Assembly (NCBI GenBank): GCA_963730185.1
Contig: CAVSQW010000003.1
Coordinates: 20,755 to 84,754 of the forward strand
Length of the DNA stretch: 64,000 bases
Reading direction: 5' to 3'
DNA from: an uncultured Gemmatimonadales bacterium
Lineage (GTDB): Bacteria; Gemmatimonadota; Gemmatimonadetes; Gemmatimonadales; GWC2-71-9
In this document: piece after piece, positions 1-64,000 of the stretch
Numbering within the stretch: position 1 is the stretch's first letter
Layout of the letters: the number at the start of each line of letters is the position of its first letter
Notes under the pieces: model-generated
What the model saw: the letters and a program-made list of their open reading frames with translations, nothing else
The model's database searches: none
Told to the model about the DNA's origin: nothing
Translations under genes and position numbers: made by a program

Positions 1-998
1 GCAATGAGTTCCTGGTGGGTCTGTCGGTGATCGCCGCGTTCGCGCTGGTGATCTTCGGCGCCATCTGGCTCAGTGAGGTCAGCTTCAGCGGCTCCGACGT
101 GATCAAGTCCGCCCGGTTCCGAGAGATCGGCGGACTCAACGTCGGTGCCCCGGTCACCGTGCGCGGCGTCCGGGTCGGGCGGATCGACGCCATCCGGCTG
201 GCCGAGGGCGGCTGGGTGGAGTGCGACCTCAGGATCAAGGTGGACGCGGACCTCCCCGCCCGCCCGGTGGCGATCGCCGCGTCGCAGAGCCTCTTCGGCG
301 AGTGGCAGGTCACCGTCCTCGATCTCAAAGACACCCCGACCGACCCGACCCTGCGGGCCCAGCTGGCCGATGCCGCCCAGCCCGGCGGCGACGTCTGGCC
401 GGGCGCCACGCTGCCCGATTTCGGCCAGCTGACGCAGCAGGCCAACCGGATCGCCGGGGACATCAGCACCCTGACCGGCCGGGTGTCCGGCGCCCTCGAC
501 TCGGCCGCGATCGCCGACGTCCGCCGAAGCCTGGGCGACCTGCGGGAGGCGGCCGACCGCCTGGCCGAGTTCGCTCGCCGCCAGACCGGGCCGTTCAACG
601 AGACCGTCAACAACCTCGCCACGACCTCGGCCGAGGTCGGTGCCGCGTCGAAGCGGGTCAACACCCTGCTCGGGCGGGTCGAGGCCGCCACCGACTCCGG
701 GCAGGTCACCGCGATCATGAACTCGGCCCAAGCCACCACGGCCGATCTCCAGGCCGCGTCGTCCGATGCCCGTGAGCTCCTCTCCACCATCCGCCAGCAC
801 CAGGCCACCCTGGTCCGGGTTCTCGAGACCACCGATTCGCTCCTGGTCCGGGTCTACTCCGGGAAGGGCACGCTCGGCCTGATGGCCCGCGACTCGAGCC
901 TCTATCTCGAGACCACCCAGGTCGTCGCCCAGATGCGGCAGCTCCTCGCCGACATCCAGGCGAACCCTCGCCGGTACTTCCGCTTCTCGGTCTTCTGA
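1..998 (+). CDS. mlaD: MlaD/MCE-family periplasmic lipid-transport protein (5' end outside window)
   Basis: Frame open from window start (NEFLVGL...); N-terminal TM helix, MCE motif GLNVGAPVTVRGVRVGRI, helical region, C-terminal GKGTLGLM...DIQANPRRYFRFSVF typical of MlaD-like proteins. Confidence 0.85.
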   Translation, partial: NEFLVGLSVIAAFALVIFGAIWLSEVSFSGSDVIKSARFREIGGLNVGAPVTVRGVRVGRIDAIRLAEGGWVECDLRIKVDADLPARPVAIAASQSLFGEWQVTVLDLKDTPTDPTLRAQLADAAQPGGDVWPGATLPDFGQLTQQANRIAGDISTLTGRVSGALDSAAIADVRRSLGDLREAADRLAEFARRQTGPFNETVNNLATTSAEVGAASKRVNTLLGRVEAATDSGQVTAIMNSAQATTADLQAASSDARELLSTIRQHQATLVRVLETTDSLLVRVYSGKGTLGLMARDSSLYLETTQVVAQMRQLLADIQANPRRYFRFSVF

Positions 999-1005
999 GC
1001 TCGGC

Positions 1006-1482
1006 ATGGGCGGCGGCAAGTCCTCGGGAACCCGCGGCGGCAAGCCCCAGCGGGCCAAGAAGGAAGTGAGCGCTGGGGGGGTGGTGTTCCGCCGGACCCC
1101 AGACGGCGCGATCCACTTTCTCCTGATCCGCGACAGCTACGGCCATTGGGGCTTCCCCAAGGGCCACGTCGAATCGGGCGAGTCGGCCGAGCAGGCCGCG
1201 GCCCGCGAAACGGAGGAGGAGACGGGGCTCGGCTCCCTCCGCCTCCATGCCCCGATCGCGGTGATCGACTGGTACTTTCGCCTTCGGGGCCGGCTGATCC
1301 ACAAGTTCTGCCATTTCTTCCTCTTCGAGTCGGCCAACGGCGAACCGGTGCCGCAGCTCGACGAGGGCATCACCGAGTGTCGTTGGTGCCCGTTCGGCGA
1401 GGCGGTCGCCGAGGTCGATTACGCCAACGCCCGTGAGGTGCTCCGTCGGGCCGGCGACATCACCCGCACGCTCCCCGCCTGA
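1006..1482 (+). CDS. Nudix hydrolase (Ap4A hydrolase-like)
   Basis: Nudix box WGFPKGHVESGESAEQAAARETEEETGL; N-terminal SAGGVVF. Confidence 0.9.
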   Translation: MGGGKSSGTRGGKPQRAKKEVSAGGVVFRRTPDGAIHFLLIRDSYGHWGFPKGHVESGESAEQAAARETEEETGLGSLRLHAPIAVIDWYFRLRGRLIHKFCHFFLFESANGEPVPQLDEGITECRWCPFGEAVAEVDYANAREVLRRAGDITRTLPA

Positions 1483-1484
1483 TC

Positions 1485-2258
1485 ATGGGCGCGGTCGCGA
1501 CCCTGCTCGACAGCCGGGCGGCTGGGGCGACGCTCCGCCGCGGGCTGGCGGGGGCCCGGGTGTCGACCCTCACCTGCCGGGCCGGGCGACAGCTGGCCCG
1601 AACGGTCGAGAACCGGCTGGTCGACTGCGTCGTCCTCGGTCCCCGGGCGCTCCGGGGCAAGGAGATCGGCGAGCTCCGGAGCCGGTTCCCCCGGATCCCG
1701 CTGGTCGTCTTCGGCCCGATTCGGACTAGCGACTACGGGTCGCTCCGGGACTGGTATCGAGGGCTCGGGGCGGAGACGGTTCTGGTAGAGGGGGTCGACG
1801 ATCCGATCGCGGGCGAGATGGTGCTGCGCTCGGGGCTCGCGGCCCGCCGGCGGCGCCTCCTCGCGGGCGCGCCTGGTCGCCTCCGGCTCACCGAGCCGCT
1901 CCAGCGGAGCACCTGGGACCTGCTGACGGCCACGGTGGCGCCGCCGCCCTCGACCGCCGTCCTGGCCCGGCGCCTCGGGGTGAGCCGCGAGCACCTCTCC
2001 CGGCAGTTTGGTGCGGGAGGTGCTCCCAACCTCAAACGTGTCATAGACTTGCTACAGGTCGTGGTGGCCCGGGAGCTCCTGGCCAACCCCGGCTGCTCGA
2101 CCCTCCAGGCCGGCCGGCTCCTGGGTTACTCCTCCCTCGCCCGATTCCGGGCGGTGGTGCGCCGGGTGGCGGATTCGCGTCCCGCCGACCTCCCGGGAAT
2201 GGCAGTGCCGGACCTGGTTCGCCGATTCGTTCGGGGACGGATGCGAAGTCGTTCTTGA
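1485..2258 (+). CDS. AraC-family HTH transcriptional regulator
   Basis: C-terminal double HTH (LARRLGVSREHLSRQF ... LLGYSSLARF); degenerate receiver-like N-terminus. Confidence 0.7.
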   Translation: MGAVATLLDSRAAGATLRRGLAGARVSTLTCRAGRQLARTVENRLVDCVVLGPRALRGKEIGELRSRFPRIPLVVFGPIRTSDYGSLRDWYRGLGAETVLVEGVDDPIAGEMVLRSGLAARRRRLLAGAPGRLRLTEPLQRSTWDLLTATVAPPPSTAVLARRLGVSREHLSRQFGAGGAPNLKRVIDLLQVVVARELLANPGCSTLQAGRLLGYSSLARFRAVVRRVADSRPADLPGMAVPDLVRRFVRGRMRSRS

Positions 2259-2271
2259 GGCCCGGGCTCCC

Positions 2272-2306
2272 TTGTTTGGGGAGGGCCTTTGTGATAAAAT
2301 TCACAA
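2272..2306 (+). promoter_or_regulatory. sigma70 promoter of atpAGDC with overlapping palindromic operator (Rex/CRP-like)
   Basis: TTGTTT(2272-2277)-N17-TAAAAT(2295-2300) with extended -10 TG; palindrome TTGTGA-TAAAAT-TCACAA at 2289-2306. Confidence 0.7.
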
Positions 2307-2363
2307 GCTTGGGACGCACCCTGCGTCCGGCTATCCGACCACCACATTCACGTTTCCGAGCCC

Positions 2364-3941
2364 ATGGCGACTGATTCCGCACTGCGTCCCGGCGAGATCA
2401 AGGACATCCTGCTCAAGGAAATCGCGGCCGCCGACTTGTCGGCGGTGGACACGGCCGAAGTCGGCACCACGCTGGAGGTGCGCGACGGCGTGGCTCGGGT
2501 GTACGGGCTCCAGTCGGCGGTGGCGGGCGAGATGCTCGAGTTCACCGTGGCGGATACGGGTGAGACGATCACCGGCCTGGTGCTGAACCTCGAGCAGGAC
2601 AACGTGGGCGCCGTGATTCTGGGCGACTACCTCAAGCTCAAGGAAGGCGACGAGGTCCGTTGCACCGGCCGGCTTCTCGAAGTCCCGGTGGGCGAGGCGA
2701 TGCTGGGCCGGGTGGTGGACGCGCTGGGCCGGCCGGTGGACGGTCTCGGGGCGATCAAGACCTCCGCGGCGCGGCCGGTGGAGATGATCGCCCCGGGCAT
2801 CATCGTGCGGCAGCCGGTGAAGGAGCCGCTCCAGACGGGGCTCAAGGCGATCGACTCGATGATCCCGATCGGGCGGGGGCAGCGGGAGCTGATCATCGGC
2901 GACCGCGGCACCGGGAAGACGGCGATCGCGGTCGACACGATCATCAATCAGAAGGGCCAGGGCGTCGTCTGCGTGTACGTCGCGATCGGGCAGAAGCGCT
3001 CGACCGTGGCGATGGTGGTGGAGCGGCTGAAGGCGCAGGGCGCGATGGACTACACCATCGTGGTGGTGGCCTCGGCGTCGGATCCGGCGCCGCTCCAGTA
3101 CATCGCGCCGTACTCGGGGTGCGCGCTGGCCGAGCACTTCATGTACGAGAAAGGGCAGGCGACGCTCTGCGTCTACGACGACCTGTCCAAGCAGGCGGCG
3201 GCGTACCGTCAGCTCTCGCTGATTCTCCGGCGTCCGCCGGGTCGGGAAGCCTACCCCGGTGACGTGTTCTATCTCCACAGCCGGCTCCTCGAGCGGGCGG
3301 CGAAGCTCTCGGAGGACGCGAACGTGGTGAAGCTCGACCCCCGGATCAAGAAGCCGGGCGGGTCGCTGACCGCACTCCCGATCATCGAGACCCAGGCCGG
3401 TGACGTCTCGGCCTACATCCCGACCAACGTGATCTCGATCACGGACGGCCAGATCTACCTGACGACCGATCTCTTCTTCTCCAATGTCCGCCCGGCGGTC
3501 GACGCGGGGATCTCGGTGAGCCGGGTGGGTGGCAACGCCCAGATCAAGGCGATGAAGCAGGTGGCCGCGCCGCTCCGGCTGGCGTTGGCCCAGTTCCGGG
3601 AGCTGGAGGCGTTCGCGCAGTTCGGCTCGGACCTCGACGCGGCGACCCAGCGGCAGCTGGCGCGGGGCGGCCGGCTGGTCGAGGTGTTCAAGCAGCCGCA
3701 GTACCAGCCGATGCCGGTGGAGCGCCAGGTCGCGATCATCTACGCGGTGACCAACGGTCATCTGGACGACGTGGAGGTCGGTCAGATTCGTCAGTGGGAG
3801 CGTGATTTCCTGGCGTACCTGGAGGCCCAGCACCCGGAGATCTTCGAGACGATCCGGGTCAAGAAGGTTCTGAGCGACGATCTCAAGGGCCAGCTGGACC
3901 GGGCGATCAAGGCCTTCAAGCCGCTCTTCCGGCCCGAGTAA
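2364..3941 (+). CDS. atpA: F1 ATP synthase subunit alpha
   Basis: [48 protein letters not shown]. Confidence 0.99.
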
Positions 3942-3942
3942 C

Positions 3943-4821
3943 ATGGCCAAGGGTCGCGAGCTCAAGGGCCGGATGCGGGCGGTCGAGAACACCCGCAAGA
4001 TCACCCGCACGATGGAGCTGGTGGCCACGTCCAAGCTCAAGCGGGCGCAGGATCGCGTGGTGGCCGCCCGGCCCTACGCGGAGGCGTTGCGCGACGTGCT
4101 GGCCGACTTGATCAACCCGGACCTGGCCGCGCAGTTCCCCATGCTCCGGCACCCGGCGCCGCCCTCCAAGGGCGGGCCGGCCCGGGCGGCGGTGGTGCTG
4201 ATGACCGCCAACGGCGGGCTCTGCGGCGCGTTCAACAGCAATCTGATCAAGGAAGCCCGCCGCACGCTCGAGGCGCTCGAGGGAGCGGGCTATGCGGTCG
4301 ACCTCCACTGCGTCGGGAAGCGGGGCGCGGGGTTCTTCCGCTATCTGGGCCGTCCGCTGGCGGCGGTCCGGACCGATCTCTTCGACCGGGTCACGGCCGA
4401 CGACGCGGCCGGGCTGGTGGCCGACCTGATCGCCCAGTACGAGGCGGGCAAGCTGGCGAGCGTGGATTTGATCCACGCCCGTTTCAAGAGCGCCATCTCG
4501 GCCCTGCCCACGGTCACCCGGATCCTTCCGGTCGACGCGCCCTCGGGCACGACCGGCCGGCCGGACTACATCCTGGCGCCCAATGCCGAAGCCATCCTCG
4601 AGCAGCTGCTGCCGCTCTACGTCCGGAACACGGTGTACCGCGGGCTGGTCGAGACCGTGGCCGGGTTCTACGGGGCGCAGCGGACGGCCATGAAGAACGC
4701 GACCGACAACGCCGGCGAGCTGATGGACGCGCTCCGCCGGACCTACAACCGCACCCGCCAGGCCCAGATCACCCAGGAGATCGCGGAGATCGTGGGTGGC
4801 GCGGCGGCGTTGCAGGGATAG
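3943..4821 (+). CDS. atpG: F1 ATP synthase subunit gamma
   Basis: TRKITRTMELVA, GLCGAFN, AMKNATDNA, RQAQITQEIAEIVGGA. Confidence 0.99.
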   Translation: MAKGRELKGRMRAVENTRKITRTMELVATSKLKRAQDRVVAARPYAEALRDVLADLINPDLAAQFPMLRHPAPPSKGGPARAAVVLMTANGGLCGAFNSNLIKEARRTLEALEGAGYAVDLHCVGKRGAGFFRYLGRPLAAVRTDLFDRVTADDAAGLVADLIAQYEAGKLASVDLIHARFKSAISALPTVTRILPVDAPSGTTGRPDYILAPNAEAILEQLLPLYVRNTVYRGLVETVAGFYGAQRTAMKNATDNAGELMDALRRTYNRTRQAQITQEIAEIVGGAAALQG

Positions 4822-6566
<1,745 letters not shown>

Positions 6567-6599
6567 CGGTCGGCGTACTCCAACCCCGAGGAGTTGCCT

Positions 6600-7211
6600 G
6601 TGCAGCGTCGAGCTCTTGCCCTTGTCGTTTTCGCCGTCCTTCTCGTCCTTCTCGCCGTTCCCGTCTCCGCCCAGACCACCACGACCCCCGTTTTCCTCGC
6701 CCCGTACCGGGCGTTCGACCGGACCGAGTTCGGGGTGTCGCTGTCGGATCCTGGCGCCGGCTACGCCCTCGAGGGGTTCTACCGGTTCGCGAGCGGCAGC
6801 CGCTACGATTTCGGGTTCAGGGGCGGGTTCCAGAACTACCGCTCGGGCGACACCCGCTTCCTTGCCGGGGTGGACTTCCGGACCCGAGTGATCGACCATT
6901 CGGAGCAGTTTCCGCTGGACGGGGCCTTCACCGCCGGGATCGGCGGGTCCTTCGGCAATGGCCGGAGCGTCGGGACGATCCCGATCGGCGTCTCCTTCGG
7001 CCGGCGGATCCAGCTGGAGGATTCGAACGTCGAGTTCGTCCCGTATTTCCACCCGGTGCTGGGCCCCGAGTTCGGTGACGTGCAGGGCCGGTTGGTGTTC
7101 AGTCTCGGTCTCGGCACCGACATCCGGTTCAGCCGTCGCTTCGAGCTCCGGGTGAGTGGGGCGCTCGGCGACTATTCCGGCATCGGCATCAGCGCCGCCT
7201 TCGAGCGCTGA
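6600..7211 (+). CDS. Putative outer-membrane beta-barrel protein
   Basis: GAGGAG RBS 6588-6593 before GTG 6600; signal peptide (..VPVSA|Q), alternating amphipathic Gly/aromatic strands, C-terminal ..ISAAFER. Confidence 0.65.
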   Translation: MQRRALALVVFAVLLVLLAVPVSAQTTTTPVFLAPYRAFDRTEFGVSLSDPGAGYALEGFYRFASGSRYDFGFRGGFQNYRSGDTRFLAGVDFRTRVIDHSEQFPLDGAFTAGIGGSFGNGRSVGTIPIGVSFGRRIQLEDSNVEFVPYFHPVLGPEFGDVQGRLVFSLGLGTDIRFSRRFELRVSGALGDYSGIGISAAFER

Positions 7212-7246
7212 GCCGGCTGCCCCTATCACTTCGAGGAGCGCGACCC

Positions 7247-7966
7247 ATGCGACGGCTCCGAGCGCTCTTTGCGGCAGGCCTGATGGCGGGCGTCTCGACG
7301 CCCGCCATGGGCCAGGCCATCGGGATGCCGGTGACCGTGCCCGGGGTCCCGAGCGGGGTCACGTTCCACGGGGGTGCCGGGCTCTCGAACGCCGATGCCG
7401 GGAAGGGCCAGGCGGCCCAGGTGGGCGTTTCCCTGGGCGGTCGCCGACTCGCCGTCACGGGCTACGTAGGCCGCCGGTTCGGGCAGGAGAGCGGACCGGA
7501 CTTCACCAGCGCCGGCGTCTCCCTCACCAACAAGATCTTCGGCGGCCCGCTGGTCCCCTTCGCCGTGAACCTGCAGGTCGGGGCCGCGTACGGCGCACCT
7601 TCGGCTTCGGGCGTCATCTACGAGGTCGGCTGGGCGGGTGGCGACGTGCCGGCGGCCGACTTCTCGGTCGCGGCGGGTGGCTATGGCTCCGGGACCAAGG
7701 TGTGGCACGTCCCGGTGGCGGTGGGGGTCTCCTGGGTCTTTCCGCAGCCGGTGGTCGCGCTCAAGCCGTGGATCGCGCCCCGCCTCGATGTCGTCCGCGT
7801 GTCGGCGGGCGGGACCGGGACGACCGACGCCAACTTTGGCCTGTCGGGCGGCCTCTCCTTCGGGTTCCTGAACGGTCTCGGCATCGACCTGACCTACGAC
7901 CGCGTGTTCGCCGCCGGCGCCTCCCCGGCGATCCTGGGCCTCGGGCTGAGCTTCACGCTCAAGTGA
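7247..7966 (+). CDS. Putative outer-membrane beta-barrel protein
   Basis: GAGGAG RBS; signal peptide; beta-strand pattern; C-terminal LGLGLSFTLK; paralogous to the next gene. Confidence 0.65.
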   Translation: MRRLRALFAAGLMAGVSTPAMGQAIGMPVTVPGVPSGVTFHGGAGLSNADAGKGQAAQVGVSLGGRRLAVTGYVGRRFGQESGPDFTSAGVSLTNKIFGGPLVPFAVNLQVGAAYGAPSASGVIYEVGWAGGDVPAADFSVAAGGYGSGTKVWHVPVAVGVSWVFPQPVVALKPWIAPRLDVVRVSAGGTGTTDANFGLSGGLSFGFLNGLGIDLTYDRVFAAGASPAILGLGLSFTLK

Positions 7967-8634
7967 CGAACCGACTGCTCCGGGCGTCGCTCGCCCTCGT
8001 CCTGGGCGGGGTGGGAGCGGCCGGGGCGCTCCAGGCGCAGGCCACGGTGCTCCCGCTCCGAAACGCCGGCATCTCCACGGGCATCTCTCTCTCAGGGGAG
8101 TTGGGGTTCGCGCGTGTCAAGCATCCGACGCCCGCGCCGGACGACAAGGGATGGGCCGTCGGCGCCACGCTGGCCGCGGGGCTCGGTCCCTTCGGGGCGA
8201 CGGCCACGCTGGCTCGCTCGAGCATCGATCGTGGGGCCGGCGCCACCCATCAGACGACCGCGACCGGCACGGCCGCCCTCCGGGTGTTCGGAGGCCCGCT
8301 GGTGCCGCTCTCGATTCAGTGGCAGGCGGCCGGGTCGGTTCGGCTGGACGGGAGCGGGTCCAAGCCCTGGCGCGGGTCGGTCGGACTCGGGGCGGCGTTG
8401 ACCATCCCGATCCCGGTCCTTTCGATCAAGCCGTGGATCGCTCCCCGGGCCGAGTATTACGGGGGACAGTCGATCGCGGGGTCGTCCCTCAAGGCGGCGG
8501 TGAGCGCCGGCGTGGATCTGGGTTTCCTCAATGGGTTGGGCCTCCGGGTGGCGTATGATTCCCGGGTCGGGTGGGACCTGCCCGACGATGGGCCGGCGGG
8601 GGTGAGCGTCGGCGTGAGCTACGGTTTTCGATGA
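7963..8634 (+). CDS. Putative outer-membrane beta-barrel protein (paralog of 7247-7966)
   Basis: GTG overlapping upstream TGA; signal peptide; shares FGGPLVP, KPWIAPR and GFLNGLG motifs; ends VSYGFR. Confidence 0.65.
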   Translation: MTNRLLRASLALVLGGVGAAGALQAQATVLPLRNAGISTGISLSGELGFARVKHPTPAPDDKGWAVGATLAAGLGPFGATATLARSSIDRGAGATHQTTATGTAALRVFGGPLVPLSIQWQAAGSVRLDGSGSKPWRGSVGLGAALTIPIPVLSIKPWIAPRAEYYGGQSIAGSSLKAAVSAGVDLGFLNGLGLRVAYDSRVGWDLPDDGPAGVSVGVSYGFR

Positions 8635-8660
8635 CGGATGACGCACGGGGAGAGCATATC

Positions 8661-9020
8661 GTGAGACGGACCGGAACCGCGGTGCTGTTGGCCTCCGTCC
8701 TGCTGGGCGGCTGCGCACAAACCTTCGATGCGACCGCTCTCGGCGTCCCGGCGACGATGGCGTCGGAGGCGGGCGAGACGCCGGCGGGGCAGCCGTTCCA
8801 CGTCACCACCCACACGGTCCACGCGCTGTTCGGCCTGATCCCCCTCAAGAAGGCGTCGCTCAAGAAGGCGCTGGCCGCCGAGCTGGTGGGCGGTACGGCG
8901 GTGGCCCAGGTCAGGATCAAGACCAAGAGCCGGTTGCTCGATCTCCTGGTGACCGGGCTCACCCTGGGGCTCGTGGCTCCCAAGACGGTCATCTACGAAG
9001 GGATCATCGTCGGCCGTTAG
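8661..9020 (+). CDS. Bor/Iss-like small lipoprotein
   Basis: Lipobox LLGGC; ALFGLIP and LLVTGLTLGLVAPKTV resemble the Bor family; alternative ATG at 8631. Confidence 0.55.
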   Translation: MRRTGTAVLLASVLLGGCAQTFDATALGVPATMASEAGETPAGQPFHVTTHTVHALFGLIPLKKASLKKALAAELVGGTAVAQVRIKTKSRLLDLLVTGLTLGLVAPKTVIYEGIIVGR

Positions 9021-10309
9021 GCACCCATCAGGAGCCTCACCAGACCGGCATTCCGCGCCGCCGCTCCACGCCCTGCCTCCACCACGCTCCGCGCCGCCCG
9101 GCCAGCCTCGAGCCGCTCGGCGTCGTCGTTGAGCCATTCGCTCCACCGGACGGTCAGGTCGTCGACGGGGCCGAGCGCCGGCAGCGCGACGGCGCCGCCC
9201 GCCATCAACAGGAGCCCCGCCTCCCTGCTCGACTGCCAGCGCGGCCCCATGATGGTGGGCACCCCCGAGGCCGCGGGCTCGAGCACGGAGTGAAGGCCGG
9301 CCCGGCCGAACCCGCCTCCGACGTAGGCCAGCGTGGCCGCGCGGTAGAGGGTGGCCAGGACGCCCACCCGGTCCACGACCATGACCGGGGCCGGCTGGTC
9401 CGGGCTCTCGCTGAGGCGGATCGGGCGGGGAACCCCGAGGCTGGCGGCCCGCCGATCGAGCCCGGCGAGGTGGGACGGCGTGGGCTCGTGGGGCACGACG
9501 ATCAGGCGCGCCCCGGGGTGATCTCGCCGGACCTCCTGAAAGGCCCCCAGCAGGACCGCTTCGTCCCGCGGCCAGGTGGACCCCGCCACCAGAGTTGCCC
9601 CACCCGCGCCGAGCCGGAGCAACGGTTCGTCGGCCGGCCCGGCCCGGGCCCGGTCCAGGGCACTGTCGAAGCGGGGGTCGCCGGTGACCGTGATCCGGGC
9701 CGGGTCGGCGCCCAGCCGGGCCAGCCGCTCGGCGTCCTCGGCGGCGATGGCGCCGACCCGGTCGAGCGCAGCGTAGCCGGACCGGGTCAGGTCCCGGGCG
9801 GGCCAGCGGAGCCGGCCGCTCACCGGGCTCACCGTGCCGGCCACGAGCCCCACCTTCACCCCCGCGGCCCGGGCGGCGGTGGCGAAGCCGGGCCAGAGGT
9901 CGAGCTTGGTGAACACCAGCGCTCGGGGGGCCAGGGCTGCGAGCAGCGCCCGCGCGGCGCCGGGCGTGTCGTAGGGCAGGTAGTCGGCCGCGTCGGCCGG
10001 GATCCGTCGAGCCAGCGCTTCGGCCGACGGGCTGAAGAAGGTGTAGGCGATCTGCCAGTCGGGGTGCGCGGTCCGGAGAAGCCGGAGCACGGCGTCGGCC
10101 TGGAGCCCCTCGCCCACCGAGGGGGCATGGCACCAGAGCAGGGGGCGGCTCCGATCCCGATGAGCCGTGGCCCAGGCACCCCACCGGGCCGTCGCGCCGC
10201 GCCGAGCGAGGTCACCCCGGCGGAGCTTGGGAGCGAACGGCCGTCCGAGCGGGAGCAGGGCGGAGGCGAGGCCGGTCAGGGCGCGATAGAGGAGCGGCGT
10301 TTCGGGCAC
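9017..10309 (-). CDS. waaA: 3-deoxy-D-manno-octulosonic acid (Kdo) transferase
   Basis: WCHAPSVGEG, YTFFSPS, DYLPYD, VAGSTW, VPHEP, YVGGGF..GLHSVLEPAA. Confidence 0.92.
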   Translation of the reverse strand: MPETPLLYRALTGLASALLPLGRPFAPKLRRGDLARRGATARWGAWATAHRDRSRPLLWCHAPSVGEGLQADAVLRLLRTAHPDWQIAYTFFSPSAEALARRIPADAADYLPYDTPGAARALLAALAPRALVFTKLDLWPGFATAARAAGVKVGLVAGTVSPVSGRLRWPARDLTRSGYAALDRVGAIAAEDAERLARLGADPARITVTGDPRFDSALDRARAGPADEPLLRLGAGGATLVAGSTWPRDEAVLLGAFQEVRRDHPGARLIVVPHEPTPSHLAGLDRRAASLGVPRPIRLSESPDQPAPVMVVDRVGVLATLYRAATLAYVGGGFGRAGLHSVLEPAASGVPTIMGPRWQSSREAGLLLMAGGAVALPALGPVDDLTVRWSEWLNDDAERLEAGRAARSVVEAGRGAAARNAGLVRLLMGA

Positions 10310-10364
10310 GCCCGAATGTCGAAGGGAGCGGGGTCTCGGGCAAGCGGGGTGGGCTGGAGCGGGG

Positions 10365-10394
10365 TTGTTTTTTCGCCGCCGTCTTCCCTACTTT
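10365..10394 (+). promoter_or_regulatory. Putative sigma70 promoter for the small transcript at about 10400
   Basis: TTGTTT(10365-10370)-N18-TACTTT(10389-10394) in an AT-richer patch. Confidence 0.45.
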
Positions 10395-10400
10395 GGAACG

Positions 10401-10612
10401 CCCCTCAGGTGGTTCAGTCGAACCCTGCAAAAAGGAGGTGATCCATTGTCTAGTGTAAGTAGTCGTTCGAGCCTGGACTGGGCAAGCGATCGCCAGGTGA
10501 TCGCGTAAGTTTCCCCCGAGCGTGACGTAGCGCCGGGTCGCATTCCAGGCGTTTCGCTCCAGGCTCGAAGGACACCGGTCGCGCCGTCCGCCCTCGAGGT
10601 GGGCGGCGCGAC
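10401..10612 (+). ncRNA. Candidate structured small RNA with 15-nt complement to the 16S rRNA 3' end
   Basis: AAAGGAGGTGATCCA at 10431-10445; several hairpins, including a 15-bp stem with two G-U pairs at 10578-10612. Confidence 0.45.
10446..10508 (+). CDS. 20-aa small ORF MSSVSSRSSLDWASDRQVIA
   Basis: TTG start directly after the extended Shine-Dalgarno; TAA at 10506-10508 flanks a GCGATCGC/GTGATCGC hairpin. Confidence 0.5.
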   Translation: MSSVSSRSSLDWASDRQVIA

Positions 10613-10640
10613 GCACATCACCCTCCGGATGCGGGTCACG

Positions 10641-11951
10641 ATGAAGCGTCCCATGCTCAGGCGATTGGCGCTGTTTCTGATCCTTCCCCTGGCGGCGGCG
10701 GGACCAGACCCCTCGGCCAAGGTGGTGCTGGCGCTCGCCATCATTTACGCGGCGGCGCTGATCTTCGGCGAGCTGGCCGTGCGGCTCGGGCAGCCGGCGG
10801 TGTTGGGCGAGCTCGTGGCCGGCGTCGTCCTGGGCAACCTGCATCTGATCGGGATCGACTCGCTCAGCTTCATGGCGGACGAGCCCGGGATCGACCTCCT
10901 CGCCCGGCTCGGGGTGCTGCTTCTCCTCTTCGAGGTCGGGCTCGAATCGACGGTCCACCAGATGCTGACCGTGGGCCTCAAGGCGGTGGCCGTGGCGGTG
11001 ATCGGGGTGATCGCGCCGTTCGTGGTGGGCTGGGGGGTGGGCGCCTGGCTCCTGCCGACCGAGTCGTCGTACGTGCACGCCTTCCTCGGGGCGACGCTCT
11101 GCGCCACCAGCGTCGGGATCACCGCCCGGGTGCTCAAGGATCTGGGACGCTCTCAGACCCGAGAAGCCAGGATCATCCTGGGCGCGGCGGTCGTGGACGA
11201 CGTGCTGGGCATCGTGATCCTGGCGGTGGTGACGGCGGTGATCGCGGCGGCCGACACCGGGGCGAGCGTGAGCTACGGCGCGATGGGGCTGATCATGGCC
11301 AAGTCGGTCGGTTTCCTGGTGGGCGCGATCCTGGTGGGCGTGTGGCTCGCGCCCCGGATCATCCAATGGTCGGCGGGGCTCAAGGCGCATGCGGCCGGGT
11401 TGGCGGTGAGTCTGGCGTTCTGCTTCCTGACCGCGTATCTGGCCTATGCCATCGGCCTGGCCGCGATCATCGGGGCGTTTGCGGCCGGGCTGGTGCTCGA
11501 GTCGTCGCACTACCGGCCGTTCACGGCCCGGGGTGGGCAGCCGATCGAGGAGCTGCTCCACCCGCTGATCCAGATGCTGGTGCCGGTGTTCTTCGTGTTG
11601 ATGGGCATGCGGACCGATCTCCAGGCCTTCGCCGACGGCGGAGTGCTGCTCCTGGCCCTGGTGCTGAGCGTGGCGGCCATCGGGAGCAAGATGATCTGCG
11701 GCGTGGCGGCTGGCCGAGACACGAACCGGCTGGCGGTGGGGCTCGGGATGGTGCCGCGGGGCGAGGTGGGGCTGATCTTCGCCAACATCGGCCTCGGCCT
11801 GGTGCTCGCGGGACGGCCGCTGATCAGCGAGACCACCTACTCCGCGGTGGTGGTGATGGTCATTCTGACCACGATGGCCACGCCCCCGGCCCTCAAGTGG
11901 AGCTTCGGCCGGCGAGAGACGACGTTCCCGGCGGGAGGCCAGTCGGGATGA
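10641..11951 (+). CDS. Cation:proton antiporter (CPA2, NapA-like)
   Basis: GQPAVLGELVAG, LFEVGLE, ATSVGITARVL, ILGAAVVDD, GMVPRGEVGL; many TM helices; exact start uncertain. Confidence 0.92.
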   Translation: MKRPMLRRLALFLILPLAAAGPDPSAKVVLALAIIYAAALIFGELAVRLGQPAVLGELVAGVVLGNLHLIGIDSLSFMADEPGIDLLARLGVLLLLFEVGLESTVHQMLTVGLKAVAVAVIGVIAPFVVGWGVGAWLLPTESSYVHAFLGATLCATSVGITARVLKDLGRSQTREARIILGAAVVDDVLGIVILAVVTAVIAAADTGASVSYGAMGLIMAKSVGFLVGAILVGVWLAPRIIQWSAGLKAHAAGLAVSLAFCFLTAYLAYAIGLAAIIGAFAAGLVLESSHYRPFTARGGQPIEELLHPLIQMLVPVFFVLMGMRTDLQAFADGGVLLLALVLSVAAIGSKMICGVAAGRDTNRLAVGLGMVPRGEVGLIFANIGLGLVLAGRPLISETTYSAVVVMVILTTMATPPALKWSFGRRETTFPAGGQSG

Positions 11952-11983
11952 ATCCCTGGGCCGGCCGGCTCGTAGGATAGCCG

Positions 11984-12718
11984 ATGAACACCTCGTCCTA
12001 TTGGGCCCGCACCCGGGCGCCGCGCTACAGCCTGACCTTCGCGCTGCCGCTGCTGCTCCTCTACGAGGCGCTGGCCTTTCTCCTGAGTGGCGACGCCATG
12101 GCCGGAGTCCGGAATGGCGCCGACGTGCTGCTCAAGAGCGTCTTCACGACCTTCGGCGGCCGGCACGGGCTCACCGTATTCGGCGTGCTGCTGCTCGGAT
12201 TGGGAGCCTGGCTGGTGATCCGCGACCGTCGGCGAAGCGGGCCGATCGAGGCGCGGCTCTTCCTCGGCATGCTGGGCGAGTCGATCGGCTATGCCCTCGT
12301 TCTCGGCGGCGTGGCGAGCACTCTCACCTCGCTGGTCCTTGGCCGGCTCGGCTTCGCGCTCTCGGCCGGCGGGCTTCAACAGTTCGGGTTCCCAACCCAG
12401 ATCATGATCTCGCTGGGCGCGGGGATCTACGAGGAGCTGTTGTTCCGGGTGATCCTGGTGTCGGGACTGGCCTGGCTCGGCCGGTCGGTCTTCGGCTGGA
12501 AGGCTCTGCCCTCGGGCATCATGGCGACGGTGGTGGGCGCGCTGGTCTTCTCGGCGTTTCACTACGTTGGCCCGTTCGGCGACCCCTTCGCCCTCGACTC
12601 GTTCGTCTTCCGGGCGATCGCAGGCGTGCTGTTCAGCGCGCTCTATCTCTTGCGCGGGTTCGGCATCGCCGCCTGGAGCCATGCGCTGTACGATGTGTTC
12701 CTGGCAGTGGTGGGGTAG
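11984..12718 (+). CDS. CPBP (CAAX/Abi) family intramembrane metalloprotease
   Basis: GIYEELLFR, FSAFHY, AWSHALYD motifs; TM segments. Confidence 0.88.
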   Translation: MNTSSYWARTRAPRYSLTFALPLLLLYEALAFLLSGDAMAGVRNGADVLLKSVFTTFGGRHGLTVFGVLLLGLGAWLVIRDRRRSGPIEARLFLGMLGESIGYALVLGGVASTLTSLVLGRLGFALSAGGLQQFGFPTQIMISLGAGIYEELLFRVILVSGLAWLGRSVFGWKALPSGIMATVVGALVFSAFHYVGPFGDPFALDSFVFRAIAGVLFSALYLLRGFGIAAWSHALYDVFLAVVG

Positions 12719-12730
12719 GCGGGCCACCCA

Positions 12731-12760
12731 CTCCATCCCTCCCCATCCCTCCCCATCCCT
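12731..12760 (+). repeat. Decamer tandem repeat (CCCCATCCCT, about 3 units) right after the dnaE2 stop
   Basis: ctccatccct-ccccatccct-ccccatccct; same unit as the element at 13446-13570. Confidence 0.75.
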
Positions 12761-15700
12761 CACCTGAAATCCCTCGATCGGAACGAGAGCGCCGCTCGCG
12801 GCCGAATCGGCTTGAGCCGTTCCGCCAGGATCTGGATCACCGGCCCGTCGCGCTGGATCTTGCCCAGGACCAGCAGGAACGGGGCATGCCGGACGACCTC
12901 CCGGTAGGTCTGCTCCACCTCCCGCCGCACGATCACGTTCAGGAACCCGAACTCGTCCTCCATCAGGATGAACAGCACTCCGGCTGCGCTCTCCGGCCGT
13001 TGCCGGGTCACGACCAGTCCGCCCGCCAGCACCCGCTCGCCGTGGCGGGTGCCGGCCAGGTCGCGGCTGTCGAGCGACCCGAACCGGGTCAGCCGGGGCC
13101 GGAGATGCTCCATCGGGTGCCCGATCAGGCTCGACCCGGTGCTGAAGTAGTCGAGGAAGATCGACTCGGTCCGGCCCAGAGGGCGGGGGGAGTGTCGGGA
13201 GGGACGTGATGGGGCGAGGGGGAGGGTGTCGGCCACGTGGCGGAGGGCCTCCCAGGCGGCTTTCCGGCGGTCCGGCTCCCAGGCGCCGAACGCGCCGGCC
13301 CGCGCCAGCCCCAGCGCGTCGGGCTTGCCGAGCCGAGCCCGGAGGACCACGTCGGCGATGCTCTCGAAGAGGCTCTCTTTCCGGGCCCGGTCCAGGGTAG
13401 CGATGGCCTGGTCGCCGACGCCCCGGATGAAGCGCCAGCCCAGGCGGAGGGGTGGGGAGGGATGGGGGGAGATGGGGGGAGATGGGAGGGTGGGGGCATT
13501 TCCCCGGACCCCCTCCCTCCCCATCCCTCCCCCTCCCTCCCCATCCCCCCCCATCCCTCCCCCTCCCTCCACCCGGCATTCCGCCTCTCCCTCCAGCAGA
13601 CACGGCCCCGCCACCACCACGCCCGCGCGACGGGCATCGTGAATCAGGGTGGCGATCGGGTAGAACCCCATCGGCTGGGCGTTGAGCAGCCCCAGCAGGA
13701 ACTCGGTCGGATAGTGGCACTTGAGGTACGCCGTCGCATAGGCGATCAGCGCGAAGCTCCAGGCGTGCGACTCCGGGAAGCCGTAGTTGGCGAAGCTCAT
13801 CAGGTCTTCCTCGATCCGTTCGGCCACCGGTTCGTCGATCCCGTTCGCGATCAGCCGTTCCCGGAGCTGAGCCAGGGCCTCGAGCAGCTTGGTCCGCTTC
13901 CGCTGGTGTCCCATGGTCCGGCGGAGGAGATCGGCCTCGGCCGCGGAATAGCCGGCCAGCGCCATCGCGATGGCCATGGCCTGCTCCTGGAAGATCGGAA
14001 TGCCCTGGGTCCGCTGGAGGATCGGCTCCAGCGCCGGGTGCAGGTAGCTGACCGGCTCCTCGCCCCGGCGGCGCTTGGTGTAGGGATGGACGAACTTGGC
14101 CTGGATCGGTCCCGGCCGGATCAGGGCCACCTGCACCACCAGGTCGTAGAGGCGCTCCGGCTTGGTATGGAGGATCGAGGCGATCTGAGCTCGGCTCTCG
14201 ATCTGGAAGGTCCCGATGGTCTCGCCCCGGGAGATCATGGCGTAGGTGGCCGGGTCGTCGTCGGGCAGCTGGTACATCGAGAGCGTGGTGCCGGTCCGGG
14301 CCTCGATCGCGTCGAAGGCGCGGCGGATCAGCGCCAACCCGCCGAGGCCGAGAAAGTCGAACTTCGGAATCCCGACCGAATCGAGGTCGTCCTTGTCGAA
14401 CTGGACGATGGTCCGTCCCATCGAGGTGGACTCGATCGGGAGGTAGTCGCCTAGGGGGCGGAGGACAGCACGAACCCGCCGGGATGGGTGGAGCGGAGCC
14501 GGGGCAGGTCGTCGAAGGCGCGAATGGCCTGGAGCACGGTCCGGGCCCGCTCGTCGGTCAGATCGAAGCCTTGGGCCTGGGCCAGCCCGCCCTCCAACTG
14601 CTCGGCGCCATCCAGGCACCCGTAGCGGTGGAGCCGCTTCGAGAGCTTGAACGCCAGCTCGGCCGGATAGCCGAACGCCCGCATGGTGTCCTGGACCGCG
14701 GTGCAGGCGCTGTAGATCTGGGTGACCCCGGTGATCGCGGAATGTTCTCGCTGGTAGCGTCGGTAGACGTAATTCAGGACCTCCTCGCGCCGGTCGTGCT
14801 CGAAGTCCACGTCGATGTCCGGCGCCTCGGTCAGCCCGTCGACCCGGGCCTCCGAAAGGAAGCGCTCGAAGAGGAGCCCGTGTTTGACCGGGTCGACCGC
14901 GGTAATGCCGAGACAGTAGGCCACGGCCGAGTTGGCGGCGCTGCCCCGGCCCTGGGCCAGGATGCTCCGTTCCCGCGCGAACCGGACGGCGTCCCACATC
15001 ACCAGGAAGAAGCCCGAGAACCCCAATCGGGCGATGACCTTGAGCTCGTGCTCGAGTTGAGCCGTCTCCCGCGGGCCCGGGGTCCCCCAGCGCTCTCGGG
15101 CGCCGGCGAACGTCAGCTCTCGGATCCAGGAGTCGTCGTCGTGGCCCTCCGGACATTTGAACGTGGGCAAGGGGGGACGCACCCAGCGGAGCTCGAAGCC
15201 ACATTCCGCCGCGATCCGATCGCTCTCGCCAAGCCCAGCTTCGGCGCCCCGCCAGCGGCGGGCCAGCTGTTCGGGTGGGAGCAGGCGCCAGTCGCCGTTG
15301 GGGTGGAGCAGTCCCTTTCGGGTGGCGGACGCGATGTCGGTACCGTGACGAAGCGCGGTGAGCACCTCGTGCACCAGCCGCGAATCGTCATCGAGGTAGC
15401 GGGGATCCTGGGCCACCACCCAGGGCACGCCGTGCCGCCGGGCCAGCTCGATCAGCGCGCCGGCGAGCGCCTCCTCGTCGCGGCCCGTGTGGTGGAGCTG
15501 TACCTCCACGGCCAGCCGGTCGGAGAACGTCTCGCGGTAGCGGGCCAGGAGCTGAGCGGCGTCGGCTCGACGGCCCTGCCGGACCAGGGTGGCCAGCGCG
15601 CCCGACGCGGGGCCGGTGAGGAGGTGGACACCCTCACTGCGTTCCAGCAGATCGTCCCAGGTGAGCCCGGGCCGGCCCCGGGTGGCGGTCCGGCGGGTCC

Positions 15701-16001
15701 AGCGCCGGAGCCGGCCGACTCGTGAGCGGGTGACGAGGCCGGCCACGTGACGGAAGCCCGCGTCCGACCGGGCCAGGAGCGCCAGCGGCCGGCCGTCGAC
15801 CACCAGCTCCGCGCCGGCGATCGGCCGGATGCCCTGCTCCCGGCAGGCGAGCCCAAAGCGAACCACCCCGCCGAGATCGGCGTGATCGGTGAGGCCGATC
15901 GCCGAGTAGCCGAGCCCGGCGGCCCGGCGGGCCAGGGCCTCGGGGGCGACGGCGCCGTCGCCGAACGAATAGGCGGAATGGCCACGAAGCTCGGTGGGCA
16001 T
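12760..16001 (-). CDS. dnaE2: Error-prone DNA polymerase DnaE2/ImuC (single frameshift at about 14455 in this sequence)
   Basis: PHP start ELRGHSAYSFGDG, GRGSAANSAVAY, PDIDVDFEH, STHPGGFVL; continues in a second frame with LGDYLPIE, FQIESRAQ, YGFPESHA and C-terminal RSRDFR; one C missing in the GCCCCCTAGG run. Confidence 0.92.
13446..13570. repeat. Palindrome of decamer tandem repeats inserted in-frame in dnaE2
   Basis: Left arm GATGGGGGGA/GGGGAGG-type units, right arm CCATCCCTCC-type units around a short spacer; translates as GGGGMGGDGEG...PTLPSPPISPHPSPP. Confidence 0.8.
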
Positions 16002-16007
16002 CGGCGG

Positions 16008-17420
16008 TCAGTCCCACCAGCCCGCCAAATACCAGTGATTGTCGATCAAGTCGCGATAGAGCAGCACCGGTACGCCGTCGGTGCGGATGCCCTGGAAGTA
16101 CTCGCGATCGTAGCGAGACTCGCCGTAGCCGCCCGACACCCGGTCCGGCCCGAGCGCGTCGCGGATCGAAAAGACGACCCCGCCGTCGCGATACCGGGTG
16201 GGCACCTCGCCGTCCTGTCGTGGCGACGACCGTACCTGAACCGCTCGGGGCGCTTCGAGCAGGGCGAGCGCGAGCCGGGGGGGGCGCTCGCGCAGCGCCC
16301 CGGCCCGACGGCCGGTGTGGGGCGCTGGGCCGGTCTGGACCGCCCGCCACCTGACCCGGCGCTCCGGCAGCGGATGCTCGGTCCGCTCGGCCTCGACCAG
16401 GGCGTCGTCCTGTTTGTCGAGCAGGTGCGCCAGCGCGGCTTCGGTGGCGCGCGCGGTGGCGAACCCCTGGTCGAAGAGATCGCCCTGGCGATCGGCCAGT
16501 GGGGTCAGCGCCTCGACCCGGAGGGCGATTTTCGTGACCGGCGCCGAGAAGGTGACCTGCTCGAGCGTGGCCCGCACGATCCGGAGCCAGGTCCGCCGGT
16601 CGGCGGTGGGCGTCGACGCGTGGAGCGGATGGATCACCGCGGAGCGATCGGACAGCGCGAACTCGAGCGCCAGGGCATGCGCTCCCTCACCCCGGGCGGC
16701 CAGCGCGTCGCACACGGTGCCGAGGAGCGAGTGGACGATGAAGACCACCTGCTCTTGTCGCTCCAGCTCGTAGTCCACCCACTCGAGCTCGGCTTCCGGG
16801 AGCGAGCGGGCCCGGGGGGAGAAGAGGAGCCGGTCGTCGTCGGCCCGGGCCAGCCGCCAGAGTCTCACCCCCTCGATCCCGAAGCGGACCTCGACCGACT
16901 CGCGATCGAGCCGGGCCAGGTCGCCGCAGCACTCGAGGCCGGTGCCCGCGAGCAGGGGGTAGAGGTTGGGCGGCGGAAGCGGGTGCAGCATCCCGAGGTC
17001 GAGCGGGGCGAGGAAGGCGCGGTCGGTGTCGGGGGGAACGACGAGAAGGTGGCCAGGTGAGACGCGGGCGGCGGCCTCGGCCGCGACCGGCGTCGTGGCG
17101 ACGCCCGCGCTGATCCAGCCCTCGCCTCGGGTTTCGCTTGTCCGTTCGTCCGTCGGTCCGTCTGCCCGTCCAGCTTCCCGTTCACCCGTCTGCCCATCCA
17201 CCCGTCCAGCTTCCGGTCCGCCCGTCCACCCGTCCGCCCGTCCAATCTCCCCCAGCATTCTCTCCGCCACCTGCCGCCCATCCAACCCGCGTGCGTCCGC
17301 CCACACCACGTCTCGCTCCAGGCGGATCCGGGGTGCGTGGGAAAGGAGCCGGGCGGCGAGCTCAGTCGAGCGTCCCGCGGCGATCGGCCAGTCCGGGCTC
17401 CAGAGACAGACGCAGGTCAT
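16008..17420 (-). CDS. imuB: ImuB-like inactive Y-family polymerase
   Basis: Start CVCLWSPDW, GLECCGDLA..VEVRFG, QGDLF clamp-binding-like motif, C-terminal REYF...WYLAGWWD; lies between imuA and dnaE2. Confidence 0.85.
   Translation of the reverse strand: MTCVCLWSPDWPIAAGRSTELAARLLSHAPRIRLERDVVWADARGLDGRQVAERMLGEIGRADGWTGGPEAGRVDGQTGEREAGRADGPTDERTSETRGEGWISAGVATTPVAAEAAARVSPGHLLVVPPDTDRAFLAPLDLGMLHPLPPPNLYPLLAGTGLECCGDLARLDRESVEVRFGIEGVRLWRLARADDDRLLFSPRARSLPEAELEWVDYELERQEQVVFIVHSLLGTVCDALAARGEGAHALALEFALSDRSAVIHPLHASTPTADRRTWLRIVRATLEQVTFSAPVTKIALRVEALTPLADRQGDLFDQGFATARATEAALAHLLDKQDDALVEAERTEHPLPERRVRWRAVQTGPAPHTGRRAGALRERPPRLALALLEAPRAVQVRSSPRQDGEVPTRYRDGGVVFSIRDALGPDRVSGGYGESRYDREYFQGIRTDGVPVLLYRDLIDNHWYLAGWWD
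17139..17243. repeat. Degenerate 4/8-mer tandem repeat (CCGTCCRC / GGACGGGC) in-frame in imuB
   Basis: Repeated CCGT units; cccgtccagcttcc occurs twice; encodes GRADGWTGGPEAGRVDGQTGEREAGRADG. Confidence 0.7.
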
Positions 17421-18126
17421 GGGACACGAGTGGGAGGTGTAAGGTGGTGGCCGCTTTCCAACCGGGCGCGCGGGCCTCGATCGCGACGGCGACCGAGGCG
17501 AGCTGGGCGGCGTGCCCGAACGGTCCCGGGACGGTCCGATGCTCGAGCGGCAGAAAGCGGGAGGTGATCCGGAGGCTCGCGGTCAGGGAACGACGGGTGA
17601 CGGCGAGAAAGCCGCCGCCGCCCTCATGGGCCATTCTCGAAAGTCGGAGCATAGCCGTGGATTCGGGGTCGACCCCGGCCAGCACCACCAGCGCGAACCC
17701 TCCGGAGCGGAGCAGGATCTCGGTCGCGCGGAGGGCCAGCTCGAGGGAGTCCGGCCGGACCACCAGCGGCCCGTCGTCCCAGTGGTGGCCCAGGGTCCGG
17801 GCCCCGTCGATCCAGGCCACCCGCTCCCCGCGATCCAGGATCGAGGCTGCCGCCGCGCGGAGCAGCGCGCTGGCGGCCCCATGGAGGCTCTGCCACACGG
17901 TGAGGCGACCTCGGGGGAGCCCGCCGTTGGGCAGGATCCCATCCAGGATCCTGAGGCCCGTGGGGATCGGAGGGACGACCCGGTCGGGAAGAGGGACCGC
18001 ATCCGGAAACCGGTCCCGAAGGATTGCCCTCAGCGCCCCCGGCGCGGGCCCCCGGCCCCCCGCGGCCTCGGGGACCGTTTGGGGGGAGCGGAGGGCGTCA
18101 GGCTCGAGGAGGGGAAGGGCGGTCAC
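17362..18126 (-). CDS. imuA: ImuA-like RecA/SulA-fold protein
   Basis: IPTGLRILDGILPNGGLPRGRLT, VAWIDG, EILLRSGGFALVVL; degenerate Walker A; first gene of the cassette. Confidence 0.8.
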   Translation of the reverse strand: MTALPLLEPDALRSPQTVPEAAGGRGPAPGALRAILRDRFPDAVPLPDRVVPPIPTGLRILDGILPNGGLPRGRLTVWQSLHGAASALLRAAAASILDRGERVAWIDGARTLGHHWDDGPLVVRPDSLELALRATEILLRSGGFALVVLAGVDPESTAMLRLSRMAHEGGGGFLAVTRRSLTASLRITSRFLPLEHRTVPGPFGHAAQLASVAVAIEARAPGWKAATTLHLPLVSHDLRLSLEPGLADRRGTLD

Positions 18127-18149
18127 GGGACACCTTGAAACGGGGTCCC

Positions 18150-18178
18150 ATGATAGCCCGAAGAAAAACCGAAGTCAA
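18150..18178 (-). promoter_or_regulatory. sigma70 promoter of imuA-imuB-dnaE2 with direct-repeat operator (candidate LexA box)
   Basis: Minus strand TTGACT-N17-TATCAT; CTTCGG-TTTTT-CTTCGG at 18158-18174. Confidence 0.7.
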
Positions 18179-18185
18179 GAAATCG

Positions 18186-18806
18186 CTACTTCGACGCCTT
18201 GGTCCGGGCGGTGTAGATCGAGTCGAGCACCGCCCGGAACACCTCCACCGGCTTGACCCCCACCATGAGCCCGCCCTCGATGTAGAAGGTCGGGGTGCTC
18301 TGGGCGCCGCTCTTGTGGGCGTTTTCGGCGTCGCTCCGGATGGCGGGCAGGGTCTCGGCCTTCTCGAGGCAGGTCGACATCGGGGCTTTGGGAAGCCGGA
18401 GCGAGTCGATCAGGGTGAGGAGAAACGGCGCCGGGTTCTTGAGCGGGGCCCAGGTGGGCTGGTGCTCGTAGATCAGGTCGTGGGCCGGCCAGAACTTGTC
18501 GAACCGGGCGGCGCACATCGCGAACTCCGCCGCCGCCACCGCGTTGGGATGGATCGAGGTGAGCGGGAAGTTGATGAAGATCCACTTGACCTTGCCGGTC
18601 TTCACGAACTCCTGCTCCAGGGCGGGGAAGACCGCGAGCGCGTGTTGGCGGCAGTAGGGGCACTGGAAGTCGGACATCTCGTACACGGTCACCGGGGCCG
18701 AGGCCGATCCCATGGTCCGGGCGGAGAGCGGGATCGCCTGGGCCGCGGCCCCCGACACGCCGAGCGTGCCTAACGAAAGGAGCGTCACCAGCCAGCGACT
18801 GAACAT
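18186..18806 (-). CDS. DsbA-family thioredoxin-fold protein
   Basis: Signal peptide; G...APVTVYEMSDFQCPYC, FPL..IHPNA, cis-Pro STPTF. Confidence 0.9.
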   Translation of the reverse strand: MFSRWLVTLLSLGTLGVSGAAAQAIPLSARTMGSASAPVTVYEMSDFQCPYCRQHALAVFPALEQEFVKTGKVKWIFINFPLTSIHPNAVAAAEFAMCAARFDKFWPAHDLIYEHQPTWAPLKNPAPFLLTLIDSLRLPKAPMSTCLEKAETLPAIRSDAENAHKSGAQSTPTFYIEGGLMVGVKPVEVFRAVLDSIYTARTKASK

Positions 18807-19531
18807 CAGTACCTCGGCCGGTTTCGGCCGGTTCGGGGATTCAGGGAGACGGTATCGCTCGTGATCCGAACGTTCCAGTACCACTCGGCGTTGGGGTCGC
18901 CGGCGTCGATCGAACGGGCGGTCACCCACCAGGCGCCGTCGGTGAGCTGGATCGTGGCCCAGCCACCGGCGTCGGTGGTGTCGGCGACCGGGTTGCCCAT
19001 CCTCCGCCCGGGTAGACCGGCCACCAGGGTGTCGTATCCCTGGAACGCCGTATTCTCCCAGCGTCGGACCTGACTTCGGAGGCTGTCCATCACCGGCCAG
19101 AGCGTGGCGCGAGCCTGATCGAGCGCGGCCCGCGCGCGTCCCAGCGCCGGGGCGATCTCGGCCAGCGAATCGCGCACGATCGCGAGCGGCGAGCCCGCGG
19201 GTGCCTCTTGCGCCGATTGCCCGGTCGCCACCAGACTGTCTCGGGTGCGGCGCAAGCGCTCGTCGGCGGCCGACAACGCGAGGAAGGCGCTGAACGGCTG
19301 CCGGAAGCGGTGGAACAAGCTGTCGAGCTCGGCCGTATTCGGTCGGGGACTCGACGCCCGGGCCTCCAGGCTTTGGATCACGCTGTCCCGGTCGTACGGA
19401 AGGAACGTGAGGACCAGGTTGGGGATCGGCGTCTCCACCCCCTCCAGATTCGGGATGGTGACCCGGACCGCAACTTCCCGCCCGGAGCAGGCGGAGGCAA
19501 GGAGCAGGCAAGCGAGTGCTGCACGGCGCAT
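18806..19531 (-). CDS. Hypothetical lipoprotein
   Basis: Lipobox LASAC; TGATG coupling to the DsbA gene; -10-like TAACTT 6 nt before ATG. Confidence 0.65.
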   Translation of the reverse strand: MRRAALACLLLASACSGREVAVRVTIPNLEGVETPIPNLVLTFLPYDRDSVIQSLEARASSPRPNTAELDSLFHRFRQPFSAFLALSAADERLRRTRDSLVATGQSAQEAPAGSPLAIVRDSLAEIAPALGRARAALDQARATLWPVMDSLRSQVRRWENTAFQGYDTLVAGLPGRRMGNPVADTTDAGGWATIQLTDGAWWVTARSIDAGDPNAEWYWNVRITSDTVSLNPRTGRNRPRY

Positions 19532-20415
19532 CCCGGAAAGTTAGCGTTCTTGGCCTCGCCCTCCAATGCATGGCGGGGGGGCTGGTCGCCCAGTCCAGCG
19601 GGGGGATCGACCAGCTCTTCCCCGAGCGGCCCAGCGGTTATCTGACCGACGTGGCGGGAATCGTCCCCGCCGCCTCCGCCCAGACCATTGCCGGCCTGGC
19701 CGAGCGCCTCCGTCGGGCCACCGGCGCCGAGATCGCCGTCGTCACCCTGCCGACCATCGGCGACTACGCCCCGGTCGACGTGGCGGTGGCCATCGGCCGG
19801 AAGTGGGGCGTGGGGGCCGCGGCGGAGCAGGGCGACCCGCGCCGGAATGCTGGGGCGGTCGTCCTGCTGGTGCCGCGGACCGACGAGCAACGGGGCCGCC
19901 TGTTCATCGCCACCGGCCGCGGGCTCGAGGGGATCGTCACCGACGCCATCGCCGGACGGGTCCGCGACCTGATGCGGCCCGCCCTCGCCGCCGGCGACTA
20001 CGGCCAGGGGCTCGAGATCGGCGTCCGGGCCCTGGTCGGCGTCGTCGCGCGCGGGTTCGGGGTGACCGACTCCACCCTGGCCGGCCTGGACCGCTCGATC
20101 CGTCCCCAGGGCGGCACGGGGAGTGGCGGACTCGGTGCCCTGGTCATTCTCGCTCTGGTGCTCGTGATCGTGATCATCGCGATCGCGTCCCGGGGCGGAC
20201 CGCGCGGGCCGCCCGGCCCCCGGGGCCCCGGGCGACGCCATCCCAATCTGAGCGTCCTGCCGTGGTTGATCTGGGGCAGCGGGCTCGGCGGTCGCGGCGG
20301 GCGCGGTGGCTTCGGGGGCGGCGGGTTCCGAGGCGGTGGGTTCGGGGGTGGCGGCTTTGGCGGGTTCGGAGGCGGTGGCGGATTCAGCGGCGGCGGCGCG
20401 GGAGGCGATTTTTGA
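19516..20415 (+). CDS. TPM domain membrane protein with Gly-rich tail
   Basis: GYLTDVAGIV, TGAEIAVVTL, WGVG, GLEGIVTD; TM helix; FGGFGGGGGFSGGGAGGDF tail; start uncertain (19516 or 19570). Confidence 0.88.
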   Translation: MLHGASRKVSVLGLALQCMAGGLVAQSSGGIDQLFPERPSGYLTDVAGIVPAASAQTIAGLAERLRRATGAEIAVVTLPTIGDYAPVDVAVAIGRKWGVGAAAEQGDPRRNAGAVVLLVPRTDEQRGRLFIATGRGLEGIVTDAIAGRVRDLMRPALAAGDYGQGLEIGVRALVGVVARGFGVTDSTLAGLDRSIRPQGGTGSGGLGALVILALVLVIVIIAIASRGGPRGPPGPRGPGRRHPNLSVLPWLIWGSGLGGRGGRGGFGGGGFRGGGFGGGGFGGFGGGGGFSGGGAGGDF

Positions 20416-21137
20416 TGCAGCCACATCTCCAGCAGATGGTCCAGCCCTTTCTCGACGGCGCCCGCTCGGCGCTCGGGCCGGGACATTCGGTGGTGCTCTA
20501 CGGTTCCGCCGCCCGGAACGAGCACGTCGAGGGCTTCTCCGACCTGAACCTCCTCGTGATCGTCGACGATCTCAGCCCCGGGCGCCTGACCCGGCTCGGC
20601 GAGGCGCTCTCGCCCCTCGAAGGCCGGTCGCTGACCCCACCGCTCCTCTTGACCCGGGCCGAGTGGGACCGGGCGGCCGACGCGTTTCCGGTGGAGATCA
20701 CCGACATGCAGCTGGCGCACGTCGCCCTCGAAGGGCCCGATCCGGTGACGGGCCTGGCCATCGATCGGGCGGAGCTCCGGCAGGCGATCGAGCGCGACCT
20801 CCGGGGCAAGCTGCTCCGCCTGCGTCAGGGCTATGCCGTTCTGACCCACCAGCCGGAGGCGCTCGGCGGTCTCGCCGTGCGGAGCGCCGCCACGGTCGGC
20901 GTGCTCCTCCGGGTGGCGCTCGCGCTGGCCGGCGGTCCCGCCCCGGTCCCGACCGCGGAGACCCTCGTCGAAGCGGGCCGCCGAATGCGATTCGACGCCG
21001 GCCCCGCGACCACCTATTTCGCGGCTCGGGGCGGCGATCCGCCCCCAGGCGACGGCGACCTGTTCACGCGGTATCTCGCGGCGGTGGAAATCGCCGTCGG
21101 GTTCATCGACCAATTCGACGTCGGAGGGACGCCATGA
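20415..21137 (+). CDS. Nucleotidyltransferase-fold protein
   Basis: VVLYGSAARNE...SDLNLL, DAFPVE..DM, GKLLRLRQ; TGATG overlap with the TPM gene. Confidence 0.75.
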   Translation: MQPHLQQMVQPFLDGARSALGPGHSVVLYGSAARNEHVEGFSDLNLLVIVDDLSPGRLTRLGEALSPLEGRSLTPPLLLTRAEWDRAADAFPVEITDMQLAHVALEGPDPVTGLAIDRAELRQAIERDLRGKLLRLRQGYAVLTHQPEALGGLAVRSAATVGVLLRVALALAGGPAPVPTAETLVEAGRRMRFDAGPATTYFAARGGDPPPGDGDLFTRYLAAVEIAVGFIDQFDVGGTP

Positions 21138-21700
21138 GGCCTCGGGTACGATTCATCGGGCTGGCGCTGTTCGGGGTGCTCCTCGCGAGTGGCTGCGGCT
21201 ACAACCAGATCCAGGCCAAGGACGAGACCGTCAACAAGGCACTGGGCGACGTGAAGGCGCAGCTCCAGCGACGAGCCGACCTGATCCCGAATCTGGTGGA
21301 GGTCGTGAAGGGCGTGGCCCGGCAGGAGTCGACCGTGTTCATCTCCGTGGCCAATGCCCGGGCCAAGCTCTCGGGGGCGATCCAGACCGGCACCCCCGCC
21401 GAGCTGGCCCAGGCCGACCAGGCGATGAAGCAGCCGCTGGCCCGACTCCTGGCCCTGGTGGAGAACTATCCGGAGCTCAAGTCGAACCAGAACTACCTCG
21501 ACCTCCAGAGCCAGCTCGAGGGAACCGAAAATCGGATCTCGGTCTCGCGCCAGGACTACAACGACGCGGTCCGGGGCTACAACACCTACATCCGGACCTT
21601 TCCTTACAACCTGACCGCGAAGATCTTCGGCGCCTCCAAGCCGCACCAATACTTCGAGACCAGTCCCGGCGCCGAGGAGGCGCCCAAGGTCAAATTCTGA
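21134..21700 (+). CDS. lemA: LemA family protein
   Basis: GCGYN, QLQRRADLIPNLV, ENYPELKSN, QLEGTENRI, IRTFP. Confidence 0.95.
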   Translation: MRPRVRFIGLALFGVLLASGCGYNQIQAKDETVNKALGDVKAQLQRRADLIPNLVEVVKGVARQESTVFISVANARAKLSGAIQTGTPAELAQADQAMKQPLARLLALVENYPELKSNQNYLDLQSQLEGTENRISVSRQDYNDAVRGYNTYIRTFPYNLTAKIFGASKPHQYFETSPGAEEAPKVKF

Positions 21701-21719
21701 GGAGGGATCGAGCGGGAAT

Positions 21720-21742
21720 GAGCTCGGCGGCGCGCCGGGCTC
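21720..21742. terminator. Hairpin between convergent lemA and M23 genes
   Basis: GAGCTCGGCG-GCG-CGCCGGGCTC, 10-bp stem, no U-tract. Confidence 0.4.
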
Positions 21743-21745
21743 GGG

Positions 21746-22669
21746 TCAGTCGGTGACGACCGAGGGCAGGATGTAGCGGAGCGGGTTGACCGGCCGGCCG
21801 TTGACGTGCACCTCGTAATGGAGGTGCGGGCCGTCGGCCAGACCGGTGCTCCCCACCAACGCGATGCGCTGACCACGGGTGACCTTCTGGCCGACCTTGA
21901 CCAGGAGACGCGAGGCGTGCGCGAAGCGGGTCACGATCCCGTAGCCGTGGTCGATATCCACCATGTTGCCGTATCCCGTCTCCCACCCGGCGTACACCAC
22001 CTTCCCGTTGGCGGGCGCCTCGATCGGCGTGCCCTCGGGCGCGGTGACGTCGATCCCCTCGTGGGGCCGGCTCTTGTGGAGGATCGGGTGGAACCGCATC
22101 GACGAGAAGGCGCTGGTGAGCCAGCCCTGCGTCGGCATGATGGACGGGGTCGCCTCGAGCCGCTTGTGGTGCGAGGTGAGGCTGTCGGCGGCTTCACGGA
22201 ACGACTCCGCCAAGAGGTCGGCCCGACGGATCAGCGCGTTGAGGTCGACTCGGACTTCGCCGGCCCGCTCGACCAGGACGCTGTTGGCCTCCGGGTCGTT
22301 GGCTCGGGGCGGCCGAGGCCCGCCGATGCCCACCGCCTGCACCTGCGGGTCGATCGGCTCGAGGTTGGCGAGGAGCCGGTACTGGGCGTCACGCCGTTCC
22401 AGGTGGGCGATGGTGTCGTTGAGAATGCTGAGCCGACCGTGCAGGGCCGCCAGCTCGGTCGCGAGCCGCTGGTTCTCGCGCTCCACCCGGCTGGCGCGCC
22501 CCATGTCGACGGTTTTGGTGATCGTGGCGTAGCCGAGGACCAGGGCGAGGCCCAGCGCCGCCACCACGAGGCTTCCGACCAGCTTGACCGCGGTGGGCGA
22601 CACCTCGAGCATCCGGGATGCGGAGGCCCCTTGCGGGACGACGATGATGGTCCAACGGCCCTTGGGCAT
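21746..22669 (-). CDS. M23 family metallopeptidase (membrane-anchored, coiled coil)
   Basis: HEGIDV, GYGN.V.IDHG, GPHLHYEV; N-terminal TM and coiled coil. Confidence 0.93.
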   Translation of the reverse strand: MPKGRWTIIVVPQGASASRMLEVSPTAVKLVGSLVVAALGLALVLGYATITKTVDMGRASRVERENQRLATELAALHGRLSILNDTIAHLERRDAQYRLLANLEPIDPQVQAVGIGGPRPPRANDPEANSVLVERAGEVRVDLNALIRRADLLAESFREAADSLTSHHKRLEATPSIMPTQGWLTSAFSSMRFHPILHKSRPHEGIDVTAPEGTPIEAPANGKVVYAGWETGYGNMVDIDHGYGIVTRFAHASRLLVKVGQKVTRGQRIALVGSTGLADGPHLHYEVHVNGRPVNPLRYILPSVVTD

Positions 22670-22820
22670 GCCTGTCCCGAAACGAGCCTAACGCCCGGTC
22701 AAAGGCGTCCGGCTTCCTGGCTGATGTCGAATCGAGTGCCAATTCCCGCGTCGCGGGCCCCCCGGCACTCCGGCGAAGTCATTCCGGCTCTGAAGGCGTA
22801 GCAGCCAGCGTGCCGGGACA

Positions 22821-22849
22821 AGTATGCCCCCCGGTCGGGGGGCTGTCAA
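22821..22849 (-). promoter_or_regulatory. sigma70 promoter for the M23 gene with palindrome in spacer
   Basis: Minus strand TTGACA-N17-CATACT; GCCCCCCG-GT-CGGGGGGC at 22826-22843. Confidence 0.6.
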
Positions 22850-22898
22850 GCGTTAGGATCTGTGCCTCTAAATTAATACACCGCAACAGCTTATGAGG

Positions 22899-24420
22899 CT
22901 ACTTCGCGGTCGATTCCGGCTTCGGAAAGAGGATCGCCGGCCGGCTCGCCCGGACCCCGTCCATCGGGGGGTTCTGCGCCAGACGCAGGGCATCCGCGAG
23001 AGCGGTTTCCGGCTGTCCCAGGGCCTGCCAGAGATTGCGCGCCGTGGCGGGCATGAAGGGGACGATCAGGGCGGTGATCCGAAAGAGGGTCCGGTAGAGC
23101 GACGTGAGTGCGGCGTCGAGCTCGGCGTCCCTGCCAGCCTTGGCCAGGCCCCAGGGGGCGGTTCGCGAGATGTAGAGGTCGGCGGCCCCGACCAGGGCCC
23201 AGGCGGCCTCGAGCGCCGCCCTTGAGGTCGAGGGCGTCCATGGCCCGGCGGTAGGCCGGCAGGTGCCGCTCGAGGGCCTCCTGGTCGAGCGCAGTGGGCT
23301 CGCCCGCGGGGATGCGCCCCTCGCGGTAGCGCTCGATCATCGCCAGCGACCGGGAGGCCAGGTTGCCGAGGCCGTCGGCCAGGTCGGCGAGGTAGCGGGC
23401 GTCGTAGCGATCCCAGGTGAAGTCGCCGTCGTTCTCGAAGCCGACCTCGCGCATCAGGAAATAGCGGAGCGGATCGGGGCCGTAGCGGTCGATGGCGTCG
23501 CCCAGATTGACGGCGGTGCCGGCGGTCTTCGACATCTTGGCGCCCTGCCATTGGACGTAGCCGTGAGCCCAGATCTTCCGCGGGGTGGCGATCCCGGCGC
23601 TCAGGCACATGGCCGGCCAGAGCACGCAGTGGAACCGGGTGATTCCTTTGCCGATGACGTGGAGGTCGGCCGGCCAGAGGCGCTCGTACCCCGGGTCCGG
23701 GAAGCCGGTCGCGGAGAGGTAGTTGATCACCGCGTCGAACCAGACGTAGATCGTGTGGCCGGCGCTCCCGGGGAAGGGAATGCCCCACGGCAAGCGCGAG
23801 CGAGAGATGGAGATGTCCTGGAGGCCCGCCTCGAGGAGCCGGAGGATCTCGTTCCGCCGGATGGCGGGCTCGACCGCCAGCTCGCCCGAGTCGATCATCC
23901 CGCGGATCCGCTCGCCATAGGCGGAGAGCCGGAAGAAGTGGTTCCGCTCTTTGGTCGGGACCAGGTCGAGCGTGGGGTGCTCGATGCAGTGGCCGTCGAC
24001 GATCTGGCTCTCGGTCTTGAACTCCTCGCACCCGGTGCAGTAGAGCCCCTCGTAGTCGGCGAGGTAGACGTCGTCGGGGTGGCTCTTCCGAATCCGTTCC
24101 AGGAGCTCCTGGACCGCTCGGGTGTGCCGGGGGTCGGTGGTCCGGAACCAGATGTCGTTGCTGCACTCGAGCCGCTCCCAGTAGCCGGCGAACCGGGCCG
24201 ACATGTCGTCGACCCAGGCCTGAGGCGTGACCCGGAACTGCTCCGGCATCTGGATCACGCTCTGGGAGTGCTCGTCCATGCCCATCAGGAAATGGACGTC
24301 GTCGCCGGCCAGGCGGCGATACCGGGCGATGCAGTCGGCGCCGATCTTCTCGAGCGCGTGGCCGAGGTGCGGGTCGCCGTTGGAATAGTCGATGGCGGTG
24401 GTCAGGTAGTACTTGGCCAC
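22899..24420 (-). CDS. metG: Methionine--tRNA ligase, short form (frameshift at about 23215 in this sequence)
   Basis: YLTTAIDY, HLGH, YVWFDA, KMSKT; after the shift reads LEAAWALV..APW..PFMP..LW..LG..ILFPKPESTAK*, stop at 22899. Confidence 0.95.
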
Positions 24421-25601
24421 TAGGTCTCCGGCGTGTCAGGGCCGTCGCTGCCGCGGGGGCGGCGTTTTCGCCGCCGTCGGGGGCGCCGGCGCCGCCGGCC
24501 GCCCTCGCCGGTGGACGCGTCCTCACCGGCGTCGGTGTCGGGGGCGCCGGTCGGGGCCGGCGTCGTCGTCGGCTCCGTAGCGGCCTGGTCGGCGGTGGGG
24601 CGATCGGCGCGGGCTTCCTCCCGGGCGGGGCGATCGGTGCGGCTCTCCTCCCGAAGGGGTCGCGCGGGACGGTCCTCCCGTCGGCGGCGCGGTCGTTCCC
24701 GCTCGGCGGGGCGGGCGGGCGTCGTCTCGGTCGCGGGGTCGGTCGGTCCCGCGGCGGCGGCCCGCTCCATCTCGTCCTTGAGGTCGACCAGCATCACCAC
24801 CCGGGGGCCTTCCGCGCCCCGGAGGAAGACCCGTTCCCGAAAGATGTCCACTGCCACCACCTTCTCGGATCCCTGGAGGGTCCGGATCAGCTTCCCTTCC
24901 TTCGGGAACCGCTTCCGGGTGGTGACGTAGAACTCGTGCTCGTACTTCAGGCAGCAGAGCAGGCGGCCGCACCCGCCGGAGATCTGGGCTGGGTTGAGCG
25001 AGAGGTACTGGTCTTTGGCGAGGCTCAGGCTCACGGGGTTGAGCTCTCGGAGCCAGGTGGAGCAGCAGTACTCCTTGCCGCACCGTCCCACGCCGCCGAG
25101 TCGGGCCGCTTCGTCGCGGACGCCGATCTGGCGGAGCTCGATCCGAGTCTTGAAGGTCGAAGCCAGGTCGCGGACCAGGTTCCGGAAGTCGACCCGCTTC
25201 TCGGCCGTGAAGTAGAACGTCAGCTTCTTCTGGTCCCACTGCCACTCGGCGTCGCTGACCTTCATGTCGAGCTGGTGGTGCTTGACCCGCTCGATCGCAC
25301 GGCGCCGGGTCTCTTCTTCGGAGCGCCGGAGGTCGTTGGCGGTTCGGATCTCGTCCTGGGAGGCGAGCCGGACCACCCGCCGGGGATCGGTCGGGGCTCC
25401 GCCCGGCGCCGCCGAGCAGCCGCAGCCGGCGGCGCACTTGGTGGCCGCCCGCTCACCGGTGACGCTGACCCGGCCGAAATCCTGGCCGCGCTCCGCCTCG
25501 ACGATCACGGGATCGTTGAGGCGAAGCCGCTCGGTCTCGTCCGACCAGACGAAGTAATCCTTGCGGTTGCCCTTGAAGCGGACTTCGACGGTAGTGGCCA
25601 T
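24420..25601 (-). CDS. ricT: PSP1-domain protein RicT/YaaT
   Basis: VRFKGNRK, FYFTAEKRVDFRNLV, RIELRQIGVRDEA, GRCGKEYCC, SGGCGRLLCCLKYE; R/E/P-rich tail. Confidence 0.9.
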   Translation of the reverse strand: MATTVEVRFKGNRKDYFVWSDETERLRLNDPVIVEAERGQDFGRVSVTGERAATKCAAGCGCSAAPGGAPTDPRRVVRLASQDEIRTANDLRRSEEETRRRAIERVKHHQLDMKVSDAEWQWDQKKLTFYFTAEKRVDFRNLVRDLASTFKTRIELRQIGVRDEAARLGGVGRCGKEYCCSTWLRELNPVSLSLAKDQYLSLNPAQISGGCGRLLCCLKYEHEFYVTTRKRFPKEGKLIRTLQGSEKVVAVDIFRERVFLRGAEGPRVVMLVDLKDEMERAAAAGPTDPATETTPARPAERERPRRRREDRPARPLREESRTDRPAREEARADRPTADQAATEPTTTPAPTGAPDTDAGEDASTGEGGRRRRRPRRRRKRRPRGSDGPDTPET

Positions 25602-26560
25602 CAGGCTTCGGCGAAGACTCCCATGGCGGCGAACTTGTCGGCCCGTCGCTTGAGGAGCTTGTCGGCCCGGGTGCGACGGAGCTCGGCGGTGTGCCGGGCC
25701 AGCGCCTCGCGCAGGGCTTCCCCGGCGGCGTCGGGATCCTGGTGGGCGCCGCCCAGCGGCTCGGGGATGATCTCGTCGATGACCTTGAAGCCGAGCAGGT
25801 CGTTGGCGGTGACTTTGAGCGCCTCCGCGGCGCGCTCCCGCTGGGTGGCGTCTTTCCAGAGGATGGCCGCGCACCCCTCGGGCGAGATCACCGAGTAGAC
25901 CGAGTTCTCGAGCATCAGGACCCGGTCGGCCACGCCGAGCGCGAGGGCTCCGCCGGAGCCGCCCTCGCCGATCACGCAGGCCACGATCGGGGTCGGGAGC
26001 GACGCCATCTCGAGGATGTTGGTGGCCAGCGCTTCCGCCTGACCCCGCTCCTCGGCGCCGATCCCGGGGTAGGCGCCCGGGGTGTCGATCAGGGTCACGA
26101 CCGGGGCGCCGAATCGGGCGGCCAGCTTCATCAGCCGGAGGGCCTTGCGGTAACCCTCGGGGTGGGGCATCCCGAAGTTGCGCTTGATGTTCTCGCGGGT
26201 GTCGCGGCCCTTCTGGTGGCCGATGACCATCACCGACTGGCCGGCCAGGCGGGCCCAGCCGCCGACGATCGCGAGATCGTCGCGGTAAAGGCGGTCGCCG
26301 TGGAGCTCGATGAAGTCGGTGAAGACCGAGCCGAGATAGTCGAGAGTGTAAGGCCGCTTGGGATGACGCGCCACGCTTACCCGCTGCATCGGGGTGAGGT
26401 CGCCGTAGATCTGCTGGCGGAGGGCGTCCAGCTTGCCGTGCAGGGTGCCGAGCTCCTGGGCGACGTCGATCTCCCGTTCCTCGCCCATGCGCTTGAGCTC
26501 CTCGATCTGGCGCTCCAGCTCGAGGAGAGGCTTTTCGAATTCCAGGGTGTAGATCGCCAT
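25601..26560 (-). CDS. accA: Acetyl-CoA carboxylase carboxyltransferase alpha
   Basis: LEFEKPL, NFGMPHPEGYRKA, IDTPGAYPG, GEGGSGGA, YSVISPEGCA. Confidence 0.98.
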   Translation of the reverse strand: MAIYTLEFEKPLLELERQIEELKRMGEEREIDVAQELGTLHGKLDALRQQIYGDLTPMQRVSVARHPKRPYTLDYLGSVFTDFIELHGDRLYRDDLAIVGGWARLAGQSVMVIGHQKGRDTRENIKRNFGMPHPEGYRKALRLMKLAARFGAPVVTLIDTPGAYPGIGAEERGQAEALATNILEMASLPTPIVACVIGEGGSGGALALGVADRVLMLENSVYSVISPEGCAAILWKDATQRERAAEALKVTANDLLGFKVIDEIIPEPLGGAHQDPDAAGEALREALARHTAELRRTRADKLLKRRADKFAAMGVFAEA

Positions 26561-26565
26561 TCAGG

Positions 26566-29500
26566 TCATCCCGCCTTGACGAGTCGCACGGCGTCGGGGC
26601 CCAGCAGGCTCCGGAGGGCGTGCACGACTTCTTCGTTCGGCGTGATCCGGAGCCGGCGCGACCGGAGCCGCACCGAGTCGCCGTTGCCGTCGGACCACTC
26701 AATATAGACCGGGGCCGGCCCCGGATGGCCGGTGCAGATCGAGGCCACCGCCTGAAGGTCGCCGGGCGGCGGCGCTTGGGCACAGGCCCAGCGGAGCGCC
26801 AGCGCCACCGCGCCCGAGGCCCGGAACTGGTCGAGCGGGCGGACCGACTCCACGATGAACGGCGCCCGGTCCTCGCCCCGGTCCCGCTGGCTGTATCCCC
26901 CGGTCAGGAGGAGGCAGGCGTCTTCCGTGATCGCCTGGTTGAGCTGGGCCCAGCTTTCCGGAAAGACGATCGCCTCGGCCGTGCCGTGGAAGTCTTCCAG
27001 CACGAGCCGGGCGTACTCCTTGCCGGTCTTCTTCGAGATCTGCCGCCGGATGGCGGTCACCACGGCCCCGATCGTCACCGGCTGCTCGCTCCACTGGCCC
27101 AGCGTGGCCGTGGTCCGGGTGCCGAAGAGCTCCACCTCGCTCCGGAACCGGGCCAGCGGGTGTCCGGAGATGAAGAAGCCGATCAGCTCTTTCTCGCGGG
27201 CCAGCCGCTCGGCCTCCGACCACTGGGGCACGTCGGGCAGACCCGGCGGCTCGGGCTGGGCGTCGGCCGGGGCTTCCCCGAAGAGCGACCCCTGGCCCGC
27301 CTCCCGTTCCTGATGGAGAAGTTGCGCCTCCGCGAGCACGCTGTCGAGGGCCGCCATCTGCTGGCTCCGGTGCCCCTCGAGCGAATCGCAGGCGCCGGCC
27401 GCCACCAGCGATTCGACCACCCGCTTGTTGACGAGCCGGAGGTCGATCCGGTCCGCCAGGCCGTTCAGGGTCTCGAAGCGAGCGTCCGCCCGGCCCGCGA
27501 TGATCGAGTCGATGGCGCCCCGGCCGACGTTCCGAACGGCCCCCAGCCCGAAGCGGATCCGCTTCTCGCCCACGACGGTGAACTTGAAGCCCGACTCGTT
27601 GACGTCGGGCGGCAGCACCTCGAGGCCGAGGTCGCGGGCCTCGTTGATGTACTGGACCACCTTGTCGGTGTCGCCGATTTCCGAGGAGAGGAGCGCCGCC
27701 ATGAATTCGGCCGGATAGTGCGCCTTGAGCCAGGCGGTCTGGTAGGCCAGGACCGAGTAGGCCACCGAGTGCGACTTGTTGAAGCCGTAGCGCCCGAAGG
27801 TCTCGATCTGGCCGGCCAGGTCCTCCATCAGCCGGCGCGGGTGTCCGAGGGCCAGGCCCCGCTCCACGAACTTACCCAGCTCCTTCTTGATCAGCTCCGC
27901 GTCCTTCTTGCCCACCGCCTTCCGGAGCACGTCGGCTTCGGCCAGGCTGAACCCGGCCAGGATGTTGGCGATCCGCATCACCTGTTCCTGGTAGGTGATG
28001 ACGCCGTAGGTCGGCTCGAGGGTCTCTTTGAGGAGCGGGTGCGGGTAGGTCACCGCCTCCTGGCCCAGCTTCCGCTTGATGAACACCAGGTGCATGCCGG
28101 TGTCGAGCGGGCCGGGGCGGAGGAGCGCGTTCGAGGCGACCAGGTCGTCGAACCGGTCGCAGCGCATCTGGCGGAGCGTCTCGGTCGCGAGGGCGGACTC
28201 GAACTGGAACACTCCCGCCGTCCGGCCCCGGCGAAGCAGGGCGTAGACCTCGGGATCGTCGAACGAGAGGGTGCTCATGTCGAGGGTCACGCCGTGGCGC
28301 TCCTGCACCATCGTGACCGCGTCATGGATCACCGTGAGCGTCTTGAGCCCGAGGAGATCCATCTTGAGCATGCCGACCTTCTCGAGCGCGACCATGTCGT
28401 ACTGGGTGATGATCGCGTTTTCGCCGTCGGCGGTCTGGCCGGCGCCCTTGGTCGGCGCGGTGCAGACCGGGACGTAGTCCGGCAGCGGTCCCGGGGCGAT
28501 GACCACGCCGGCCGCGTGGACCGACAGGTGCCGGGAGATCCCCTCGATCCGGGCCGCCAGGCTCGCCATCCGCTCGTAGACCGGGGAGGTCCGGACCAGC
28601 TCGCCGAGCTCGGGCACCTTCTTCACGGCGTCGGCCACCGGCAGGCTGTAGCCGGGCCCCGACGGGATGAGTTTGGTGATCCGATCGGCTTCGCCGGGTG
28701 GAATCTTGAGCACCCGGGCCACGTCCTTCACGGCGGCCCGGGCCTTCATCGTCCCGAAGGTGACGATCTGCCCCACGCTATCGCGGCCGTACCGCTCCCG
28801 GACGTACTCGATGACCTCGCCTCGGCGCTCGAAGCAGAAGTCCACGTCGATGTCGGGCATCGACACCCGCTCGGGATTGAGGAATCGCTCGAAGAGGAGG
28901 TCGAACCGGAGCGGGTCGACGTCGGTGATCCGGAGCGCGTAGGCCACCAGGCTCCCGGCGGCCGAGCCGCGGCCCGGCCCGACCGGGATGCCGCGCTCGC
29001 GGGCGGCGTTGATGAAGTCCTGGACGATCAGGAAGTATCCGGCGTAGCCCGCCGTGGTGATGACCGAGAGCTCGTAGGCGAGCCGCTCCTGCACCGGGTC
29101 CGGCAGCGGGCTCCCGTATCGCTGCGCGGCGCCCCGGGTGGCCAGGTCGGTGAGGTAGGCGTCTTCGTCCGGGTATTCGGCCGGCCGCGGGAAGCTCGGC
29201 ACGAAGTAGCGCTTTTCGAAGTCGAACTCGCAGAGGTCGGCGACCTTGACCGTGTTGTCGACCGCGTCGGGGTAGGCCGAGAAGAGCTCGCGCATCTCGG
29301 CTTCGGTCTTGACGTACGACTCTTCGCCCGTGAACCGGAACCGCTTGGGGTCGTCGAGGTCGGCGCCGGTCCCGATCGCCAGGAGCACGTCGTGCGCCTC
29401 GGCGTCGGACCGCTTCAGGTAGTGGGCGTCGTTGGTGGCCACCACCGGGAGGCCCAGGTCGTGCGAGAGCCGGATCATCCCGTCGAGGACCACTCGCTCC

Positions 29501-30048
29501 TCGGGGATCCCGTGGTCCTGGATCTCGAGCCAGAAGCCGTCGGGGCCGAAGGTCCGGGCGAACCATTCCGCCGACTGTTTCGCCTCGTCGTAGCGCTCCT
29601 GCCGGATCGCGTGGGCCACTTCGCCCGACATGCAGGCCGCCAGGCACACGATCCCCTCGGCGTGCTGGGCCAGGACTTCCTTGTCGATCCGGGGACGGCG
29701 GTAGAACCCCTCCGTGAAGCCGATCGAGCTCAGCCGGATCAGGTTCTGGTAGCCGACCTTGTTGCGGGCCAGCAGGACCAGGTGGCTATAGTGGGCCGGG
29801 GCGTCGGCCGGCTTCTGGTTGCTGCGGCGATCGCCGTAGGCGAGATAGGCCTCGAAGCCGAGAATCGGTCGGAGTTGCCGGGCTTTGGCGGCCGCGTGGA
29901 AGTGCCAGGCGGCGTGGAGATTGCCGTGGTCGGTCACCGCGAGGCTGTCCATCCCGAGCTCGAGCACCCGGCTCACCAACTCGGGAATCCGGTTGGCGCC
30001 GTCGAGGAGGGAGTACTCGCTGTGGGTATGGAGGTGGACGAATCCCAT
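26566..30048 (-). CDS. dnaE: DNA polymerase III alpha subunit
   Basis: FVHLHTHSEYSLLDG, GPGRGSAAGS, FERFLNPERVSMPDIDVDF, YGFNKSH, QGSLF. Confidence 0.98.
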   Translation of the reverse strand: MGFVHLHTHSEYSLLDGANRIPELVSRVLELGMDSLAVTDHGNLHAAWHFHAAAKARQLRPILGFEAYLAYGDRRSNQKPADAPAHYSHLVLLARNKVGYQNLIRLSSIGFTEGFYRRPRIDKEVLAQHAEGIVCLAACMSGEVAHAIRQERYDEAKQSAEWFARTFGPDGFWLEIQDHGIPEERVVLDGMIRLSHDLGLPVVATNDAHYLKRSDAEAHDVLLAIGTGADLDDPKRFRFTGEESYVKTEAEMRELFSAYPDAVDNTVKVADLCEFDFEKRYFVPSFPRPAEYPDEDAYLTDLATRGAAQRYGSPLPDPVQERLAYELSVITTAGYAGYFLIVQDFINAARERGIPVGPGRGSAAGSLVAYALRITDVDPLRFDLLFERFLNPERVSMPDIDVDFCFERRGEVIEYVRERYGRDSVGQIVTFGTMKARAAVKDVARVLKIPPGEADRITKLIPSGPGYSLPVADAVKKVPELGELVRTSPVYERMASLAARIEGISRHLSVHAAGVVIAPGPLPDYVPVCTAPTKGAGQTADGENAIITQYDMVALEKVGMLKMDLLGLKTLTVIHDAVTMVQERHGVTLDMSTLSFDDPEVYALLRRGRTAGVFQFESALATETLRQMRCDRFDDLVASNALLRPGPLDTGMHLVFIKRKLGQEAVTYPHPLLKETLEPTYGVITYQEQVMRIANILAGFSLAEADVLRKAVGKKDAELIKKELGKFVERGLALGHPRRLMEDLAGQIETFGRYGFNKSHSVAYSVLAYQTAWLKAHYPAEFMAALLSSEIGDTDKVVQYINEARDLGLEVLPPDVNESGFKFTVVGEKRIRFGLGAVRNVGRGAIDSIIAGRADARFETLNGLADRIDLRLVNKRVVESLVAAGACDSLEGHRSQQMAALDSVLAEAQLLHQEREAGQGSLFGEAPADAQPEPPGLPDVPQWSEAERLAREKELIGFFISGHPLARFRSEVELFGTRTTATLGQWSEQPVTIGAVVTAIRRQISKKTGKEYARLVLEDFHGTAEAIVFPESWAQLNQAITEDACLLLTGGYSQRDRGEDRAPFIVESVRPLDQFRASGAVALALRWACAQAPPPGDLQAVASICTGHPGPAPVYIEWSDGNGDSVRLRSRRLRITPNEEVVHALRSLLGPDAVRLVKAG

Positions 30049-30306
30049 GCGGGTATCACGGCGCGGGCGGCCAGCGGGCCACTCGCGACTGGCTATTCAC
30101 CGTCGGCATGGTCCGGCTCCGGGCGCGGAACCGGTCGGGGGACGGTAACGTTCGGGTGTCCCGGAACGAGGGCGCTCCCGGACGGCGGCTGACCAGCCGA
30201 TATTACCGTCATGGGCCCTCGGGTCGCACGAGGAAGCTAACGTCGCTCCGAAGATGTTGTCAAAGTCGTTGCAACGGGCAGGCTTGCACTTCACTGGAGG
30301 AACGGG

Positions 30307-32043
30307 ATGAGGCGTGGCTCCTGGCAGCTCTCGGTCGGCGTGGGCACGGTGCTCGCGGCTTGTGGCGGGTCGCCGACCGGGGTGGTTCCGCCGCCCCCTC
30401 CGCCCCCTCCCGCGGCGCTCGACTGTAGCTCGGCGACGCCTCTCCAGCTCTCCCTCGGTGAGCACCAGGTGGTCGATCCGGCCGGCAGCGACGGCTGCGT
30501 CCGGGTGCCGGCCGCCGGCGCCAACGGGGCGGAGTACGTGGTGGTCGTCGCGTCGACGGCGTCGAACCGGACCCAGAACGGAGTCAGCGGACCGTACGTG
30601 ATCAAGGCCGGGAATCCGGGCGCCGCCTCGGCGCCGGCCGCGACGCCCTCGTTCGAGGTCGGGGACATCATCACCCCGGCGCCGACGGCCCAGCAGCAGT
30701 TCCATGACATGCTTCGGGCCCGCGAGGCGGAGCTTTCCCGGGATCGCGCCAACTTCGTCGTCTCGCCGCCCCAGGCCGCCACGATGGCCGCGCCGACGCC
30801 CCCGGTGGTCGGCGACGTCCGCACCTTCAAGACCTGCGCCAACCTGACCTGCACCAGCTTTGCGGACGTCACGGCCACCGCCCGCTACGTGGGCACCAAG
30901 GCCGCCATCTACATGGACAACACCGTCCCCCAGAACGACACCCTCCAGGCGCCCGACTACGTCGACCTGGGGACGACCTTCGACACCTATCACTATCCGA
31001 TCGACAACGCCGCGTTTGGGGCCGAGTCCGACGTGGACGGCAACGAACGGATCGTGATCCTGATGACGGACGCGGTCAACGCGTTGACGCCGGACTGCAC
31101 CAACGGCCGGGTGCTGGGATACTTCTTCGGCCTCGACCTGACCCTGTCCGGAAGCCAATCGGCCAACTCGAACAAGGCCGAGATCTTCTACACCTTTGTC
31201 CCGGCACCCGCCAAGGGCAACTGCCAGGAAATCAGCAGATCCGCGACCCTGAGCGCCATCAAGCCGACTCTGATCCACGAATTCCAGCACATGATCAGCT
31301 GGAACCAGCACGTCCTGGTCCGGGGCGGGTCGTCGGAGGAGACCTGGCTCAACGAGGCTCTGTCGCACTTCGCCGAGGAGCTGGGGGGGCGGGAGATCCC
31401 AGCTCAGGAATGCCCGTCACCGGTGCCTGGGCGGGACCCTTCGTGTCGGAGCCAGTACATTTCGTCAGACATCGTAAACGCCTATCAGTATCTACAGAGT
31501 CCCGAAAGCGATTTCCTGGTTTATCCGATCTCGTCCCAGGGCACGTTGCCGGAGCGGGGAGCCAGCTGGCTGTTTCTTCGGTGGCTGGTGGATCACTTCG
31601 CCCAGGATACGATCATCGGCAACGACTTCACCACCCGGATCGTCGAGACGCCGAACACCGGGGCGGCCAATCTGATCGCCGCTACCGGGGAGACCTTCGC
31701 GCGGATGGTCGTGGAGTGGCAGCTCGCGAACTATCTGGATGACGACAGCACCATCACCGCCCCGCTTTCGGACCGGCTTCGCTTCAAGAGCTGGGGTCTT
31801 CGGAGCATCTGGCTCGATTCGCGGAACGCGCAGATCTTCCCCAACGGCTTTCCGCTCCAGCCCGACGTGGTGAGCGGGTCGTACACCCACAGCGGCAGCC
31901 TCAAGGCGGGGAGCGGCCGCCACCTCCGGCTGGTCCAGGCCGCCAACGGCCCGGCGATCGACGTCCAGGTCAGGAAGAACGCGGCCGGCGACCCGCTCGA
32001 TCCGGCGCTCGCGGCTCGGATCGGGATCGTGAGGATCCATTAG
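30307..32043 (+). CDS. Secreted lipoprotein zinc metallopeptidase (M30-like)
   Basis: Lipobox LAAC, poly-Pro linker, HEFQH...WLNEALSHFAEE zincin motif; GGAGG RBS. Confidence 0.75.
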   Translation: MRRGSWQLSVGVGTVLAACGGSPTGVVPPPPPPPPAALDCSSATPLQLSLGEHQVVDPAGSDGCVRVPAAGANGAEYVVVVASTASNRTQNGVSGPYVIKAGNPGAASAPAATPSFEVGDIITPAPTAQQQFHDMLRAREAELSRDRANFVVSPPQAATMAAPTPPVVGDVRTFKTCANLTCTSFADVTATARYVGTKAAIYMDNTVPQNDTLQAPDYVDLGTTFDTYHYPIDNAAFGAESDVDGNERIVILMTDAVNALTPDCTNGRVLGYFFGLDLTLSGSQSANSNKAEIFYTFVPAPAKGNCQEISRSATLSAIKPTLIHEFQHMISWNQHVLVRGGSSEETWLNEALSHFAEELGGREIPAQECPSPVPGRDPSCRSQYISSDIVNAYQYLQSPESDFLVYPISSQGTLPERGASWLFLRWLVDHFAQDTIIGNDFTTRIVETPNTGAANLIAATGETFARMVVEWQLANYLDDDSTITAPLSDRLRFKSWGLRSIWLDSRNAQIFPNGFPLQPDVVSGSYTHSGSLKAGSGRHLRLVQAANGPAIDVQVRKNAAGDPLDPALAARIGIVRIH

Positions 32044-32134
32044 GGGCGCTCAGACGGGCGGGCGGCCAGCCGGGCAGAGGCGTTCGACCCGGCCTCTTGG
32101 TGGATCGGGGGGCCGGTTCGATCTTTCCGGGACC

Positions 32135-33019
32135 ATGCATCGGCTGTTCGCGCTCGTCCTCGTCGGCTCGACGGCGGTCGGCTCCGGGCTCGAGGCCCAG
32201 GAGCGGCCGCTGCCGGCCGTGCTGTCGTATCCGGCCAACGTGCGGTCGGCAGGGTTGGCGGGCGCGGGGGCGGCCATGATCGGCTACGCGGGATCGGTGT
32301 TCAACAACCCCTCGGGCCTGGCCCCGATCCGGAGCCTGAGCGTCGAGGCCGCGCTGGCCCAACGCCCCGACGGCCCGACCTACACCATGGGCGCCGCGGC
32401 CGTCCGCGTGGGCTCGTTCAACGTCGGGGGCGGCTACCAATACCTTCGGTTTCCGAAGGGCGGCCCCGTGTACGACAACCTCTCCTGGACCGGCGCGCTG
32501 GTGTACCGCTGGAGCGGGATCGCCTTCGGCTCGGCGGCCCAGTACGTGTCGGTGGAAGACTCCTCCGGTGCCATCAGTCGGGCGATCACCAGCGACCTCA
32601 GCACCACGGTCGCCTTCTTCGACATCGCGGCCCTGGCCCTGAGCGTCCAGAACGTCGGCGACGTGACCATTTCCAACCCCGGGCTCCGGTTGCCGCGGAC
32701 CGTCCACCTGGGGTTCAGTCTGAACTTGCTCGACACCTACTCCAACGGCCGGCTTCTCGCCACGATCGAAACGGTCTGGCGTCAGGGCGAGGAGCGGCGC
32801 ACCGTCGTCGGGGTGGAGGCGGGGGCCGTCTTCTACGGTCTCGGCGTGGTCGCGCGGGTCGGGACCGGTGGGGAGCCGGGCACGCCGGTCACCCCGTTCT
32901 CCACCACCACCTACGGCGGCAGCATCGTTGCCGGCAAGGCGCGGCTCGACTACGCCTATCAGAAGCAGAGCGCCCTCGGCCGAGGCGTGCATCTCTTCGG
33001 TATCCGCTGGACGCCGTGA
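32135..33019 (+). CDS. PorV/PorQ-like outer-membrane barrel protein
   Basis: Signal peptide; RSAGLAGA...SVFNNPSGLA plug motif; C-terminal LDYAY...LG.GVHLFGIRW. Confidence 0.65.
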   Translation: MHRLFALVLVGSTAVGSGLEAQERPLPAVLSYPANVRSAGLAGAGAAMIGYAGSVFNNPSGLAPIRSLSVEAALAQRPDGPTYTMGAAAVRVGSFNVGGGYQYLRFPKGGPVYDNLSWTGALVYRWSGIAFGSAAQYVSVEDSSGAISRAITSDLSTTVAFFDIAALALSVQNVGDVTISNPGLRLPRTVHLGFSLNLLDTYSNGRLLATIETVWRQGEERRTVVGVEAGAVFYGLGVVARVGTGGEPGTPVTPFSTTTYGGSIVAGKARLDYAYQKQSALGRGVHLFGIRWTP

Positions 33020-34104
33020 CCGGGAAACGGATCCTCATGGGCATCCTCGTGGCGGCCGTGCTGCTGTTCGCCGGGTTCGGCACGGCCTACGTAGCCAGCG
33101 CCGACGTGCGGTACCTGACTCGGGCGGGGCTGGAGCAGACCCGGATCCTCGAGCGGCGGGAGCCCCTCGAGCACCTGGTCGACGACCCCGCCCTCCCGGC
33201 CGCCGACCGGGCCTACCTCCGGCTGGTGATGGACGTCCGGACCCACGCCGCCGGTCTCGGTCTCAAGGCGGGCGACACCTACACCACTTATACGGACGTA
33301 GGCCGGGATACCCTGCTGCTCTCGCTCACCGCCTCCAAGCGGGACTGCATCTGCCCCAAGACCTGGAAGTACCCGATCGTGGGCCGGGTGCCGTACAAGG
33401 GTTTCTTCGATCCGGCCATGGGCGAGAAGGAAGCCGAGAAGCTGCGGGATCAGGGCGACGACGTCTGGCTCCGCCCCGCGGCCGCCTACTCGACCCTCGG
33501 CTGGTTCAACGACCCGCTGCTCTCGACCGCCATGGTGCGCGACTCGGTCGAGCTGGCGGCGCTCGTGTTTCACGAGATCGCCCACAACACCCTCTACGTG
33601 AAGAGCGCCACGCCCTTCAACGAGAGCTTCGCGCAGCTGGTGGGCTACCGGGCGGCGGAGCAGTTCTTCCGCCAGCGGGGCGACACCGCGCTGGCCGATC
33701 GGGCCGCGAACCGGTGGCTCGACGAGGTCGTCCTGGCCGGCTACTACAAGCGGTTGATCGACACCCTCACGGTCTTCTACGACACCAAGCCGAAAGGTCG
33801 GGCGCTGGAGGACGGGCGGAACCGGATCGCGGCGTGGTCCCGGCAGGAGCTCCAGGACGTCTACGGCCCCCGGCTCAGGACTTACCGGATCGGGCGGCTC
33901 ACGGATCGGCCGCTCAACAACGCCCAGCTGGTGGGGGTGCTGATCTACCGCACCCATCTGGATTGGTTCGAGCGCTGGTACCAGGCCAACCACGACGACA
34001 TCGCGGCGGCGGTGGCCAAGCTCCGGACCGTGGAAGAGGGTGCCTCGGGTGACGAGGCGTTCGCCCGGCTGGACCGAGCCCTCGCCGCCGACTCGACGTC
34101 CTAG
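33016..34104 (+). CDS. Putative zinc aminopeptidase (DUF2265-like)
   Basis: W.YPIVGRVPYKGFF, AYSTLGWFNDPL, FHEIAH, FNESFA, LNNA. Confidence 0.85.
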   Translation: MTGKRILMGILVAAVLLFAGFGTAYVASADVRYLTRAGLEQTRILERREPLEHLVDDPALPAADRAYLRLVMDVRTHAAGLGLKAGDTYTTYTDVGRDTLLLSLTASKRDCICPKTWKYPIVGRVPYKGFFDPAMGEKEAEKLRDQGDDVWLRPAAAYSTLGWFNDPLLSTAMVRDSVELAALVFHEIAHNTLYVKSATPFNESFAQLVGYRAAEQFFRQRGDTALADRAANRWLDEVVLAGYYKRLIDTLTVFYDTKPKGRALEDGRNRIAAWSRQELQDVYGPRLRTYRIGRLTDRPLNNAQLVGVLIYRTHLDWFERWYQANHDDIAAAVAKLRTVEEGASGDEAFARLDRALAADSTS

Positions 34105-37100
34105 ACCGCCACGCCGGTCAGGGCGTCCTCGACCCGCCGGAGCAGCTCGGCCGGGGTGAAGGGCTTCCGCACCACCGACGGGGTGTCCGGATCGGCCAGC
34201 CCGTTCCGGCCCAGGACACCGTCCGTGTGCCCCGACATGAACAGGACCCTGGTGCCGGCGCGAACCGCGGTGATCTTCGCGGCGACCTGCCGGCCGTTGA
34301 GCCCCGGCATGATCATGTCGCTGAGCAGCAGGTCGATCGGGTCGGGGAACCGCCCGGCGAGCGCGAGGGCCTCGTCGCCGTCGCGCGCCTCGAGGACCTG
34401 ATACCCCGCGCGCGCCAGGGTCCGGCAGACCAGCTGGCGGACGCCCTCCTCGTCTTCGACGACCATGACGACCCGTCCGCTGGACGGGGTCGGCGGCCGG
34501 GGCGGCCGGGCGTCCGGCAGGGTCGGCATCGGGCGGGGCGCCGTCGCTCGCGGCAGGTGGAGCCGGAAGATGGTGCCCTGACCGGCGTCGCTCTCGACGG
34601 CGATGTGCCCGCCGTTCTGCTTCACGATCCCGTACACCATCGCCAGTCCCAACCCGGTGCCCTTGCCGACGCCCTTGGTCGTGAAGAACGGCTCGAAGAG
34701 CCGGGCCCGGGTGTTGGCGTCCATCCCTTGGCCGGTGTCCGACACCCGGAGCATCACGTACTCGCCGGCCGGGACATCCTCGGCCAGCGAGTCCGTGGCC
34801 GTGATCAGCTCGGTGCCGATCGCGAGCCGTCCGCCGCCCGGCATGGCGTCGCGGGCGTTGACGGCCAGGTTGAGGAGGATCTGATCGAGCTGACCGTGGT
34901 CGGCCAGCACCCAGGCGGCCTCCGGCGCCAGCTGGAGGTCGACCTCGATGTCGGAGCCCAGGACCCGCTGGAGCATCCGGACGGCCTCGGCGCAGATCAC
35001 GTTCAGGTCGATGGTGCGACGCTTGGCCAGTTGTTGCCGGCTGAAAGCCAGGAGCTGCGCCACGAGCGACGTGGCCCGGTCAGCGGCGCGCTGGATCTCG
35101 GAGAGGTCGGCCTGGATCGGATGCTCCCGGTCCAGGGTGCCGGTCGCGAATTCGGCATGGCCCACCATCACGGTCAGCAGGTTGTTGAAGTCGTGGGCGA
35201 TCCCACCGGCGAGCCGGCCCACCGCCTCCATCTTCTGCGCCTGGCGGAGCTGCTGCTCCAGGCGCTGTTCGGTCTCCCGGGCCCGCTTCGCCTCGGTGAT
35301 GTTGGTGAGCGATCCCACGATCGCGACCGTTCGGCCGTCCTTCACGACCGGCGCCTCGTTGACCTCGACCCAGATCGGTCGGCCGCCCCCGCCCACCAGC
35401 TCGAGCTCGTAGGGCGGTTGCTTCTCCCCGGTCCGGATCGCCCGCTGGGTGGCGTCGACGCCCGCTTGGTTGGCCGGGTGCCGGGTCAGGAGGGTGGTCC
35501 ACCGGCCGGCGAGCTCGTCCGGATCCAGCCCGAAGAACTGCCGAGCCTGGGGGCTCACGTAGGTGAGGACGTTGTCGGGCGTGTGGGCGTAGAAGAGATT
35601 GGTGGTGTTGCTGAGCACCTCTTCGAGCCGCTGCTGCTGCCGCCGGGCCGCTTCCTCCGCCGCGATCCGCTCGGCCACTTCGCGCTCGAGCTCCACGTTC
35701 TTGGTGGCCAGGAGCACCGTGTGCTGCGCCACCAGGGTCTCCAGCCGTCGGTTGTCCCGCTGGAGGTGACGCTGCCGGAGCCAGGGGATCAGCGCGGCCG
35801 TGCCGGCCAAGGCCAGCCCGAGGAGGACTCGAAACCACCAGGTCTGCCAGAAGGCCGGCCGGACCACGAAGTCGAAGGCGGCCGGGGTCGGGCTGGTGAG
35901 GCCGTCGGCGTCGACGGCATTGACCTCAAAGGTGTAGTGTCGGGGCTCGAGGCCGCCGAAGCTGAGGCTCCGCTCGGGGGTCAGCTCGGACCACGCTTCG
36001 TCGGTGGGAAGCAGGCGATAGCGGAAGCGGAGCCTGCCGGGATCGCGGAAGCTGGGTGAGACGTACTGGATCCGAAGCACTCCACTCCGGAGCGACAGAG
36101 CCGAGCCGGAGGCCACCGGCCGGCCGCCGATCGACGCGCCGGCCACGTAGATCGGTGGCGGGACGGCCAGCGACGGCCCCGGGGCGTGGTGGTACCGGAG
36201 CACCCCCGACCCGGTGCCGAACCAGAGGTCGCCCTGCGGGTCTTCCCATGACGCCCCGGCGCTGCCCTCCAGGTCGATCAGGCCGTCGGCCCGCCCGAAG
36301 TGCTCGAAGGTGGTGCCGACCAGCCGGTCCAGACCCTGGCTGGTGAAGAGCCAGATCGCCCCGTCGCGGTCGGGAAGTACCTGCCAGACGAAGTCGTTGA
36401 CCAGCCCGTTCGCGGCGGTCAGCTGTCGCACGGCCCCGCGGTCGTTCACCGCCAGCACGCCGTCGCCGTTGGTGCCGATCCACATCACCCCGGCCGAGTC
36501 GGCCGCCATGGCCCAGATCGGCTGGTCGGAGAGGCCGTCAGCCGCGTCCAGCCGCTGGGACGTTCCGTCTGGGTCGCGGACCACCAGGCCACCCGACCGG
36601 CGCCCGACCCAGAGCCGACCCCGGTGATCGTAGGCCAGGGCGGTGACGAAGGCCCGACCGAGGACCGAGTCGGTCACGGTGGTGACCCGGCCGCGATCGT
36701 AGCGCGCCAGACCGGCGGCCGTCCCGATCCAGACGCCGCCGGCTGGGTCGGCCACCAGGCTGGTGACGAACTCGTCCGGCAACCCGTCGCGACGGTGGTA
36801 CACCTGGCGCACCCCGCCGTCGGATCGCGCCAGGCCCTGGCGCGATCCGATCAGCAGGCCCCCGTCCGGGAGCGCGGCCAGGGCGTAGATTCGCTGGTCG
36901 GGCAGGCCGCGGATCGGAACCGCTCGGAAGCCGTTGTTCTCGCGAACCGCGATCCCGTCCCGGGTCGCGACCCACATCCGCCCGGCCCGGTCGGCGGTAA
37001 TCGCTCTGACGAAGGCGTGGGGAAGACCTTCGCGGGTCGTGAATTGCTCGAACCCGCCGGGTCGGTACTTGCTGAGTCCGGTCTCGGTGCCGAGCCACAC

Positions 37101-38021
37101 GTTCCGTTCCCGATCGACGACGACCGCGTTGACCGCGTTGTCCGGGAGTCCGTTGCTTCGGGTCAGGAGCTGAGGGCCGGCCGCGGCCAGGCGGAGCACG
37201 CCGTTCCGGGTCGCGATCCAGAGGGTTCCGTCGCGGCTTCGCGCGGCGTCGACCGGCTCGAGCTCGTCGAGCCGGTCCGCTCCGGGGACCGGGGTCAGCC
37301 GATCGCCCGCGAGGACGAACAGCCCGTGCCCGGTGCCGACCAGCAGGCCGTCGGGGGTCGGCCGAAGCACGTGAATCGACTGGCCCCGAAGCTCGGGGTG
37401 GTCGTCGGTGACGAACCGGGCCCCGTCGAGGCGGGCCAGGCCGGCGGCGGTGCCGACCCAGAGGCGGCCCCGGCGGTCGCGCGCCACCCGAGCCACCTGG
37501 CGGGCCGGCAACCCGTCACGGACCGTGTAGGCCGTAACCCGGTCCCGGTCGTCCACGAAGGCCAGGCCGCCGTCGGTCGCCACCCAGAATCCACCCGGCT
37601 CCGGCAGCAAGTCGGCCACGTCCTGGTTGGGGAGGCCCGCCTGGGTGCCCAGACAGGAGAACGCCTGGGCCCGTCGGATGCAGACCCCGCCGCCAATCGT
37701 CCCCACCAGGAGTCGGCCTTGCCGGTCCTCGGCAATGGCCGCCACGGCCGTGGCGGAGAGCCCGTCCCGTCGGGTCCAGGTTTGGAAGCTGGTGCCGTCG
37801 AACCGGGTCAGCCCGCCGTAGGTTCCGAGCCAGATGAAGCCCAGGTGGTCCTGGTGGAGCGCCAGGACCTGGGCTTGGGGGATGCCTTGCGCCGCGTCGT
37901 AGTTGACGAAGTTGAGGACCTGGGCGGCGAGCACGGCCGGTGCCCCGGCCTGGAGCAGACCGGCGATCGCCACCCACAGGGTAGCGCGGCCCTGCGGTCC
38001 TCGTCGTTTCGTTCGCGTCAT
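34101..38021 (-). CDS. Hybrid sensor histidine kinase/response regulator with periplasmic beta-propeller and PAS
   Basis: Repeated D..G.LW.GT..GL propeller blades, TM, PAS, HDFNN H-box, NLAVNARDAM, FFTTK.GKGTGLGL, C-terminal receiver (SDMIMP, KPF). Confidence 0.93.
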   Translation of the reverse strand: MTRTKRRGPQGRATLWVAIAGLLQAGAPAVLAAQVLNFVNYDAAQGIPQAQVLALHQDHLGFIWLGTYGGLTRFDGTSFQTWTRRDGLSATAVAAIAEDRQGRLLVGTIGGGVCIRRAQAFSCLGTQAGLPNQDVADLLPEPGGFWVATDGGLAFVDDRDRVTAYTVRDGLPARQVARVARDRRGRLWVGTAAGLARLDGARFVTDDHPELRGQSIHVLRPTPDGLLVGTGHGLFVLAGDRLTPVPGADRLDELEPVDAARSRDGTLWIATRNGVLRLAAAGPQLLTRSNGLPDNAVNAVVVDRERNVWLGTETGLSKYRPGGFEQFTTREGLPHAFVRAITADRAGRMWVATRDGIAVRENNGFRAVPIRGLPDQRIYALAALPDGGLLIGSRQGLARSDGGVRQVYHRRDGLPDEFVTSLVADPAGGVWIGTAAGLARYDRGRVTTVTDSVLGRAFVTALAYDHRGRLWVGRRSGGLVVRDPDGTSQRLDAADGLSDQPIWAMAADSAGVMWIGTNGDGVLAVNDRGAVRQLTAANGLVNDFVWQVLPDRDGAIWLFTSQGLDRLVGTTFEHFGRADGLIDLEGSAGASWEDPQGDLWFGTGSGVLRYHHAPGPSLAVPPPIYVAGASIGGRPVASGSALSLRSGVLRIQYVSPSFRDPGRLRFRYRLLPTDEAWSELTPERSLSFGGLEPRHYTFEVNAVDADGLTSPTPAAFDFVVRPAFWQTWWFRVLLGLALAGTAALIPWLRQRHLQRDNRRLETLVAQHTVLLATKNVELEREVAERIAAEEAARRQQQRLEEVLSNTTNLFYAHTPDNVLTYVSPQARQFFGLDPDELAGRWTTLLTRHPANQAGVDATQRAIRTGEKQPPYELELVGGGGRPIWVEVNEAPVVKDGRTVAIVGSLTNITEAKRARETEQRLEQQLRQAQKMEAVGRLAGGIAHDFNNLLTVMVGHAEFATGTLDREHPIQADLSEIQRAADRATSLVAQLLAFSRQQLAKRRTIDLNVICAEAVRMLQRVLGSDIEVDLQLAPEAAWVLADHGQLDQILLNLAVNARDAMPGGGRLAIGTELITATDSLAEDVPAGEYVMLRVSDTGQGMDANTRARLFEPFFTTKGVGKGTGLGLAMVYGIVKQNGGHIAVESDAGQGTIFRLHLPRATAPRPMPTLPDARPPRPPTPSSGRVVMVVEDEEGVRQLVCRTLARAGYQVLEARDGDEALALAGRFPDPIDLLLSDMIMPGLNGRQVAAKITAVRAGTRVLFMSGHTDGVLGRNGLADPDTPSVVRKPFTPAELLRRVEDALTGVAV

Positions 38022-38126
38022 CCGCTCCCCCACGGCGGCGCCCCGGCCGGCTCCACGATGAGCCAGCCGGTGTCAGCACCCCATGTCCCAAGTATCGGCA
38101 GGGGAAGAGGTTTGTTTATCGGGGGG

Positions 38127-41100
38127 TTATCGAGCGGTTGTCGATGGTGGTCTGGAAGTCGGCGAGGGGGCTGGGGCGCCGGGGGGCGGGGCGGCCGCCG
38201 GCTCGGCCGGCTGGCGGAGTTCGGCCAGCCGAGCCTGGTAGCGGGCTACGCCGGCCAGCTTGACGGATTCGTAGCCCCGAATCAGGTCGGGGAGCGAGGC
38301 CACGGCGACGGCGTGCTCATAGCGGTCCTTGGCCAGGCTCGCGACCGTGTCGTCGATCAAGGCGCGATACTCGCCGACCAAGCGGCGCTCCAGCTTCCGG
38401 ATCGGATGGTAGCCGAAGGGGTCGAACGGGGTTCCCCGGAGCCCGCGGAGGCGGCGGAGCAGGCCGAGCGGGAAGTCGAACCACCGGCCGAGGGCGAGCT
38501 TCCGCTTGAGGCCGAGGCCCCGGAGCAGCGGCGGGTGGAAGCGGTAGGCCCGATCGGCTCCGGCGCCGAACCGGTTTGTGAGCTCCCGCCGGAACCCGGG
38601 GTCGAAGGCCAGCCGGGCTACCTCGTACTCATCCTTGTAGGCCATCAGCTGGTACAGGTACCGGGCGACCGCCCGGCTCAGTCGGAAGTCGGTCCCGAGC
38701 TCGCGTTCCCGGGCGGCCACCCGGCCGACCAGCTCGGTGTACTGCCGGGCATAGCCGGCGTTCTGGTAGGCGATGAGGTCGGGCACCCGGACTCGGAGCA
38801 ATCGCGCCAGCTCGCCGGTGGCGCCGATCGGATCGATCAGGGCCTTCGCGTCGGGACCGGGCTCGGGCTCGGGTGGGGCGGTGTCGCTGGCGGTTCCGCC
38901 CAGGGTGTCGGTCCAGGTCGGATCAATCGCCACCTGTCGCCCGACCCGGAAGGCCTGGACGTTCATCGCCACGGCGGTGCCGTTGAGCTCGATCGCCCGC
39001 TCGATGCTCGCCGCGGAGAGCGGCACCAGCCCTAGTTGGTAGGCGGCGCCCACGACCACCAGATTGGCCGGGAAGTGCGAGCCGAAGCACCGGTCGGCCA
39101 GCGTTTCGGCGTCGAGGTACAGGTTCCGGGCGGCGTCGGTGACGGCGTCGATCCGCTGGTGCAACGCGGAGTCGGCCGGGAACTCGACCGCCCGGTTCCG
39201 GACCATGAGCCCGGTGGGTACGTGGCTCGACGAGATCACCCCGACCGTGCGATCGGGACGGGCCCGGGTCAGGTGACGGGCGTCGCTCGCCGTCAGCACG
39301 TCGAACGCCAGGTAGGCATCGGCGGCGCCCACGCCCACCTTGTTGGACGACTGGTGGGCTCCCGCGGTGATCTTGCAGTGGGAGACGACGGCGCCGCCCT
39401 TCTGACTGAGACCGGTCTGGTCGAGGCAGCGGGCCCACTTGCCGTCGAGCAGCGCCGCGGTTCCCAGGATCTGGTTCACGGTCACCACGCCGGTCCCGCC
39501 GATGCCCATCAGATAGAGACTGCCCTCCGCCGGGGCCGGCCGCTCGGGCTCGGGCAGGTCGGGACCGATCGTAACCCGGGACGCCGGCCGGTTCCGGCCG
39601 ACGGTCGGATCGGGCGTCACCGTGACGAAGGCCGGACAGTCGCCCTCGAGGCAGGAGTAGTCGGTGTTGCACGACGACTGGTGGATCCGGGTCTTCCGGC
39701 CGAACTCGGTCGCCACCGGTTGGACGCTGAGGCAGTTCGACTTGACGCCGCAGTCGCCGCATCCCTCGCAGATCCGCTCGTTGATCACCACCCGCATCGG
39801 GCGTTCGGGCGCCAGCCCTCGCTTCCGGAGCCGGCGGAGGTCGGCGGCGCAGTGCTGGTCGTAGATCAGGGCCGTCACCCCGGACATCTCGCGGAGGAGG
39901 CGCTGGGCCTCGTCGAGCCGCTCGCGGGGCCAGACCTCCACGCCGGGCGCCAGGGTCACGCCATCGTACCGCTCCGGCTCGTCGCTCAGCACCAGGGTGC
40001 GGCGAACCCCCTCGGCCTCGAGCTCCCGGGTCAGCGCCGGCACCCCGAGACCGCCGTCGACCGGCTGGCCGCCGGTCATCGCGACCGCGCCGTTGTAGAG
40101 AATCTTGTAGGTGACGTTGCTGCCGGCCGCCACCGACTGGCGGATCGCCAGCGACCCCGAGTGGAAGAGGGTGCCGTCGCCGATGTTCTGGAAGAGGTGC
40201 GGCGTCTCGGTAAAGGGCGCGATGCCCACCCACTGCGCTCCTTCACCGCCCATCTGGGTGAAGCCGGCGCCGCTCCGCTCCATCGTGACGGCCATGCCGT
40301 GGCAGCCGATCCCCACCGCGGCGATCGACCCGTCGGGAACGACGGTCGAACGGTTGTGCGGACAGCCGGAGCAGAAGTACGCCAGCCGCTGCGCCGTCAG
40401 CCCCATCGGCTGGACGCTCGGGGGAACGACGGGGGCGAGCCGCGCCAGCCGGGCGTCGAGATCCTCGGCAGCGAGACGCTGGGCCAGCCGTCGGGCGAGG
40501 AGCGGCGCGATCACGTCGGCCTCGAGCTCGCCGTGGGCCGGAATGAGTCGCCCGCCCAGGTCGTCGGCCTTGCCGACCACCCGGGGGCGTTCGGTCTGGT
40601 GGTAGAGCGCGTCGCGAAGGAAGACCTCCAGGAAGGGCCGCTTCTCCTCGACCACCACGATCTCCTCCAGCCCCCGGGCGAACTCGCGGACCACGCCGGG
40701 CTCGAGCGGATAGAGCATGCCCACCCGGAGCAGCCGGATCCCGACCCGCTCCAGACCGGCGTCGTCGAAGCCGAGGCGGTGGAGCGCTTCCCGGACGTCG
40801 AGATAGGTCTTGCCGGCGGCGGCGATGCCCAGCCACGCGCCCGGCGACGAGACGGTGATCCGATTGAGGCCGTTCGCGGCGGCGAACCGCCGGGCCGCTT
40901 CGAGCTTGCCCTCGAATTGCTCCTCCTCCAGGGCCAGGTTGTACGGGGGGTAGAGCGCCTGGTTCTGGGTCGGCTGCCAGGGCTGGCCGCGGTACTCGAA
41001 GTCGGGGCGGATGAAGCGTCCCTGTTCCGCCGACACGGCAACCGTCGCGAACTCGTCGGCCACGTTGGTCACGATCTTGAAGCCGACCCAGAGCCCCGAA

Positions 41101-41681
41101 TAGCGCGACAGCGCGAAGCCGGCGAGGCCCAGGTCGAGCACGTCCTGGACGTCGGCCGGGAAGAGCACCGGCATCTGGGCGTCGGACAGCGCGATCTCGG
41201 AGGCCGACGGCACCGTCGACGACTTGGAGGCGGGATCGTCGCCCGCCAGGGCGAGCACCCCGCCGTGCCGGCCGACGCCGGTGAGGTTGGCGTGCTTGAA
41301 TGCGTCACCCGAGCGGTCGACCCCCGGGCCCTTGCCGTACCAGATCCCGAGCACGCCATCGTACTTCGGATTCGGAAAGGTGTTGGCCAGCTGCGATCCG
41401 AACACCGCGGTGGCCCCCAGCTCCTCGTTGACGCCGGGCACGAACCGGACGTGGTGCTCGCGGAGGAGGTCGGAGTGCAGGGTGAGCTGCACGTCGTAGC
41501 CGCCCAGGGGCGAGCCCCGGTAGCCCGAGATGAAGGTGGCCGTCCGGAGACCGGCCCGGCGGTCGGCGCGATGCTGGTCGAGCGGCAGCCGCACCAGTGC
41601 CTGGACGCCGGAGAGCGCCACCCGGCCCTCGTCGAGCGTGAAGCGGTCGAGGAGGGAGAACGTCTGCGATGAAGTGGCCAT
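38127..41681 (-). CDS. Indolepyruvate:ferredoxin oxidoreductase family, fused single chain
   Basis: FISGYRGSPLGG, YGKGPGVDRSGD, FCSGCPHN, GDGT..HSG, CEGCGDC...SNC, GIGGTGV, MAYKDEYEVARL. Confidence 0.93.
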   Translation of the reverse strand: MATSSQTFSLLDRFTLDEGRVALSGVQALVRLPLDQHRADRRAGLRTATFISGYRGSPLGGYDVQLTLHSDLLREHHVRFVPGVNEELGATAVFGSQLANTFPNPKYDGVLGIWYGKGPGVDRSGDAFKHANLTGVGRHGGVLALAGDDPASKSSTVPSASEIALSDAQMPVLFPADVQDVLDLGLAGFALSRYSGLWVGFKIVTNVADEFATVAVSAEQGRFIRPDFEYRGQPWQPTQNQALYPPYNLALEEEQFEGKLEAARRFAAANGLNRITVSSPGAWLGIAAAGKTYLDVREALHRLGFDDAGLERVGIRLLRVGMLYPLEPGVVREFARGLEEIVVVEEKRPFLEVFLRDALYHQTERPRVVGKADDLGGRLIPAHGELEADVIAPLLARRLAQRLAAEDLDARLARLAPVVPPSVQPMGLTAQRLAYFCSGCPHNRSTVVPDGSIAAVGIGCHGMAVTMERSGAGFTQMGGEGAQWVGIAPFTETPHLFQNIGDGTLFHSGSLAIRQSVAAGSNVTYKILYNGAVAMTGGQPVDGGLGVPALTRELEAEGVRRTLVLSDEPERYDGVTLAPGVEVWPRERLDEAQRLLREMSGVTALIYDQHCAADLRRLRKRGLAPERPMRVVINERICEGCGDCGVKSNCLSVQPVATEFGRKTRIHQSSCNTDYSCLEGDCPAFVTVTPDPTVGRNRPASRVTIGPDLPEPERPAPAEGSLYLMGIGGTGVVTVNQILGTAALLDGKWARCLDQTGLSQKGGAVVSHCKITAGAHQSSNKVGVGAADAYLAFDVLTASDARHLTRARPDRTVGVISSSHVPTGLMVRNRAVEFPADSALHQRIDAVTDAARNLYLDAETLADRCFGSHFPANLVVVGAAYQLGLVPLSAASIERAIELNGTAVAMNVQAFRVGRQVAIDPTWTDTLGGTASDTAPPEPEPGPDAKALIDPIGATGELARLLRVRVPDLIAYQNAGYARQYTELVGRVAARERELGTDFRLSRAVARYLYQLMAYKDEYEVARLAFDPGFRRELTNRFGAGADRAYRFHPPLLRGLGLKRKLALGRWFDFPLGLLRRLRGLRGTPFDPFGYHPIRKLERRLVGEYRALIDDTVASLAKDRYEHAVAVASLPDLIRGYESVKLAGVARYQARLAELRQPAEPAAAPPPGAPAPSPTSRPPSTTAR

Positions 41682-41808
41682 GGAATGGGAAATATACTGG
41701 CTCGCTGGTCGGCGGGGTGCGATCGGGCTAGCTTCGATCCGTCGGGAGCGCCCGCTTCTGCGACCCCACCCCGGATTACAGCCGACGACCATCAGCCGGA
41801 GCCTGTGC

Positions 41809-42939
41809 ATGTCGACCAGCCGACGCGAGTTTCTCGACCGGAGTCTGACGCTCGCCGGGGCGCTCGCGGTCCCCAGCGTCATTGGCCGGGGCGGCCCGCC
41901 GGCCCGCCGGCCCGATCTGATCCGGGCTCCGGCTCCGCCCAGCGTCCGTCCGCTCAAGATCCTCTTCCTCGGCGGCACCGGCTTCATCGGTCCCCACATG
42001 GTCCGCTACGCCATGTACCGCGGCCACGCCGTCACCCTGTTCAATCGGGGCAAGACGGCGCCGGAGCTCTTTCCCGGGGCGGCGACCCTGATCGGCGACC
42101 GTGACGGTAAGCTCGATGCCCTGAAGGGCGGCCAGTGGGACGCCGTGATCGACAATTCGGGCTATGTGCCCCGACACGTGCGCGACTCCGCCCGACTGCT
42201 CCGGGACTCGGTGGGGCGCTATCTCTTTACCTCGACGGGGTCGGTCTATCAGTTCGATCAGGACGAGATCGATGAGGACTCCCCGCTCCTGCCGCTGCCC
42301 GAGCCGACCAGCGAGGACGTCAACAAGTACTACGGCCCGCTCAAGGTGCTCTGCGAGGAAGCGGTGCGTGAGGCGTACGGCCCCCGGGGCACGATCGTCC
42401 GGCTCCACGTGGTGGCCGGCCCCGGCGATCCGACGGACCGCTATACCTATTGGCCGCTTCGCGTCGATCAGGGCGGTGACGTGATCGTCCCCGGCACGGT
42501 CGCGAACCCGATCCAGTACATCGACGTCCGCGACCTGGCGGAGTTCGTAGTCCACTTGGTCGAGCGGGACACGCCAGGCACCTACAACGTCGCCGGCCCG
42601 ACCCTCGCCGAGACCGGGATGGCCGAGTTCGTGTACGGGCTTCGGGCCGTGACCAGCGCGCCGCTGGCGTTCCATTGGCTCGACCAGGCATTCCTGGCGG
42701 AGCAGAAGGTTCGATTCCCGCTCTGGATTCCGGAGCAGGGCCCGATGCGGGGTGCCTGTCACGTGCGGTCGGCCCGGGGTGTCGCCGCGGGGCTCCGCTT
42801 CCGGCCGATGGCCGTGACGGCGTTCGACACGCTGGAGTGGATCAAGAGCGAGCCGGCGGAGCGCCAGGCCAAGGTGGGCGTGGATCCAGCCCGTGATGCC
42901 AGGGTCCTCGCCCAATGGCGGGCCAAGGCCGGCCGCTGA
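41809..42939 (+). CDS. NAD-dependent epimerase/dehydratase (atypical SDR) with Tat signal
   Basis: SRREFL Tat motif; LGGTGFIG, FNRGKT, YGPLK, GPGDPTDR. Confidence 0.85.
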   Translation: MSTSRREFLDRSLTLAGALAVPSVIGRGGPPARRPDLIRAPAPPSVRPLKILFLGGTGFIGPHMVRYAMYRGHAVTLFNRGKTAPELFPGAATLIGDRDGKLDALKGGQWDAVIDNSGYVPRHVRDSARLLRDSVGRYLFTSTGSVYQFDQDEIDEDSPLLPLPEPTSEDVNKYYGPLKVLCEEAVREAYGPRGTIVRLHVVAGPGDPTDRYTYWPLRVDQGGDVIVPGTVANPIQYIDVRDLAEFVVHLVERDTPGTYNVAGPTLAETGMAEFVYGLRAVTSAPLAFHWLDQAFLAEQKVRFPLWIPEQGPMRGACHVRSARGVAAGLRFRPMAVTAFDTLEWIKSEPAERQAKVGVDPARDARVLAQWRAKAGR

Positions 42940-42949
42940 GTGCCGGGTG

Positions 42950-44029
42950 TCAGGTCAGGACGTTGACCTGCTGCGCGATGCCGGTGGTGCCGTTCTCGTT
43001 CAGGTAGATCCCCGACCGCGCCAGGCCCCCCACCGGTTGGTTGTTCGGGTCGGTGTAGGTGTACGGCGTCGCGACCGAACCGGTGTAGATCGCGCCGACA
43101 CCCTGCTGGCCGAGCGAGGTCGCGGTGATGCCACCGTTCGCGCCGCCCGAGACGATCGCCAGCTTGCCGAACGCCGCGTCGCCCTGGTCGATGAAGCCGT
43201 TCCCGTCCTGATCGAGTCCCGCCAGCTCGGCGAATCCGTTTCCGCTCCGGCCGACCAGCTCGGTTTGGGGGTCGATCGTGCCGTCCCCGTTGGCATCGTA
43301 GCCGAGGACGCCGCCGGCGAGGGCGAGCGCCTGCTGGTTGGCCGGTCCGGTCGGCCCGCTAGCCGTGCCGGTCGGCGGGGCGGCCGAGGTGGTTGCGGCC
43401 GTGGCCGCGCCCTGCGCCGGATCCGGGACCGCGGACGTCTGGGGGCTTCCGTTGGAGCCGATCGTCGGCGCGCCGCCGGTCGGCACCGACACGGTGGCTC
43501 GGAGCGAGACGGTTTCCTGGCGGGCGTAGGCCCGGGCCAGGTCGAGCGCCTGGGTGAAGTCGATCTGCCGGCCGTCGGCGGTCGTCACCGAGCCGGTGGC
43601 CCGGAAGCTCGTGGCCTCCACCTCCTGGTATGTGGTCCGACGGCGGTAGCGCACGTCGAGCTGCGTCGTCGGCGGCGATCCATCGGCTGGCACCGCCGAG
43701 TCGTTGGTCGGGCTGGCGCCGCCGGCGGCCGGGCCGGCGGCGCCGCCCTGAACCGCCGCCAGGTCGCGGGTAACCCGGTCGGTCAGCCGCTGGATCCGCT
43801 GGATCAATCGGGCCGACGGCTGCCCGCCCTGGGTCCCCTCGAAATAGCGTTTGAGGAGCCGGGCCAGCTTGTTGGCGTCGTGCTCGAGCCGGGAGAGGCC
43901 ATGCTCGTAGCGATCGGAGCCCTGGCCCGGGGCCGGGGCGGCGCGGACCTGGATCCGCTCCGTCGTGGTCTGACGGACGGCGAGCAGGTGGGCGCTCGAA
44001 AGCTGGACGTTCGAGGCGACGATGTTCAT
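42950..44029 (-). CDS. Hypothetical secreted Ca-binding (DxDGNG repeat) protein
   Basis: MNIVASNVQLSS..., E.TSF.A.G.V.TADGRQIDF, DANGDGTID, DQDGNGFID, GVGAIY, SGIYLNENG..G..QQV. Confidence 0.7.
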   Translation of the reverse strand: MNIVASNVQLSSAHLLAVRQTTTERIQVRAAPAPGQGSDRYEHGLSRLEHDANKLARLLKRYFEGTQGGQPSARLIQRIQRLTDRVTRDLAAVQGGAAGPAAGGASPTNDSAVPADGSPPTTQLDVRYRRRTTYQEVEATSFRATGSVTTADGRQIDFTQALDLARAYARQETVSLRATVSVPTGGAPTIGSNGSPQTSAVPDPAQGAATAATTSAAPPTGTASGPTGPANQQALALAGGVLGYDANGDGTIDPQTELVGRSGNGFAELAGLDQDGNGFIDQGDAAFGKLAIVSGGANGGITATSLGQQGVGAIYTGSVATPYTYTDPNNQPVGGLARSGIYLNENGTTGIAQQVNVLT

Positions 44030-44732
44030 GGCACCGAGTATCGGCGCTAGGGGCACGGGCTTGAGCTTGGCCGTCTGGGCCGCGCTGGCGGGGCTGATCG
44101 CACCGGGCAACGCCGGCGCCCAGCGGGTCAGTCTGATCACCGGTGTCGTCTCCGACAGTCTGACCGGGGAGCCCGTGGCCGGGGTGATCGTGTCGGTCGA
44201 CGACGTGCCCGGGGATACCACCGGTCCGGACGGCCGCTACCGGGTGGCCGTGCCGGGGCTCGGTGTCCACCGGATCCGCCTCGTTCATCCCCGCTTCCGG
44301 CCCGTGCTTGGCGGGATCTCGTTCACCGTGGAGGTGCCGCGGGTTGGGCTGGAGAAGACGATCGACGTGGCCTGGCCCGACCTGAGCCTGCTGGTGGAAG
44401 CGGCCTGCGGCCCGATCCGCGCCGCCGGGGGCAACGGTACGGTGGCGCTGCTTGGCGTCGTGCGGGGCGTCCGCCCGCCGGGCCCTCTCGAAGCGGTCGC
44501 GGGCACCGACAGTCTCGAGCGGGAGGCCCGGAAGCGGCGGAAGGACAAGACCCGAACGGCGTTCGTCGGGATGGGCGTTCCGGTCCGGCCCGACGGAGGC
44601 TTTCTCTTCTGCGGGCTGCCCGGTCGGGCGGAGGTATGGGTCTATCTCAAGGCCGGGCTGGCCAAAGGACGGTCGCGACGGATTCGGCTCCCGTTCGCGG
44701 GCTACGTCGAGATGGCCCTCGACCCGCCCTAG
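44028..44732 (+). CDS. Carboxypeptidase-regulatory-like domain secreted protein
   Basis: Signal peptide; ITGVVSDSLTGEPVAG...TGPDGRY, FLFCGLP; start uncertain (44022, 44028 or later TTG). Confidence 0.6.
   Translation: MAPSIGARGTGLSLAVWAALAGLIAPGNAGAQRVSLITGVVSDSLTGEPVAGVIVSVDDVPGDTTGPDGRYRVAVPGLGVHRIRLVHPRFRPVLGGISFTVEVPRVGLEKTIDVAWPDLSLLVEAACGPIRAAGGNGTVALLGVVRGVRPPGPLEAVAGTDSLEREARKRRKDKTRTAFVGMGVPVRPDGGFLFCGLPGRAEVWVYLKAGLAKGRSRRIRLPFAGYVEMALDPP
44038..44064 (-). promoter_or_regulatory. sigma28 (FliA/SigD)-type promoter
   Basis: Minus strand TCAAG-N14-GCCGATAC, 8 nt before ATG 44029. Confidence 0.65.
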
Positions 44733-44735
44733 CGG

Positions 44736-46347
44736 TCAGGGCGTCATTCGCTTGAGCGCCTGCTTGTCGATCTTGCCGATCGGCAGGCGGGGCAGTTCGG
44801 CGGCGCACGGCGAACCGCTTGGGCACCTTGTAGTTGGCCAGCCGGGTCCGGCAGTGGGCCTCGAGCTCGGCGGGGGCCGGATCCTGACCCGGCTCCGCGA
44901 TCACGAAGGCGTGTCCCACCTCGGTGTAGAGCGGGTCGGAGATCCCGATCACCGCTGCCATCGCGACGCCCGGGTGGGTCTCCAGCGCCTGCTCGACCTC
45001 GCGAGGATACACGTTGTAGCCCCCCGACTTGAACATCTCGGTGAGCCGGCCGATCAACCGGACGGCCCCATCGGGACGGGTTACGGCCAGGTCGCCGGTC
45101 CGGAGCCAGCCATCGGGCGTGAAGAGCTCGCCGGTCGCCTCGGGCCGGCGCCAGTAGCCGAGGGTCACGAAATCACCTCGGACCTGGACCTCGCCCGGCT
45201 GGCCGTCGGCCGCCGGGGTGCCGTCGGCGTCGGCCAGGCGCACGCCGTACTCCGGCACCGGCCAGCCGACCGAATTGGCCAGGACGTCGGTCTCCGTCGC
45301 GTCGAAGGTGAAGGTCACCGAGCCCACCGTCTCGGTCATCCCGTAGGCGTTGGCCAGACTGGGACACTTGGCCCGGAGCCGTTCGATCAGGCCGACCGGC
45401 GCGGCGGCGCCTTCCCAGATGATGAGCTGGACGCTCGAGAAGTCGGTCGGCTCGAATCGCGGATGCGACACGATCAGCTGGAGCGCGGTCGGCACGTGGC
45501 CGAACATCGTGATTCGCTCGCGCTCCACCAGCTCCAACATGCCGCCCGGGTCGAACTGTTCCTGGAACACCAGCGTACCCCCGGGCACCAGGGTGTCGCA
45601 GGTGATGTCGCCCACGCAGCCGATGTGATTCACCGGCAGGTTGTTGATGATCCGGAGCGGCTCCACCGGCCAGATGGCGTACTGGACCCGGGCCACGTGG
45701 ATCAGGCCGTGATGGCTGATCAGGGCGCCCTTGGGCCGACCGGTCGTTCCGCTGGTGTAGACGATCAGGCAGGGATCGCCGGAGGCGACCCGGCCCCGGC
45801 GCGCGGCCAGCGCCGCGTCGTCCACCCCGGCGCCCCGGGCCTCGAAGTCGGCGTACGACTCGCCCCCGGCCACGGGCGGCCCGTCGCCGAGGGCAACCAG
45901 GCGCTCGATCGTGGGGCAGGCCCGCCGGAGCGCTCCCAGGTCGTCGTCGTACCGCCGGTCGCCGATTCCGGCCCGGGCCAGCACGACCCGGGGCTCGGCG
46001 TCGGTGACGGCGTACTCGAGCTCGCCCCGCTGATAGCGTGGGTTGAGGCCCAGCCAGATCGCGCCGATCGACGCGGTGGCCAGGAAGCTCACCATGAAGT
46101 CGGGATGGGGCGGCGTGAGGGCGGCCACCCGGTCGCCCGGCGCCACCCCGGCCGCGATCAGGGCCCGGGCGGCCTGGTCCACCCGGCGGGCGAGCTCGGG
46201 GTAGCCCCAGCGGGCCTCCCCGCAGACGACCGCTTCCCGCTCGGGCGCCTGCTCCGCCCAGTGGAGGGCGTAGTCGCTGATCAGCCGGAGCCGGGGTGGG
46301 CGCCCGTCCTCGGCCCGAGGCCGGTGGGGGAGCGGCAGGCCCGGCAT
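44736..46347 (-). CDS. Acyl-CoA synthetase / class I adenylate-forming enzyme (frameshift at about 44802)
   Basis: YTSGTTGRPKG, YGMTE, GWLRTGD, KSGGYNVYP; C-terminus AELPRLPIGKIDKQALKRMTP* in the shifted frame. Confidence 0.9.
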
Positions 46348-46862
46348 CAGCCCCCCTGCTTAGCCTCGATCCGTCGATGGCCCGGGCCCGTCACCCACAG
46401 GCCCAGCCATTCCGCCACCAGGGCCGGCCGCTCCCGGCCTTCGATCTCGACCGTGACCCCGAACTTGTTGCGCACCTCGCCGGGACGAACCTCCCGCCGC
46501 TCGATCAGCGTGAAGTGCGCCCGAATCCGGCTGTTGACCGGCACCGGCTCGACCAGCCGGACCCGGTCGAACCCGTAGTTCAGGCCATAGCCGCCGTCGT
46601 CCGCGCCGGTGCTGTTGTCCCAGCCGAGCGCTTGGTGGCTCAGGTGAGTGAGGAGCGAAAGGGTCAGGAATCCGAAGGCGATCGTCGTCCTGAACGGGCT
46701 CTCGCTGGCGCACCACTCGGGACTGACGTGCATCGGATCCGGGTCGCTGGTCGCGGCCGCGAACTGGTCGATCCGGGCCTGGTCGATCAGGAGCCAGGCC
46801 GACGTTCCGAGGTGGTCGCCGGGACGGGCCTGGTCGAGGCGGAGGGTGTGATCCTGGGGCAT
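46347..46862 (-). CDS. MaoC-family dehydratase
   Basis: IDQFAAATSDPDPMH, TIAFGFLTLSL, NYGFDRVR. Confidence 0.9.
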   Translation of the reverse strand: MPQDHTLRLDQARPGDHLGTSAWLLIDQARIDQFAAATSDPDPMHVSPEWCASESPFRTTIAFGFLTLSLLTHLSHQALGWDNSTGADDGGYGLNYGFDRVRLVEPVPVNSRIRAHFTLIERREVRPGEVRNKFGVTVEIEGRERPALVAEWLGLWVTGPGHRRIEAKQGG

Positions 46863-46991
46863 GGCGGCAGGGGGCTGAAGACCGGTGGAATATAACGGTT
46901 GTCATGTAACGGGCGAGTGGCAAAGCGGATGCTCCGGTGCTAGAATCGGTTCCCCTTCTTCATCGTACCGTCGTCATCCGGATTCGAGCCC

Positions 46992-48359
46992 ATGGACGCT
47001 GATTTCGTCACCCGCGAGCGCGACCGCCTGCTCCGAGAGCTGGTCGAGTTTCTGTCGATTCCGAGCATCAGTACGCTGCCCGACCACGCCGCCGACTGCC
47101 GCCGGGCGGCGGAGTGGGTCATGGGGCAGCTCCGGGACCTTGGCTGTCCGGTCGTGGAGCTGCTGGAGGGGCCGGGGCACCCGGTGGTCTGGGGCGAGAC
47201 GGCGCCAGTGGAGGGGGCGCCGACGCTGCTCGTGTACGGGCACTACGACGTCCAGCCGGTCGACCCGATTCACGAGTGGAAAAGCCCGCCTTTCGAGCCG
47301 ACCGTTCGGGACGACAAGCTCTACGCCCGGGGCGCGGCCGACGACAAGGGGCAGGTGTACTGCCTTCTCAAGGCGTTCGAGGCGGCCCGCGGTCCGGACG
47401 GCCGTCCGCCGGTGAATCTCCGTTTCCTGATCGAGGGCGAGGAGGAGAGCGGCGGGCAGGTCATCGCCGAGCTGCTGGAACGGGAGCCGGCGCGGGCCCA
47501 GGCCGACGCCGCCCTGGTGTGCGACATGGCGTACTACGACAAAGGGTGGCCGGCGGTGTATACGGCCCTCCGCGGTCTTTGCTATGCCGAGATCCGGGTC
47601 AAGACCCTGGAGCGCGATCTCCATTCGGGCACCTATGGCGGCGTCGCGCCCAATGCCATGGAGACCCTGGTTCGCCTCCTGGCGGACCTCAAGAGCCGGC
47701 GGGGCAGGATCGCGATCCCCAAGCTCTACAAGGCGGTCAAGAAGCCGTCCAAAGCCGAGCTCAGGGCCTGGGGCGCCCTGCCGTTCGACGAGGCGCGGTT
47801 CCTCGCCGACGAAATGACGGCCAAGGCGGTGACCGGCCTGGAGGGCCACTCGATCTTCGAGCGGGTGTGGGCCTTGCCGACCTTCGAGATCCACGGCATT
47901 CGCGGCGGCTTCACCGGCGACGGCGCCAAGACGGTCATTCCGGCGCGGGCCTCGGCCAAGGTGAGCCTCCGGCTGGTGCCGGGTGAGACCTTCGAGAAGA
48001 CCGCCAAGTGGCTCGCCCGGGCGGTCAAGAAGCGAACGCCCGAGTTTGCCGAGACGGAGGTGGTGGTGATCCACGGCGCCGACCCCGTCCAGGTCGACGT
48101 GAACCACCCGGCCTTCACCGTGCTCGACGACGCCTTCGAGGAGGTCGTGGGTCGCCGGACGGTGCCGATCCGCTCGGGCGGGTCGATCCCGGTGGTCCAG
48201 CGGCTGGCGCAGGGCGGCGCTCCGGTGCTGCTGACCGGGATCGGCCTTCCGGATGACGGGCTTCACTCCCCGAACGAGAAGCTGGATCTGGATCAGTTGT
48301 GGGATGGGATCCGGGTGTTTTCCCGGTTCTTCGAGCGGTTGCCTTCGATCGGTGCCTGA
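46992..48359 (+). CDS. M20-family dipeptidase
   Basis: YGHYDVQP, ARGAADDKG, EGEEE, DLHSG, GGSIP, HSPNE. Confidence 0.93.
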   Translation: MDADFVTRERDRLLRELVEFLSIPSISTLPDHAADCRRAAEWVMGQLRDLGCPVVELLEGPGHPVVWGETAPVEGAPTLLVYGHYDVQPVDPIHEWKSPPFEPTVRDDKLYARGAADDKGQVYCLLKAFEAARGPDGRPPVNLRFLIEGEEESGGQVIAELLEREPARAQADAALVCDMAYYDKGWPAVYTALRGLCYAEIRVKTLERDLHSGTYGGVAPNAMETLVRLLADLKSRRGRIAIPKLYKAVKKPSKAELRAWGALPFDEARFLADEMTAKAVTGLEGHSIFERVWALPTFEIHGIRGGFTGDGAKTVIPARASAKVSLRLVPGETFEKTAKWLARAVKKRTPEFAETEVVVIHGADPVQVDVNHPAFTVLDDAFEEVVGRRTVPIRSGGSIPVVQRLAQGGAPVLLTGIGLPDDGLHSPNEKLDLDQLWDGIRVFSRFFERLPSIGA

Positions 48360-48362
48360 AGC

Positions 48363-48929
48363 TCAGCGGTCGTCGGGCGGCGGCTCCTCGTCGACCGGGC
48401 GGCGTTGCCCGCCGGAGTAGCGCGACTCGGTCCGGGCATGGAGCTCGTCGACCCCGATGAGCGCCCGGACCGAGGCGATCACGCCGGCCACCACGTCGTC
48501 GGCCCAGTAGTCGTCGGGCCGGTCGGCGGCCGGCAGCTTGGCGGCCTTCTGTTCCAGAAACTGAATCGCGGTGGCGATCCACTCCGTCTGGGCGGCATCG
48601 ACCAGCGACCACGACGCCGTGGCGCGGAGCTCCAACTCGGCCAGCTCGTGGAGCAGGGTGTCGATGCCGTCGGTAACGGGGTGCGACCGGAGGCGCTCCG
48701 CCACGATCGTGAGGGCCCGGGCCCGCTCGGTCTCCTGCGGTTCCGGAAGGGGGGCCAGATAGTGCCGCTGGTCGGCCACCATCTCCGCCAATCGCACACA
48801 GACGGCCCGAATGGCCGGGGTCAGCGCCGACGGCGCTTCCTGGGCCCAGCTGGCGGCGGCCCTGAGGATCGCCGATACCTTCTCGTTGGCCTGTGCCTCG
48901 AGTCTGGCTCGGTCCACCGCGTCGTCCAT
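48363..48929 (-). CDS. Hypothetical helical protein
   Basis: Fills the gap with typical codon usage; TATCTT 7 nt upstream of ATG; no recognisable motif. Confidence 0.6.
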   Translation of the reverse strand: MDDAVDRARLEAQANEKVSAILRAAASWAQEAPSALTPAIRAVCVRLAEMVADQRHYLAPLPEPQETERARALTIVAERLRSHPVTDGIDTLLHELAELELRATASWSLVDAAQTEWIATAIQFLEQKAAKLPAADRPDDYWADDVVAGVIASVRALIGVDELHARTESRYSGGQRRPVDEEPPPDDR

Positions 48930-48999
48930 GGCCGGTAAGATACACGCATCGCGGGGCCTCGGGGACTACTGGTCGGATGATGCGGGCGAATCGGCGGGG

Positions 49000-49623
49000 C
49001 TACAGCCGACCGCCTCGCCGCATCCTGACGTAGTCGTCGCTCCCGTACCGCTCTTCCCGCCAGGGGTCGCCCCGGAGGTGGTAGCCGTTCCGCTCCCAGA
49101 AGCCGGGCTCGTCGTCGGCCAAGATCTCGAAGCCGGTGACCCACTTGGCGCTCTTCCAGAAGTAGAGATGGGGTACCAGCAGGCGGACGGGGCCGCCGTG
49201 CTCGGGCGCCAGCGGCTCGCCCCCGTGGTGGGTGGCCAGGAGGTTGCCCGGGCGGTCGAGATCGCCGAGGAGAAGGTTGGTGGTGTAGTCGGAGGCCGCG
49301 TGGACCATCGCGGCCCGGGCCGCCGGCTCGAGGCCGGCCCGCTCCAGAATGGCCCGAACCGGGACGCCCCGGAACACGTTGTCGAAGCGACTCCACCGAG
49401 TGACGCAATGGATGTCGCAGGCCACCTCTTGCTGGGGGAGCGCCTGGAGCGCGTCCCAGTCGAGCGCCAGGGGATTCCTCACCAGGCCGCGGACCTCGAA
49501 CCGCCAATCGGCGGGCGCGATCCTCGGAACGATCCCAGAGTGGAGAATCGGCCACTTTCGGGTCTGGATTTGGCCGGCCGGCAAACGGTTGGTCGTCGGC
49601 CGGACGTCGGTTGGTTCGCTCAC
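49000..49623 (-). CDS. Sulfite oxidase-like molybdopterin-binding oxidoreductase
   Basis: RLPAGQ, DIHCVTRWS, EHGGPVRL..PHLYFWKSAKW, GFWERNGYH. Confidence 0.9.
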   Translation of the reverse strand: MSEPTDVRPTTNRLPAGQIQTRKWPILHSGIVPRIAPADWRFEVRGLVRNPLALDWDALQALPQQEVACDIHCVTRWSRFDNVFRGVPVRAILERAGLEPAARAAMVHAASDYTTNLLLGDLDRPGNLLATHHGGEPLAPEHGGPVRLLVPHLYFWKSAKWVTGFEILADDEPGFWERNGYHLRGDPWREERYGSDDYVRMRRGGRL

Positions 49624-49768
49624 CGAAGCCTCGCGGGCTGGGGTCGTTGGGGTCTCACCCGATCAACGCGGCGAACGGCGGCCCGGTTCCCGATTCGAGT
49701 CTCGGGGCCGTGCGTTCCGAGCATCGGCCGCGACGCCCGATCCCGGCCGGGGGCGCGGCGCGGCCCGG

Positions 49769-50476
49769 TCAGCCCGCCCGCGCCCCCGGCGAGAGCTCGG
49801 TCTCCGGGAGGGGGAGCATCTCCCGGTCGAATGCGGCCGCAAAGCCGGCCACGACCCGTTGGACCGTCTCGTCCCAGAGGGCGCGGCCCTCGGGCGAGCG
49901 GCCGGTCTCCCGAGCGATGCTGGTCATCTCGACGTCGGCGATCCCGCAGGGCACGATCAGGTCGAAGAGCTGGAGGGCGGTAGTCACGTTCAGTGCGAAG
50001 CCGTGGAAGGTGACCCATTGCTTCACGTGAATCCCGATGCTCGCGATCTTCCGCCCGTCGACCCAGACCCCGGTGAGGCCCGGGTTTCGCCCGGCGGCGA
50101 GCCCGAACCCGCCTAACGCCACGATCTGGGCCTGCTCGATCTGCCGGAGATACCAGTGGAGATCGCGCCGGAAGCCCCCGAGGTCGAGGATCGGATAGCC
50201 GACCAGCTGTCCGGGGGCGTGGAGGGTCACGTCACCGCCTCGCTCCACCTCGAACACCTCCAGCCCTCGGGCCTCGAGCCCGACCGTGGAGATCGGCAGG
50301 CTGGCGGCGCGGGTGCTCCGGCCCAGGGTGACGACCGGATCATGCTCGACGAGGAGCAGCAGGTCCTCGTGGCGCTGGCCCTGGACCCGCTCCCGACAGA
50401 GGGCGCGCTGGAGCTCGAGCACCTCGCCGTAGCGGCGGCGCCCCAGACTCACGACCCGGATGGGGGTCCCGCTCAT
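49769..50476 (-). CDS. lipB: Lipoyl(octanoyl) transferase
   Basis: EHDPVVTLGR, RGGDVTLHAPGQLVGYP, KIASIG, HGFALNV, IVPCG. Confidence 0.97.
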   Translation of the reverse strand: MSGTPIRVVSLGRRRYGEVLELQRALCRERVQGQRHEDLLLLVEHDPVVTLGRSTRAASLPISTVGLEARGLEVFEVERGGDVTLHAPGQLVGYPILDLGGFRRDLHWYLRQIEQAQIVALGGFGLAAGRNPGLTGVWVDGRKIASIGIHVKQWVTFHGFALNVTTALQLFDLIVPCGIADVEMTSIARETGRSPEGRALWDETVQRVVAGFAAAFDREMLPLPETELSPGARAG

Positions 50477-50931
50477 CCGGCCTCCGGCGGATGCCCGTAG
50501 CGGCGGTGGAGGAAGACGGCGAGGGCGAGGGCCACGACCGCGAGGCCGAGCAACCCGAAGCGTCCCAGGGCCTGGTCGACCGGCATCGTCACCAGCGAGA
50601 CGACGATAGTCCCGAAGGCGCTCACCATCGCCAGCGTACCTTGTCGGTACGGCGACCGGGCCGGCGCCAGGATCCGCCAGGTCACCACCGCCGCGGAAAA
50701 AATGGCGACCAGGGTGCCCAGGAAGAGCGCCGTGGCCGGCGGGGCGGACAAGTCGAGTCCCGGGGCCGGCGGCGCCGCGCCCTGGAGGGTTCGGACCACG
50801 AATCCGGACAGCGCGGCGATCCCGGTGCCGGTGCTGATTCCGATGGCCAGCCCCGCGAAGGCCAACCCGACGTAATCTTCGGTGGGTGCGTCGGGGCCCA
50901 GCGGATGCTGATGAGGGTTCGGAGAACTCAT
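50473..50931 (-). CDS. Hypothetical membrane protein (about 4 TM)
   Basis: Hydrophobic segments; ATGA overlap with lipB; TATCTT 6 nt before ATG. Confidence 0.65.
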   Translation of the reverse strand: MSSPNPHQHPLGPDAPTEDYVGLAFAGLAIGISTGTGIAALSGFVVRTLQGAAPPAPGLDLSAPPATALFLGTLVAIFSAAVVTWRILAPARSPYRQGTLAMVSAFGTIVVSLVTMPVDQALGRFGLLGLAVVALALAVFLHRRYGHPPEAG

Positions 50932-50948
50932 GGCGGAAAGATAGGCCG

Positions 50949-52615
50949 ATGGTGCCAACGATGTGGTTCGCGGCGGGTGGGGTCGCGGTGGCGATTCTGG
51001 GGATGTCGATCGTGACGGCCCGGCGTCGGCGCGCCCGGCGTCAGGCCCTGATCGACGGGTGGGGCGTCTGGCGCGAGCGCCGGCGCGACCTCGAGCGAAT
51101 CGCCGGCTACCATCGCTTCAAGGCGGCCGAGCCGGGGGCGCCCCCGTCGCTCGACGACCGGACCTGGCAAGATCTCGATCTCGACGAGGTCTTCGAGGCC
51201 CTCGATCACACGACCAGCTCGGTGGGGCGCCAGGCCCTCTACCATCGGCTCCGATCCCTGCCGGATGCCGCCGACCGGCAGCGGGTCGAGGCCGTGGCCA
51301 ACCGGGTTATGGACGACCCCGGCGCCCGCAGCGACGTCCTCGTCGCGCTCAGCCGGCTCGAGTCCACCTCGGGGTACTGGCTCTGGCGGCTCGCGGTTCC
51401 CGGCGCCATCCCGGCCGAGCGGTGGTTCGTGCTCTTTCCCATCCTGGCCGGGCTGGTGCTGGCCTCGGCGGTGGCGATTCCGTTCTGGCCCCAGGCCGTG
51501 CTGCTGCTGATCGCGACCCAGGTGATCAACATGGCCAGCCGCCAGGCGATTACCTGGCGCCTCGCCGCCATCCTGGGGCCGCTCCGGCAGATCGAGCCGC
51601 TCCTCCAAGCCGCCGACGACCTGCTGGCCGTCCCGGGCTTGGCCGAGACCGGTGGCCACCGGCTCACCGAGGGCTCCCTGGCGGCGCTTCGCGGGCTCCG
51701 TCGGGTGGCGGGGTGGATCGGGCGAGACCGGCCCACTCAGAACGACCTGGCCATGCTGCTGCTCGAATACCTGAACCTGGTGCTCTTGCTCGACGCCAAC
51801 GCCCTCTTCTTCGGTGGCCGGCAGCTGGCCCGGAACCGGGAGGCGTTCCTCCGGGTGATCGAAGGGGTGGGGGAGATCGACCTTGCGGCGAGCGTCGCCT
51901 CCTACCGGGTTGGGGCCGGCTCCTGGATCCGCCCCGAGTTTCGCGCGCCCCGGCGGGGCTGGCCGTCGACGGCATGCGCCATCCGCTGCTCGAGGACGCC
52001 GTCCCGAACTCGGTCCACCTGCCGGCGGGGCAGGGGGTACTGCTGACCGGCTCCAACATGTCGGGCAAGACCACCTACGTCCGCACCATCGGGGTCACGG
52101 TGGTGATGGCTCAGGCGATCAACACCTGTCTGGCCACCGCCTACGCCGCTCCCCAGCTCGTCGTGGCGAGCTGCATCGGCCGGTCGGACAACCTAATGGA
52201 AGGGAAGAGCTACTACCTGGCCGAGGTCGAGGCCGTGCTGGAGCTGGTTCGAGCCGCGGCGTCGGACACACCCCACCTGCTGCTCTTCGACGAGCTCTTT
52301 CGAGGCACCAACGTCGTGGAGCGTCTCGCCGCCGGCGAGGCCGTCCTCCTGGCCCTGACCGGCCCGGGCAAGCGTCACTTCGTGGTGGCCGCCACCCACG
52401 ACGGCGAGCTGGTCACCCGCCTCCGTGACACGTACTTGCCGTTCCACTTCGAGGGGCAGCTCGGTCGCGACGGGTTGGACTTCGACTACCGGCTCAAGCC
52501 CGGCCCGGCCACCACCCGCAACGCCATCGACCTCCTGGAGGTGAACGGCGCCCCGACGGAAATCGTGACCCGAGCCCGCCGGCGCGCCGCCGAGCTTGAC
52601 GTGGGTAGGGACTAG
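50949..52615 (+). CDS. Membrane-anchored MutS-domain-V ATPase (frameshift at about 51950)
   Basis: DDRTWQDLDLD, TM helices, GEIDLAAS; second frame HPLL..VPN, TGSNMSGKT, SYYLAEV, DELFRGTN, ATHD. Confidence 0.85.
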
Positions 52616-52746
52616 TGACTCGTGAGTGGTGACTAGGGAGTGATTGGGGACTTGGGAGTAGGGAGGGAGTAGGGACCGGGGAGGAGGCCCCTACTCCCTA
52701 CTCCCTACTCCCTCCCTATTCCCTACTCCCTAATCCCAACTCCCTA
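52606..52746. repeat. Intergenic palindrome of heptamer tandem repeats (TAGGGAG / CTCCCTA)
   Basis: Left arm TAGGGAC/TAGTGAC/TAGGGAG/TTGGGAG units, right arm CCCTACT-type units; spans stop to stop of convergent genes. Confidence 0.85.
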
Positions 52747-54138
52747 CGTATGGATAACCCGCCCCATGGAGTCGAGCGCCGCCTCGGCGATCGCCTCCGA
52801 CAGGGTCGGATGCGCGTGCACCGTGAGATCCACTTCCTCGACCGTGCACTCGTTCTCGCGTGCCACGGCCAGCTCGTGGATCATCTCCGAGGCGTGTGAC
52901 GCCACGATGTGGGCCCCCAGGATCTCGCCGTATTTCTTGTCGCGAATGATCTTGACGAAGCCCTCGGTCTCGTTCGACGCCCGGGCCCGGCCGTTGGCGC
53001 TGAAGGGGAACCGCCCGACCTGGTAGTCGAGCTGCTTCTCCTTGCACTGGTCCTCGGTGAGCCCGATGCTCGCGACCTCCGGGTGACAATAGGTCACGCT
53101 CGGAATGTTGTCGTACGTGATCGGGTGGGGCGTCTTGCCGGCGATCCGCTCCGCCACGTTGATGCCCTCACGGCTCCCTTTGTGGGCCAGCATCGGCGGG
53201 CCGGCCACGTCGCCGATGCAGTAGACGCCCGCCGCGGTCGTCTCGAGGGTGGCGCGATGCACCTTGACGAAGCCCCGCTCGTCGAGCTGGATCCCCGCCT
53301 CCTTGAAGCCCATGTTCTCGGTGTTGACGGCCCGGCCGGCCGCCATCAGCACCTTCTCGGCCGTGACCGTCTCCGTCTTGCCCCCCACCTCCAGCGTGAG
53401 CGTCACCTCGTCCGGGCCCACCTGGGCCTTGGTGACCTTGGCGCCGGCGAAGACGTTGATTCCCCGCTTTCGGTAGCTCTTGGCGATCGCATCCGACGAC
53501 TCGGCGTCCTCGATCGGGAGGATCCGGGGCAGGGCCTCGATCAGAGTGACCTGGCTGCCGAAGGCGTTGAAGATGTCGGCGAACTCGGTCCCCACCGCGC
53601 CGGCGCCGATCACGGCCAGCGAGGCCGGCGCCTTCTCCAGGAAGAGTGCCTCGTCGGAGCTGATCACGCTGCCCTTGTTGATCTCCAGGCCGATGGCCGG
53701 GATGCCCTTTACCCGAGAGCCGGTGGCGATCACCAGGGCCTTGGTTGCCGTGTGGGTGTCGCTCCCCACCGTGACCTTCTTGCCCGGCAGCACCGAGCCC
53801 GTGCCCTTGATGACGGTGATCTTGTTCTTCTTCATCAGGAAGTCGGCGCCGCGGGAGTTCTGGTCGGCCACCTGGCGGGAGCGCTTCATGGCCACGCCGT
53901 AGTCGGTCTTGACCGTGCCGATCTCCACCCCGAGCGCCTTGGCGTCGTGGGCCAGGACCCGGGACACGTAGGCGCTGTGGAGCAGGGCCTTGGTCGGAAT
54001 GCAGCCGATGTTGACGCAGACCCCGCCCATTTTGTCCTTCTCGACCACGGCGGTCGAGAGGCCGAGCTGGGCGCAGCGGATGGCACAGACGTAGCCGGCG
54101 GGGCCGCCGCCGAGCACGATGACGTCGAACGAGCTCAC
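52744..54138 (-). CDS. lpdA: Dihydrolipoyl dehydrogenase (E3)
   Basis: GGGPAGY, GGVCVNIGCIPTK, GDV..PPMLAH, HAHPTLSE. Confidence 0.98.
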   Translation of the reverse strand: MSSFDVIVLGGGPAGYVCAIRCAQLGLSTAVVEKDKMGGVCVNIGCIPTKALLHSAYVSRVLAHDAKALGVEIGTVKTDYGVAMKRSRQVADQNSRGADFLMKKNKITVIKGTGSVLPGKKVTVGSDTHTATKALVIATGSRVKGIPAIGLEINKGSVISSDEALFLEKAPASLAVIGAGAVGTEFADIFNAFGSQVTLIEALPRILPIEDAESSDAIAKSYRKRGINVFAGAKVTKAQVGPDEVTLTLEVGGKTETVTAEKVLMAAGRAVNTENMGFKEAGIQLDERGFVKVHRATLETTAAGVYCIGDVAGPPMLAHKGSREGINVAERIAGKTPHPITYDNIPSVTYCHPEVASIGLTEDQCKEKQLDYQVGRFPFSANGRARASNETEGFVKIIRDKKYGEILGAHIVASHASEMIHELAVARENECTVEEVDLTVHAHPTLSEAIAEAALDSMGRVIHT

Positions 54139-54171
54139 GAGTTCATCTCGATCAATGAAGGTTGCCGGTCC

Positions 54172-54208
54172 GAGCCCCGCCGCCCGTCACCGACGGGCGG
54201 CGGGGCTC
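54172..54208. terminator. Perfect 17-bp hairpin between pdhC and lpdA
   Basis: GAGCCCCGCCGCCCGTC-ACC-GACGGGCGGCGGGGCTC; no U-tract. Confidence 0.55.
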
Positions 54209-54225
54209 ACGTCGTATTCCGTTTC

Positions 54226-55524
54226 TCAGCCGACCACCAGGCCGACCGGATTTTCGAGCAGCAGCTTGAGGGTCTTGAGGAACTCAGCCCCGGTGGCACC
54301 GTCGATCACCCGGTGGTCGCAGCTCATCGTAACCCGCATCCGGCGCCGGGGCACCACGGCGCCGTTCACCACCGCCGCCACCGGGGCGATCGACCCGACC
54401 GCCAGGATCCCGGCCTCGGGCGGGTTGATCACCGCGGTAAAGTGCTCGATGTCGAACATCCCGAGGTTCGAGACCGAGAACGTGGCGCCCGTGTATTCGG
54501 CCGGGGCCAGCCGCCGCTCCCTGGCCTTGCCGGCCATCGTCCGGGCCTCGGCGCCGATCTCGGTCAGGCTCTTCAGGTCGGCGTCGCGGATCACGGGCGT
54601 GATCAGCCCATCCTCGACCGCGACCGCCATCCCGACATGGACCTCGTTCCAGTAGCGAATCCGATCGTCCTGCCACCAGGCGTTGCAGGCGGGATGGGCC
54701 CGGAGCGCCAGCGCGGTGGCCCGGATCACCAGGTCGTTGAACGAGACCTTGGCCTGGTCGCCCAGGGTGGCTTTGAGCTGGTCCCGGAGGTCGGCGGCCC
54801 GCTCCATGTCGATCTCGGTCGTGAGATAGAACGTGGGGATCGGACCGATCGACTGGACCAGCCGCTTGGCGATCGTCTTCCGGATCTGGGTGAGCGGAAC
54901 GTCGTGGTAGGCCGGGCCGGTCGGGCGGGCGGGGCGACGAAGGGATGGGGTGAGTGGCGCGGCCCCCACCACCGGGCCCAGGGCGCCTTCGAGGTCGCGC
55001 TTCACCACCCGCCCCTCGGGGCCGGTGCCCTGGATCATCCGGAGGTCGAGGCCACGCTCCGACGCGATCCGTCGGGCCAGCGGCGAGGCCTTGACCCGCC
55101 CGCCGGCCGTGACCGGCACGGTGGCGGGTGCCGCGACGATCGCTGCCTCTTGCCCGGTGCTCTGCCGTCCGCCCGCCCGCCCGCCGGCCGTCGCCGCCTT
55201 CTCGTCCGGGCGCACGGCCGCCTGGCCGTCCTCGCTCCCGTCCTGCCGTCCGCCCGTCGAGCCGTCTCCTTCGGGCACGGCCTCGCCCGCCGCGCCGATC
55301 CATCCCACCACGTCGGAGACCGGGACCGTCGCCCCGGCCCGGGCCACCTGCTTGAGCAGGGTACCGTCGGCCCGGGCCACCAGCTCCATGACCGCCTTGT
55401 CGGTTTCGACTTCGGCGAGCACGTCGCCTTGGGCGACGGCGTCGCCCTCGTTCTTCTTCCATTCGACCAGGCGGCCCTCTTCCATCGTGGGCGAGAGCGC
55501 CTCCATCACCACTTTCGTCGCCAT
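54226..55524 (-). CDS. pdhC: Pyruvate dehydrogenase E2 dihydrolipoamide acetyltransferase
   Basis: [18 protein letters not shown] lipoyl Lys, [25 protein letters not shown]. Confidence 0.96.
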
Positions 55525-55535
55525 CCCCGCCTCGC

Positions 55536-56517
55536 CTAGAGGTAGAGCACCGCGCGGGCCGCCGCGACGATCTTCGTCGCGTCGACCTTGGCGGCCCGCT
55601 CGAGGGAGCGGTTGTAGGGCATCGGTACGTCGGCGCCGGTCACCCGGCGGATCGGCGCGTCCAGCTCGTCGAAGGCTTCTCGCTGCACCACGTCCACCAC
55701 CTGCGCCCCGATCCCCGCGAACGGCCAGCCTTCCTCGGCCACGACGCAGCGGTTGGTCCGGGCCACCGAGTTGAGGATCGTGGCGGTGTCGAGCGGACGG
55801 ATGGTCCGAAGGTCGATCACCTCGGCCTCGACGTGGTGCTCGGCGGCCAGTTGCTCCGCCGCCTTGAGCGCCGGCCCCACCGTCTTCGAGTGACAGACGA
55901 TGGTGAGGTCGTTGCCGGCCCGCTTGATGTCGGCCTGGCCCAAGCGGGGTGAGATACTCGTCGTCGGGCACCTCGCCCTTGAGGTTGTAGAGCATCTCGC
56001 CTTCCATGAAGATCACCGGGTCGTCGTCGCGGATGGCGCTCTTCAGCAGCCCCTTGGCGTCGGCCGGCGTCGCCGGGGTCACCACCTTGAGACCCGGCAC
56101 GTGCGCGTAGAAGCTCTCGAACGCCTGTGAGTGCTGCGCCGCCAGCTGGAGCGCGGCGCCGCCCGGTCCCCGGAACACGATCGGGACCCCGATCTGCCCC
56201 CCGGACATGTAGCGCATCTTGGCGGCCGAGTTGACGATCTGGTCGATGGCCAGGAGCGCGAAGTTCCAGGTCATCATCTCGATCACCGGCCGGAGCCCGA
56301 CCATCGCGGCCCCGACCCCGATGCCCGCGAAGCCGAGCTCCGCGATCGGCGTGTCCACCACCCGCTTGGGGCCGAACTCCTTGAGCAGGCCTCGGCTCAC
56401 CTTGTAGGCGCCGTCGTACTCGGCCACTTCCTCACCCATCAGGAAGACCTTCTCGTCCCGCTGCATCTCTTCACGGAGCGCCTGATTGAGCGCGTCGCGG
56501 TAGGTCAGGGTCGCCAT
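55536..56517 (-). CDS. pdhB: Pyruvate dehydrogenase E1 beta (frameshift at about 55940)
   Basis: [25 protein letters not shown]; second frame [23 protein letters not shown]. Confidence 0.95.
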
Positions 56518-56521
56518 GGGC

Positions 56522-57537
56522 TCAGGCCTTCGGCGCGTAGACGTCGGCTTCGAGCCGGTCCGGATCGGGGTCCGGCGACTCCTCGGCGAACTTGAACGCG
56601 TCGGCCACCTCGGCCACGACCTCGTCGGTCAGGGCCTGAAGCCCGGCGTCGTCGAGGTAGCCGCCCTGCTGCATCCGTGCGGCCAGCACCGTGATCGGAT
56701 CGCGGCGGCGATACTCCTCGACCTCGTCCTTGGTCCGATAGGTGCCGTGGGCGGCGTCGGACATCGAGTGGCCCACGTAGCGGTAAGTCTTGACCTCGAG
56801 CAGGGTGGGCATCGACTCCTTGCGGGCCTGCGCCACGGCCCGGTCCATGGCCTCGCGCACCGTGTCCACGTCCTGCCCGTCCACTTCCTCGGCCGGCATG
56901 CCGTACGCCGTGCCCCGGACCGAGAGGTTCTTCACCGCGCTGGCCCGGGCGACCGCGGTGCCCATGCCGTAGCCGTTGTTCTCGCAGATGAAGATCGCCG
57001 GCAGCTGCCAGAGCGACGCCATGTTGAGCGCCTCGTGGAAGGCGCCGATGTTGGCGGCCGCCTCGCCGAAGAAGCAGGCGATGACCTGGTCGCCGCCTCG
57101 GTACTTGATCGCGAACGCCACCCCCGCTGCCAGCGGAATGTGGCTCCCCACGATGCCGTGCCCGCCCAGGAAGCCTTTCGAGGCGTCGAACAGGTGCATC
57201 GAGCCGCCCTTGCCGGTCGAGCACCCGGTGGCCTTGCCGAAGAGCTCGGCCATGATCGGGCGGGGGCCCAGTCCCGCGGGCCAGCGCCTGACCGTGCTCC
57301 CGGTAGGCGCTGATCACGTAGTCGTCGTCGCGGAGGGCGCGAAATGGTGCCGACCGCCACCGCCTCCTGGCCGATGTAGAGGTGACAGAACCCGCCGACC
57401 TTGCCGAGGCAGTACGCTTCGCCGGCCTTCTCCTCGAACTGGCGGATCAGGAGCATCTGTCGGAGGTAGGCGTGGTGACGGGCTCGGGTGGCGTCGTCCG
57501 CCTTCCTCCCGGCCGGCTTGGCCTTGGTGCGGGTCAT
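56522..57537 (-). CDS. pdhA: Pyruvate dehydrogenase E1 alpha (frameshifts at about 57340 and 57265)
   Basis: [11 protein letters not shown] / SAYREHG / [32 protein letters not shown] spread over three frames. Confidence 0.93.
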
Positions 57538-58483
57538 GTCGCCGCTCTCGCCTTCTTCGCCTGGTCCACCTGCTCCCAGGCGTGGTAGGTCGAGCGGGTG
57601 AGCGGGCTCGCCTCGACGTGGGTGAAGCCCATCTCAGGCCGATCGCGCGGAGCTCGGCGAATTCGTCAGGGGTGTAGAACCGGGCCACCGGCAGGTGGCT
57701 CGCCGACGGGTCGGAGGTACTGGCCCAGGGTCAGGATGTTCACGTCGCTCCGGCGCAGGTCGCGCATCGCGGTGAGCAGCTCGTCCCACTCCTCGCCCAT
57801 GCCGAGGATGATTCCCGACTTGGTCAGGCCGGCGGGCCGAATCGGCCCGGGCTCGCGCCAGGAGCTCGAGCGCGCGGTCGATAGCGGCCGCCGGGTCGGG
57901 CCAGGCGGTAGAGCCGTTCCGCGGTCTCGAGATTGTGATTGAGGATGGCGGGCTTGGCATCGAGCACGATCCGGAGCGCCCGCTCCGATCCCTTGAAGTC
58001 GGGGATCAGCACCTCGACCGAGGTCTCGGGTAGCGCGCTTCCGAATCTCGGTGACGCATCCCGCGAACGCCTCGGCGCCGCCGTTCGGGAGGTCGTCGCG
58101 GTCCACCGAGGTGATCACCACGTGCTGCCAGGCCCATCTCGCGCCACCGCCTCGGCCAGCCGCACCGGCTCGACCGGATCGAACGGCGCCGGGGTGCCGT
58201 GGGCCACCGCGCAGTAGGCGCAGTTTCGGGTGCACACGTCGCCCAGGATCATGAAGGTCGCCGCCTTGTGCTCCCAGCATTCGCCGATGTTGGGGCAGCG
58301 GGCTTCCTCGCAGACGGTGTGCAGCTCGAGCTTCCGCATCAGATCGCGGATCCGGACGTAGTTGGCGCCACCCGGCGCCCGGACCTTGATCCACGACGGC
58401 TTCCTGACCTGCCCCTGCTGCAACGGCTGAGGCGGGGAAGGCGGGGTCGGCGTTCGCGTGAGCTGGACCAACGGTGCTGCCAC
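57534..58483 (-). pseudogene. lipA: Lipoyl synthase, fragmented by about 7 indels (probably sequencing errors)
   Basis: KPSWIKV, TVCEEARCPNIGEC, CTRNCAYC, VVITSVDRDDL, LIPDF, NHNLET, TKSGIILG, GQYLRP, RSTYHA in successive frames. Confidence 0.9.
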
Positions 58484-58627
58484 GACGTCATCTCCTCGGC
58501 TGACCGGACGGCCGCCGCCGGGAGGCGGCGGCGAGCGAATCCGAAGGATAGTATCGGAAAGGATTGCGGGCCAGGGGAGCGGAGCATCTAACTCCCGTGA
58601 CGACCGGCAGTTAGGCGGCCCGATCGG

Positions 58628-60145
58628 CTACCGGAAGAGCGCCGCCGCCTTGGAGAGCGTGCCCCAGACTCCCCATGCCAGCGGGATACCCACCAGAAGC
58701 CAGGTCGCCGCCGTCGCCAGCGAGCGGGGCGAGGCCGCGCCGGCGGCAACGGGGCCCGTCGTTGGCGTCGCGTCCCGATTGTCCGCGCGATGGCCTCCCG
58801 CGGCGTCGTCCAGGTGATGGCGGGGATCCACCGGCCGCACGGCCAGGTTGGCCGCCAGCCCCAGGAGGAGGAGGGCGGCCATCAGGTACATGGTCACGTT
58901 GTAGGCCTGGGCCTTGGCGACCCCGTGGTCGATCTGATACTGGCGGAGGTAGTTGACCAGCACCGGCCCCAACACGCCCGCCGCCGACCACGCGGTGAGG
59001 AGCCGACCGTGGATCGCGCCGACGAACCGGGTGCCGAAGAGGTCCGCGAGATAGGCCGGGATCGTGGCGAACCCGCCGCCGTACATGGTGAGGATCACCG
59101 CGAACGCCGCCACGAACAGCACCACGCTCCCGATCCGGCCGCTGGCCGGGACCGAAGCGTAGAGCAGAATGCCGAGCCCGAAGAAGACCGAGTAGGTTCG
59201 GCGCCGACCGATCCGGTCCGAGAGCGAAGACCAGAAGAACCGCCCGATCATGTTGAAGAGGCTCAGGACCCCGACGAACCCGGCGGCGGCGGCGGCGTCG
59301 ATCCGATCGCGGAACACCTCCTGGATCATCGCGCTGGCCTGACCCAGCACGCCGATGCCCGCCGTCACGTTGAGGCAGAGGACCGCCCAGAGGAGGTAGA
59401 ACTGGGGGGTCCGGACCGCCGCCGTCGGAGGGACGGTCGCCCTGGTGATCAATCGGTCGGTCTGCCGGGCCGGCTCCCACCCCGGCGGCGTCCATCCCGG
59501 CGCCGGGACCCGGAAGCCCAGGGCCCCGAGCGCCATCGCGGCGCCGTAGATCAGACCCAGCACCACGAACGTCTCGGCCACGCCGACCGAGGTCGACGAC
59601 GCGAACCGGTTCATCAGAGCCGTGGACAGCGGGGCGGCGATCATGGCCCCCCCACCGAATCCCATGATCGCGAGGCCGGTGGCCATGCCGCGCCGGTCGG
59701 GGAACCACCGGATCAGGGTCGAGACCGGGGTGATGTACCCGAGCCCTAACCCGCAGCCGCCGAGGACCCCGTAGCCGAAGAGCAGGAGCCAGAGCTGATG
59801 GGTCCGGACCCCGAGCGCGGCCACCAGAAAGCCCCCGCTCCAACAGGCCGCCGCCACCAGGCCGCTGGTTCGGGGCCCCACCCGCTCGAGCCAGCGCCCG
59901 AACCCGGCGGCCGAGAGGCCCAGGAACACGATCGCCAGCGTGAAGGTCCAGCCCAGCTGGGTCAGCCGCCAGTCCCCCGGCGTCGGCGCGGTGATGCCGA
60001 TTGCTCGGGAGAGCGGGAGGTTGAAGACGCTGAAGGCGTAGGCTTGGCCGATCGAGAGGTGGATCGCCAACGCGGCGGGCGGGATCAGCCAGCGATTGAA
60101 CCCCGGGCCGGCGGCCAGGTGCCGGGAGGCGGCCGCGGCCGTCAT
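58628..60145 (-). CDS. OFA-family MFS transporter (oxalate/formate antiporter-like)
   Basis: HLSIGQAYAFSVF, GLGYITPVSTLIRWFPDRRGMATG, YGGGFATIPAYLADLFG. Confidence 0.93.
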   Translation of the reverse strand: MTAAAASRHLAAGPGFNRWLIPPAALAIHLSIGQAYAFSVFNLPLSRAIGITAPTPGDWRLTQLGWTFTLAIVFLGLSAAGFGRWLERVGPRTSGLVAAACWSGGFLVAALGVRTHQLWLLLFGYGVLGGCGLGLGYITPVSTLIRWFPDRRGMATGLAIMGFGGGAMIAAPLSTALMNRFASSTSVGVAETFVVLGLIYGAAMALGALGFRVPAPGWTPPGWEPARQTDRLITRATVPPTAAVRTPQFYLLWAVLCLNVTAGIGVLGQASAMIQEVFRDRIDAAAAAGFVGVLSLFNMIGRFFWSSLSDRIGRRRTYSVFFGLGILLYASVPASGRIGSVVLFVAAFAVILTMYGGGFATIPAYLADLFGTRFVGAIHGRLLTAWSAAGVLGPVLVNYLRQYQIDHGVAKAQAYNVTMYLMAALLLLGLAANLAVRPVDPRHHLDDAAGGHRADNRDATPTTGPVAAGAASPRSLATAATWLLVGIPLAWGVWGTLSKAAALFR

Positions 60146-61341
60146 CGACCGAGCAGCCGCTCGACGGTGGCCGTCATGTCGGCGATCTGCTTCTGGTACT
60201 GGTCGCCGGTCGCCGGGCCGCGGAAGCCGGCGTAGACCTGCTTCACCCGCCCGTCCCGTCCCACGAAGATGCTGGTCGGATAAGCCGTGAACCCGGTCAG
60301 CTGGGGCAGGGTCGCCGCGGTCTCCTCGACGACGTTGATGCCTCCCCGGAGCAGGAGATACGGAATCCGGTACTTGTCGCGGAACCGCCGGATCTGGCGG
60401 TTGTCCTTGGCGCTGTCGCCGCTCACCTCGTACGCGATCCCGACGACCTCGAGTCCCCGGTCATGGTACTTGCGATAGAGATCGACCAGGAGCGGCGCCG
60501 CGTCGTGGCAGGTCGGGCACCAGGTCCCGAAGACGTCGATCAAGAGGACCTTACCCGCGAAGCGGGGGTCGTCGTCGGTCACCGTCCTCCCTTCGAGGTC
60601 GGGGAAGGCGAAGGAGAACGGATGAACGGTGTCGGCTTGGGTGAGCGCCGTCGGCGCGACCAGGTGAGGGGCGCCGGTGCTGCGCCAGGCCAGGTATGGC
60701 GTCTGGGTGCGCGCCCCGGCGTGGAAGATCCCCCGGAGGGTATCGCCGTCGAGGTGGCCCTCGAGCAGGTAGACGAAGCTCCCGTCGAAGTGGGCCACGT
60801 GGAAGCTGTCGTCGCGCGCGCCGCCCCAGAAGAGCCCGTAGTCGCCGCTGTTGGCCTGGAAGGATGCCTCGAGTCCCATGGGGCCGTTCCGGAACACGAA
60901 GACCCGCGGGCTCCGCCGCTCGCCCGAGACGAAGGTCGCATCCCACCGGCCCAGGAGCGCCGAGGGCCCGCTGACCGTGTCCCAGACGCCTCGGGCCGCT
61001 CGGAAGGGAATCGAGCGCGGCCCGCGGTTGCCGACGTTCCGGTAGGTCCCGACCAGCGAATCGCCCCGGACCCGAACGGCGATGGTCGCGTCGTAGTCGC
61101 CGATCTCCACGAGGATCGAGTCGCCCTCGGCCCGAATCGCCGAGAGGTCGTTGCAGGCGCTTCCGTTGCAGATCCGGCCCGGTTCCGCGGAGCCCGGGTT
61201 ACCGAGCTCGAGGGTGAAGGGAAGGGTCCCGCCGGCCAGGTCCAGCGCCGCGCGCCACGATCCGGCCAGCCGAGGCGCGCCGCCGCATCCAGCGGCGAGG
61301 GCCGTCGCGGTCAAGAGGGTCCAACCGGTGCGTGATCCCAT
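60142..61341 (-). CDS. TlpA-like disulfide reductase lipoprotein
   Basis: Lipobox AAGC; GDY..FDG domain; GTWCPTC, AYPTSIF. Confidence 0.85.
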   Translation of the reverse strand: MGSRTGWTLLTATALAAGCGGAPRLAGSWRAALDLAGGTLPFTLELGNPGSAEPGRICNGSACNDLSAIRAEGDSILVEIGDYDATIAVRVRGDSLVGTYRNVGNRGPRSIPFRAARGVWDTVSGPSALLGRWDATFVSGERRSPRVFVFRNGPMGLEASFQANSGDYGLFWGGARDDSFHVAHFDGSFVYLLEGHLDGDTLRGIFHAGARTQTPYLAWRSTGAPHLVAPTALTQADTVHPFSFAFPDLEGRTVTDDDPRFAGKVLLIDVFGTWCPTCHDAAPLLVDLYRKYHDRGLEVVGIAYEVSGDSAKDNRQIRRFRDKYRIPYLLLRGGINVVEETAATLPQLTGFTAYPTSIFVGRDGRVKQVYAGFRGPATGDQYQKQIADMTATVERLLGR

Positions 61342-61343
61342 CG

Positions 61344-62201
61344 TCACCCCGTCGGTGCGTCGAGTCCGCCGCCCTGGTAGCGTTCGCCCGCCTCGATCGC
61401 GATCGGCACCCGGTTGCCGCGCCACGGCGCCGGGCAGGCGTAGACCGCACTGTAGGCGCAGAACGGATTGCGGGCCCGATTGAAGTCGAGCTGGTACCGT
61501 CCGCTCCCATCCGGGACGAGGCGGACGAACCGCCCGGCCGGATAGGTGTCGTGACCGTTGGTCTCATCCTGGAAGTAGATCTCCAGCTCCGACTCCTCCG
61601 TGCCGGCCGTCTGGAGCCGGAAGACCCGAAGTCGAAGGCTATCGGCACCGCTCGGGAACTGGACCTGCCCCACCTCGTTGGCCTCCGCAACCGTACCGTC
61701 CGGTCCCAGGAGCCGTTCGGTGCCACCCGCGTCCCCGCCCTCGAGCGTCACCTGGAAACGCCACCGTTCGCTATCGGGATAGTAGCTCGGCGGGTGAAAC
61801 CTGGGAGCCTCCGGACCAAATACGGTCAGAACGGCCTGGCCCGGCGGTCCGCCGGCGAGGAAATGGTAGTCTCCGGCTGCGGTGAGCCGCTCGCGGGCGA
61901 GGGGGCGCTCCGTCCCGTCGACCGTCAGCCGGAGCCGACCGGCGCTCGCCTCCACCTGCACCGGGCCCAGACCGGTGAGCGGAATGTCGGCCGTCGGAGG
62001 GCCCAGGGTGACCCTGCCGGCGAGGGGATACTGGACGATCGCGCGATAGGGCGAGCTGGCCGCGTGCTCGAGCCAGTTGGTAAGCTCGGCTCGTTCGGCG
62101 GCCACCGCCTCGCTGCCTGCCGGTCGGGCCGGCTCGGGGGTCCGGCCGCAGCCGCCGATCGCGGCCAGGGCCGCCGTGGCGACGAGGGGCGTTGCCCTCA
62201 C
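61344..62201 (-). CDS. DUF1684 family lipoprotein
   Basis: Lipobox IGGC; FQDETNGHDTYPAGRF, LDFNRARNPFCAY..YACP, IEAGE; GTGA overlap with thiO. Confidence 0.85.
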   Translation of the reverse strand: MRATPLVATAALAAIGGCGRTPEPARPAGSEAVAAERAELTNWLEHAASSPYRAIVQYPLAGRVTLGPPTADIPLTGLGPVQVEASAGRLRLTVDGTERPLARERLTAAGDYHFLAGGPPGQAVLTVFGPEAPRFHPPSYYPDSERWRFQVTLEGGDAGGTERLLGPDGTVAEANEVGQVQFPSGADSLRLRVFRLQTAGTEESELEIYFQDETNGHDTYPAGRFVRLVPDGSGRYQLDFNRARNPFCAYSAVYACPAPWRGNRVPIAIEAGERYQGGGLDAPTG

Positions 62202-63304
62202 CAGCTCCAGAACCGCTCGGGACGGAGGGCGTCCACGCCTTCGAAGGTGGGCTCGCCGCCCATCAGGTGGGTCAGGATCACCGCCGTGACACCGGCCAGC
62301 AGGATGCCGTTCCGCCCGTGACCGGTGGCGTACCAGACGCCCTCCACTCCCGGCTCGGGGCCGACGATCGGAAGGCCGTCGGGTGTCCCCGGACGGAGCC
62401 CGGCCGACGTGCGGATCACCGGCTCGCTGGCGAGGAGCGGAATCAGCCGGTTGGTCTCCCGTTGCACCGACTCCGAGCCGGCGTCGGTCACCACGGCGGA
62501 GAACCCGGCGTGCTCGACGGTCGCGCCGCACCACGCCTCGCCCCGACGTTCCAGGACGTAGCTCCGGTCGCCGTAGACGATCCCGGGTGGGATCTTCTCG
62601 GGCCAGCGCCGGGCGACCATCTGGCCCCGGACCGGCTCGACCGACACGGGGCGGGGCAGACCGTCGAGCCGGCCGGTCCAAGCGCCGGCCGCCAGAACCA
62701 CGTTGCCAGTGGGATAGCGGCCCAGGGCGCCCCGGACGCCGGCGATCCGGCCGCTCGCGATGTCGAGACCGATGGCGGCGTCGGCCTCGAACCGGGCACC
62801 GGCCGTCCGGGCGCTGGCCCGGAGCGTCTCCACCAATCGAACCGGGTTGAGCGACCCGTCGTGGGGGGCCCAAAGCGCCCCGTCGCACTCGCCAACCCAA
62901 GGCCGGTCGGTTCGGACCTCCGCCTCGGACAGCCAGTCGACGGCGTGGCCGTGCTGCCGCTGCCACGCCACGCTGGCCCGGAGCCGGTGCTCCGCGTCGT
63001 CGCCGTGCGCGACCCGGAGAATGCCGCCTTCGAAGAGCTCGAGATCGATCCCGGTCTCCTCGGCCAGCTCCTCCGCCCGGTCCCGGTAGAATTCCCGGCC
63101 CGCGACCCCGAGCTCGAACAAGGGACCGTCGGGATCGACGTCGATCTGGGGTGAGAGCAGGCCGGCCGATGCCTTCCACGCCGTGCCCCGCCCGTCGTCC
63201 GGATCGAGCACCAGCACCGACCGGTTTGCCCGGGCCAGCTCCCGGGCGCACGCCGCGCCGATTGGGCCACCGCCCACAACCACAACGTCTTGTGTATCAG
63301 CCAC
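62198..63304 (-). CDS. thiO: Glycine oxidase ThiO-like FAD oxidoreductase
   Basis: VVGGGPIG, ASAGLL, PVRGQM, GLRPGTPD..P, ATGHGRNGILLA. Confidence 0.8.
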   Translation of the reverse strand: MADTQDVVVVGGGPIGAACARELARANRSVLVLDPDDGRGTAWKASAGLLSPQIDVDPDGPLFELGVAGREFYRDRAEELAEETGIDLELFEGGILRVAHGDDAEHRLRASVAWQRQHGHAVDWLSEAEVRTDRPWVGECDGALWAPHDGSLNPVRLVETLRASARTAGARFEADAAIGLDIASGRIAGVRGALGRYPTGNVVLAAGAWTGRLDGLPRPVSVEPVRGQMVARRWPEKIPPGIVYGDRSYVLERRGEAWCGATVEHAGFSAVVTDAGSESVQRETNRLIPLLASEPVIRTSAGLRPGTPDGLPIVGPEPGVEGVWYATGHGRNGILLAGVTAVILTHLMGGEPTFEGVDALRPERFWSW

Positions 63305-63316
63305 TTAGGTGCCCGA

Positions 63317-63342
63317 TGAAACTTTCTGAAACGTTTGGCGTA
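63317..63342 (+). promoter_or_regulatory. ECF sigma (SigW-type) promoter
   Basis: TGAAAC(63317-63322)-N16-CGTA(63339-63342). Confidence 0.65.
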
Positions 63343-63388
63343 TATTAGGTTGATTCGGCAGTCCCTCAAGCAGCGAGGAGAACATACC

Positions 63389-63607
63389 ATGGTCCGAGGT
63401 CTCGTGGGTTTCGCTGGCGTTTTCGTCCTGTTCGTGGTCGGGATGAAGGTGATCGGCCTCGTCCTTGGCGGCGTGCTCGCGTTGGTGTTGAAACTGGTGT
63501 GGTTCGCCTTCCTGGGTTGGCTGATCTACACCGCGATTCGCATCCTGAGCCCGTCGACGGCCGATCGCATTCGAGAGACGGTTCGCGGACGCCCCAGCGA
63601 ATCCTGA
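63389..63607 (+). CDS. Small membrane protein (72 aa)
   Basis: GAGGAG RBS; long hydrophobic stretch and polar C-terminal tail; own promoter and terminator. Confidence 0.75.
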   Translation: MVRGLVGFAGVFVLFVVGMKVIGLVLGGVLALVLKLVWFAFLGWLIYTAIRILSPSTADRIRETVRGRPSES

Positions 63608-63642
63608 CAACTCGAGCTCCGGCGGTCTCCGCCGGGCTCTCG

Positions 63643-63690
63643 ACCCGTGAGGTCGGCCTCCTCCCCCTGGCCGACCTCACGGGTTGTTTT
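63643..63690 (+). terminator. Intrinsic terminator
   Basis: 16-bp stem ACCCGTGAGGTCGGCC/GGCCGACCTCACGGGT followed by TGTTTT. Confidence 0.75.
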
Positions 63691-63743
63691 CACCGACCGT
63701 GCCTCGATGAGACGCCCTCCCCGGGCAGGGCGTTGCCGGCCCC

Positions 63744-64000
63744 TCAGTCGCCCGGGCTGCTGACGACCCGATCGAGTCGCAGGGTCACCGTACCCCACGG
63801 ATAGCGGGAGCGGATCTGCACCGGCAGGCGACGGGCGTCGGTGGTGAGCCAGAGCCGCGCCTCGGCCCGGTCCGCGAACATGCCTCGGTCACCGAGCACC
63901 GGGTTCAGGACCAGGCACTCCACCTCGGTCCCGTCCGGCAGCGACATCATCTCGCTCTTGAGCACCTTGACCACCAGCGGGTTCTGATCCTGCCGGTAGT
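63744..64000 (-). CDS. DUF3108-like protein, C-terminal part (5' end outside window)
   Basis: GMF...A.LWLTTDARRLPVQIRS....GTVTL pattern. Confidence 0.6.
   Translation of the reverse strand, partial: YRQDQNPLVVKVLKSEMMSLPDGTEVECLVLNPVLGDRGMFADRAEARLWLTTDARRLPVQIRSRYPWGTVTLRLDRVVSSPGD

What the first reader, a model, noticed from the sequence alone, without database searches (positions are those of the whole stretch)
10365..10508. Stand-alone small transcript with a perfect 15-nt complement to the 16S rRNA 3' end and a 20-aa ORF
Seen: AAAGGAGGTGATCCA (10431-10445) is the exact reverse complement of the conserved 16S tail TGGATCACCTCCTTT, far longer than a normal 4-8 nt Shine-Dalgarno. It abuts TTG and the ORF MSSVSSRSSLDWASDRQVIA*, whose last codons form a hairpin (GCGATCGC-CAG-GTGATCGC). 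The first codons are AT-rich and atypical for this genome. Upstream are a plausible sigma70 promoter and a GGTTC/GAACC hairpin. Inference: such extended pairing should clamp 30S subunits, so this may be a ribosome-sequestering or hibernation RNA, a dual-function sRNA/micropeptide, or a translation-sensing leader. It is missing from the ORF track and is my best candidate for an undescribed system.
Basis: partly seen in the sequence, partly recalled or inferred. Interest (0 to 1): 0.85.

Follow-up and report, generated by a model that had tools for sequence, protein, structure and literature searches.

The report
Ribosome-docking mini-mRNA, rre-like
This is a real, conserved, folded small RNA gene whose start can pair with almost the whole mRNA-docking tail of the small ribosomal subunit and carries a tiny reading frame whose peptide seems not to matter; a similar kind of RNA is already described in another bacterial group, but its job is still unknown.

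Summary
The 15-nt match at 10431-10445 is the only match of 14 nt or more to the 16S tail in the genome besides the 16S gene. It is single-copy and found in 21 of 21 other genomes of the genus, and in seven families of the class, with clean losses. In relatives, a sigma70-type promoter, 14-15-bp pairing to 16S, a mostly TTG start, an 11-25-codon frame and a covarying helix starting at +17 are conserved. The peptide is not under amino-acid selection (pN/pS 1.0-1.5). It is not undescribed as a kind: it has the same ribosome-binding layout as the rre small mRNAs of Alphaproteobacteria (Hahn et al., PMC5711450). Rfam CC2171 shares that layout, but this RNA scores below its cut-off. Homology is not shown; the fold is its own. 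Best reading: an RNA that docks 30S subunits at initiation and is unfolded and turned over by rare translation. Hibernation is less supported. This scan noted an RNA of this kind before in another Gemmatimonadota genome and in other phyla.

The parts
10365..10394 (+). sigma70-type promoter: -35 TTGTTT 10365-10370, -10 TACTTT 10389-10394; predicted start about 10400
   Evidence: sequence; motif in 75 of 104 members vs 2 of 104 control windows; not picked up by the strict scan
10400..10403 (+). 5' GCCC, candidate partner (pseudoknot) of the GGGC bulge
   Evidence: 77 members have both motifs, 21 neither, 6 GCCC only, 1 bulge only (a contig cut short); background 20 of 104; no covariation in flanking positions
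10421..10426 (+). conserved (C/A)ACC tract that can mask part of the SD
   Evidence: CACC 49 and AACC 16 of 88 members; SD core mostly paired in model folds; inference
10431..10445 (+). extended Shine-Dalgarno, 15-nt perfect complement of the 16S 3' tail, ending at the start codon
   Evidence: duplex -27.0 kcal/mol vs -8.6 to -11.3 for four neighbouring starts
10446..10508 (+). 20-codon ORF, TTG start, TAA stop (MSSVSSRSSLDWASDRQVIA)
   Evidence: all 105 members close a frame at 11-25 codons; stops TAG 44, TGA 37, TAA 24; no Pfam or NCBIfam hit; pN/pS 1.0-1.5
10462..10477 (+). P1 5' strand, starts at +17 from the start codon
   Evidence: 7 of 8 counted P1 pairs show changes on both sides
10478..10485 (+). 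8-nt junction bulge CTGGGCAA with invariant GGGC
   Evidence: invariant columns in A2; unpaired on the 3' side in comparative structure
10486..10504 (+).
   Evidence: P2 96% paired in 57 sequences; local hairpin 22 of 22 in genus, 0 of 83 outside
10509..10547 (+). variable inner domain after the stop codon
   Evidence: length and sequence vary widely among members
10548..10573 (+). P2 3' strand (10548-10557) stacked on P1 3' strand (10558-10573)
10578..10612 (+). GC-rich 3' hairpin, terminator-like but without a U tract here
   Evidence: 5 of 6 base pairs of the stem with changes on both sides
9017..10309 (-). kdtA/waaA (Kdo transferase), divergent upstream neighbour
   Evidence: PF04413; beside the RNA in 21 of 22 loci L170-L191
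10599..11951 (+). CPA2-type cation/H+ antiporter (likely start 10641), downstream neighbour in part of the genus only
   Evidence: PF00999; in 11 of 22 loci L170-L191
11984..12718 (+). Rce1-like CAAX protease gene, the usual downstream neighbour of the RNA in the family
   Evidence: PF02517

Best explanation
An rre-type ribosome-docking mini-mRNA of about 215 nt, in which the RNA and the act of initiation matter and the peptide does not. Shown by comparison: own promoter, a 14-15-bp complement to the free 16S tail ending at a weak TTG start, about 16 unpaired bases, then a two-helix domain (P1/P2) and a 3' hairpin. Inferred: the two exposed purines at the 5' edge of the partly masked SD seed binding to an idle 30S subunit. 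The long duplex and poor start codon hold it at the initiation stage, with P1 resting just outside the mRNA entry (a +15 to +17 edge for initiation complexes is recalled, not from a call). Occasional escape into elongation unwinds P1/P2, ends at codon 21 and sends the RNA to decay, as for rreB. Its level and fold would then track the supply of free, initiation-ready 30S subunits. What reads that signal is not shown.
For: The SD-start register is identical to rreB's (primer rows in the paper's Table S2). rreB co-sediments with 30S, is weakly translated, and is stabilised from 10 to 37 min when its start codon is removed (PMC5711450). All 88 members tested form at least 14 bp with this genome's 16S tail. 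At -14/-13 and -5 the only changes are A-to-G, which keep pairing as G.U. Structure: 92.5% of cells paired, 13 of 19 pairs changed on both sides, 0 of 500 shuffles as high, slid controls 30-46% (sequence-only alignment). Frame kept: first stop at 11-25 codons in 88 of 88, against 46 of 88 within 26 codons in frame +1; codon 21 is TGA 21, TAG 20, TAA 3. Peptide free: pN/pS 1.03 on a spanning tree, 1.1-1.5 pairwise; the ASDR codons almost never change at third positions. Pairing to the 3' region rises at +17 in Gemmatimonadota and at +8 in the mostly alphaproteobacterial set. Three short contigs (152, 185, 160 nt) of one RNA library lie on the element, the best at 10417-10554 with 4 differences (weak: one study, contigs, DNA not excluded).
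Against: No ribosome binding, translation, strand or ends were measured for this RNA. Most of the SD letters were forced by my search patterns; only the 22 loci from the DNA search and the model hits were not. In distant members the last 2-3 spacer bases do not pair, the spacer is 1 nt shorter in 4, and codon 2 can be Ala, Leu or Pro, so the clamp is not always extreme. The RNA is dispensable: 10 of 27 loci from carrier-negative genomes have kdtA and the protease gene less than 200 nt apart with no element. The downstream use of the signal is unknown. Overexpressed rreB had no growth effect.
Confidence: 0.55

Rival explanations
1. Storage or shield RNA: in starved cells it accumulates and covers the 16S 3' tail of idle 30S subunits, blocking translation and 3'-5' exonucleases.
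For: An SD oligonucleotide protects 16S in 30S from RNase R in vitro (PMC10901742, passages). The duplex covers nearly the whole tail. A folded body and 3' hairpin would make it stable.
Against: Ribosomes far outnumber rreB, and 20-fold overproduction had no effect (PMC5711450). HPF is present in 27 of 30 carriers and 25 of 30 non-carriers, so it does not replace HPF. RNase R: 0 of 60 genomes over the cut-off; a catalytic-domain hit in 1 of 30 carriers and 4 of 30 non-carriers, and not found in this 82%-complete genome. A pure shield would not need a kept frame and stop.
Confidence: 0.17
2. Guide or checkpoint for 16S 3'-end maturation: it pairs with the tail of new 30S subunits and is released only when they can initiate.
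For: Pairing runs to within a few bases of the tail end and is kept by G.U changes. Single copy, constitutive-type promoter. Inference only.
Against: Not linked to rRNA or biogenesis genes in the loci seen. Lost from many genera. The 5' limit of pairing varies between 14 and 19 bp.
Confidence: 0.1
3. Dual-function RNA or micropeptide gene: the 20-aa peptide is the product, kept scarce by the odd ribosome-binding site.
For: Frame and stop position are conserved. MS start and an ASDR motif recur. RreB and RreR are described as conserved within their clades.
Against: pN/pS 1.0-1.5; at codons 12-16 pS 0.002 against pN 0.065. A 1-nt deletion rewrites the C-terminus in L015 and L016. 11- and 14-codon versions have different sequences. 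RreB and RreR peptides were unstructured.
Confidence: 0.08
4. Cis-acting leader or attenuator of the downstream antiporter (or protease) gene.
For: The 3' hairpin lacks a U tract here, the antiporter starts within about 30 nt, and the genus has two alternative pairings for 10486-10494.
Against: The downstream gene varies: antiporter in 11 of 22 loci L170-L191, the protease gene or unrelated genes elsewhere. P1/P2 do not overlap the 3' hairpin, so there is no antiterminator. Many relatives show a U run after the hairpin.
Confidence: 0.08
5. Chance match or an inverted scrap of an rRNA gene.
For: The 15-mer is identical to the antisense strand of the 16S end.
Against: Expected 0.0055 per genome. 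The match stops at the start codon and no other rRNA sequence flanks it. It is conserved with covarying structure in 105 loci.
Confidence: 0.01

Closest known systems
rre small mRNAs: rreB (Bradyrhizobiaceae), rreR (Rhodobacterales) and unnamed analogues; Hahn et al., RNA Biol 14:1353, PMC5711450
   Same: Extended SD in the same register right up to a non-AUG start followed by TCT. Stand-alone small transcript, short ORF, partly masked SD. A long helix pairs the ORF with the 3' region in front of a terminal hairpin.
   Different: Other phylum (the paper reports Alphaproteobacteria only). TTG rather than GTG, so 15 rather than 16-17 perfect pairs. Closing helix at +17, not +8. Own P1/bulge/P2 fold. 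No peptide likeness. My model scores alphaproteobacterial rre RNAs at 18-39 bits, overlapping two non-member controls at 20-21 bits, so common descent is not shown.
Rfam RF01867 CC2171 (Caulobacter sRNA)
   Same: Consensus begins with the same SD, start and UCU. The six MSHC-type loci tested pass its cut-off (88-120 bits), so CC2171 is the Caulobacter/Methylobacterium branch of the rre layout. Expression in Methylorubrum was shown by Northern blot (10.1101/2022.01.24.477521, passages).
   Different: This RNA scores 25.9 bits against a cut-off of 75; three other Gemmatimonadota members score 21-28. The interior does not align.
Protein hibernation factors (HPF/RaiA) and SD-oligonucleotide protection of 30S from RNase R (PMC10901742)
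   Same: Occupying the anti-SD region can protect or silence 30S subunits.
   Different: Those are proteins or synthetic oligos. HPF co-occurs with this RNA, and RNase R is mostly not found in these genomes.

Membership tests
rre small mRNAs (Hahn et al.) | at least 16 nt perfect complement to the 16S 3' end (the paper's search criterion) | tested here: not met
   15 nt perfect here; 14-16 bp with G.U in most TTG members, 18-19 in GTG members
rre small mRNAs (Hahn et al.) | complement runs up to a start codon at 7 nt from GGAGG, usually non-AUG | tested here: met
   TTG at 10446; same register as the rreB primers; TTG 96, GTG 9 of 105
rre small mRNAs (Hahn et al.) | short ORF (14-18 codons in the paper) | tested here: met
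   20 codons; 11-25 in 105 members; 114 of 120 cross-phylum hits have 14-27
rre small mRNAs (Hahn et al.) | stand-alone transcript with own promoter and terminator | tested here: inconclusive
   promoter motif conserved; 3' hairpin without U tract; RNA contigs are only a hint
rre small mRNAs (Hahn et al.) | SD partly sequestered in a conserved structure | tested here: inconclusive
   mean unpaired probability 0.13-0.38 over GGAGGUG and about 0.6 at the two 5' purines in 102 members; model folds only, no covariation test possible on invariant bases
rre small mRNAs (Hahn et al.) | peptide conserved within the clade | tested here: not met
   pN/pS 1.0-1.5
rre small mRNAs (Hahn et al.) | 30S co-sedimentation, weak translation, start-codon-dependent decay | not testable with these tools
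   needs bench work
rre small mRNAs (Hahn et al.) | sequence or structure homology to rreB/rreR beyond the SD-start motif | tested here: not met
   cross-scores overlap those of non-member controls
Rfam RF01867 CC2171 | score at or above the gathering cut-off of 75 bits | tested here: not met
   25.9 bits, E 0.0013; 0 gathering hits in the window

The most novel reading that the evidence does not exclude
These RNAs are a cross-phylum class of RNA clamps for the 30S subunit. In the Gemmatimonadota form the 5'-end GCCC pairs with the GGGC bulge beyond the start region, so the RNA closes a ring around the docked subunit: SD helix at the exit side, P1 at the entry side. It would hold an initiation-stage complex until translation springs it, an RNA counterpart of hibernation factors or a sensor of free 30S. 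In favour: every intact member with the bulge has the 5' GCCC (77 of 77), and bulge-less members have it near background (6 of 27 vs 20 of 104). Against: the four pairs never vary, flanking bases do not covary (p 0.88), and the losses come from few lineages.
Probability: 0.12. Interest if true: 0.85.

Novelty: new variant of a known kind. Interest (0 to 1): 0.5.

Why it matters
The rre RNAs were described once, for Alphaproteobacteria, and left without a function. My literature searches listed no follow-up on rre and no report of such an RNA in Gemmatimonadota. A second, structurally different family in another phylum keeps the 16S pairing, the weak start, the short frame and a closing helix, but not the peptide. 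That points to the ribosome contact as the selected function. It also names specific things to mutate (seed purines, start, stop, P1 position, the GCCC/GGGC contact). If these RNAs hold or monitor idle 30S subunits, bacteria have an RNA-based control of ribosome availability that annotation pipelines miss.

Tried and rejected
Rfam at gathering score and ARAGORN on the whole window: 0 hits each; not tmRNA, 6S, SRP or a riboswitch by those libraries. The strict promoter/terminator scan found nothing. Peptide against NCBIfam and Pfam: nothing. A kissing-dimer idea for the GCGATCGC palindrome was dropped: 15 of 55 members read GCGGTCGC and the strand pairs in P2. Extension of the pseudoknot beyond 4 bp: no covariation. 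Replacement of HPF: no anti-correlation. RNase R shield: the enzyme was mostly not found (a long query can miss weak matches, and the genomes are incomplete). The first codon script had an offset error and returned nothing (redone). Lack of close contigs on the flanking genes in run X1 is not used as evidence. Rows dropped before counts: 10 of 48 fetched places and 4 of 21 places were chance matches (long frames, repeats or no fold); L049 duplicates L014. codon statistics use the 55 of 88 members in exact register; A2 holds 57 of the 64 bulge-type members then held, A3 46 chosen sequences. The cross-phylum scan stopped at 120 rows, so it gives no prevalence.

Full report
Observation. The 15-mer AAAGGAGGTGATCCA lies at 10431-10445, directly before TTG and a 20-codon frame ending at 10508. 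In the whole genome (5.27 Mb, 82% complete) the only other copy is the 16S gene end. No other site matches the last 20 nt of the 16S gene over 14 nt or more, and 0.0055 copies are expected by a Markov model. The predicted duplex with this genome's own 16S tail is -27.0 kcal/mol, against -8.6 to -11.3 for four neighbouring gene starts. The element sits between divergent kdtA (9017-10309) and a CPA2 antiporter, followed by an Rce1-like protease gene. The record titles of related loci name Gemmatimonadota, so the host is placed there by inference.

Extent. Bases 10400-10640 fold far better than shuffles (z -4.8, 0 of 200). The ORF strand 10462-10477 pairs with 10558-10573, and a GC hairpin follows at 10578-10612. 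The strict scan found no promoter or terminator. A TTG...YAnnnT promoter motif lies upstream of 75 of 104 members against 2 of 104 control windows, which puts the start near 10400. The hairpin has no U tract here, so some read-through is possible.

Distribution. A DNA search found the element in 21 of 21 other genomes of the genus, and all 22 loci L170-L191 carry it. A strict pattern hit 24 of 301 phylum genomes. A looser one hit 76 of 301 at 77 places; of the 76 places examined, 66 were members and 10 chance matches. Allowing 2 mismatches in 80 pattern-negative genomes gave 21 places, 17 of them members. A covariance model found one copy in the own genome and hits in 10 of 63 further negatives. 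That brings the range to families f1, f2, f4, f5, f6, f7 and f8 of the class; none was found in the 6 genomes of other classes searched with it. Loss is real: in 10 of 27 loci from negative genomes kdtA and the protease gene lie under 200 nt apart with no element. The antiporter is adjacent in 11 of 22 loci L170-L191 and in none of the 23 other loci, so this is not its leader.

What is conserved. In 105 members the frame closes at 11-25 codons, with stops TAG 44, TGA 37, TAA 24 and starts TTG 96, GTG 9. All 88 members of the first set form at least 14 bp with the 16S tail. Positions -14 and -13 are always A or G, and the change at -5 is A to G, so pairing survives as G.U. Caveat: my patterns forced most SD letters, and TC at codon 2, in that set. 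Members found otherwise show unpaired bases at -3 to -1, a spacer 1 nt shorter in four cases, one ATG, and Ala, Leu or Pro at codon 2. On a sequence-only alignment of 57 members the 19 pairs counted are 92.5% paired, 13 with changes on both sides, above all 500 shuffles and all slid controls (shuffles ignore relatedness). The fold is P1, an 8-nt bulge with invariant GGGC, P2 stacked on P1, a variable inner domain, and a 3' hairpin. Shorter versions exist: 11 codons in genus g4 and 14 in family f2, both without the bulge. The 5' GCCC and the bulge go together: 77 both, 21 neither, 6 GCCC only, 1 bulge only on a cut contig, background 20 of 104. Flanking bases do not covary, so the pseudoknot is a hypothesis.

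Peptide or RNA. Among 55 members in exact register pN/pS is 1.1-1.5 pairwise and 1.03 on a spanning tree. At codons 12-16, which give the apparent WASDR motif, synonymous change is almost nil (0.002) while non-synonymous change occurs (0.065), following G.U pairing in P2. Two members carry a 1-nt deletion that rewrites the C-terminus. The frame itself is kept: first stop at 11-25 codons in 88 of 88, against 46 of 88 within 26 codons in frame +1, with TGA, TAG and TAA exchanged at codon 21. Selection therefore acts on pairing, fold, start and stop, not on the amino acids.

Other phyla. The motif SD-start-TC scanned over GTDB genomes stopped at 120 rows; 114 have frames of 14-27 codons, one of them cut by a contig end. 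Most are Alphaproteobacteria, 5 are Gemmatimonadota, and 4 with 25-26 codons are labelled as gammaproteobacterial bins (labels unchecked). In the 108 mostly alphaproteobacterial RNAs folded, pairing of the ORF with the region past the stop rises at +8; in the 87 Gemmatimonadota RNAs it rises at +17.

Expression. One metatranscriptome run held part of the stretch (share 0.17). Laid on 8500-12800, its three best listed pieces are contigs of 152, 185 and 160 nt on the element, the first covering 10417-10554 with 4 differences. Contigs show neither strand nor ends, and DNA can be in such a library; this is a hint from one study.

Known systems. An earlier scan note named the rre genes. I read parts 1-4 of 6 of Hahn et al. 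(PMC5711450; abstract to discussion) and searched its one held supplementary file. rreB is a 165-nt RNA with a 17-nt complement ending in a GTG start and a 14-codon frame. It co-sediments with 30S and is weakly translated; its half-life rises from 10 to 37 min without the start codon, and overproduction does not affect growth. Analogues were reported in four alphaproteobacterial orders only. Its primers show the same SD-start-TCT register as this RNA. Rfam CC2171 matches the window at 25.9 bits (cut-off 75). Of 20 loci scanned, six MSHC-type RNAs pass the cut-off, rreB- and rreR-type RNAs score 28-43, and Gemmatimonadota 21-28. In the other direction my model gives alphaproteobacterial RNAs 18-39 bits and two non-member controls 20-21. 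So the layout is shared and descent is unproven. I saw passages of 10.1101/2022.01.24.477521, PMC11701678 and PMC10901742; all other papers only as search listings. Searches listed no follow-up on rre and no report from Gemmatimonadota; the library lacks most subscription papers.

Mechanism. Most likely (0.55) the RNA docks an idle 30S subunit through the long duplex and holds it at initiation. The weak start and a helix at +17 fit a complex that forms without unfolding the RNA (the +15 to +17 edge is recalled knowledge). Rare elongation would unwind the domain and trigger decay, as shown for rreB. Anatomy and selection pattern are shown; binding, gating and any downstream effect are inferred. 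The hibernation or shield reading (0.17) has in-vitro precedent. Against it, HPF is present in 27 of 30 carriers and 25 of 30 non-carriers, an RNase R catalytic-domain hit was found in 1 of 30 carriers, and rreB is far rarer than ribosomes. Maturation checkpoint (0.10), functional peptide (0.08), cis leader (0.08) and chance (0.01) follow.

Verdict. Real and well conserved; a new structural variant, in another phylum, of a published but unexplained kind. This scan has noted such RNAs before in another Gemmatimonadota genome and in other groups; those notes were leads, and only the first was tested here. Interest 0.5.

Noticed in passing
L026, L029, L030, L032, L033, L037, L039, L041, L043, L044, L047 (viral contigs): 11 of 24 viral hits are one family of 65-codon phage genes (MSTTVFDVL...) whose TTG start is preceded by the same 14-nt 16S complement: an ordinary-length gene with an extreme SD.
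   Followed up: no
L038:301-480 (viral contig): Extended SD, GTG, an 11-codon basic frame and a multi-hairpin region on a viral contig; may be a phage-borne rre-like RNA. L025, L027, L035, L040, L042 and L046 look like host rreB/CC2171 RNAs on contigs called viral.
   Followed up: partly
L061, L107, L162, L167: rre-layout RNAs with ATG start and 25-26 codons in bins labelled Gammaproteobacteria (Pseudohongiella, Woeseiaceae, unnamed); L107, L162 and L167 fold with the closing helix and terminator. Labels may be binning errors, as is likely for L066 and L168.
   Followed up: partly
L098, L119 (Azospirillum): Extended SD in front of 59-60-codon ATG frames that look like secreted proteins rather than 14-27-codon frames.
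   Followed up: no
60 Gemmatimonadales genomes: RNase R/RNase II catalytic domain found in only 5 of 60 genomes and none over the RNase R cut-off; the order may largely lack this exonuclease family.
   Followed up: partly
L242 (G061): Short direct repeats of about 34 nt with unique spacers next to the SD-like match; looks like a CRISPR-type array.
   Followed up: no
L121 (Streptomyces): Extended SD and GTG before a 51-codon frame with a CC motif that resembles a lanthipeptide precursor (resemblance recalled, not tested).
   Followed up: no
window 13125-13685 and 12720-12770: Purine/pyrimidine-rich low-complexity stretches (repeated GGGGATGGG-like units) inside and beside the large dnaE2-like ORFs 12760-16001; possibly a short repeat element (gene name recalled from the translation, not tested).
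   Followed up: no
window 6594-8634: Three consecutive ORFs with signal-peptide-like starts and beta-barrel-like C-termini after atpD/atpC; one tested had no NCBIfam hit.
   Followed up: no
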